A DNA stretch of 27,813 nucleotides, from NCBI GenBank assembly GCA_039683575.1, contig JBDKRC010000116.1, forward strand, positions 1 through 27,813, in the 5' to 3' direction. Both the position numbers and the translations under genes were made by a program. The notes beneath the pieces are model-generated. The model did not search any database. It was not told the origin of the DNA and was given only the letters and a program-made list of their open reading frames with translations. The DNA comes from Armatimonadia bacterium (GTDB lineage: Bacteria; Armatimonadota; Zipacnadia; Zipacnadales; UBA11051). This document shows, piece by piece, positions 1 through 27,813 of this stretch; positions within the stretch are counted from its first letter, which is position 1; the number at the start of each line of letters is the position of its first letter.

Positions 1-428
1 CAGTGATCGGCGCGGGCGATTTCGTCGAACAGATCGGGGGAGAGGGGAGACTGCGCACTGACAAGCCGAACTCGGCAGGGCGTGCGTTCTCTCACTGGAA
101 CTGGAAGGGCCACCGCGTCTCGTGGGAGGTCAAGATCCCGCAGCCTGGCCGCTATCACCTCGTCTTCCGCTACGGCAACTCCTTCGGCGCCATCGCGGAG
201 CGCAGCCTTCTGGTGGACAACAAGCCCCTGCCGGGCGCCGAGCTTGTCAGCTTCCCTCCCGTAGGCACCGTGCTCGACGAGTGGGCCACCATGCCCGTCC
301 GTCTCGCAGACGGCTCGCTGGCTGTCTGGGAGCTAGCCGCCGGAACGCACCGCATCACCATGGAAAACACCAACGACCACTGGCTGAATCTCGACCAACT
401 AGCCTTCGTGCCGGCAGTCGCAAGCTAA
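1..428 (+). CDS. 3' end of a protein with a C-terminal carbohydrate-binding module (CBM6/CBM35-like jelly roll); 5'-truncated by the window edge
   Basis: Frame is open from the window start to TAA at 426-428. Pattern WEVKIPQPGRYHLVFRYGN...RSLLVD...LAAGTHRITM...WLNLDQLAF is typical of CBM6/35-type modules. Confidence 0.65.
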   Translation, partial: VIGAGDFVEQIGGEGRLRTDKPNSAGRAFSHWNWKGHRVSWEVKIPQPGRYHLVFRYGNSFGAIAERSLLVDNKPLPGAELVSFPPVGTVLDEWATMPVRLADGSLAVWELAAGTHRITMENTNDHWLNLDQLAFVPAVAS

Positions 429-447
429 GCGGATAGGAGACGTGATC

Positions 448-3400
448 ATGGGTTTCGCGAAATGGACGCTGCTGCTGGTTGTGAGCCTCTCTGCCGCTGC
501 CTTTGCCGCTCCCGCCGATCTGCCGGGCTATCTCCCTGTCTTCGAGAAGCCCGCCGCCTGGAACGCCGGCTCGAACTACGCCTACCACCAAAAGCCCGGT
601 GTCAACCTCAAGGCCGAAGCCGGTCCCGCCAGTCCGTCCGAGCATCCCTCCCTGAAGGTCACCTTCGTCGGCCCCGGCCTGGCCCCCAAGCCCTACGAGC
701 GGGACATCTACCTCTCGCTCCCCACGCGGATCGAGCGCCGGCCCAAGACCATCACCATGTCAGTCTGGGGCGACGCCATGCAGGAGACCCTTGAATTTCA
801 CCTCCGGGATGCGAAGGGCGAGACCATCGTCTGGCGCACCACGGTAGACTGGAAGGGGTGGAAGCAGCTTGAGTTTGACGGCGCCAAGCCCGGCGGCTCC
901 TGGGGCGGCGATGCCGATAACCAGAAGGGTCTCGTTGACCTCCCCATCGTCCGTCTCGCGATTGACATCATGGAAGGCAAAGGCGCTACTCCCGGCCCCC
1001 GCGAGTTGGCCTTCGCCGATCTCTGCCTCACGGAAGAAACCGCTGCCCCCGGCGAAGACCCGCGGCCGGCGCTGGGTGTCGGGCCGACCTCCACGCCGCC
1101 GACTGTGGACGGCAGTCTCGACGATCCCTGTTACGCCAAAGCGGCCCGGGTCACCGAACTTCTGCCCTCCTCCGGCAGCCCCTACCAGTCGCCCCACCCC
1201 ACCGACGTCTTCGTCACCTACGACGCTGCCAACTGGTACGTCGCTTTCCACTGCCACGATGATCCGGGCCATCAACTGACCGTCCAGAAGCGCCCGCGCG
1301 ATGGCGCGGTCTGGGAGGATGACTCGATTGAGCTAATGATTGCCCCTCCGGGCGACCGGCCCCCGTTCCACCACCTCATCATCAATGCTCTTGGCGATAT
1401 CTACGACGAGCGCTGGACCCGCGACGCCCAGGGCGAGGGCGGGCGCTGGGACGGCGCCTGGAACGCCGCTGGCCTGAAGGCGGTCGCGCGCCCGGACGAG
1501 CAGAAGGGCGGCTACTACATCGAACTCGCCCTGCCCTTCGCCGACGTGGGTGGCGTCACTCCCGCCGCTGGCCAGCCCTGGCGCATGAACTTCTGCCGCA
1601 TGCGGCGCATGGAGGGTGGCAGGAACGCCGCTTCCGAAGCCTCCTCGTGGGGCGGCTCGCAGCACTTCCAGGGCCTCGACACCCCCGGCGTAGTCTGGCC
1701 GGCAGTCGCGCCCCTGAGGCTCGAGTTTACACCCCTAACGTGGCAGGTTGGCACCAACGCCCTCGCGGCCCGCCTCATCAGCCCCGACCAGTCTGCTCGC
1801 AAGGTCCGCGTCGAAGTGCAGACATACGACCGCAACATGCGCCCGCGCGCTCAGAGCCAGGAGTTGGCCGTACCCGCTGGACAACCCGCCACGCTCTCAA
1901 TCCCGGTCGAACTCACCACGGACGACGATGGCGGCCATGTCCGTGTGCAGGCCTATGACCTCCCCAGCGGCGTAATGCTCTACCGCAACCTCGTCAAGCC
2001 CATCGCTGTCAAGCACCTCTTCGAACTCGAAACCGACGCCGTGGCCTATGGCCCCGAGCAGGACTTCTGCCTCGAGCGCGTGCACCTCAACCTCCCGCCC
2101 GAGGCACTCGTCACCAGCAAGCTCACCGTCACCTGGACTCGCCGCGCAACCGGCAAGCAGGTCTACCGGCAGGTATTCGACTACTTCTACGCCGACCCGA
2201 TGTGCGTTGCCGTCAGCCTCTCCTTCATGCCTCCGGGCGTCTACGACATCGACGCGGCTCTGACCGGCGCCGGCGACAAAGTACTTGAGCGCCGCCAATG
2301 GGCCATCACCCGCCTGCCCCAGCGCGAGCACAAGCTAACCCCCGTCACCAAGGTTGACCTCGGCCCCAACCGCGAGTTGCGCGTCAACGGCAAGCCCTTC
2401 TTCGGCCTCAGCGTCCACCACGTCCGCCCCGAGGAATACCCCACGCTCAAGCGCTACGGCTTCAACGCGGTGCCGGTCTGGGTGGGCCCGTCGAAGGATG
2501 CCGCGACTTCTCTCGACCGCGCCTGGCAAGCCGGCCTCTACAGCGAACTGGGCCTCTGTGACCTCGGCTACAACTGGGAAGGCTTCTATCGCGATCCGGA
2601 GGGCTCGCGCCAGCGGATGAGGGACAAAGTGCGCCTGAACCGCACTCACCCGGGCCTGTTCACCTACCATCTCGGCGACGAACTCGCGAACGACAAGCTT
2701 GACGACTTCGTGCCCCTCTACCAGGAGGTCAAGCAGCTCGACCCCAACCATCTGCAGTCCATGACCACCGGCCCCTGCTGGCTCTCCGCCGATCAGATCC
2801 GCAAGCGCGCCACGGTCTCCGACATCGTGTCACCCGACCTCTATAACGTGGGCCGCGGCCCGCTGACCGAGCACCCACGCCTGTGCGACATCTACCGCGA
2901 AGCCCTGTCCGCCGTACCCGGCAAGGCCCTCACCAAGGTCCCACAGGTCACGGGCTACTCCACGGTCGGCTATCGTCTGCCCACCCCCGAGGAACTCCGC
3001 TACATGTGCCACGCCGACATCGTCCATGGCGCGAAGGGCTTCTCCTACTACAAGTGGGGCGCGCACTCCAGCGACCCCGGCGCGGAGACCGGGATGCGGC
3101 ACGACTACCGCCTCATGTCGGCGGTGCGCCAGCTCAACTGGGAAATCACCGACCTCTCCGACGCGATCCTCGCCGGACAGCCGGTCACCGTCACCCGCCG
3201 CGATGACTGTGGTAAAGACGTCGAACTGTGGTGCCGCGAAGTAGACGGCCGCAAGTACCTGTGGGCTCTCAACAACTCGAACCTGCCTGCCAAGGCCTCA
3301 GCGGCTCTGCCGGGGCTGAGTGGGGGAGAGGGAGTGGAAGTGTTCTACGAAGACCGCCAGGTGAAGACCGCTTCTGGCGGCGTTCTCTCAGAAGAACTGC

Positions 3401-3456
3401 CACCATATGGCGTGAAAATCTACGTCTGGCCAGGCACTGCGACCTTCGCGGAGTAG
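448..3456 (+). CDS. Secreted multidomain putative glycoside hydrolase: signal peptide, beta-sandwich module, CBM9-like sugar-binding domain and C-terminal TIM-barrel-like domain
   Basis: 1004-aa ORF from 442; AGGAG at 435-439 favours ATG 448. Signal peptide KWTLLLVVSLSAAAFA. CBM9-like motifs PTVDGSLDD, YDAANWYVAF, RDGAVWEDDSIE, YIELALPF, WRMNFCR. C-terminal RVNGKPFF...GFNAV...HPGLFTYHLGDE...DPNH...GAKGFSYY resembles clan GH-A-like barrels. Confidence 0.65.
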   Translation: MGFAKWTLLLVVSLSAAAFAAPADLPGYLPVFEKPAAWNAGSNYAYHQKPGVNLKAEAGPASPSEHPSLKVTFVGPGLAPKPYERDIYLSLPTRIERRPKTITMSVWGDAMQETLEFHLRDAKGETIVWRTTVDWKGWKQLEFDGAKPGGSWGGDADNQKGLVDLPIVRLAIDIMEGKGATPGPRELAFADLCLTEETAAPGEDPRPALGVGPTSTPPTVDGSLDDPCYAKAARVTELLPSSGSPYQSPHPTDVFVTYDAANWYVAFHCHDDPGHQLTVQKRPRDGAVWEDDSIELMIAPPGDRPPFHHLIINALGDIYDERWTRDAQGEGGRWDGAWNAAGLKAVARPDEQKGGYYIELALPFADVGGVTPAAGQPWRMNFCRMRRMEGGRNAASEASSWGGSQHFQGLDTPGVVWPAVAPLRLEFTPLTWQVGTNALAARLISPDQSARKVRVEVQTYDRNMRPRAQSQELAVPAGQPATLSIPVELTTDDDGGHVRVQAYDLPSGVMLYRNLVKPIAVKHLFELETDAVAYGPEQDFCLERVHLNLPPEALVTSKLTVTWTRRATGKQVYRQVFDYFYADPMCVAVSLSFMPPGVYDIDAALTGAGDKVLERRQWAITRLPQREHKLTPVTKVDLGPNRELRVNGKPFFGLSVHHVRPEEYPTLKRYGFNAVPVWVGPSKDAATSLDRAWQAGLYSELGLCDLGYNWEGFYRDPEGSRQRMRDKVRLNRTHPGLFTYHLGDELANDKLDDFVPLYQEVKQLDPNHLQSMTTGPCWLSADQIRKRATVSDIVSPDLYNVGRGPLTEHPRLCDIYREALSAVPGKALTKVPQVTGYSTVGYRLPTPEELRYMCHADIVHGAKGFSYYKWGAHSSDPGAETGMRHDYRLMSAVRQLNWEITDLSDAILAGQPVTVTRRDDCGKDVELWCREVDGRKYLWALNNSNLPAKASAALPGLSGGEGVEVFYEDRQVKTASGGVLSEELPPYGVKIYVWPGTATFAE

Positions 3457-3493
3457 AAGGTCTGTCCCAACGGTTTGACCCCTCGCCGGCACA

Positions 3494-3521
3494 TTGACAA
3501 CCACCGGCAGGGGTGTACAAT
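3494..3521 (+). promoter_or_regulatory. Sigma70-type promoter for the iorAB-paaK operon
   Basis: Perfect -35 TTGACA (3494-3499), 16-nt spacer, -10 TACAAT (3516-3521), about 110 nt upstream of the iorA start. Confidence 0.6.
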
Positions 3522-3633
3522 ATGGCCTAGGCTCCCAGTCCCAGCGGGGGGCCTCTTCGCCATGGCTGTGCCCAATCTCGGCGCCGACGCCATGTTTCAA
3601 TGGCCCGGCGCCGTTTCGTTAGGAGACTTCCGT

Positions 3634-5373
3634 TTGTCAGAGCTTCTCTCAGGTAATCAAGCCATCGCTCGGGGAGCTTACGAGGCCGGAGTTACCGTCG
3701 CCACCGGCTACCCGGGCACTCCCTCCACAGAAATCCTCGAGACTCTCTCCGCCCACAGCGACGATGTCTACCTTGAGTGGTCGCCCAATGAGAAAGTGGC
3801 CCTTGAGGTCGCCGCCGGGGCCTCCTATGCCGGCGCGCGCTGCATTGTCACCATGAAGCACGTCGGCCTGAATGTCGCTGCCGACCCGCTCATGACCCTC
3901 GCCTACACCGGGGTTGTCGGGGGCCTCGTGCTGTGCGTGGCCGATGATCCGGGCATGCACTCCTCGCAAAACGAGCAGGACACCCGCCAGTATGCGCGCT
4001 TCGCCAGGATCCCCGTCTTCGAGCCCTCCGACTCGCAGGAGGCCCTGGAATACATGAAGCTCGCCCTGGAGGTATCGGAGCAGCACCGCACGCCGGTTAT
4101 CCTCCGCTCCACCACGCGCGTCAGCCATTCGCGCAGTCTCGTCGAGACGGGCGAGCGGGTGCCGACCGGCCGAGAGATCGCTTTCGTGAAGGACCCGCCA
4201 CGGTTCGTTCCGATCCCCCTGTGGGGCCGGGCCATGCGGCGCAACGTGGAGGAGCGCCTGGGAGCACTGCGCACTGCCGCCGAGAAGTCGCTGGCCAACC
4301 GCATCGAGTGGCGCGATCGGCAGCTTGGCATCATCACCTCCAGCATCGCCTACCAGTACGTGCGCGAGGTCTTCCCGGAGGCCTCGGTACTCAAACTCGG
4401 GTGGGCCTATCCCTTCCCGGACGAACTGATCCGGGAGTTCGCTGAGGGCGTCGCCGAAGTGCTGGTGGTGGAGGAACTCGACGATTTCCTCGAAGAGCAC
4501 GTCAAGGCGCTCGGTATCGCTTGTCGCGGCAAGGGCGTTGTGCCCCGCTGTGGTGAGTTGTCGGTCGAAGCGCTTCAGGCTGTCCGCGATTCGGGCACGG
4601 GCGAGTGTCTTCCGCCCCCGGCAGCCCCTGCGGACCTGCCGTCTCGCCCTCCGGTGCTCTGTCCGGGATGTCCGCATCGCGGACTGTTCGCTGCGCTGGG
4701 CAAGTTCGACGTTGTCGTCACTGGCGATATCGGCTGCTATAGCCTCGGCGTTTTCCCACCCTTGTCCCGCACTGATGCCATTCTGTGCATGGGCGGCGGC
4801 ATCTCCATGGCCCACGGCCTCGACAAAGCGGGCGAGCCCCGCAAAGTGGTCGGGATCGTCGGCGATTCCACCTTCTTCCACTCCGGCATAACCGGACTGC
4901 TCGACATTGTCTACAACAAGGGCGTGTCCACAATCGTGGTCGTTGACAACCGGATCACGGCGATGACCGGCCATCAGGATAACCCCGGCACCGGACGGAC
5001 GCTGATGGGCGAAGCGACCACGGCGGTCAGCATCCCTGACATCGGGCGCGCCTGCGGCGTCCGCGACATCCACGAGGTTGATCCCTATGACCTGAAGGCG
5101 ACCATCGAGGCGGTACGCGCCGCACTGGAGACCGACGAGCCGTCGTTGATCGTGTCCTGCGCCCCCTGTGTGCTCCATGAACGCACGCGTCTGACGGCCA
5201 AGCGATGCATCGACGCGGAGGCGTGCCGGAAGTGCGGCATGTGCTTGAAGCTGGGCTGCCCCGCCATCGAGAAGAGCGGCGATGAGATACGCATCAACTC
5301 GCTGCTGTGCAACGGCTGTGGGCTCTGCGCCCAGGCCTGCCGGTTCGACGCGATAGGCGCGGCCGAGGGGTAG
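3634..5373 (+). CDS. iorA: Indolepyruvate:ferredoxin oxidoreductase alpha subunit
   Basis: Motifs LLSGNQAIARGA, GYPGTPSTEI, WSPNEKVALE, MKHVGLNVAAD, DDPGMHSSQNEQD, RPPVLCPGCPHR, GDIGCY, TPP-binding GDSTFFHSG...DN, and C-terminal ferredoxin cysteines (CRKCGMC...CP; CNGCGLCAQAC). Start moved to in-frame TTG 3634 behind AGGAG (3621-3625). Confidence 0.95.
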   Translation: MSELLSGNQAIARGAYEAGVTVATGYPGTPSTEILETLSAHSDDVYLEWSPNEKVALEVAAGASYAGARCIVTMKHVGLNVAADPLMTLAYTGVVGGLVLCVADDPGMHSSQNEQDTRQYARFARIPVFEPSDSQEALEYMKLALEVSEQHRTPVILRSTTRVSHSRSLVETGERVPTGREIAFVKDPPRFVPIPLWGRAMRRNVEERLGALRTAAEKSLANRIEWRDRQLGIITSSIAYQYVREVFPEASVLKLGWAYPFPDELIREFAEGVAEVLVVEELDDFLEEHVKALGIACRGKGVVPRCGELSVEALQAVRDSGTGECLPPPAAPADLPSRPPVLCPGCPHRGLFAALGKFDVVVTGDIGCYSLGVFPPLSRTDAILCMGGGISMAHGLDKAGEPRKVVGIVGDSTFFHSGITGLLDIVYNKGVSTIVVVDNRITAMTGHQDNPGTGRTLMGEATTAVSIPDIGRACGVRDIHEVDPYDLKATIEAVRAALETDEPSLIVSCAPCVLHERTRLTAKRCIDAEACRKCGMCLKLGCPAIEKSGDEIRINSLLCNGCGLCAQACRFDAIGAAEG

Positions 5374-5454
5374 GGGCATCTGCGGGGGCAGGCGCATAGC
5401 CTCGCCGTGATGACGATCCTGCCCAAGCGCAGGATCATAGGAGACGAAGTGACT

Positions 5455-6033
5455 ATGAGTGAGACTACGAGTGTGGTGCTCGTTGGGGTGGGGGGACAGG
5501 GCATTCTGCTGGCCTCGGAAGTAACCGCGCGGGCGGCGATGCTGGCCGGATACCAGGTGAAGACTAACGAAGTGCATGGCATGGCACAGCGCGGCGGCTC
5601 CGTCGTCGCCCAGGTGCGCTACGGCGCCGAGGTGTTCAGCCCTCTGGTGGCCTCAGGGACGGCTGCCGTGCTCGGGTCACTGGAGCGCATCGAGGCGCTG
5701 CGGTTCGCCCACTACCTCAAGCCCGGTGGGCTGGCCGTCGTGTCCAGTCAGATGATCGTGCCGGTAACAGTATCCACCGGTCAAGCGCAGTACCCCGCGG
5801 ACGCCCAGGAGCGGCTAAGCCAGGCTTTCCCCCGGCTGACGTACCTGGATGCGGCGGAGATGGCCCTGGACCTCGGCAACATCCGTGCGGCCAACATCGT
5901 CGTCGTGGGCGCTCTGTCGCAGGGCCTCGACCTGCCGCCAGAGGCCTGGCACGAGGCTCTGACGGCCTGCGTACCGGCACGGCACCTTGACGTCAACCTG
6001 CGTGCCTTCGAGGCCGGGAGGCGATCAGCATGA
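5455..6033 (+). CDS. iorB: Indolepyruvate:ferredoxin oxidoreductase beta subunit
   Basis: Motifs VGVGGQGILLAS, EVHGMAQRGGSV, FSPL, NLRAFEAG; directly downstream of iorA. Start at ATG 5455 (or GTG 5449) after an AGGAG. Confidence 0.93.
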   Translation: MSETTSVVLVGVGGQGILLASEVTARAAMLAGYQVKTNEVHGMAQRGGSVVAQVRYGAEVFSPLVASGTAAVLGSLERIEALRFAHYLKPGGLAVVSSQMIVPVTVSTGQAQYPADAQERLSQAFPRLTYLDAAEMALDLGNIRAANIVVVGALSQGLDLPPEAWHEALTACVPARHLDVNLRAFEAGRRSA

Positions 6034-7316
6034 GTTACGGTTTCCACAACGCTGCGATGGAGACCGCTTCGCGAGACGAACTGCGCGCGCTGCAGGATCG
6101 GCGCCTGTGCGAGATCGTGCAGTACGTGTACGATAACAACGCTGAGCAGCGCCGGCGACTGGATGCCGCTGGTGTCAAGCCCGCTGACATTCGGGGCGTA
6201 GACGACCTGACCTCGCTGCCGCTGATGAGCAAAGAAGACCTGCGCAAGAGCTACCCGCTCGGGCTTTGCTGCGTTGACAGTCGTGACCTGGTTGGGATGC
6301 ACATGTCGTCAGGCTCCACTGGCACGCCCGTCGTCATGCCCTACACCATCGCCGACATTCACCAGTGGGGCGAGTGCATGGCGCGCTGCTATCGCATGGC
6401 CGGGGGCGAGCCGGGCGACGTGCTGCAGATCACTCCCTCCTTCGGGCTGTTCAACGGTGGCTTCGGCTTCTTCCACGGCGCTCGTGAGATGGGGCTGTTT
6501 GTGATCCCGACCGGGGCCGGCAACACCGCCCGGCAGATACGACTCGCCCGCGACTTCAAGACACGCATCCTCACCGGCGTCGTCTCCTATGGCATCCGCA
6601 TCATGGAAGTGCTTGAGGAGCAGGGCGCCGGCCTGCCCGACCTGCAAATCGGCATCTTCGGGTCAGAGACCTTCTCCGAGTCAATGAAGCAGAAGCTCGC
6701 TGAGGGCCTTGGGGTGGAGATCTTCGACATCTATGGCATGACCGAGTCCGGCGGCGTGGGGACGCTGGGGATGGACTGCTCGGCGCACAACGGCACGCAC
6801 GTGTGGGAAGACCACTATATCGTCGAGATTCTCGACCAGGACACTCACCAGCCTGTGGCCGACGGCGAGCCCGGCGAATTGGCATTCACCGCCCTGACGC
6901 GCCAGGCCCTGCCGGCCATCCGCTTCCGCACCGGCGACCTGACACGCATTGTGTCGCGTGACACCTGCGCCTGCGGCCGCACCCATGTGCGCATCGCCCC
7001 CCTCGCCGGGCGCGTTGACGACATGCTCATCATCAAGGGCGTGAACTTCTTCCCGCGGCAGGTCGAACAGGCGCTCATGGAGATACCCGGGGTGAAGTCC
7101 AACTACCAGATCATCCTCGAGGAAACCAACGGGGTGAAGGACGTCCGCATCAACGTCGAGGCCGAGCCCGGTGTGACGGGCTACACGGTCGAAAAGCACC
7201 TCAAGCACGTGCTGGGGTTCTCTCCCAAGGGCGATGTCTACGCGCCCGGCGCGCTGCCGCGGGCGGAGGGCAAAGCCAAGCGCGTGTTCTACGAGGGCGA
7301 AGACGGCACCAAGTAG
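6030..7316 (+). CDS. paaK: Phenylacetate--CoA ligase family protein
   Basis: AMP-binding motif HMSSGSTGTP, DIYGMTE, HVWEDHYIVEI, RFRTGDLT, GRVDDMLIIKGVNFFP, LPRAEGKAKRV; ATGA overlap with iorB. Confidence 0.9.
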   Translation: MSYGFHNAAMETASRDELRALQDRRLCEIVQYVYDNNAEQRRRLDAAGVKPADIRGVDDLTSLPLMSKEDLRKSYPLGLCCVDSRDLVGMHMSSGSTGTPVVMPYTIADIHQWGECMARCYRMAGGEPGDVLQITPSFGLFNGGFGFFHGAREMGLFVIPTGAGNTARQIRLARDFKTRILTGVVSYGIRIMEVLEEQGAGLPDLQIGIFGSETFSESMKQKLAEGLGVEIFDIYGMTESGGVGTLGMDCSAHNGTHVWEDHYIVEILDQDTHQPVADGEPGELAFTALTRQALPAIRFRTGDLTRIVSRDTCACGRTHVRIAPLAGRVDDMLIIKGVNFFPRQVEQALMEIPGVKSNYQIILEETNGVKDVRINVEAEPGVTGYTVEKHLKHVLGFSPKGDVYAPGALPRAEGKAKRVFYEGEDGTK

Positions 7317-7335
7317 AGACGAAAGTCGGTAAGGC

Positions 7336-7387
7336 TGTCATCCTGAGCGCGGACGTCTCCGTCCGCAGGGCCGGACGTCTCCGCAGG
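7336..7387. repeat. Intergenic REP-like palindrome cluster
   Basis: TGTCATCCTGAG (7336-7347) resembles the arm of the element at 19934. It overlaps GAGC + hairpin GCGGACG-TCTC-CGTCCGC (7349-7366). CGGACGTCTCCG occurs at both 7350 and 7372. Confidence 0.5.
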
Positions 7388-7465
7388 CAGCCCGCACAAA
7401 GGAACTTTCGGGTCTTCATCGAATCATATTCTACTGATCCGCGTAGCAACCCTGAGGAGCAGCCC

Positions 7466-9151
7466 GTGAGCACCCTGGCGATTCTGAGTGGCGACATGGA
7501 AGGCGCCACCTTTGACCTCACCAAGCCCGTCATTACCCTGGGTCGCCGCGCCGACAATGACGTCGCCGTGCCCCTCGACCCTCGCATCTCGCGTTTCCAT
7601 GCGCAACTCTCCCATCGCGGCAATGACTGGGTTCTCGAAGACCTCGGCAGCGTCAACGGCACTTTCGTCGGGCAGCGCAAGATCCACGGTGCCACCGTCA
7701 TCCGCCCCGGAGACCGCTTCCGCATGGGCCGCACCTGGTTCGGCATAGTCCCCGAGACCGTCCGCACCTCCGAGGTCGAGGCCCGTCAGAACGTCCGTCT
7801 GCTCACCTCGGCGGAGTTTCCCGCAAGTGACTATCCCCCCGCCAATAACGTCATCTACACCGTCGGCCTGGATCAGCCGCGCGCCCAGGCCGACGAGGCC
7901 CAGGCAGAGCGCTGGCTGGAGGCCATGAGTCACGTCAGCGCCTCGCTCGCCTCAACCCTCGATGTCGGCCAGCTTCTCGATATCATCATTGCGAGCATCA
8001 TGACCGCCATCCCTGCCGACGCCGGCTTCGTAATGCTGGTGGACCGCCAGACCGGCGAGTTCGTGCCCAAGGCTGTACGCTATCGCAATCCGGACCTCGT
8101 CGACACCGACATCACGGTCTCCCGCCACATCCTTGAGTACGCCATCAACGAGCGCTCGGCCATCATGACCGCCGATGCCATGGCCGACGAGCGCTTCGAA
8201 GACCTCGACAGCGTGCAGAACCTCCGCCTGCGCTCTGCCATCTGCGCCCCGCTCATACATGGCGAAGAGGCTCTCGGCACCATTTTCCTGCAGTCCCAGT
8301 CCGAGACCGGGGTCTTCACCGAGCAGGACGTCGAGATGCTTCGCGGCATCGCCGCCCAGGCCGCCACCGCCATCGAGAACGCCCGGCTGTACACCGACCT
8401 GCGCCATGCGTTCGACTCACTGCAAACGGCCCAGGAGAAGCTCGTACGCTCCGAACGGCTCTCCACCGTCGGCGCACTATCGGCCAGCATCGCCCACGAC
8501 ATGGCCAACGTCGTCACTCCCCTCAAGCCACTCCTGCGCATGGTCACCAAGGATCACAACGTAGACAACGAAGCCCACGAGTCCCTTATCCGCCAGATGG
8601 ATCGCCTCACAGCTCTACTCGAGCGCATCATGTCCTTCTCGAAGACCGACGAACTGCACCTGCAGCCCGTGCGAGTCGACGAGATCATCCAGCGCACCAT
8701 CAGCCTCATCAAGAGCGAGATCTACCATCGCAACGTCGAACTGGTGATGAACTTCGAGGAAAACCTCCCCCCCGTCATGGCCGATGCCGACCAGCTCGAC
8801 CGCGTCTTCCTCAACCTCTGCCTCAACGCCCTTGAAGCCATGGAGACCATGCCCGAGGACGAGCAGCGCGCCCTCACCATCACCACGGAGCGTGACGGCG
8901 AGGACATCGCGATCAGCTTCAGCGACACCGGCCCCGGCATTTCCGTCGAGATTCAGGAGAAGCTCTTCGAGCCCCTCTTCACCACCAAATCCACGGGCAC
9001 CGGCCTCGGTCTGCATTCCTGCAAGCGCATCATCGAGGAAGAGCACCACGGCACAATTGAGGTCGACTCCCTTGAAGGCATAGGCGCCACCTTCACCGTC
9101 CGCCTCCCAGCCCAACCCGTCCCCGCCGCCTCAGAGCCCGCGGCGCTGTAG
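7466..9151 (+). CDS. Cytoplasmic sensor histidine kinase with FHA, GAF, HisKA and HATPase_c domains
   Basis: FHA: LGRRADND...ISRFHAQL...EDLGSVNGTFV. GAF: DAMADERF...SAICAPL...FTEQDVEML...AIENARLY. H-box SIAHDMAN, N-box VFLNLCLNA, G1 DTGPGI, F-box FEPLFTTK, G2 GTGLGL. No transmembrane segment seen. Confidence 0.9.
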   Translation: MSTLAILSGDMEGATFDLTKPVITLGRRADNDVAVPLDPRISRFHAQLSHRGNDWVLEDLGSVNGTFVGQRKIHGATVIRPGDRFRMGRTWFGIVPETVRTSEVEARQNVRLLTSAEFPASDYPPANNVIYTVGLDQPRAQADEAQAERWLEAMSHVSASLASTLDVGQLLDIIIASIMTAIPADAGFVMLVDRQTGEFVPKAVRYRNPDLVDTDITVSRHILEYAINERSAIMTADAMADERFEDLDSVQNLRLRSAICAPLIHGEEALGTIFLQSQSETGVFTEQDVEMLRGIAAQAATAIENARLYTDLRHAFDSLQTAQEKLVRSERLSTVGALSASIAHDMANVVTPLKPLLRMVTKDHNVDNEAHESLIRQMDRLTALLERIMSFSKTDELHLQPVRVDEIIQRTISLIKSEIYHRNVELVMNFEENLPPVMADADQLDRVFLNLCLNALEAMETMPEDEQRALTITTERDGEDIAISFSDTGPGISVEIQEKLFEPLFTTKSTGTGLGLHSCKRIIEEEHHGTIEVDSLEGIGATFTVRLPAQPVPAASEPAAL

Positions 9152-9169
9152 CCACCTGCCCTCCCAACC

Positions 9170-9197
9170 TCTTCGTAGGACGGGCGTCCCGCCCGTC
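9170..9197 (+). repeat. GTAG-type REP-like element, copy 1
   Basis: TCTTC-GTAG-GACGGGCG-TCC-CGCCCGTC: GTAG tetranucleotide followed by an 8-bp perfect hairpin; 27/28 identical to 14000-14027. Confidence 0.7.
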
Positions 9198-9337
9198 TCT
9201 TCCCCTTGGCAGTCGTCATGATGAAGATGAAGAACATGCCCAAATCCTGAGACTCTTCAGACATACTCTTTAGCCCGAATCCCTATAACTCAACCACCTT
9301 AGCAGCCAAACGTCCGTCCCAACTCCCGGGGGGCGCG

Positions 9338-11866
9338 TTGAATCGCACCACTATCACCACCAATTCACCTACCTTCGCTCTGCCGCCTGATCTGCTCCTG
9401 GCGCCTTGGGCCAAGCTGTCCCCGTGCCGCCCTAACGAATACCATCCTTTGCTCTGTCACCTCCTCGACACTGCCGCGGTGATGCACGCCCTCTGGCACC
9501 ACGCCCTGCCGCAGCCCAAGCGCCGCCTGCTCGCGACCCTCCTCGGCGTGAGCGACCACGACGCCTGCCGCTGGCTAACCCTTCTCGCCGCCCTGCACGA
9601 CATCGGCAAGGCCGCGCCGGGCTTTCAGGCCAAGTCCCCCTTGCACCGCCGCCGTCTGCAGCGCCTTGGTCTGCAGTTCCCTCTTGCCGCCGACGCCAAC
9701 CACGTCCAGACTGGCATGGCCGCGCTGAGGTCGTTGCTTTCCGCACTTGCCGTCTCCCCGGCGGTAGCAGTAGCCCTCGCCACCGCCCTCGGCGGTCACC
9801 ACGGCCACACACCCGCCCGCCGCCGCTGCGGCGAACGCTCCCTCGGTGATGCTCACTGGCAGGGCCTCCGCACCGCCCTCGGCCACACCCTCGCCGCCCA
9901 CGTCGGGCTCGAGAGCCGTTCGCTTCCGCCCGGGCTGACCGCCGGTAACCAGCCCCTGCTCGTGCTCATCGCCGCCCTGGCCCGCCTCGCCGACTGGCTG
10001 GCCTCCGACACGGACCACTTCCCGGTGGCTCCGTCAGTCGCTTCCATCACTGAATACGCTGATACTGCCGCAGCGCAAGCGGGGGGAATTGTTCGAGCCA
10101 TGGACTGGATGCAGGTAGCCGCACAGAATGCCGACTTCGCCGACTTGTTCGGCTTTGATCCGAACCCCATGCAGCGCCTGGTGGGCCTCGCCGCAGGAAA
10201 CCTGACTGCCCCCGCGCTCGTGATCCTCGAAGCCCCGACCGGCTCGGGCAAAACCGAGGCCGCCCTGCACCTCGCCCGCTCCTGGGACGCCGCAGGCCAT
10301 CAGAGCGGCTACTACGTCGCCCTCCCCACTCAGGCCACCGCGACCGCCCTGCACGACCGCCTGCAGAGCTACTCTCCTCACGAGTCCGTCAACCTCATCC
10401 ACGCCGCCGCCCCCGGTGCCGGCGTTACCAAGCTCCTCAGCCCCGCCGGCGTCGGCACCCTCGACCAATCCCTCCTCGCTGTTGCCAACGACCGCCAGCC
10501 CTGGGTGCGCCTGCTGGGTCTCGCCAACAAGACGGTCATAATCGACGAAGTCCACGCCTGCGATGCCTACACCACCGGCCTGCTCACTCGCCTGCTCGAG
10601 TGGCTCGCCGCCCTGAACTGCTCAGTCATCATCCTCTCCGCCACCCTCCCGGAGGCCCAGCGCGCGTCCTTGCTCAAGGCCTGGCGCAAGGCCGCGGTCC
10701 CCCTCGCTTCCGCCGCCTACCCTCGCGTCACCATCAGCACCAGTGACGGCACCCAGTGCTGTGAGCTTCCCATCGAAAACCGCCGCCAAGTGGCCCTTCG
10801 TCCCCTGGAAGACGATCCAATGGCCCTCGCCGACCATCTCCGCGACCGCCTCGCCGACGGCGGCTGCGGTGCAGTGATCTGCAATACCGTCGCCCGCGCG
10901 CAGCAGCTATATGTGCACCTGCGGGGCCTGCTTCAGCAATATGGTATTCCCGTCGAACTCTACCACGCGCGTTATCCCGCCTCCGAGCGCCGCCGCCGCG
11001 AGCACGGCGTCATCGCCGGCTTCGGCAAAGACCGGTCCTCCCGTCCCCACCGCGCCGTCCTCGTTGCCACTCAGGTCGTCGAGCAAAGCCTCGACCTCGA
11101 CTTCGACCTCATGGTGAGTGAGCTCGCTCCCCTCGACCTACTCGTCCAGCGCGCCGGCCGCCTGCACCGCCACCCACAGCCACGCCCCGCTGCCCTTGCC
11201 ACTCCCGAACTCGCGCTCCTGATGCCCGCCCGCGACACTTGCGGCCAACCAGTCTTCGGCACCACTGAGCACGTATACCACCCGCACCTCCTGTTGCGCA
11301 CGTGGCTCCTGCTGCAGGGCCGCGCCGCTCTGAACCTCCCAGAAGACACCGCCGCCCTGGTCGAGTCCGTCTACGGCGACGCCGCTACGGGTGACCGCCA
11401 TTGCAGGCCACGCCTCGCTGACACCGCCGCCTCCCTTGCGGCAGAGACTGCCCTTCAGACCCATACCGCCGCTGCCGCCGCTATTCCTGGCCCCGAGTGC
11501 GCCGCCACCCTCTGCGGCGGCCAGCAGGCCCCGGTCCGCTGGCAGGATGCTCCAACCCTTGAGGTCGTCTGCCTCGACGGCACCCTCAGTGACTGCCGCC
11601 TCGGCGACCAGCAACTCGATCTCTCCACCGAGCCTCCTGCGCCCGTCATCCACTCCCTGCGCCGGGATGCCTTCCGCGTCACCGGCCGCGTCTGCGCCGA
11701 CCTCCGCCGCCTCCCGCGCCCCGATTGGTGGAACCATAGCGCCCGCCTCCACGGCCTCGTGCCGGTCTTCCTGAACGCCGACCATACCACTACAACCACA
11801 GAACACATCGTACAACTCGACCCAGACCTCGGCTTCACGATCACCGCCACAGGCTGCGACTCATGA
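9338..11866 (+). CDS. cas3: CRISPR-associated nuclease/helicase Cas3 (type I-E)
   Basis: HD domain (HLLD, LHDIGKA, GHHG, LADWLAS), Walker A APTGSGKTE, ALPT, VGTLDQ, DEVH, LSATLP, ICNTV, ATQVVEQSLDLDFD, QRAGRLHRH. Confidence 0.95.
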   Translation: MNRTTITTNSPTFALPPDLLLAPWAKLSPCRPNEYHPLLCHLLDTAAVMHALWHHALPQPKRRLLATLLGVSDHDACRWLTLLAALHDIGKAAPGFQAKSPLHRRRLQRLGLQFPLAADANHVQTGMAALRSLLSALAVSPAVAVALATALGGHHGHTPARRRCGERSLGDAHWQGLRTALGHTLAAHVGLESRSLPPGLTAGNQPLLVLIAALARLADWLASDTDHFPVAPSVASITEYADTAAAQAGGIVRAMDWMQVAAQNADFADLFGFDPNPMQRLVGLAAGNLTAPALVILEAPTGSGKTEAALHLARSWDAAGHQSGYYVALPTQATATALHDRLQSYSPHESVNLIHAAAPGAGVTKLLSPAGVGTLDQSLLAVANDRQPWVRLLGLANKTVIIDEVHACDAYTTGLLTRLLEWLAALNCSVIILSATLPEAQRASLLKAWRKAAVPLASAAYPRVTISTSDGTQCCELPIENRRQVALRPLEDDPMALADHLRDRLADGGCGAVICNTVARAQQLYVHLRGLLQQYGIPVELYHARYPASERRRREHGVIAGFGKDRSSRPHRAVLVATQVVEQSLDLDFDLMVSELAPLDLLVQRAGRLHRHPQPRPAALATPELALLMPARDTCGQPVFGTTEHVYHPHLLLRTWLLLQGRAALNLPEDTAALVESVYGDAATGDRHCRPRLADTAASLAAETALQTHTAAAAAIPGPECAATLCGGQQAPVRWQDAPTLEVVCLDGTLSDCRLGDQQLDLSTEPPAPVIHSLRRDAFRVTGRVCADLRRLPRPDWWNHSARLHGLVPVFLNADHTTTTTEHIVQLDPDLGFTITATGCDS

Positions 11867-13470
11867 GTATCGGTACGCAACTATTGGAGATGCCTAATCC
11901 CGCCAGCCTCACGGCCGGTATCCGGCCCACCGCGTCATACAACCTCATTGACCGCTCCTGGATTCCCTGCCTCCTCCAGGGCGGCCATGAGGAATCTCTC
12001 AGCCTTACGGAGGTCTTCCGTCGCGCCCCCGAGATCACGGAAATGCTCGATTCGTCGCCGCTAGTCACGATCTCGCTGTACCGCCTGTTGCTCGCCGTCC
12101 TCCACCGCGTCTGCGGCCCAGCCGACGAAGCAGCCTGGGCAAGCCTCTGGCGGCGCGGGCACTTTGACTGCGCCGCAATCGATGGCTACCTGAACATCTG
12201 GCGCCACCGCTTCGACCTCTTCGACGCCGATCGCCCCTTCTGCCAGTGCCCCGGCCTGCCGGAGCGCCTTGCTGCGCCTGTCACGCGTCTCGCCCCCGAA
12301 CTCGCGTCTGGCAACCAGCCTACTCTCTTCGACCACCACCTGGACGCCTCCGCGCCTTCTCTCGCGCCCGCCGCCGCCGCCCGCTGCCTGCTGGCCCACC
12401 AGAGCTTCTGCCTCAGCGGCTGCTGCGGAGACGAGAGCGGGCTCACTGCCGTCCGCTCCGGCCCGCTCGCCCACGCCGCCATCTTCATGGCCACTGGCCG
12501 CAATCTCTTCGAGACCTTACTGCTCAACCTGGTCCCCTGCAATCCGCAGCAGGGCCTCCCGCTACCTGTCCTCACCCATGATGTACCACAGTGGGAGCGC
12601 GACCACCCGCCGACCCACCAAACCCGTCTGCCGGACGGCTATCTCGATTACCTGACCTGGCCTTCCCGGCGCATACTGCTCCTGCCGAATGACGACGCCA
12701 CCGTCTCCCGCGTCATCGTCATGCCCGGCGCCGACTTTCCCGCCGAGGCCACTGTCCGCGATCCCATGCTCGCCTACCATGGCCTTTGCCACGGCGGGCA
12801 CGGCCTCTCAGCCCTTCGTCTCGAGCCGGGTGGTTCATGGTGGCGCGATTGCCTGGCCCTCTTCGCCGCCCGTCGTGGTGCATGGCAGCGTCCCCAGACC
12901 CTCGACTGCCTCGCCTACCGTGCCGACTGTGGCCTCCTCCCACCTGCCTACTGCTACTCTCTCGCCGTCTTCGGTCTCGCCGGGGCGAAGGCCCGGGCCG
13001 ATCACTGGCAACATCATCGCCAGCCCGGGTCCGTGGCCTATCTTGCTGACGATGACCTCGCCGCCGATCTCGAGACCGCCCTTGGTCTCGCCCAGGACAT
13101 CCATCAGGCCCTCACTGCCTCGCTGTGGCAAGCCTCGCAGGCTCTCGCTTTCGGTCCGTCCGGCAGCACCGCGCCCCTGCGTCGCATGGCGAGCGGTCGC
13201 CCTGCCTCGGCTTACTGGCGAGCCCTTGAAATGCCGGCGCGCGCTCTTGTCCACGACCTGCCGGGAGACCTCGCGCACCGGGACAGCGTCCTGCGCAATT
13301 GGCTTCGCACCTGCGAGCGTTTCGCCTGGCAAGAGCTTGAAGGACAACTGCAGGGCCTCCGCCACGAACCCCGCGGCTTGCGGGCTGAAGTCCTCGCCCG
13401 TGACCATCTCGCCCGCGAACTCGGCCGCCTCGCCGCCCCCTGGCTGGAGGTGGCCTCTGAAGCCGTCTAG
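11863..13470 (+). CDS. cas8e: Type I-E Cascade large subunit Cas8e (CasA/Cse1)
   Basis: YNLIDRSWIP, LYRLLLAVL, RFDLFDADRPFCQ, GNQPTLFDH, GRNLFETLLLNL, YLTWPSRRILL, DPM; positioned between cas3 and cse2. An alternative start near 11890 is possible. Confidence 0.9.
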   Translation: MSIGTQLLEMPNPASLTAGIRPTASYNLIDRSWIPCLLQGGHEESLSLTEVFRRAPEITEMLDSSPLVTISLYRLLLAVLHRVCGPADEAAWASLWRRGHFDCAAIDGYLNIWRHRFDLFDADRPFCQCPGLPERLAAPVTRLAPELASGNQPTLFDHHLDASAPSLAPAAAARCLLAHQSFCLSGCCGDESGLTAVRSGPLAHAAIFMATGRNLFETLLLNLVPCNPQQGLPLPVLTHDVPQWERDHPPTHQTRLPDGYLDYLTWPSRRILLLPNDDATVSRVIVMPGADFPAEATVRDPMLAYHGLCHGGHGLSALRLEPGGSWWRDCLALFAARRGAWQRPQTLDCLAYRADCGLLPPAYCYSLAVFGLAGAKARADHWQHHRQPGSVAYLADDDLAADLETALGLAQDIHQALTASLWQASQALAFGPSGSTAPLRRMASGRPASAYWRALEMPARALVHDLPGDLAHRDSVLRNWLRTCERFAWQELEGQLQGLRHEPRGLRAEVLARDHLARELGRLAAPWLEVASEAV

Positions 13471-13969
13471 CCACGACCGCCTCTTCGCCGGGTTTCTGTG
13501 CAAGCTGGTGGAAGCCGGGCAGGCTCATGCGCTGGCAACCTTTTTGCGCGGCCTCGGGCGTCCGCCCGGCGCCGTTCCCGGCATGCTGCGCTGGCTCGGG
13601 CCGTGGACCCTCGACGCCACTCGCCGGGAGCGCGACGCCTGCTTCCTGGTCGCCTCGCTGTTTGCGCTGCACCCGTGCGACATCAGTCGGGGCAACCTCG
13701 GCACGGTCTTCGCGCAACTGCGCGCTCTACGCGGCCCCAGCGAAAGCCTCGAGCGCCGCTTCAGCGCGATACTACGGGCCTCGCACGATGATCTGCCGCT
13801 ACACCTGCGCCGCGTAGTAGGGCTCGCGCGCTCCGCAGGCGTGCCCATCAACTGGGCGCAGCTTCTCAACGACGTAAAGCAATGGGACTACAGAACCCGC
13901 CACGTCCAGCTAGCCTGGGCCCGCGAGTACTGGTCCACCAGTCAGGATGCACCACCAGCTTCGTCGTAG
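13457..13969 (+). CDS. cse2: Type I-E Cascade small subunit Cas11 (CasB/Cse2)
   Basis: C-terminal ~170 aa of the 12689-13969 ORF: LATFLRGLG, LVASLFALH, GNLG, SLERRFSAIL, HLRRVV, PINWAQLLND, WAREYW. Start inferred at CTG 13457 behind GGAGG (13446-13450); start position uncertain. Confidence 0.85.
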   Translation: MKPSSHDRLFAGFLCKLVEAGQAHALATFLRGLGRPPGAVPGMLRWLGPWTLDATRRERDACFLVASLFALHPCDISRGNLGTVFAQLRALRGPSESLERRFSAILRASHDDLPLHLRRVVGLARSAGVPINWAQLLNDVKQWDYRTRHVQLAWAREYWSTSQDAPPASS

Positions 13970-13999
13970 CCGTCTGTGCTGCAGCCGTTTCCGATGGCA

Positions 14000-14064
14000 T
14001 CTTCGTAGGACGGGCGTCTCGCCCGTCGCCGCCGTTCGCCGGGAGCGCGGGCATCCCTGCCCGC
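14000..14064 (+). repeat. REP-like cluster between cse2 and cas7: GTAG REP copy 2 plus a GGAGC-type hairpin
   Basis: 14000-14027 matches 9170-9197 with one loop mismatch. 14041-14064 is GGGAGC-GCGGGCA-TCCC-TGCCCGC. Confidence 0.65.
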
Positions 14065-14196
14065 CTCCGTCGCATCGCGCCCCACCGTCTCTCTATGGGG
14101 CCCATGTACGCCCGACACTCTTGTCGGGCTCTGGCCGACGCAAGCACAACTTCATAGCACCGATCACAGACTGCCTCACTTCTACCCGGGGAGAAG

Positions 14197-15351
14197 ATGA
14201 GCATGGTCGTAGAGCTTCACCTGCTTCAAAACTTCGCGCCATCGTGTCTCAATCGCGACGACACCAACACACCGAAAGACTGCGAGTTCGGCGGCGTACG
14301 CCGGGCACGCCTGTCCAGCCAGTGCCTCAAGCGCGCCATCCGCTGGCATCCCGAGTTCACAGCCATACCAGGCGTGAGCTACGGCCTGCGCACCAAGCGC
14401 CTCGTGGAGAAGCTCGCTGCCGAACTCACCCAGGAAGGCTGTCGTGATGACTGCCTCGACGAGGTAGTGGGCGCCGTAGTCGCCGAGGCGGTTGGGCAAC
14501 TGAGCAGCGACCAGCGCACGCGCGTGCTGGCCTACCTCGGGCGTGACGAGATCACCCGCCTGCGCAACCTGATCCTCGAATCCTGGGAAAGCCTCGTCAG
14601 GGCGGCCCGCCCCGGCACAGGCGCCCGCCGCGGCAAAGCCCTCCAGGACGCCGCGAGGAAAGCCGCCTCCTCCTTCACCCCCGGCACCCGTGCCGCCGAC
14701 ATCGCCCTCTATGGACGGATGATCGCTGAGAACACCCACCTCAACATCGAGGCTGCCTGCCAGGTCGCCCACGCCCTGTCCACCCACCGCGTCACGATGG
14801 AAATGGACTTCTTCGCCGCCGTGGACGACCTCAAGCCGGCCGACCGCCCCGGTGCCGAGATGATCGGCGCCATCGAGTTCAATAGCGCCTGCTTCTACCG
14901 CTACTCGCTGGTCTCTGTCACGCAACTCGCGCAGAACCTCGGAGGAGACCACGAGTTGACCGCTGAGGTGCTGGGCGGCTTCCTGCGCGCCTCCATTGCC
15001 GCTATACCCTCCGGCAAGCAGAACTCGATGGCCGCGAGCAACCCCCCAAGCCTCGTACTGGCCGTCGTGCGCGGCTGGGGGATGCCCTGGTCGCTGGTCA
15101 ACGCCTTCGAGACCCCGGTGCGGGTCTCGGAGCACGACCGGCGCGGCCTCGTGCGGCAGTCCGTGGTTGCGCTGGACCGCTATTTTGGCCGTCTGTCGCG
15201 CATGTACGGCGAGGATGGCATCATCGCCCGGCCCGCTTGCTGGCTGGAGGATGCCGAGATCGAGTTCCTCAGCGACCAGCGCGTCGCCAGCGTGGCCGAG
15301 GTGGTGGAGACGGTGCAGGACGCAGCCTGCTGTCTGGCCGGAGTGACCTGA
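14197..15351 (+). CDS. cas7: Type I-E Cascade backbone subunit Cas7 (CasC/Cse4)
   Basis: ELHLLQNFAPSCLNRDDTNTPK, FGGVRRARLSSQCLKRAIR, DIALYGRM, ACQVAHALSTH, DFFAAVDD, EFNSACFYRY, PSGKQNSMA, SLVNAFETPV. Confidence 0.96.
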   Translation: MSMVVELHLLQNFAPSCLNRDDTNTPKDCEFGGVRRARLSSQCLKRAIRWHPEFTAIPGVSYGLRTKRLVEKLAAELTQEGCRDDCLDEVVGAVVAEAVGQLSSDQRTRVLAYLGRDEITRLRNLILESWESLVRAARPGTGARRGKALQDAARKAASSFTPGTRAADIALYGRMIAENTHLNIEAACQVAHALSTHRVTMEMDFFAAVDDLKPADRPGAEMIGAIEFNSACFYRYSLVSVTQLAQNLGGDHELTAEVLGGFLRASIAAIPSGKQNSMAASNPPSLVLAVVRGWGMPWSLVNAFETPVRVSEHDRRGLVRQSVVALDRYFGRLSRMYGEDGIIARPACWLEDAEIEFLSDQRVASVAEVVETVQDAACCLAGVT

Positions 15352-16061
15352 TGCCGACACTTCTGCTCCGGCTGGCCGGGCCGCTGCAATCATGGGGGAT
15401 CGGCAGTCGTTTCAGCTTCCGCGATACCGCCCTCGAACCGACCAAGAGCGGCGTCCTGGGGCTTCTGTGCGCCGCTGCTGACATTCCGCGCGAAGATGAC
15501 GAGACCCTCGCGCAGCTTACTGAACTGCAGATGGGAGTGCGGGTTGACCGCGAGGGGCGGCTGGTGCAGGACTTCCACACCGTCGGCGGCGGGCAGGTCG
15601 GCGGGCGGCCCCACGGCGTCGCCCGCGCCAACGGCGGCAAGCCCACCACCGTCCTGTCGCGCCGCGAATACCTCGCCGACGCCGACTTCCTGGTGGGCCT
15701 GCAGCACACCGACTGCAAACTGCTAACTCGCCTCGACGAGGCCCTGCAGCGCCCTGTGTGGCCGCTCTGCCTGGGCCGCCACGGCTTCGTCCCGGCCCTG
15801 CCGCCCCGAATAGGCGTAGTCGAGCAGGAACTGGCCGAGGCCCTGGGGCAATGGCCATGGCGCCCCCGTCAGGGTGAGACACCTTCCGCGAACGGGCTGC
15901 GACTGGTGCTGGAGACCGAGGAGCCGGCTGCCGAGACGCGGTGCGACGTCCCCGTGTCCTTCCGCCATGACGCCCGTAGATTCCGGCTCAGGCGGGTGCA
16001 TACCACCTGGATTCGGCTGCGCGCGCATACGCGCGCGGGGGAGATCAACCTCGGCTCATGA
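15351..16061 (+). CDS. cas5: Type I-E Cascade subunit Cas5 (CasD)
   Basis: MPTLLLRLAGPLQSWG...RDTALEPTKSGVLGLLCAA, DFHTV, REYLADADF, PLCLGR; TGATG coupling with the cas7 stop. Confidence 0.95.
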   Translation: MPTLLLRLAGPLQSWGIGSRFSFRDTALEPTKSGVLGLLCAAADIPREDDETLAQLTELQMGVRVDREGRLVQDFHTVGGGQVGGRPHGVARANGGKPTTVLSRREYLADADFLVGLQHTDCKLLTRLDEALQRPVWPLCLGRHGFVPALPPRIGVVEQELAEALGQWPWRPRQGETPSANGLRLVLETEEPAAETRCDVPVSFRHDARRFRLRRVHTTWIRLRAHTRAGEINLGS

Positions 16062-16672
16062 GCCTGTACCTCACACGGTTGGTCCTGAACCCCGAATCGC
16101 CTCGGGTGCAGGCGGAGCTGATGCGGCCCTACCAGCTCCACCGCACGCTTTGGCGGGCTTTCGGCGAAAACGCGTCTGGGCGGCTCCTGTACCGTCTGGA
16201 GACCGACGCGGCTGTCCCCGTGCTGCTTGTGCAGTCGCCCTGGAGCGGGGATTGGGCGCACCTGTCGCGGGTGGGCTATCTGCACGAGCCGCACGAACTG
16301 CTGTTGGAGAACCCCGCGGAGAAGCTCTTCACGCCCCGGTTCGAGCCGGGGCAGGTGCTGCGGTTCCGGCTGCGGGCGAACCCCACATACAAGGTAGGCA
16401 GCCGGCGGCTAGGGCACCTGAACCCACAGTGGCAAACGGCCTGGCTGGCCCGCAAAGGGGCTCAGAGCGGCTTTTCGGTGGTGGAGGCGGTGGGCAGGGG
16501 CGAGGGCTTCCAAGCGCTGCAGAAAGGCCCCCAGCGCCTGCGAATGTACAGCGTTCTGTTCGAGGGGCTGCTGCAAGTGCAGGAGGCGGAAGGCATGGCT
16601 GAGGCGATCCGCAACGGAATCGGGAGCGGGAAGGGCTTTGGGTTCGGGCTGCTGTCGGTCAAGAGCCCCTGA
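16058..16672 (+). CDS. cas6e: Type I-E crRNA-processing endoribonuclease Cas6e (CasE/Cse3)
   Basis: YLTRLVL, YQLHRTL, LLYRLE, LLVQS, FRLRANP, VLFEGLL and the C-terminal glycine loop GIGSGKGFGFGLLS; ATGA overlap with cas5. Confidence 0.95.
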   Translation: MSLYLTRLVLNPESPRVQAELMRPYQLHRTLWRAFGENASGRLLYRLETDAAVPVLLVQSPWSGDWAHLSRVGYLHEPHELLLENPAEKLFTPRFEPGQVLRFRLRANPTYKVGSRRLGHLNPQWQTAWLARKGAQSGFSVVEAVGRGEGFQALQKGPQRLRMYSVLFEGLLQVQEAEGMAEAIRNGIGSGKGFGFGLLSVKSP

Positions 16673-16696
16673 GCGCGCGCGTGAGAGATAGAGAGA

Positions 16697-16830
16697 GATT
16701 CTTCGCTTCGCTCAGAATGACAACAGGTTTGCTCGGAATGACAACAGGTTTGCTCAGAATGACAATAGGGTTGCTCAGAATGACAATAGGGTTGCTCGAG
16801 ATGACAGCAGGGTCGCTCGGAATGCCATAG
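16697..16830. repeat. REP-like half-element followed by a tandem array of six 21-bp units (consensus GCTCRGAATGACAAYAGGKTT)
   Basis: Units start at 16710, 16731, 16752, 16773, 16794 and 16815; the last is partial and degenerate. 16697-16724 is the exact reverse complement of 19932-19959. Confidence 0.9.
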
Positions 16831-16850
16831 AGATCGATAGTATTGTACAA

Positions 16851-16940
16851 GTGTGCCCCGCGCTTATGGGGGTGAACCGAAGAAAAGGCGGCCTTTGAGG
16901 ACGGCGCCTTCCTCGCTTCCCCATGTGCGGGGCATTTGTG
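16851..16940 (+). CRISPR. Type I-E mini-array: one full 29-nt repeat, one ~32-nt spacer and one degenerate terminal repeat
   Basis: Repeat GTGTGCCCCGCGCTTATGGGGGTGAACCG (16851-16879) follows the E. coli-type I-E pattern GTGTTCCCCGCG....GGGGATAAACCG. A second hairpin CCCC-ATGTGC-GGGG (16919-16932) has its GGGG exactly 61 nt after that of the first repeat. It lies 178 bp downstream of cas6e. Confidence 0.75.
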
Positions 16941-17107
16941 CTCTTGAGGTACACCGCGTGAGATGTTGGGAGGTTGAGTGTCTCAAGGAGGGGAAATATG
17001 TGCTCCAAATCGGGGTCCAATGCCACAGAAAAAGTTGACCGATGTAACGATTCGGGGCCAAAATCGAGTTCTGCTGCAACCTTGGAAAAGGGGGCCGATG
17101 ATAGCCA

Positions 17108-19873
17108 ATGGTGAAGCAATGGCGCATCTTGATAGTGCTCATCGGTATGGTAGTCGTAACCTCTGCTGTGGCAAAGCCTTTCCAGGGTCCGTTTGTGCTC
17201 AACGACGGCCTCACCTTTTACCTGGTCAACCCCACCGGCGCCAGCTTTGATCTCAGTCTGAAATATACCAATCCATGGCGGAAAGACGCGGACCGCCCGA
17301 TGCTCATCCGCGTTTTCGATCCGGATGAGCAGCCGTGCCTGAGGTTTGAGGCCGAAGGGCAGAAGACCGAGAAGCCGGGGGAGGAAGAGCTAAAGACCCG
17401 GATTGAAGGCTCCGGGCCGGGGATATACCAGATTGTCATGCATGGTGGCATGGCTGCGCCGTGGGCGCAGACCAGCGTCTCGTTGAAGACTGAGCCAGAG
17501 ATGGAATTCGGGGTCTTCGGGCACCTGCAGTGGCTCACGGGGCTCAAGGACCAGTTTGCAGACAGTTACGTCTACCTGCCGCCCGGGCTGAAGAAGCTGC
17601 CGGTCGAGGCAGCGGACACTCTGGACAAACTGGCCCTACTGGACGAAGCAGGGCGGACGAAGCTGGAACTGGGCGAGGGAAAGATGAAGGGCGAGGTCGA
17701 TCTGCCCCGCGGTCAGGCGGACCCGACCGGCGGAGAGCATGTGTGGCGGCTGCAGGCGACGGGGCCGTACTACCGTCTGGACTTCAAGGGGTACCCGATC
17801 ATCCTGTGCCCCAGCGAAGCGGCGGCACGCGCCATCAAGGCTTCAGTGGACGTAATGCCGGACGGGACCATCTGCTTCCACAAGCACCAGGTGGCGGCGT
17901 GGAAGCTCCTGCAGCAGTACAAGCAGCGTCCCGCGGCGGACTATGCGGTCAAAGTGGTGCCGCTGGAGCAGGTGGCGGACAAGCTCATGAAGGAGCCCAA
18001 CCGCAACCAACTGCTGTTTGGGTCCTACGGGGTCATGGCCAGCCTGCCGGCGGTTCTGGCCGAGCAGAACCTCGATCGGAAGAGCCCGTGGTTCGGGTCC
18101 ATCTGGCGGTGGAAAGACGACCAAGGCAAGCCCCGGGCCGGCAACCCGCTGGCAGACTACGACCGCGCGGGCGAGGAAGCATATGCGGCGCTGAATAAGG
18201 ATTTGGCGGCGCTGTACTGGATGAAGGCGGACTTCAACCCATACTACCACAGCCCGCAGCTACTCAACCGAATCATCGTGGGGGCCCTGCTGGACCAGAT
18301 GGTGATGCGGGAGGGCGAGTTCTGCAATGTCAGCAACACCTACTACTGGGGCATCCACGCCTTCACGCTGGAGCACTCGCAGAGCGGGGCATTCTCCCTG
18401 GTGTGGCGGGATACCCCGGAGGAGGTGAGGAGAGTGTGGCAGGCCGGGCAGCAGAAGCTTACTGACCGGTTCCTGTATGGGACAGTGGGAGGGTGCACCA
18501 ACCAGTGGACGATCCTCCTGTCGGGGTTGTGGCGGTACTATGAGGGCTCTGGAGACGAGGCATACAAGAAGGCGATACTGCGAAACGCGCATTGGCTGAC
18601 GAGCGGAGTGTATGGTACGGGACAGCGCCCTGCCGGGTACATGACTGAGGCGTTGGGGCCGGATGCGACGTACAACGGCATCACCGGGCATTCGCTGTCG
18701 GAGCTCTACCATCACAGTGGGGATGCCGAGATACTGCAGGCCGAGCGGAAGTCGTACAACCTCTTCAACCACACGATTGCCCCGGAGCCGAATGGGACTT
18801 GGCTGGGCAGCAGCGGGTACTGTCACCGGACACCGGGGGACTGGGTTAGCCCGCAGTATGGCGCCGGGCTGGGGCCAATGTCGGACAAGCTGCCGGAGGC
18901 AGGATTGCGCTATCCGGGGCATGGAACCTGGGCCTACGCGGAGCCGTTCACTGATGAGACTGGCCGCAAAGAGGCCGAAGAGCAGCTTGCCAGGGTTATG
19001 AAGTACTATGGGGCGGACTGGCTGGCGCTGGAGCCGGCAAACTACGGGCGGGCGAGCGGGGCCTTCGACATCAGCTTCGCGAACTGGCGGATCTTTGAGA
19101 ACAGGTACCTGCCCGGAAAGCTGCCGTGTGTGGCCGAGGAGCGGTTTGCGCGCAATTTCGGGGACGAATTCATGTGCGTACGCCGGCCGAAGTACTATGC
19201 CTTCCTATTTGCGGGAGTGGATTACCAGCAGTGGCAGGTGGGGAGCAGGCCGCATGATTACACGGAGCAGTACCCGCACAATGACGGGCTCTGCATGTTC
19301 TGGTCGCCGGAGTTCGGATCGTCGCTGCTGACGAAGAACTGGGGCGCGGCGCGAGCGAATACGCTGTTGGTGAAGGTGGGGGAAGGCAAGGTGCTGTGGC
19401 CGTGGTACCTGGATGTGAAGAGCAAGCTGGACACAGAAGAGGGCACGGCGACACTGACGGGGACGATCCATGACACGCCGCTGAGCTATGAGCGGGCGTA
19501 CAGGTTCGTGGACGAGGGGGTGGAGTGCACGCTGACGGTGAAGGCCGCGGCGGATTTCCGGTGTGAGAGCATGGCGGAGTGCCTCCCGTACCCGCTGGAG
19601 GACATCAAGCCGGGGATGAAGGTGACACTGGCAGGGGCTGACGGCAAGGAAGTGGCGTCAGGAAGCGCTGCGCGTGAGATACGGTTCAGGAATGCGGAGG
19701 GGAAAGGGCATACGGTGGCGCTGGCGGAGGCGCGAGCGGTAGAACTGGGCCACGAGGGGAGCGTGGACCACTACGGCGGCAAGCACGTGTACGGGCGAGC
19801 GCTGGTGCAGTTGCCACGGGAGTGGAAAGCGGGGGAGGCGGTTGTGGTGAGGTATTTGGTGAGGCCGGAGTAA
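17108..19873 (+). CDS. Large secreted hypothetical protein, possibly an alpha/alpha-toroid carbohydrate-active enzyme
   Basis: 921-aa ORF with signal peptide KQWRILIVLIGMVVVTSAVA. Helical repeats LWRYYEGSGDEAYKK and LSELYHHSGDAEIL are followed by a beta-rich C-terminus. Confidence 0.7.
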   Translation: MVKQWRILIVLIGMVVVTSAVAKPFQGPFVLNDGLTFYLVNPTGASFDLSLKYTNPWRKDADRPMLIRVFDPDEQPCLRFEAEGQKTEKPGEEELKTRIEGSGPGIYQIVMHGGMAAPWAQTSVSLKTEPEMEFGVFGHLQWLTGLKDQFADSYVYLPPGLKKLPVEAADTLDKLALLDEAGRTKLELGEGKMKGEVDLPRGQADPTGGEHVWRLQATGPYYRLDFKGYPIILCPSEAAARAIKASVDVMPDGTICFHKHQVAAWKLLQQYKQRPAADYAVKVVPLEQVADKLMKEPNRNQLLFGSYGVMASLPAVLAEQNLDRKSPWFGSIWRWKDDQGKPRAGNPLADYDRAGEEAYAALNKDLAALYWMKADFNPYYHSPQLLNRIIVGALLDQMVMREGEFCNVSNTYYWGIHAFTLEHSQSGAFSLVWRDTPEEVRRVWQAGQQKLTDRFLYGTVGGCTNQWTILLSGLWRYYEGSGDEAYKKAILRNAHWLTSGVYGTGQRPAGYMTEALGPDATYNGITGHSLSELYHHSGDAEILQAERKSYNLFNHTIAPEPNGTWLGSSGYCHRTPGDWVSPQYGAGLGPMSDKLPEAGLRYPGHGTWAYAEPFTDETGRKEAEEQLARVMKYYGADWLALEPANYGRASGAFDISFANWRIFENRYLPGKLPCVAEERFARNFGDEFMCVRRPKYYAFLFAGVDYQQWQVGSRPHDYTEQYPHNDGLCMFWSPEFGSSLLTKNWGAARANTLLVKVGEGKVLWPWYLDVKSKLDTEEGTATLTGTIHDTPLSYERAYRFVDEGVECTLTVKAAADFRCESMAECLPYPLEDIKPGMKVTLAGADGKEVASGSAAREIRFRNAEGKGHTVALAEARAVELGHEGSVDHYGGKHVYGRALVQLPREWKAGEAVVVRYLVRPE

Positions 19874-19931
19874 CGGCGAAGGCGGAAAACGGAAAACAGA
19901 AAACGGTCAGAGGCGGCGGGCGGTGCAGAGC

Positions 19932-20041
19932 GTTGTCATTCTGAGCGAAGCGAAGAATCCCCCGGCGGGGGGGGAGAGATCCTTCGTCGTAAACGGTGCT
20001 CCTCAGGATGACAAGAGGGAACGGCGCTCCTTAGGATGACA
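19932..20041. repeat. Palindromic REP-like element (TGTCATTCTGAGCGAAGCGAAGAATC family) with a duplicated right arm
   Basis: Left arm 19934-19959 can pair with GATCCTTCG...CTCAGGATGACA (to 20013). AACGGYGCTCCTYAGGATGACA occurs twice (19992-20013 and 20020-20041). Confidence 0.75.
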
Positions 20042-20111
20042 CGCGTGTTGGGTGCGACATGCGTGTTGGGTGCGACACGATAGTCTGGAACACAGGCCAC
20101 GGAGTGTGTTT

Positions 20112-20873
20112 ATGCGGAAGATTGTTGATGCTTACCGGTCCTGGAAATATGGAGTCAGCCATGCGCGGGGCTTGGGGGGGAAGCTGCGGGCTACCCTCTA
20201 TTGGGCGGCTGAGAAGTCGCTGCGGTACCTGCCGCCACGGATGTACTGGGACGTTCTGGCGCGGATTGATCCGTATCAGACAGTGGGGTTGACCTCATTG
20301 CCCGAGGAGTTATACCAGGACGAGAATGAGATCGTGGACGAACTCCTGCGGTTGGGAGTGCTGGGCCCGGAGGCGGTGACGCTGCAGATTGGCGCTGGCG
20401 TTGGGCGAGTTGAGTGGGCAATTGCACCCCATGTAAAGAAGTGCTATGGTATAGATGTGTCCAGGGTATTGCCGCGGGTCGCCAATCGCAACCTGGCGCA
20501 CTTCGGTAACGCGGAGTTTCGCACAGGTGACGGTAAGACGCTGGGGATCTTCGAAGACGCGATGTTCGATGTCATCTACTCGACCATCGCGTTCCAGCAT
20601 ATGCCCAAGGATGTTTTCAAGTCATACCTGCGGGAGACTGTGCGGACACTCAAGCCGGGGGGAACGCTGTACTTCATGATCCCGGCGACGGCGAACCATG
20701 AGGATGTTGTGGCCGACAAGCACGATGCACACACGATGAGACGTTACACGCCGGCGGAATTGCGGGAGCTCATTGCGGAGACGGGGGGATTGCGGCTGGT
20801 GGAGATACAGGGCGAAGAGCGAGTGGGGACGGCTCCGGAGATCGAGGTCTGGGTGCTGGCGACACGGGGGTAA
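20112..20873 (+). CDS. Class I SAM-dependent methyltransferase
   Basis: Motif I LQIGAGVGR, YGIDVS, FDVIYSTIAFQHMP, RTLKPGG; ATG 20112 follows GGAG at 20101. Confidence 0.85.
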   Translation: MRKIVDAYRSWKYGVSHARGLGGKLRATLYWAAEKSLRYLPPRMYWDVLARIDPYQTVGLTSLPEELYQDENEIVDELLRLGVLGPEAVTLQIGAGVGRVEWAIAPHVKKCYGIDVSRVLPRVANRNLAHFGNAEFRTGDGKTLGIFEDAMFDVIYSTIAFQHMPKDVFKSYLRETVRTLKPGGTLYFMIPATANHEDVVADKHDAHTMRRYTPAELRELIAETGGLRLVEIQGEERVGTAPEIEVWVLATRG

Positions 20874-20906
20874 GCGGCGCGCGGGCCTCTTCCATGAGGT
20901 CGGACG

Positions 20907-21833
20907 ATGGCGCAACCGCGGGTCGAAAAGCTTGTTGGGGTGGTGACCGTAAACTGGAACGGCGCAGCAGACACACTGGGGTGTCTGGCGTCGTTGCGTG
21001 AGAGCGAGTACGCGGCACTTGAGGTGGTGGTGTGTGACAACGCGTCAACTGATGACTCGGTGGCGCGGATTGAGGCGGAGTACCCGGAAGTGACCGTGGT
21101 ACAGGCGGGGGCGAATTTGGGGTGGTGCGGAGGGGTGAACCGGGGGGCGCAGGTGGCTCTTGGGCGTGGCTGTGAATACCTCCTTATCCTCAACAACGAC
21201 ACGGTCTTGCCGCCGGACTTGATCGGGGAAATGGTGGCGGCGATCGAGAACGGGGATCGGGTGGGGCTGGTTACGGCGCGGGAGAGGCTGTATCACAACC
21301 CGCAGCGGGGGGACAGGCTGGGGGCGCGGTTCCGGCCCCTGGTGTGCATGGTGGAGTGGCTGTTTGCGGACGAGGAAAATCGCGAGGCCCTGCCGCCGGT
21401 GCTGAAAATGGACTGTGTGTCATGCTGCGCGGCGATGGCGAGCCGGGAAGTGGTGGAGAAGGTGGGGCTGCTTGACGAGGCGTTTTTCGTGTACTGGGAA
21501 GACGTTGACTGGTCGCTGCGGGTGCGGGCGGCGGGGTACCAGAACCTGTGCCTGACTGATACGATGGTTGTGCACAAGAGCGGCGCCAGCATGGAAGATG
21601 GGGCGGGACTGAGCCTGCCGCAGCTTTACTATGTGTGCAGGGGACAGGCGATGACGGCGCGGAAGCACGCACGGGGGCTGGGGAGAGTGCTGGCGCCGGC
21701 GAGGCTGCTTGGGGCCGCTGGGCTGACGGCGATGAAGGGGCTGGTGAGGCCGGGGTACCGCAAAGAGATGAGGACGAAGTTGAGAGCCTTCCGCGATGGG
21801 TGGTTCCTGCGGGAGGCGCAGCCGCCGCGATAG
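20907..21833 (+). CDS. Glycosyltransferase family 2
   Basis: VTVNWNG, CLASL, VCDNASTDDS, NLGWCGGVN, LILNND, VGLLDEAFFVYWEDVDWSLR. Confidence 0.9.
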   Translation: MAQPRVEKLVGVVTVNWNGAADTLGCLASLRESEYAALEVVVCDNASTDDSVARIEAEYPEVTVVQAGANLGWCGGVNRGAQVALGRGCEYLLILNNDTVLPPDLIGEMVAAIENGDRVGLVTARERLYHNPQRGDRLGARFRPLVCMVEWLFADEENREALPPVLKMDCVSCCAAMASREVVEKVGLLDEAFFVYWEDVDWSLRVRAAGYQNLCLTDTMVVHKSGASMEDGAGLSLPQLYYVCRGQAMTARKHARGLGRVLAPARLLGAAGLTAMKGLVRPGYRKEMRTKLRAFRDGWFLREAQPPR

Positions 21834-21873
21834 TCGCCAACGCGCGGTCGGCAGCAGGTTCGGAGGCCACAGC

Positions 21874-23901
21874 ATGGCAGGCGTCTTCGCACTCGCGGGT
21901 CGAGACAACATCACCCGCGAGGAGCATTTTGGGGTGAAGGGCTTCAAGCTCACGGCGAGCGTGCCGTACGGTGATGTGCTGGCGGTGAAGGGGCTGTGGG
22001 CGCCGCCTTACGCGAGTTCGGACTTCGTGCTCGAAGTGCGCCTAGCGGGCGAGCGGGTGCCGACGGATGAGTATTCGTGGGACGGAAATTCGTGCGAGCG
22101 ACAAGGGCGACTCGGGGAGCTTGAGGTCAGCAGTTCGTTTGTGGTGCCGATGGAGGGGCGGGCAGCGGCGCTGGAAGTGACGGTGACGAACGCGGGGGCG
22201 CAGGCGGTTACCGTGCCGGTGCAGATAGTCATCCGGGGAGCGGTTGATGAGGTGAGCTTCTGGGAGTTCTCGGGGCCGGGATGCTCGGAGCGGGAGACCC
22301 CGTGGGCAGAGCGGGCGCTGGCGTGGCAGAGCGAGGCGGAGATGGTGGTGAAGCGCAAGGAAGGGCGGGCACTGGCGGTTGCGACGGACCTGCCGATGGC
22401 GCGGTGGAAAACGCTTTGCGGGCATTGGGAGGGGACGCTGACCCTGGAGGCGGGGGAGATGCGGAGGGGCGAAGTCGTGGTGGCGATGGGGCCCGAGGCT
22501 GTTGAAGAGGCAGAGGCACTGCTGGCGGCGGGAGCAGGCGGCGTGCAGAAGGCGCGTGAGGAGTGGCGGAGCGCGGTGGCCGAGGTGTTTGAGCGGGTGC
22601 CGGGGCTCGAGGCAAGCGACGAGCGTCTGGAGATGTTCTACAACCGGTCGCTCGTTGGGTTGCTGCTGAACCAATGGCGGGTGCCGGAGTTCGTGACGCA
22701 GCCGTACTACTCGACCGGCGGCATCAACGGCGGGTGCGTGTGCTGCTATCTATGGGACTTCGGCGAGCCGTGGGAGATCATGCCGCTGTACGATCCGGAA
22801 GCAGTGCGGACGCATGTGCGGCAGTTCCTGTCGGTGGACCTCACGCGGCATTTCGCGTGGGTGCCGACGACGGGAGAGGCGTTCGGGCCGTGGTATCCGG
22901 TGAACCAGGAGAAGATCATCTTCCTGGTCTACAATTATGTGCTTGCCACGGGGGACACCGACTTCCTGGCGGAAGAGGTGGCGGGGAAGACCGCGCTGGA
23001 GTGGATGCTGTACCACGCGACCTACCGGGACAATCAGGAACTGCCGGTGGCGCTGATTGACTACGGACGTGGGAATAACCACCTCGAGTTGCGGGGCACC
23101 TACCGCTATGACAATTATCTGCCCGACCTGAACGCGCGGCGGTATGGCAACATGCTGGCGGCGTACGAGCTTTCGAAGCTGGGCGGAAAGCCGGCGGAGC
23201 AACTGCCGCAGAGGGCGCAGGAGCTCAAGGCGCTGATAAAGCGGACGATGTGGGACGGGGAGAAACAGTGGTTCTGGAACCTGGGGGACAATTTCGAAAA
23301 ACAGACCAGCTTCAATGTGCAGATGTTCAAGCCCATCGGCAGCGGGGTGCTGGATGAGGAGGAGTTGGAGGGGCTGCTGAGCCACTTGAACGACGGAGAG
23401 TTTCTGTCGGCTTGGGGGCTGCACAGCATGTCAAAGCTGGACCCGGCGTATGACCAGGTTGACATCGACAACGGCGGGGGCGGGAACTATACGGCGTTCA
23501 CGCCGCAGATCATCGAGCGGCTGTACAAAGTCAGGCGGGCGGAACTGGCGGAGGATATTCTGCAGAGAATCCTGTGGTGGGGGGCGCGCATGCCGTACTG
23601 GGGCGATTCGATTGTGGCCAACCAGGTGGAGTACCGGCAAGACACCCCGCTGCAGAACACGATCGGCGCGCTGGCCGGGGCGCAGGCGATCATCTTTGGG
23701 ATGTTCGGGGTGCAGGTGAGCGCGGAGGGGGCAGTGACCGTTGACCCGCAGCCGCCGTCCTTCTCGCCGCGGCTGAAACTGACCGGGCTGCGGCTGCGCG
23801 GGCGGTGCCTGGACATCGAGGTGGGGGAGAGCGGGTATACGGTCTGGGTGGATGGAAAGGTGAGGAAGGGCGAGTTGGGGACGGCAATGGTGGTGGGTTA
23901 G
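21874..23901 (+). CDS. Putative six-hairpin (alpha/alpha)6 glycosidase (GH63/MGH1-like or amylo-alpha-1,6-glucosidase-like)
   Basis: YLWDF, ATGDTDFL, DLNA, LIKRTMWDGEKQWF, EFLSAWGLHSMSKLDPAYD, then a C-terminal beta domain (IIFGMFGV...LRLRGRCLDI). ATG 21874 follows GGAGG at 21862-21866. Confidence 0.65.
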   Translation: MAGVFALAGRDNITREEHFGVKGFKLTASVPYGDVLAVKGLWAPPYASSDFVLEVRLAGERVPTDEYSWDGNSCERQGRLGELEVSSSFVVPMEGRAAALEVTVTNAGAQAVTVPVQIVIRGAVDEVSFWEFSGPGCSERETPWAERALAWQSEAEMVVKRKEGRALAVATDLPMARWKTLCGHWEGTLTLEAGEMRRGEVVVAMGPEAVEEAEALLAAGAGGVQKAREEWRSAVAEVFERVPGLEASDERLEMFYNRSLVGLLLNQWRVPEFVTQPYYSTGGINGGCVCCYLWDFGEPWEIMPLYDPEAVRTHVRQFLSVDLTRHFAWVPTTGEAFGPWYPVNQEKIIFLVYNYVLATGDTDFLAEEVAGKTALEWMLYHATYRDNQELPVALIDYGRGNNHLELRGTYRYDNYLPDLNARRYGNMLAAYELSKLGGKPAEQLPQRAQELKALIKRTMWDGEKQWFWNLGDNFEKQTSFNVQMFKPIGSGVLDEEELEGLLSHLNDGEFLSAWGLHSMSKLDPAYDQVDIDNGGGGNYTAFTPQIIERLYKVRRAELAEDILQRILWWGARMPYWGDSIVANQVEYRQDTPLQNTIGALAGAQAIIFGMFGVQVSAEGAVTVDPQPPSFSPRLKLTGLRLRGRCLDIEVGESGYTVWVDGKVRKGELGTAMVVG

Positions 23902-23949
23902 GAGGGGTGTGGGAAGGGGGAGCTTAGGAGCTTGAGACAGGGAGAAGAC

Positions 23950-23985
23950 AGACGCCCCGCGTGGTTAGCGCGGGGCGTCTTTTTT
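23950..23985 (+). terminator. Rho-independent terminator between convergent genes
   Basis: 12-bp perfect stem AGACGCCCCGCG / CGCGGGGCGTCT with a 7-nt loop, followed by TTTTT. Confidence 0.85.
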
Positions 23986-24006
23986 GCGTTTTGAGAAAGT
24001 CTCAAA

Positions 24007-25098
24007 CTAGGCGGGGTTGGGGCCGCCACGCTCGTTCTGTTCGGCCAGCAGGCGCGCCCGGAGGGCGTGCCACTGGTCGTCGGTGAAGGTGTTCGGGAAG
24101 TGGATGCGGCGGTTTTCGTAGATGGACTGCTGGGCGCCGATGAGGGCGTTGAAGCCGGCCTTGCCAACCTCGAAGCGGTTGAGGTGGAGCTTCTTGCCGT
24201 CGAGGTGGTCGGCGACGGCGGCGGTGAAGTCACGCTGGCCCTTCCAGCCCTGGTTGTCCCAACTGCTCTCGCCATGAAGGGGCGTGGCCATGCCGTCGTT
24301 CTGATACCAGTAGCCAGCATTTTGCGTCAGGTACAGGCGGCCCTTGGAGCCGAGGAAGTCGAAGTGCAGGTGCATCCAGAAGCTGGTTTCGCCGGGGCCG
24401 GGGGTGCCCAGGCAGTCGCGGCTGCAGTCGAACATGACCCGGATGTCATTCGGGAACCAGTACTCGGCGAACAGGTGCTCGGGGGACTTGTGGGTGTCGC
24501 GGTAGTCGGGCTTGCCCTCGGTGGGCTCCCAGATTTCGTAGCCCATTGCCCAGACGGACTCGGGCTGGGCCTCGCCGAGGAAGAGCAGCAGCAGGTCCAT
24601 CATGTGCGGGCCCATGGACATGGAATTGCCCTTGGTGGAGGCGCGGACGAAGTAGACGTCGCCGAGCTTGTTTTGCACGATGTCGCGGATGACGCCGTCG
24701 CGGAACTGCGGAAAGTAGCGGCGCTGGGTGTTGACGATGATCTCCATGCCGGTGCGCTTGTTGACTTCATCGAGACCGATGATGTCGGAAGGCAGGACGG
24801 CCATGGGCTTTTCGATGATGGCAGCCTTGACGCCGAAGCTGGCGGCGAGGTTGGCCTCCCAGGTGCGGTGGGCGGGATGGGTGACGAAGTGGACGACGTC
24901 GGGGCGGATCTTGTCGAGGGCCTCTTCGGCATCGGTGAAGCCCTGGGGGATGCCGTAGTCCTTCTGGAAGAGCTCGACGCGCTCGGGCCTGAGGTCGCAG
25001 CAGGCGACGAGGTCCATGTTGGGGATGTCACGGTAGACGGCGGCATGTTCGGTGGCGCGGGCGCCGCAGCCGATGAGTAGGGTGCGGTAATTAGCCAT
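24007..25098 (-). CDS. Gfo/Idh/MocA family NAD(P)-dependent oxidoreductase
   Basis: Rossmann LIGCGARATEH, LVACCD, PDVVHFVT, the EKP motif (IIEKPMA), QRRYFP and HMMDL. Confidence 0.88.
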   Translation of the reverse strand: MANYRTLLIGCGARATEHAAVYRDIPNMDLVACCDLRPERVELFQKDYGIPQGFTDAEEALDKIRPDVVHFVTHPAHRTWEANLAASFGVKAAIIEKPMAVLPSDIIGLDEVNKRTGMEIIVNTQRRYFPQFRDGVIRDIVQNKLGDVYFVRASTKGNSMSMGPHMMDLLLLFLGEAQPESVWAMGYEIWEPTEGKPDYRDTHKSPEHLFAEYWFPNDIRVMFDCSRDCLGTPGPGETSFWMHLHFDFLGSKGRLYLTQNAGYWYQNDGMATPLHGESSWDNQGWKGQRDFTAAVADHLDGKKLHLNRFEVGKAGFNALIGAQQSIYENRRIHFPNTFTDDQWHALRARLLAEQNERGGPNPA

Positions 25099-25142
25099 GT
25101 TCAGTCTCCAGTTAGCAGTAGTCAGTTTACAGTTGTTCGTTT

Positions 25143-26831
25143 TCAGTCGACGGGCGGGTACTGTTTCGCCAACTCGGCGGCGGCGGCCTTTGTGGCGGTC
25201 CAGTCGCCGGTTTCATTCTGGACGGGCTTGACGATCACGTTGTAGTCGAGAGTCTCCCCGGCCTTCATCGCGCGGGCGGTATTGGCCTGGTAGTAGAACT
25301 TGTGGTAGCGCGCCAGGTCCCAGATCATGGCGCGGCTGCCGGGGCCGGAGATGACCTTGGGGGTGTAGCAGAGGATACCGAGGCTCATGTTGGGCTCGTA
25401 CTGGGCGACCCAGCGGGTGTCCTTGTTGACCTCGAAGTGGGGAACCCCATTGTCCTCGTTGCTGTCCAGGACGCCCTCGGCGAAGGTGTCGTCGGGGAGC
25501 TGGGCGATCCACTTGGTGGTCGTGGGTACGAAGCAGTGCATGAAGTAGTAGAGGAGACTGAGTTCGAGGTCTTCGGTGGCTTCGAGACGGGTGCGCTCGA
25601 AGATGTTATCATCGGTGACAGTGACCTCGGAGTGGCACTTGAACTTCCAGATGGTGGATTCCTTTTCGATGGTAAGCTTGCTGCCAGTGACGGTGGTGTC
25701 CACTTTGATGGGCTGCTCCTTGCCGTCAACGGTGAGCTTGAGGGAATGGACGACCTCTGCGCCACCCTCGGTGTGGCCGGTGCCCCAGAATCTGCCACCC
25801 TTGGGGACCATGACCGTGCCGTAGAAGCCGCGCTGGTGGCTGAGTTCCTTGCCGTTGTACTCGATCTTGTAGATGGTCCAGGCCTGGCGGGCGGACATGG
25901 GGACGGTGAACTTGGCGGTCTTGAGAGTGAGCAGGCCGTCTTCAGGGACGCCCTCGCCGTAGACCTTGGGCTGGGCCGGGGTGGCCGGGCCGGTGGCGAT
26001 GGTCTGCGGGAAACGGTTCTCAAGGCCCTTGGCAACGGTCTGGGCCTGCTGCTCCCAGGCCTCGGGAGTGGCGGAGAAGAACTGCACGACCATGGGGAGA
26101 TCAAGCTTGGTGCCGGCGGGGATGGTGCCGCTCAGGGGCTGGGCGAAGAGCTTGTGATAGCTCTTCTGGTCCCAGAAGGTGACGAAGCCTCGGCCCGTGG
26201 GGGGCTGGGGGAAGTAGGCGATGGCGCCCTTCTGGGTGGCGGGATCGTACTGGGCGAGCCAGCGCAGGGAACGCGTGGGCTTCTGGCCGCCGTCGGCGGA
26301 GAATTCGCCACGCAGCAGGTCGCCCTCCAGCGGGCGGGCGAGCCAGTTCTTGGCTTCGGGGTTGAAGGAGTAGATGAAGGCATAGAAGCTGACCGGGCGG
26401 ATTTCCTCAGTGAATTCGAACTGATGGCGCTGGATGATGATGTCTTTTTCGAAGGTTGTGTCCGCTATGTGTTTGACGGACTGCAGCGTGGATTCCTTGT
26501 GGGTCTCGATCCTGTTACCAGTGACTGTGTAGGGCACTGGCGGCTTATTGTCGCCTGTGAGAGTCTCAGCGGCAAGGTTGTCGCCCTTCACGGTGAAGGT
26601 GGACACCTTCTCGGTGTCACCGTTGACGGAGCCGATCCACTCGGTGCCGCCGACGCTGTACACAGCGCCCTGTCCGCCGGCAGGCATGATCATCTTGGCG
26701 CCCTGGTAGTTGACTTCGGTGATGGTCCAGCCTGCTCTGGCTGTCATCGTGGCCACCAGATCAGGCGTGTTGACGGTGAGTTGCCCCGTGGGAGTGGCCA
26801 TGAGGATAGAGGCGAGTAACCAGTGAAGCAT
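25143..26831 (-). CDS. Hypothetical, probably exported protein built from two tandem homologous beta-rich domains
   Basis: Start reassigned to ATG 26831 (MLHWLLASILMA) downstream of AAGGAG. The internal duplication is visible in the translation, with a P/A-rich linker TIATGPATPAQP. Confidence 0.7.
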   Translation of the reverse strand: MLHWLLASILMATPTGQLTVNTPDLVATMTARAGWTITEVNYQGAKMIMPAGGQGAVYSVGGTEWIGSVNGDTEKVSTFTVKGDNLAAETLTGDNKPPVPYTVTGNRIETHKESTLQSVKHIADTTFEKDIIIQRHQFEFTEEIRPVSFYAFIYSFNPEAKNWLARPLEGDLLRGEFSADGGQKPTRSLRWLAQYDPATQKGAIAYFPQPPTGRGFVTFWDQKSYHKLFAQPLSGTIPAGTKLDLPMVVQFFSATPEAWEQQAQTVAKGLENRFPQTIATGPATPAQPKVYGEGVPEDGLLTLKTAKFTVPMSARQAWTIYKIEYNGKELSHQRGFYGTVMVPKGGRFWGTGHTEGGAEVVHSLKLTVDGKEQPIKVDTTVTGSKLTIEKESTIWKFKCHSEVTVTDDNIFERTRLEATEDLELSLLYYFMHCFVPTTTKWIAQLPDDTFAEGVLDSNEDNGVPHFEVNKDTRWVAQYEPNMSLGILCYTPKVISGPGSRAMIWDLARYHKFYYQANTARAMKAGETLDYNVIVKPVQNETGDWTATKAAAAELAKQYPPVD

Positions 26832-26896
26832 GAGTGGTGGGTCTCCTTCGGGTATACATTCTATGGCGGAGCGACGTCTGCTGTAGCGAGGTCTGC

Positions 26897-27003
26897 TGTA
26901 GGGCGGGGGCTCCGTACCCCGCCGGCCGTTGTCTGCGACCAACCAGCGCCAGATCGGCGAAGCGGTGTCTGCACCGCAGGGGGTACGGAGCCCCCGCCCT
27001 ACA
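26897..27003. repeat. REPIN-like doublet: two GTAG-type REPs in inverted orientation
   Basis: TGTAGGGCGGGGGCTCCGTACCCC (26897-26920) and its perfect reverse complement at 26980-27003, 59 bp apart. Confidence 0.85.
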
Positions 27004-27029
27004 CCAGAGGCTTGTCAATTCCCCGCCGC

Positions 27030-27058
27030 TTGACCATTACCTGCAAGATGCCTATGCT
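27030..27058 (+). promoter_or_regulatory. Probable sigma70-type promoter of the aldolase gene
   Basis: TTGACC (27030-27035), 17-nt spacer, TATGCT (27053-27058); RBS GGAGG at 27101-27105. Confidence 0.45.
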
Positions 27059-27111
27059 GCTGTGGTAGATGATTGTTGCGCCGCCTGAGTTCCTCTAGAG
27101 GGAGGTTTGCT

Positions 27112-27813
27112 ATGCAACTGGGTAAGGCAATTCGGATGGAGCGGATTACGAACCGGCAGACGGGGCGGACGGTGATTGTGCCGCTGGACCATGGGGTGAC
27201 TGTGGGGCCGATTGCGGGTGTGGTGGATCTACCCTCGACAGTGGACAAGATTGCGACGGGTGGAGCGGATGCGGTGCTGGGTCATGTGGGGCTGCCGCGG
27301 CTGGGACATCGCGGATATGGGAAGGATATAGGGCTTATTCTGCACCTGTCGGCCAGCACGGCGCTAGCGCCGGACCCGAACCATAAGGTGCTGGTGAGCA
27401 GCGTTGAGCGAGCGATACGCTATGGGGCGGATGCGGTGTCCATTCATGTGAATCTGGGCGCTGAGGATGAGAGCGTGATGCTGCACGACTTCGGCCAGGT
27501 CGCGATGGATTGTGAAGCGTGGGGCATGCCGTTGGTGGCGATGGTCTACACGCGTGGGGCGAAAATCAAGCATGAGTATGACGTAGAGGTTGTGAAGCAT
27601 GCGGCGCGCGTGGGGGCGGAGCTTGGGGCCGATATCGTGAAGGTGGTATATACCGGCAGCCCGGAGAGCTTCCGCCAGGTGGTAGAAGGGGCGGGAGGCA
27701 ACCTGCCTGGCGGGATCAAGGTCGTGATCGCGGGCGGAGAGAAGATGGAGACCGACGCGCAGGTGCTGGAGATGGTGGCCGGGGCCATGGAGGCGGGAGC
27801 AGCGGGGGTTTCG
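27112..27813 (+). CDS. DhnA-type class I aldolase, most like 2-amino-3,7-dideoxy-D-threo-hept-6-ulosonate (ADH) synthase; 3'-truncated by the window edge
   Basis: Not in the ORF track because there is no stop in the window. Manual translation: [12 protein letters not shown]...[13 protein letters not shown]...[11 protein letters not shown]...[10 protein letters not shown]...[12 protein letters not shown]...[13 protein letters not shown]...[20 protein letters not shown]...VVIAGG...GAAGVS. Confidence 0.85.

Follow-up and report, generated by a model that had tools for sequence, protein, structure and literature searches.

The window analyzed here is an entire 27.8-kb contig (C116) of the MAG G000, which consists of 352 contigs and is 96.4% complete. 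Positions 9338-16672 carry a complete type I-E interference operon in the order cas3-cse1-cse2-cas7-cas5-cas6e, and all six effector genes, each on the + strand, were full length as judged by Pfam and NCBIfam matches over the cut-offs. Full-length cas3 (9338-11866) encodes an HD nuclease, a helicase and a C-terminal domain (Pfam Cas3_HD, 2.4e-44, with Cas3-like_C_2, DEAD and Cas3_C; NCBIfam cas3_core) and is followed by cse1/cas8e (11863-13470; Pfam CRISPR_Cse1, 1e-93; TIGR02547) and by cse2/cas11e (13466-13969; PF09485, 2.8e-30 at 13529-13933; TIGR02548), whose start codon is not fixed, the frame being open without stops. The remaining genes are cas7e (14197-15351; Pfam Cas_CT1975, 3.3e-109; TIGR01869), cas5e (15237-16061 for the ORF as listed, with the domain starting at about residue 41; Pfam Cas_Cas5d, 3.8e-42; TIGR01868) and cas6e (16058-16672; Pfam PF08798, 2.3e-46). 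Alignment of Cas6e to 2y8w/1wj9 demonstrated retention of a Tyr and a His aligned with those of T. thermophilus Cse3, together with the Gly-rich loop, in all four members of the lineage described below. The operon neighbours are ordinary chromosomal genes encoding an FHA-GAF histidine kinase, a ferredoxin oxidoreductase of the pyruvate/2-oxoacid family, an AMP-binding enzyme, a methyltransferase and a glycosyltransferase. No transposase-type or Tn7-like transposition genes were found among the window ORFs by domain search, and none was common to the four loci of the lineage.

A repeat-spacer-repeat unit is located on the + strand at 16851-16940, 178 nt after full-length cas6e. Repeat 1 (16851-16879) is a type I-E-format 29-mer, GTGTGCCCCGCGCTTATGGGGGTGAACCG, which ends in the predicted 8-nt crRNA 5' handle GTGAACCG (16872-16879). 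It is followed by a 32-nt guide (spacer), AAGAAAAGGCGGCCTTTGAGGACGGCGCCTTC (16880-16911), and by a degenerate repeat 2, CTCGCTTCCCCATGTGCGGGGCATTTGTG (16912-16940). The GGGG runs of the two repeats begin at 16868 and 16929, 61 nt apart, and the interval 16872-16932 is 61 nt long. The original prediction had described a 29-nt I-E-like repeat, a spacer and a second hairpin (CCCC-N6-GGGG) with GGGG arms exactly 61 nt apart, and these coordinates were confirmed. Hairpins of the form CCCC-N4-8-GGGG are rare in G000, ending at 1018 of 12.45 million strand positions (8.2e-5 per position), and the presence of one in exact register is therefore not attributable to chance. The format of repeat 1 is that of the canonical 29-nt repeats found with a 61-nt period in long arrays of relatives, one of which (L021) has 33 repeats. 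Its own stem is weak, with four G-C pairs and one G-U pair (-9.7 kcal/mol versus -12.8 kcal/mol for the canonical repeat of a relative). With respect to the second element, which had been described as a strongly diverged hairpin, the hairpin was present but direct comparison with repeat 1 gave no detectable similarity (local alignment score 10, P=0.77; 2000 shuffles), and only the reverse complement of repeat 2 was similar to repeat 1 (score 20, P=0.0065; 2000 shuffles).

The leader side of the unit is filled (16695-16827, + strand) by one copy of a dispersed 30-nt REP-like element whose 3' half has been expanded to a 21-nt tandem of 5.5 copies. Two sigma-70-like -35/-10 matches lie inside this filler, and a short A+T-rich stretch separates the tandem from repeat 1. 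The 30-nt element itself (16695-16724) occurs in 133 copies at ≤5 mismatches in G000, often as inverted pairs, and is very deep in wastewater and sludge contigs, where it is found in many differing contexts. A 921-aa ORF without Pfam or NCBIfam family (17108-19873) lies directly 3' of the unit and is absent from the other three loci; an inverted copy of the REP-like element follows it at 19932-19961. A second dispersed palindromic repeat, with 45 copies at ≤4 mismatches, is present upstream of cas3 (9171-9198) and within an unusual 228-nt gap between cse2 and cas7 (13999-14027). A possible third and more decayed repeat was observed at 16973-17001 (to 17005), with GGGG at 16990-16993, 61 nt after 16929, and with 12 of 15 bases matching the 3' part of repeat 2. 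It was not seen in the relatives on alignment of the four loci.

An Rfam search of the unit returned no family above noise. Two candidate ORFs, a plus-strand ORF of 10 codons from the repeat ATG and a minus-strand ORF (16864-17214) running through the guide, were both rejected, as their start and stop codons were not conserved and relatives carry indels beside the guide. A coding reading of the guide was also rejected; variable sites were spread 5/4/3 over the three codon positions by hand count, and thus no coding signature was apparent.

No match to Cas1 (PF01867) was obtained anywhere in G000, and the same model detected I-E cas1 directly after or beside cas6e in 11 of 15 relatives with a Cas6e match. 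I-E Cas2 (PF09707) also gave no match in G000; this is a weak negative since the control was positive in only 1 of 14 known genomes. The adjacency of cas1-cas2 to cas6e that is typical of type I-E is therefore lacking at the window locus. Similarly, the usual array, in which identical palindromic 29-nt repeats separate spacers of 32-33 nt, is replaced here by one near-canonical and one degenerate repeat. Repeat 1 was unique in G000 even at 7 mismatches, the sole other match being unrelated, and two array scans of G000 detected no other CRISPR array, only tandem arrays of REP-like repeats.

Conservation in related genomes

The same unit was found directly after cas6e and on the same strand in three relatives, two of which (G002 and G003) belong to the same genus as G000 and one (G004) to another genus of the same family. 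The four genomes carrying the unit, two of them closely related to each other, are all MAGs. The distance from cas6e ranged from 43 to 178 nt over the four loci. Four Cas6e-positive relatives lacked an adjacent cas1; three of these carried the unit, and in the fourth, G016, the contig ends 421 nt after cas6e. Like G000, G002 had no cas1 at all, and the cas1 genes of G003 and G004 lay on separate contigs as parts of other systems. When 401 genomes of the phylum were scanned with a 16-mer and the next 32 nt then compared with the guide, the unit was identified in G000 and G002-G004, and the 46 other matches examined reached ≤18/32. A 20-base consensus allowing ≤2 mismatches gave four exact matches in 67 genomes of the order, with 2-mismatch matches in three other genomes and two control matches, and a covariance model placed the unit in 4 of the 67. 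The same four order genomes were thus identified by all three tests, with the unit present once per genome. Cas6e relatives at 96%, 76% and 74% identity were present in a large protein collection (P0002, P0003 and P0004). Protein-to-DNA scans with Cas6e of genome-contig and metagenome-contig collections found no close relative, and repeat-pattern scans gave two unrelated loci in the genome contigs and none in the metagenome contigs. In the canonical I-E array of another genome of the phylum (G105; L054, 1257-1543, minus strand), a single 32-nt spacer was observed three times at 122-nt spacing.

Conservation was limited to ATGGGGGTGAACCG of repeat 1, the guide and the TTCCC..GCG part of repeat 2, beginning at the G run and fading in repeat 2. 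The ATGGGGGTGAACCG segment was (nearly) invariant in the four genomes, reading AGGGGGGTGAACCC in G002, and the 8-nt handle was identical in three of four, with C as the last base in G002. Guide identity to G000 was 25/32 in G003, 24/32 in G002 and 23/32 in G004, and the spacer is therefore conserved in related genomes; the six pairwise values ranged from 21 to 29 of 32. Twenty of the 32 positions were invariant among the four sequences, with variation at positions 6, 8, 12, 17, 20, 22, 23, 24, 28 and 30-32, such that the guide is constrained out to position 29, beyond the seed. It is a general property of type I crRNA that every sixth base does not pair with the target. Unpaired sixth bases are also stated for I-F1 crRNA in PMC10120712. 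In the guide, four of the five sixth positions varied compared with 8 of the 27 others, a difference that is marginal with four sequences (hypergeometric P=0.053), and positions 3, 9, 15, 21 and 27 showed no variation (0/5). The pattern of variation fits a guide constrained by a target, in that the sixth positions are those left unpaired, but is only suggestive.

This retention is to be set against the divergence of everything around it. The Cas proteins of the four loci were approximately 41-61% identical, and four-fold degenerate sites of cas7 were 0.36-0.56 identical, which is about the compositional expectation and indicates synonymous saturation. The DNA flanking the unit could not be aligned between the four loci, and the neighbour genes differed, only the cas genes being common. 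In a Cas6e tree the four operons formed one side of a branch (support 89/95) versus 12 canonical loci, and in a Cas5 tree one side of a branch (support 97/97) versus 11; the canonical loci were cas1-bearing I-E systems with long arrays, both trees were unrooted, and the Cas6e branches were long. Taken together, the Cas divergence, saturated sites, unalignable flanks, differing neighbours and trees identify the four operons as an old, separate I-E lineage. Decay of a remnant would appear as neutral drift between relatives. What was found instead was a guide retained at 21-29/32 and a handle that was (nearly) invariant, with four-fold sites and flanks randomised. No relative of the lineage had a long array at this site. 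Judged from these comparisons of sequence, purifying selection acts on the unit across both genera. The original view that the unit is a candidate dedicated guide, kept for function rather than being debris, is borne out by a handle and guide found after cas6e in four genomes with saturated synonymous sites.

All Cascade genes were intact in the four loci, and Cas3 was kept in at least two of the four. The Cas3 of G004 (L066, 5912-7090) is an HD-only protein of 392 aa; a search of the rest of that genome for a Cas3 helicase part of I-E type was negative, its best match belonging to another CRISPR system.

Collapse of a longer array during assembly had been named as a possible origin of the single unit. 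Logan contigs from two other (wastewater) sequencing runs traversed the single unit with no branch at the repeat. A 629-nt Logan contig covered 16757-17386 with 19 differences and one gap, and a 151-nt contig covered 16847-16997 with three differences. A contig from another study (run X4), in which the 21-nt tandem was four copies shorter, reached into repeat 1; runs X4 and X5 had no cover over 16837-17141. One unit each was therefore present in four independent assemblies and in the contigs of two further runs.

Pairing between the flanks of the guide

The minimum free energy fold of the G000 unit is one long hairpin (-45 to -51 kcal/mol, z = -3.9) that joins the 5' half of repeat 1 to the 3' half of repeat 2. 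The 5' arm of this long-range stem comprises 16845-16850 and 16853-16863 (16845-16863 overall) and so overlaps the 5' half of repeat 1; its partner within repeat 2 is the 3' arm at 16925-16935. Further in, ATGGGGG of repeat 1 (16866-16872) pairs with TCCCCAT at 16918-16924, where the TTCCCC 5' arm of repeat 2 is conserved. The G000 flank duplex had an energy of -23.6 kcal/mol versus -10.7 kcal/mol for shuffles, and forcing two local hairpins in G000 carried a cost of approximately 16 kcal/mol. For comparison, canonical repeat-spacer-repeat units of a relative folded at -38.7 +/- 3.4 kcal/mol (n=31), less stable than the G000 unit.

Pairing of the flanks was observed in all four genomes, with arm sequences that differed, and whole-unit folds ranged from -37.6 to -51.6 kcal/mol. 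Cognate flank duplexes had energies of -21.8 to -25.8 kcal/mol compared with -7 to -12 kcal/mol for shuffles, with ≤1 in 1000 shuffles as low. The cognate mean was -23.7 kcal/mol versus -15.4 kcal/mol for non-cognate pairings, and the cognate assignment was the best of 24 permutations. The arms of G004, for example, paired at -23.5 kcal/mol with each other versus -8.8 to -16.7 kcal/mol with the arms of the other genomes. In a model-guided alignment 56 of 60 cells paired and 4 of 15 pairs changed on both sides, figures that are biased towards pairing, as the alignment was fitted to the structure. A hairpin within the guide alone was no better than shuffles (z = -0.5).

Local hairpins were weak across the four genomes, with 3-5 pairs. 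The local stem of repeat 2 had three to four C-G pairs in G000 and G002, was longer in G003 and was not present in G004, in which the 3' arm of repeat 2 covaried with the 5' arm of repeat 1 and not with its own local partner. The proposal of two local stems in a 61-nt register thus held for G000 and G002 only; the spacing was off by two in G003, and the second hairpin was missing in G004. Consequently it is the composite stem that is the lineage-wide feature. From these fold models, the conserved structure is predicted to be a covarying, flank-to-flank long stem that encloses the handle and guide, and not two local Cas6e-type hairpins. No T-run after the stem was seen by eye in G002 or G004, and no terminator was called in G000.

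Searches for a target

The search of the host genome that had been advised from the outset did not yield a target, the best match to the guide in G000 being 24/32, and relaxed searches also gave nothing. Seed matches in G000 numbered 7 versus approximately 8 expected as estimated from base composition; three had AAG or AGG flanks, and by eye these appeared to fall within coding sequence or at its end, with none at a promoter. In G002-G004 and the whole order, no match with ≤2 mismatches at the conserved positions was found beyond chance or control level. In none of the four cas loci was there a PAM-flanked seed or a match of ≥11/14 with an intact seed, and this covers the sequence upstream of cas3 and of cse1. 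A phage collection contained no guide match, plasmids gave chance-level matches only, and no chromosomal attachment-site match for the guide was found in G000. One exact 16-base match, combining the handle end with the first 13 guide bases, was located elsewhere in G000 (C65, about position 3413, minus strand) and was taken as chance; it has a repeat-type CCG flank, adjoins a dispersed repeat and has no repeat stem beside it.

Five guide scans of IMG/VR were performed, of which four (with G000, consensus and G004 patterns) gave no matches and one gave a weak match to the G003/G002 pattern. On the matching contig (L083, 3141-3163) all 19 specified bases of G003/G002 guide positions 1-23 are present with ATG directly upstream, and the surrounding 289-aa ORF, in whose conserved N-terminal motif the site falls, belongs to a 7-member family without Pfam or PHROG match. 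We regard this site as a weak lead and did not accept it as the target: approximately 0.4 chance matches were estimated per scan over the five scans, only 17 of 27 non-sixth positions match the G000 guide by hand count, and the motif variants of the other six family members match neither the G000 nor the G004 guide. The contig has no protein in common with G000.

Interpretation of the unit

With a probability of roughly 0.6, we consider the unit to be a selectively maintained, hard-wired crRNA gene that serves as the sole guide of an I-E lineage without adaptation. A guide loaded into Cascade is the best reading because the 5' handle is retained exactly, the Cascade genes are intact and Cas6e has its catalytic residues in all four genomes, and conservation of the fixed guide points to a dedicated target. 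The unit would be transcribed with the cas operon or from the promoter-like sites in the repeat-derived leader, and the composite stem would take the place of the separate hairpins that the two repeats form in a normal array. Cas6e would then cut 3' of the G run to release the GUGAACCG handle, with the 3' end held in the stem; as the local Cas6e-type hairpins are weak or missing, this processing step is one that we infer. The RNA could be loaded into Cascade and direct it, together with Cas3 where complete, to one conserved sequence. The nature of that sequence is the weakest point of the proposal. Since it is absent from the assembled genomes, a target on a mobile element or in unassembled DNA would be more likely than a host promoter. 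Conservation to family depth nevertheless argues for a host-side role, because a mobile element should easily escape a guide that does not change.

This last argument also favours regulation in the manner of CreR/CreA or mini-arrays, by partial complementarity to a host promoter (of the lineage's own cas genes, a toxin or another defence gene) and repression without cutting, since long-term conservation is more easily understood for a target in the host than for one in a parasite. That G004 has lost the helicase part of Cas3 is likewise in keeping with a binding-only role, and on these two grounds a host-directed binding-only function stays alive, although we judge it unlikely. The arrangement resembles the CreR-like pattern, in which both repeats are degenerate, the 5' handle is kept in the first and the stem side in the second, as outlined in 10.1101/2023.03.10.532045, and mini-arrays are given in PMC10120712 as present in about 19% of bacterial I-E loci and conserved among relatives. 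The original prediction had raised regulation of this type, but the target it calls for did not appear: the four cas loci contained no PAM-flanked seed or ≥11/14 match, the seed matches of G000 were at the estimated chance level (7 versus about 8), and the three with AAG or AGG flanks were apparently coding. Furthermore, the guide is constrained to position 29 and not in its seed alone, there is no canonical array for the unit to compete with, and its position is that of an array and not the cas3-cas8 gap. With no target in the four genomes, cas promoters, phages or plasmids, and a single weak IMG/VR match, a CreR/CreA-type self-regulator is not supported.

A conserved structured RNA or DNA palindrome that no longer guides, acting as a 3' stabiliser or insulator of the cas operon or as a decoy or assembly scaffold for Cas6e or Cascade, would account for the strongest conserved structural signal, the long stem, which at -45 to -51 kcal/mol in G000 is above the stability of canonical units, and for the failure of every search to find a target. 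It leaves unexplained an exact 8-nt Cascade handle and a 32-nt apical sequence with 20 invariant positions that alone folds like shuffles, and the lack of a T-run in G002 and G004 or of a called terminator in G000, as well as the intact Cascade genes, also speak against it; we hold it to be improbable. Finally, arrays usually end in a degenerate repeat, and the unit could be the neutral last remnant of an array that shrank after cas1-cas2 deletion, perhaps mediated by the REP-like leader repeats and with the possible third repeat 61 nt further on as another trace, or else a product of assembly collapse. Conservation of the unit in four genomes with randomised synonymous sites and flanks, its single occurrence in four independent assemblies and two further runs, and the absence of the third repeat from relatives mean that on the sequence evidence this neutral explanation is largely refuted, and we give it very little credence.

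Several known systems share features with the hard-wired crRNA gene that we favour. Canonical type I-E systems of the E. coli and T. thermophilus type have the order cas3-cse1-cse2-cas7-cas5-cas6e, a 29-nt repeat, an 8-nt handle ending in ACCG, a 32-nt spacer and a 61-nt period. The window locus agrees with these in gene order, repeat format, handle ending, spacer size and period but differs in having no cas1-cas2, one spacer, repeats that are self-complementary over only 3-5 pairs and long Cas6e branches. CRISPR-associated transposons employ dedicated, fixed and atypical guides with unusual repeats and a type I effector without acquisition genes. The fixed guide, unusual repeats and missing acquisition genes are a likeness to the window locus, which, in contrast, has no transposition genes, keeps Cas3 in at least two of four loci and has no chromosomal guide match. 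Closest in form are the CreR/CreA mini-arrays, a single spacer between two degenerate repeats, as characterized in 10.1101/2023.03.10.532045 and PMC10120712. By those accounts they share with the unit a single spacer, retention of the handle-side half of the first and stem-side half of the second repeat, conservation among related cas loci and a tendency to be missed by array finders; a degenerate repeat-spacer-repeat with the 5' handle in its first repeat is what we found, and the handle was unchanged in three of four genomes. In the same accounts, mini-arrays occur alongside an ordinary array and genes for adaptation, are found mostly between cas genes, for instance in the cas3-cas8 gap, and match a PAM-flanked promoter over 10-15 nt, whereas the unit is the only array of a cas1/cas2-less lineage, occupies the array position after cas6e and is constrained over approximately 29 nt, and no cas or toxin promoter of the four loci contains a PAM-flanked partial match to it. 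The covarying long flank stem further sets the unit apart from the mini-arrays as they are described there. No such cas1-less fixed-guide system was found in the literature, within the main accounts of the two mini-array studies; the supplementary mini-array lists of 10.1101/2023.03.10.532045 and PMC10120712 may include such loci.

A broader evolutionary reading, which we advance tentatively and at somewhat short of even odds, is that an I-E lineage has turned from adaptive to innate. One germ-line guide would have been held over family-level divergence in a permuted repeat, whose single processing stem is built from the 3' half of one repeat together with the 5' half of the following one, and Cascade, Cas6e and mostly Cas3 would have been kept for fixed control of, or defence against, one conserved DNA sequence. 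Known single-spacer mini-arrays are regulators added to otherwise normal CRISPR systems; here the system has no memory other than its mini-array, whose guide was retained while the Cas proteins diverged to approximately 41-61% identity. Array finders and promoter-matching mini-array searches would both miss systems of this kind. If the unit is a guide, it represents a natural type I effector domesticated for one fixed target with Cas3 retained, and, if true, a compact, naturally occurring layout of a single-guide type I-E transcript in which one composite stem replaces two repeat hairpins. The concrete question that it raises is which 32-nt sequence has mattered for so long to these bacteria.
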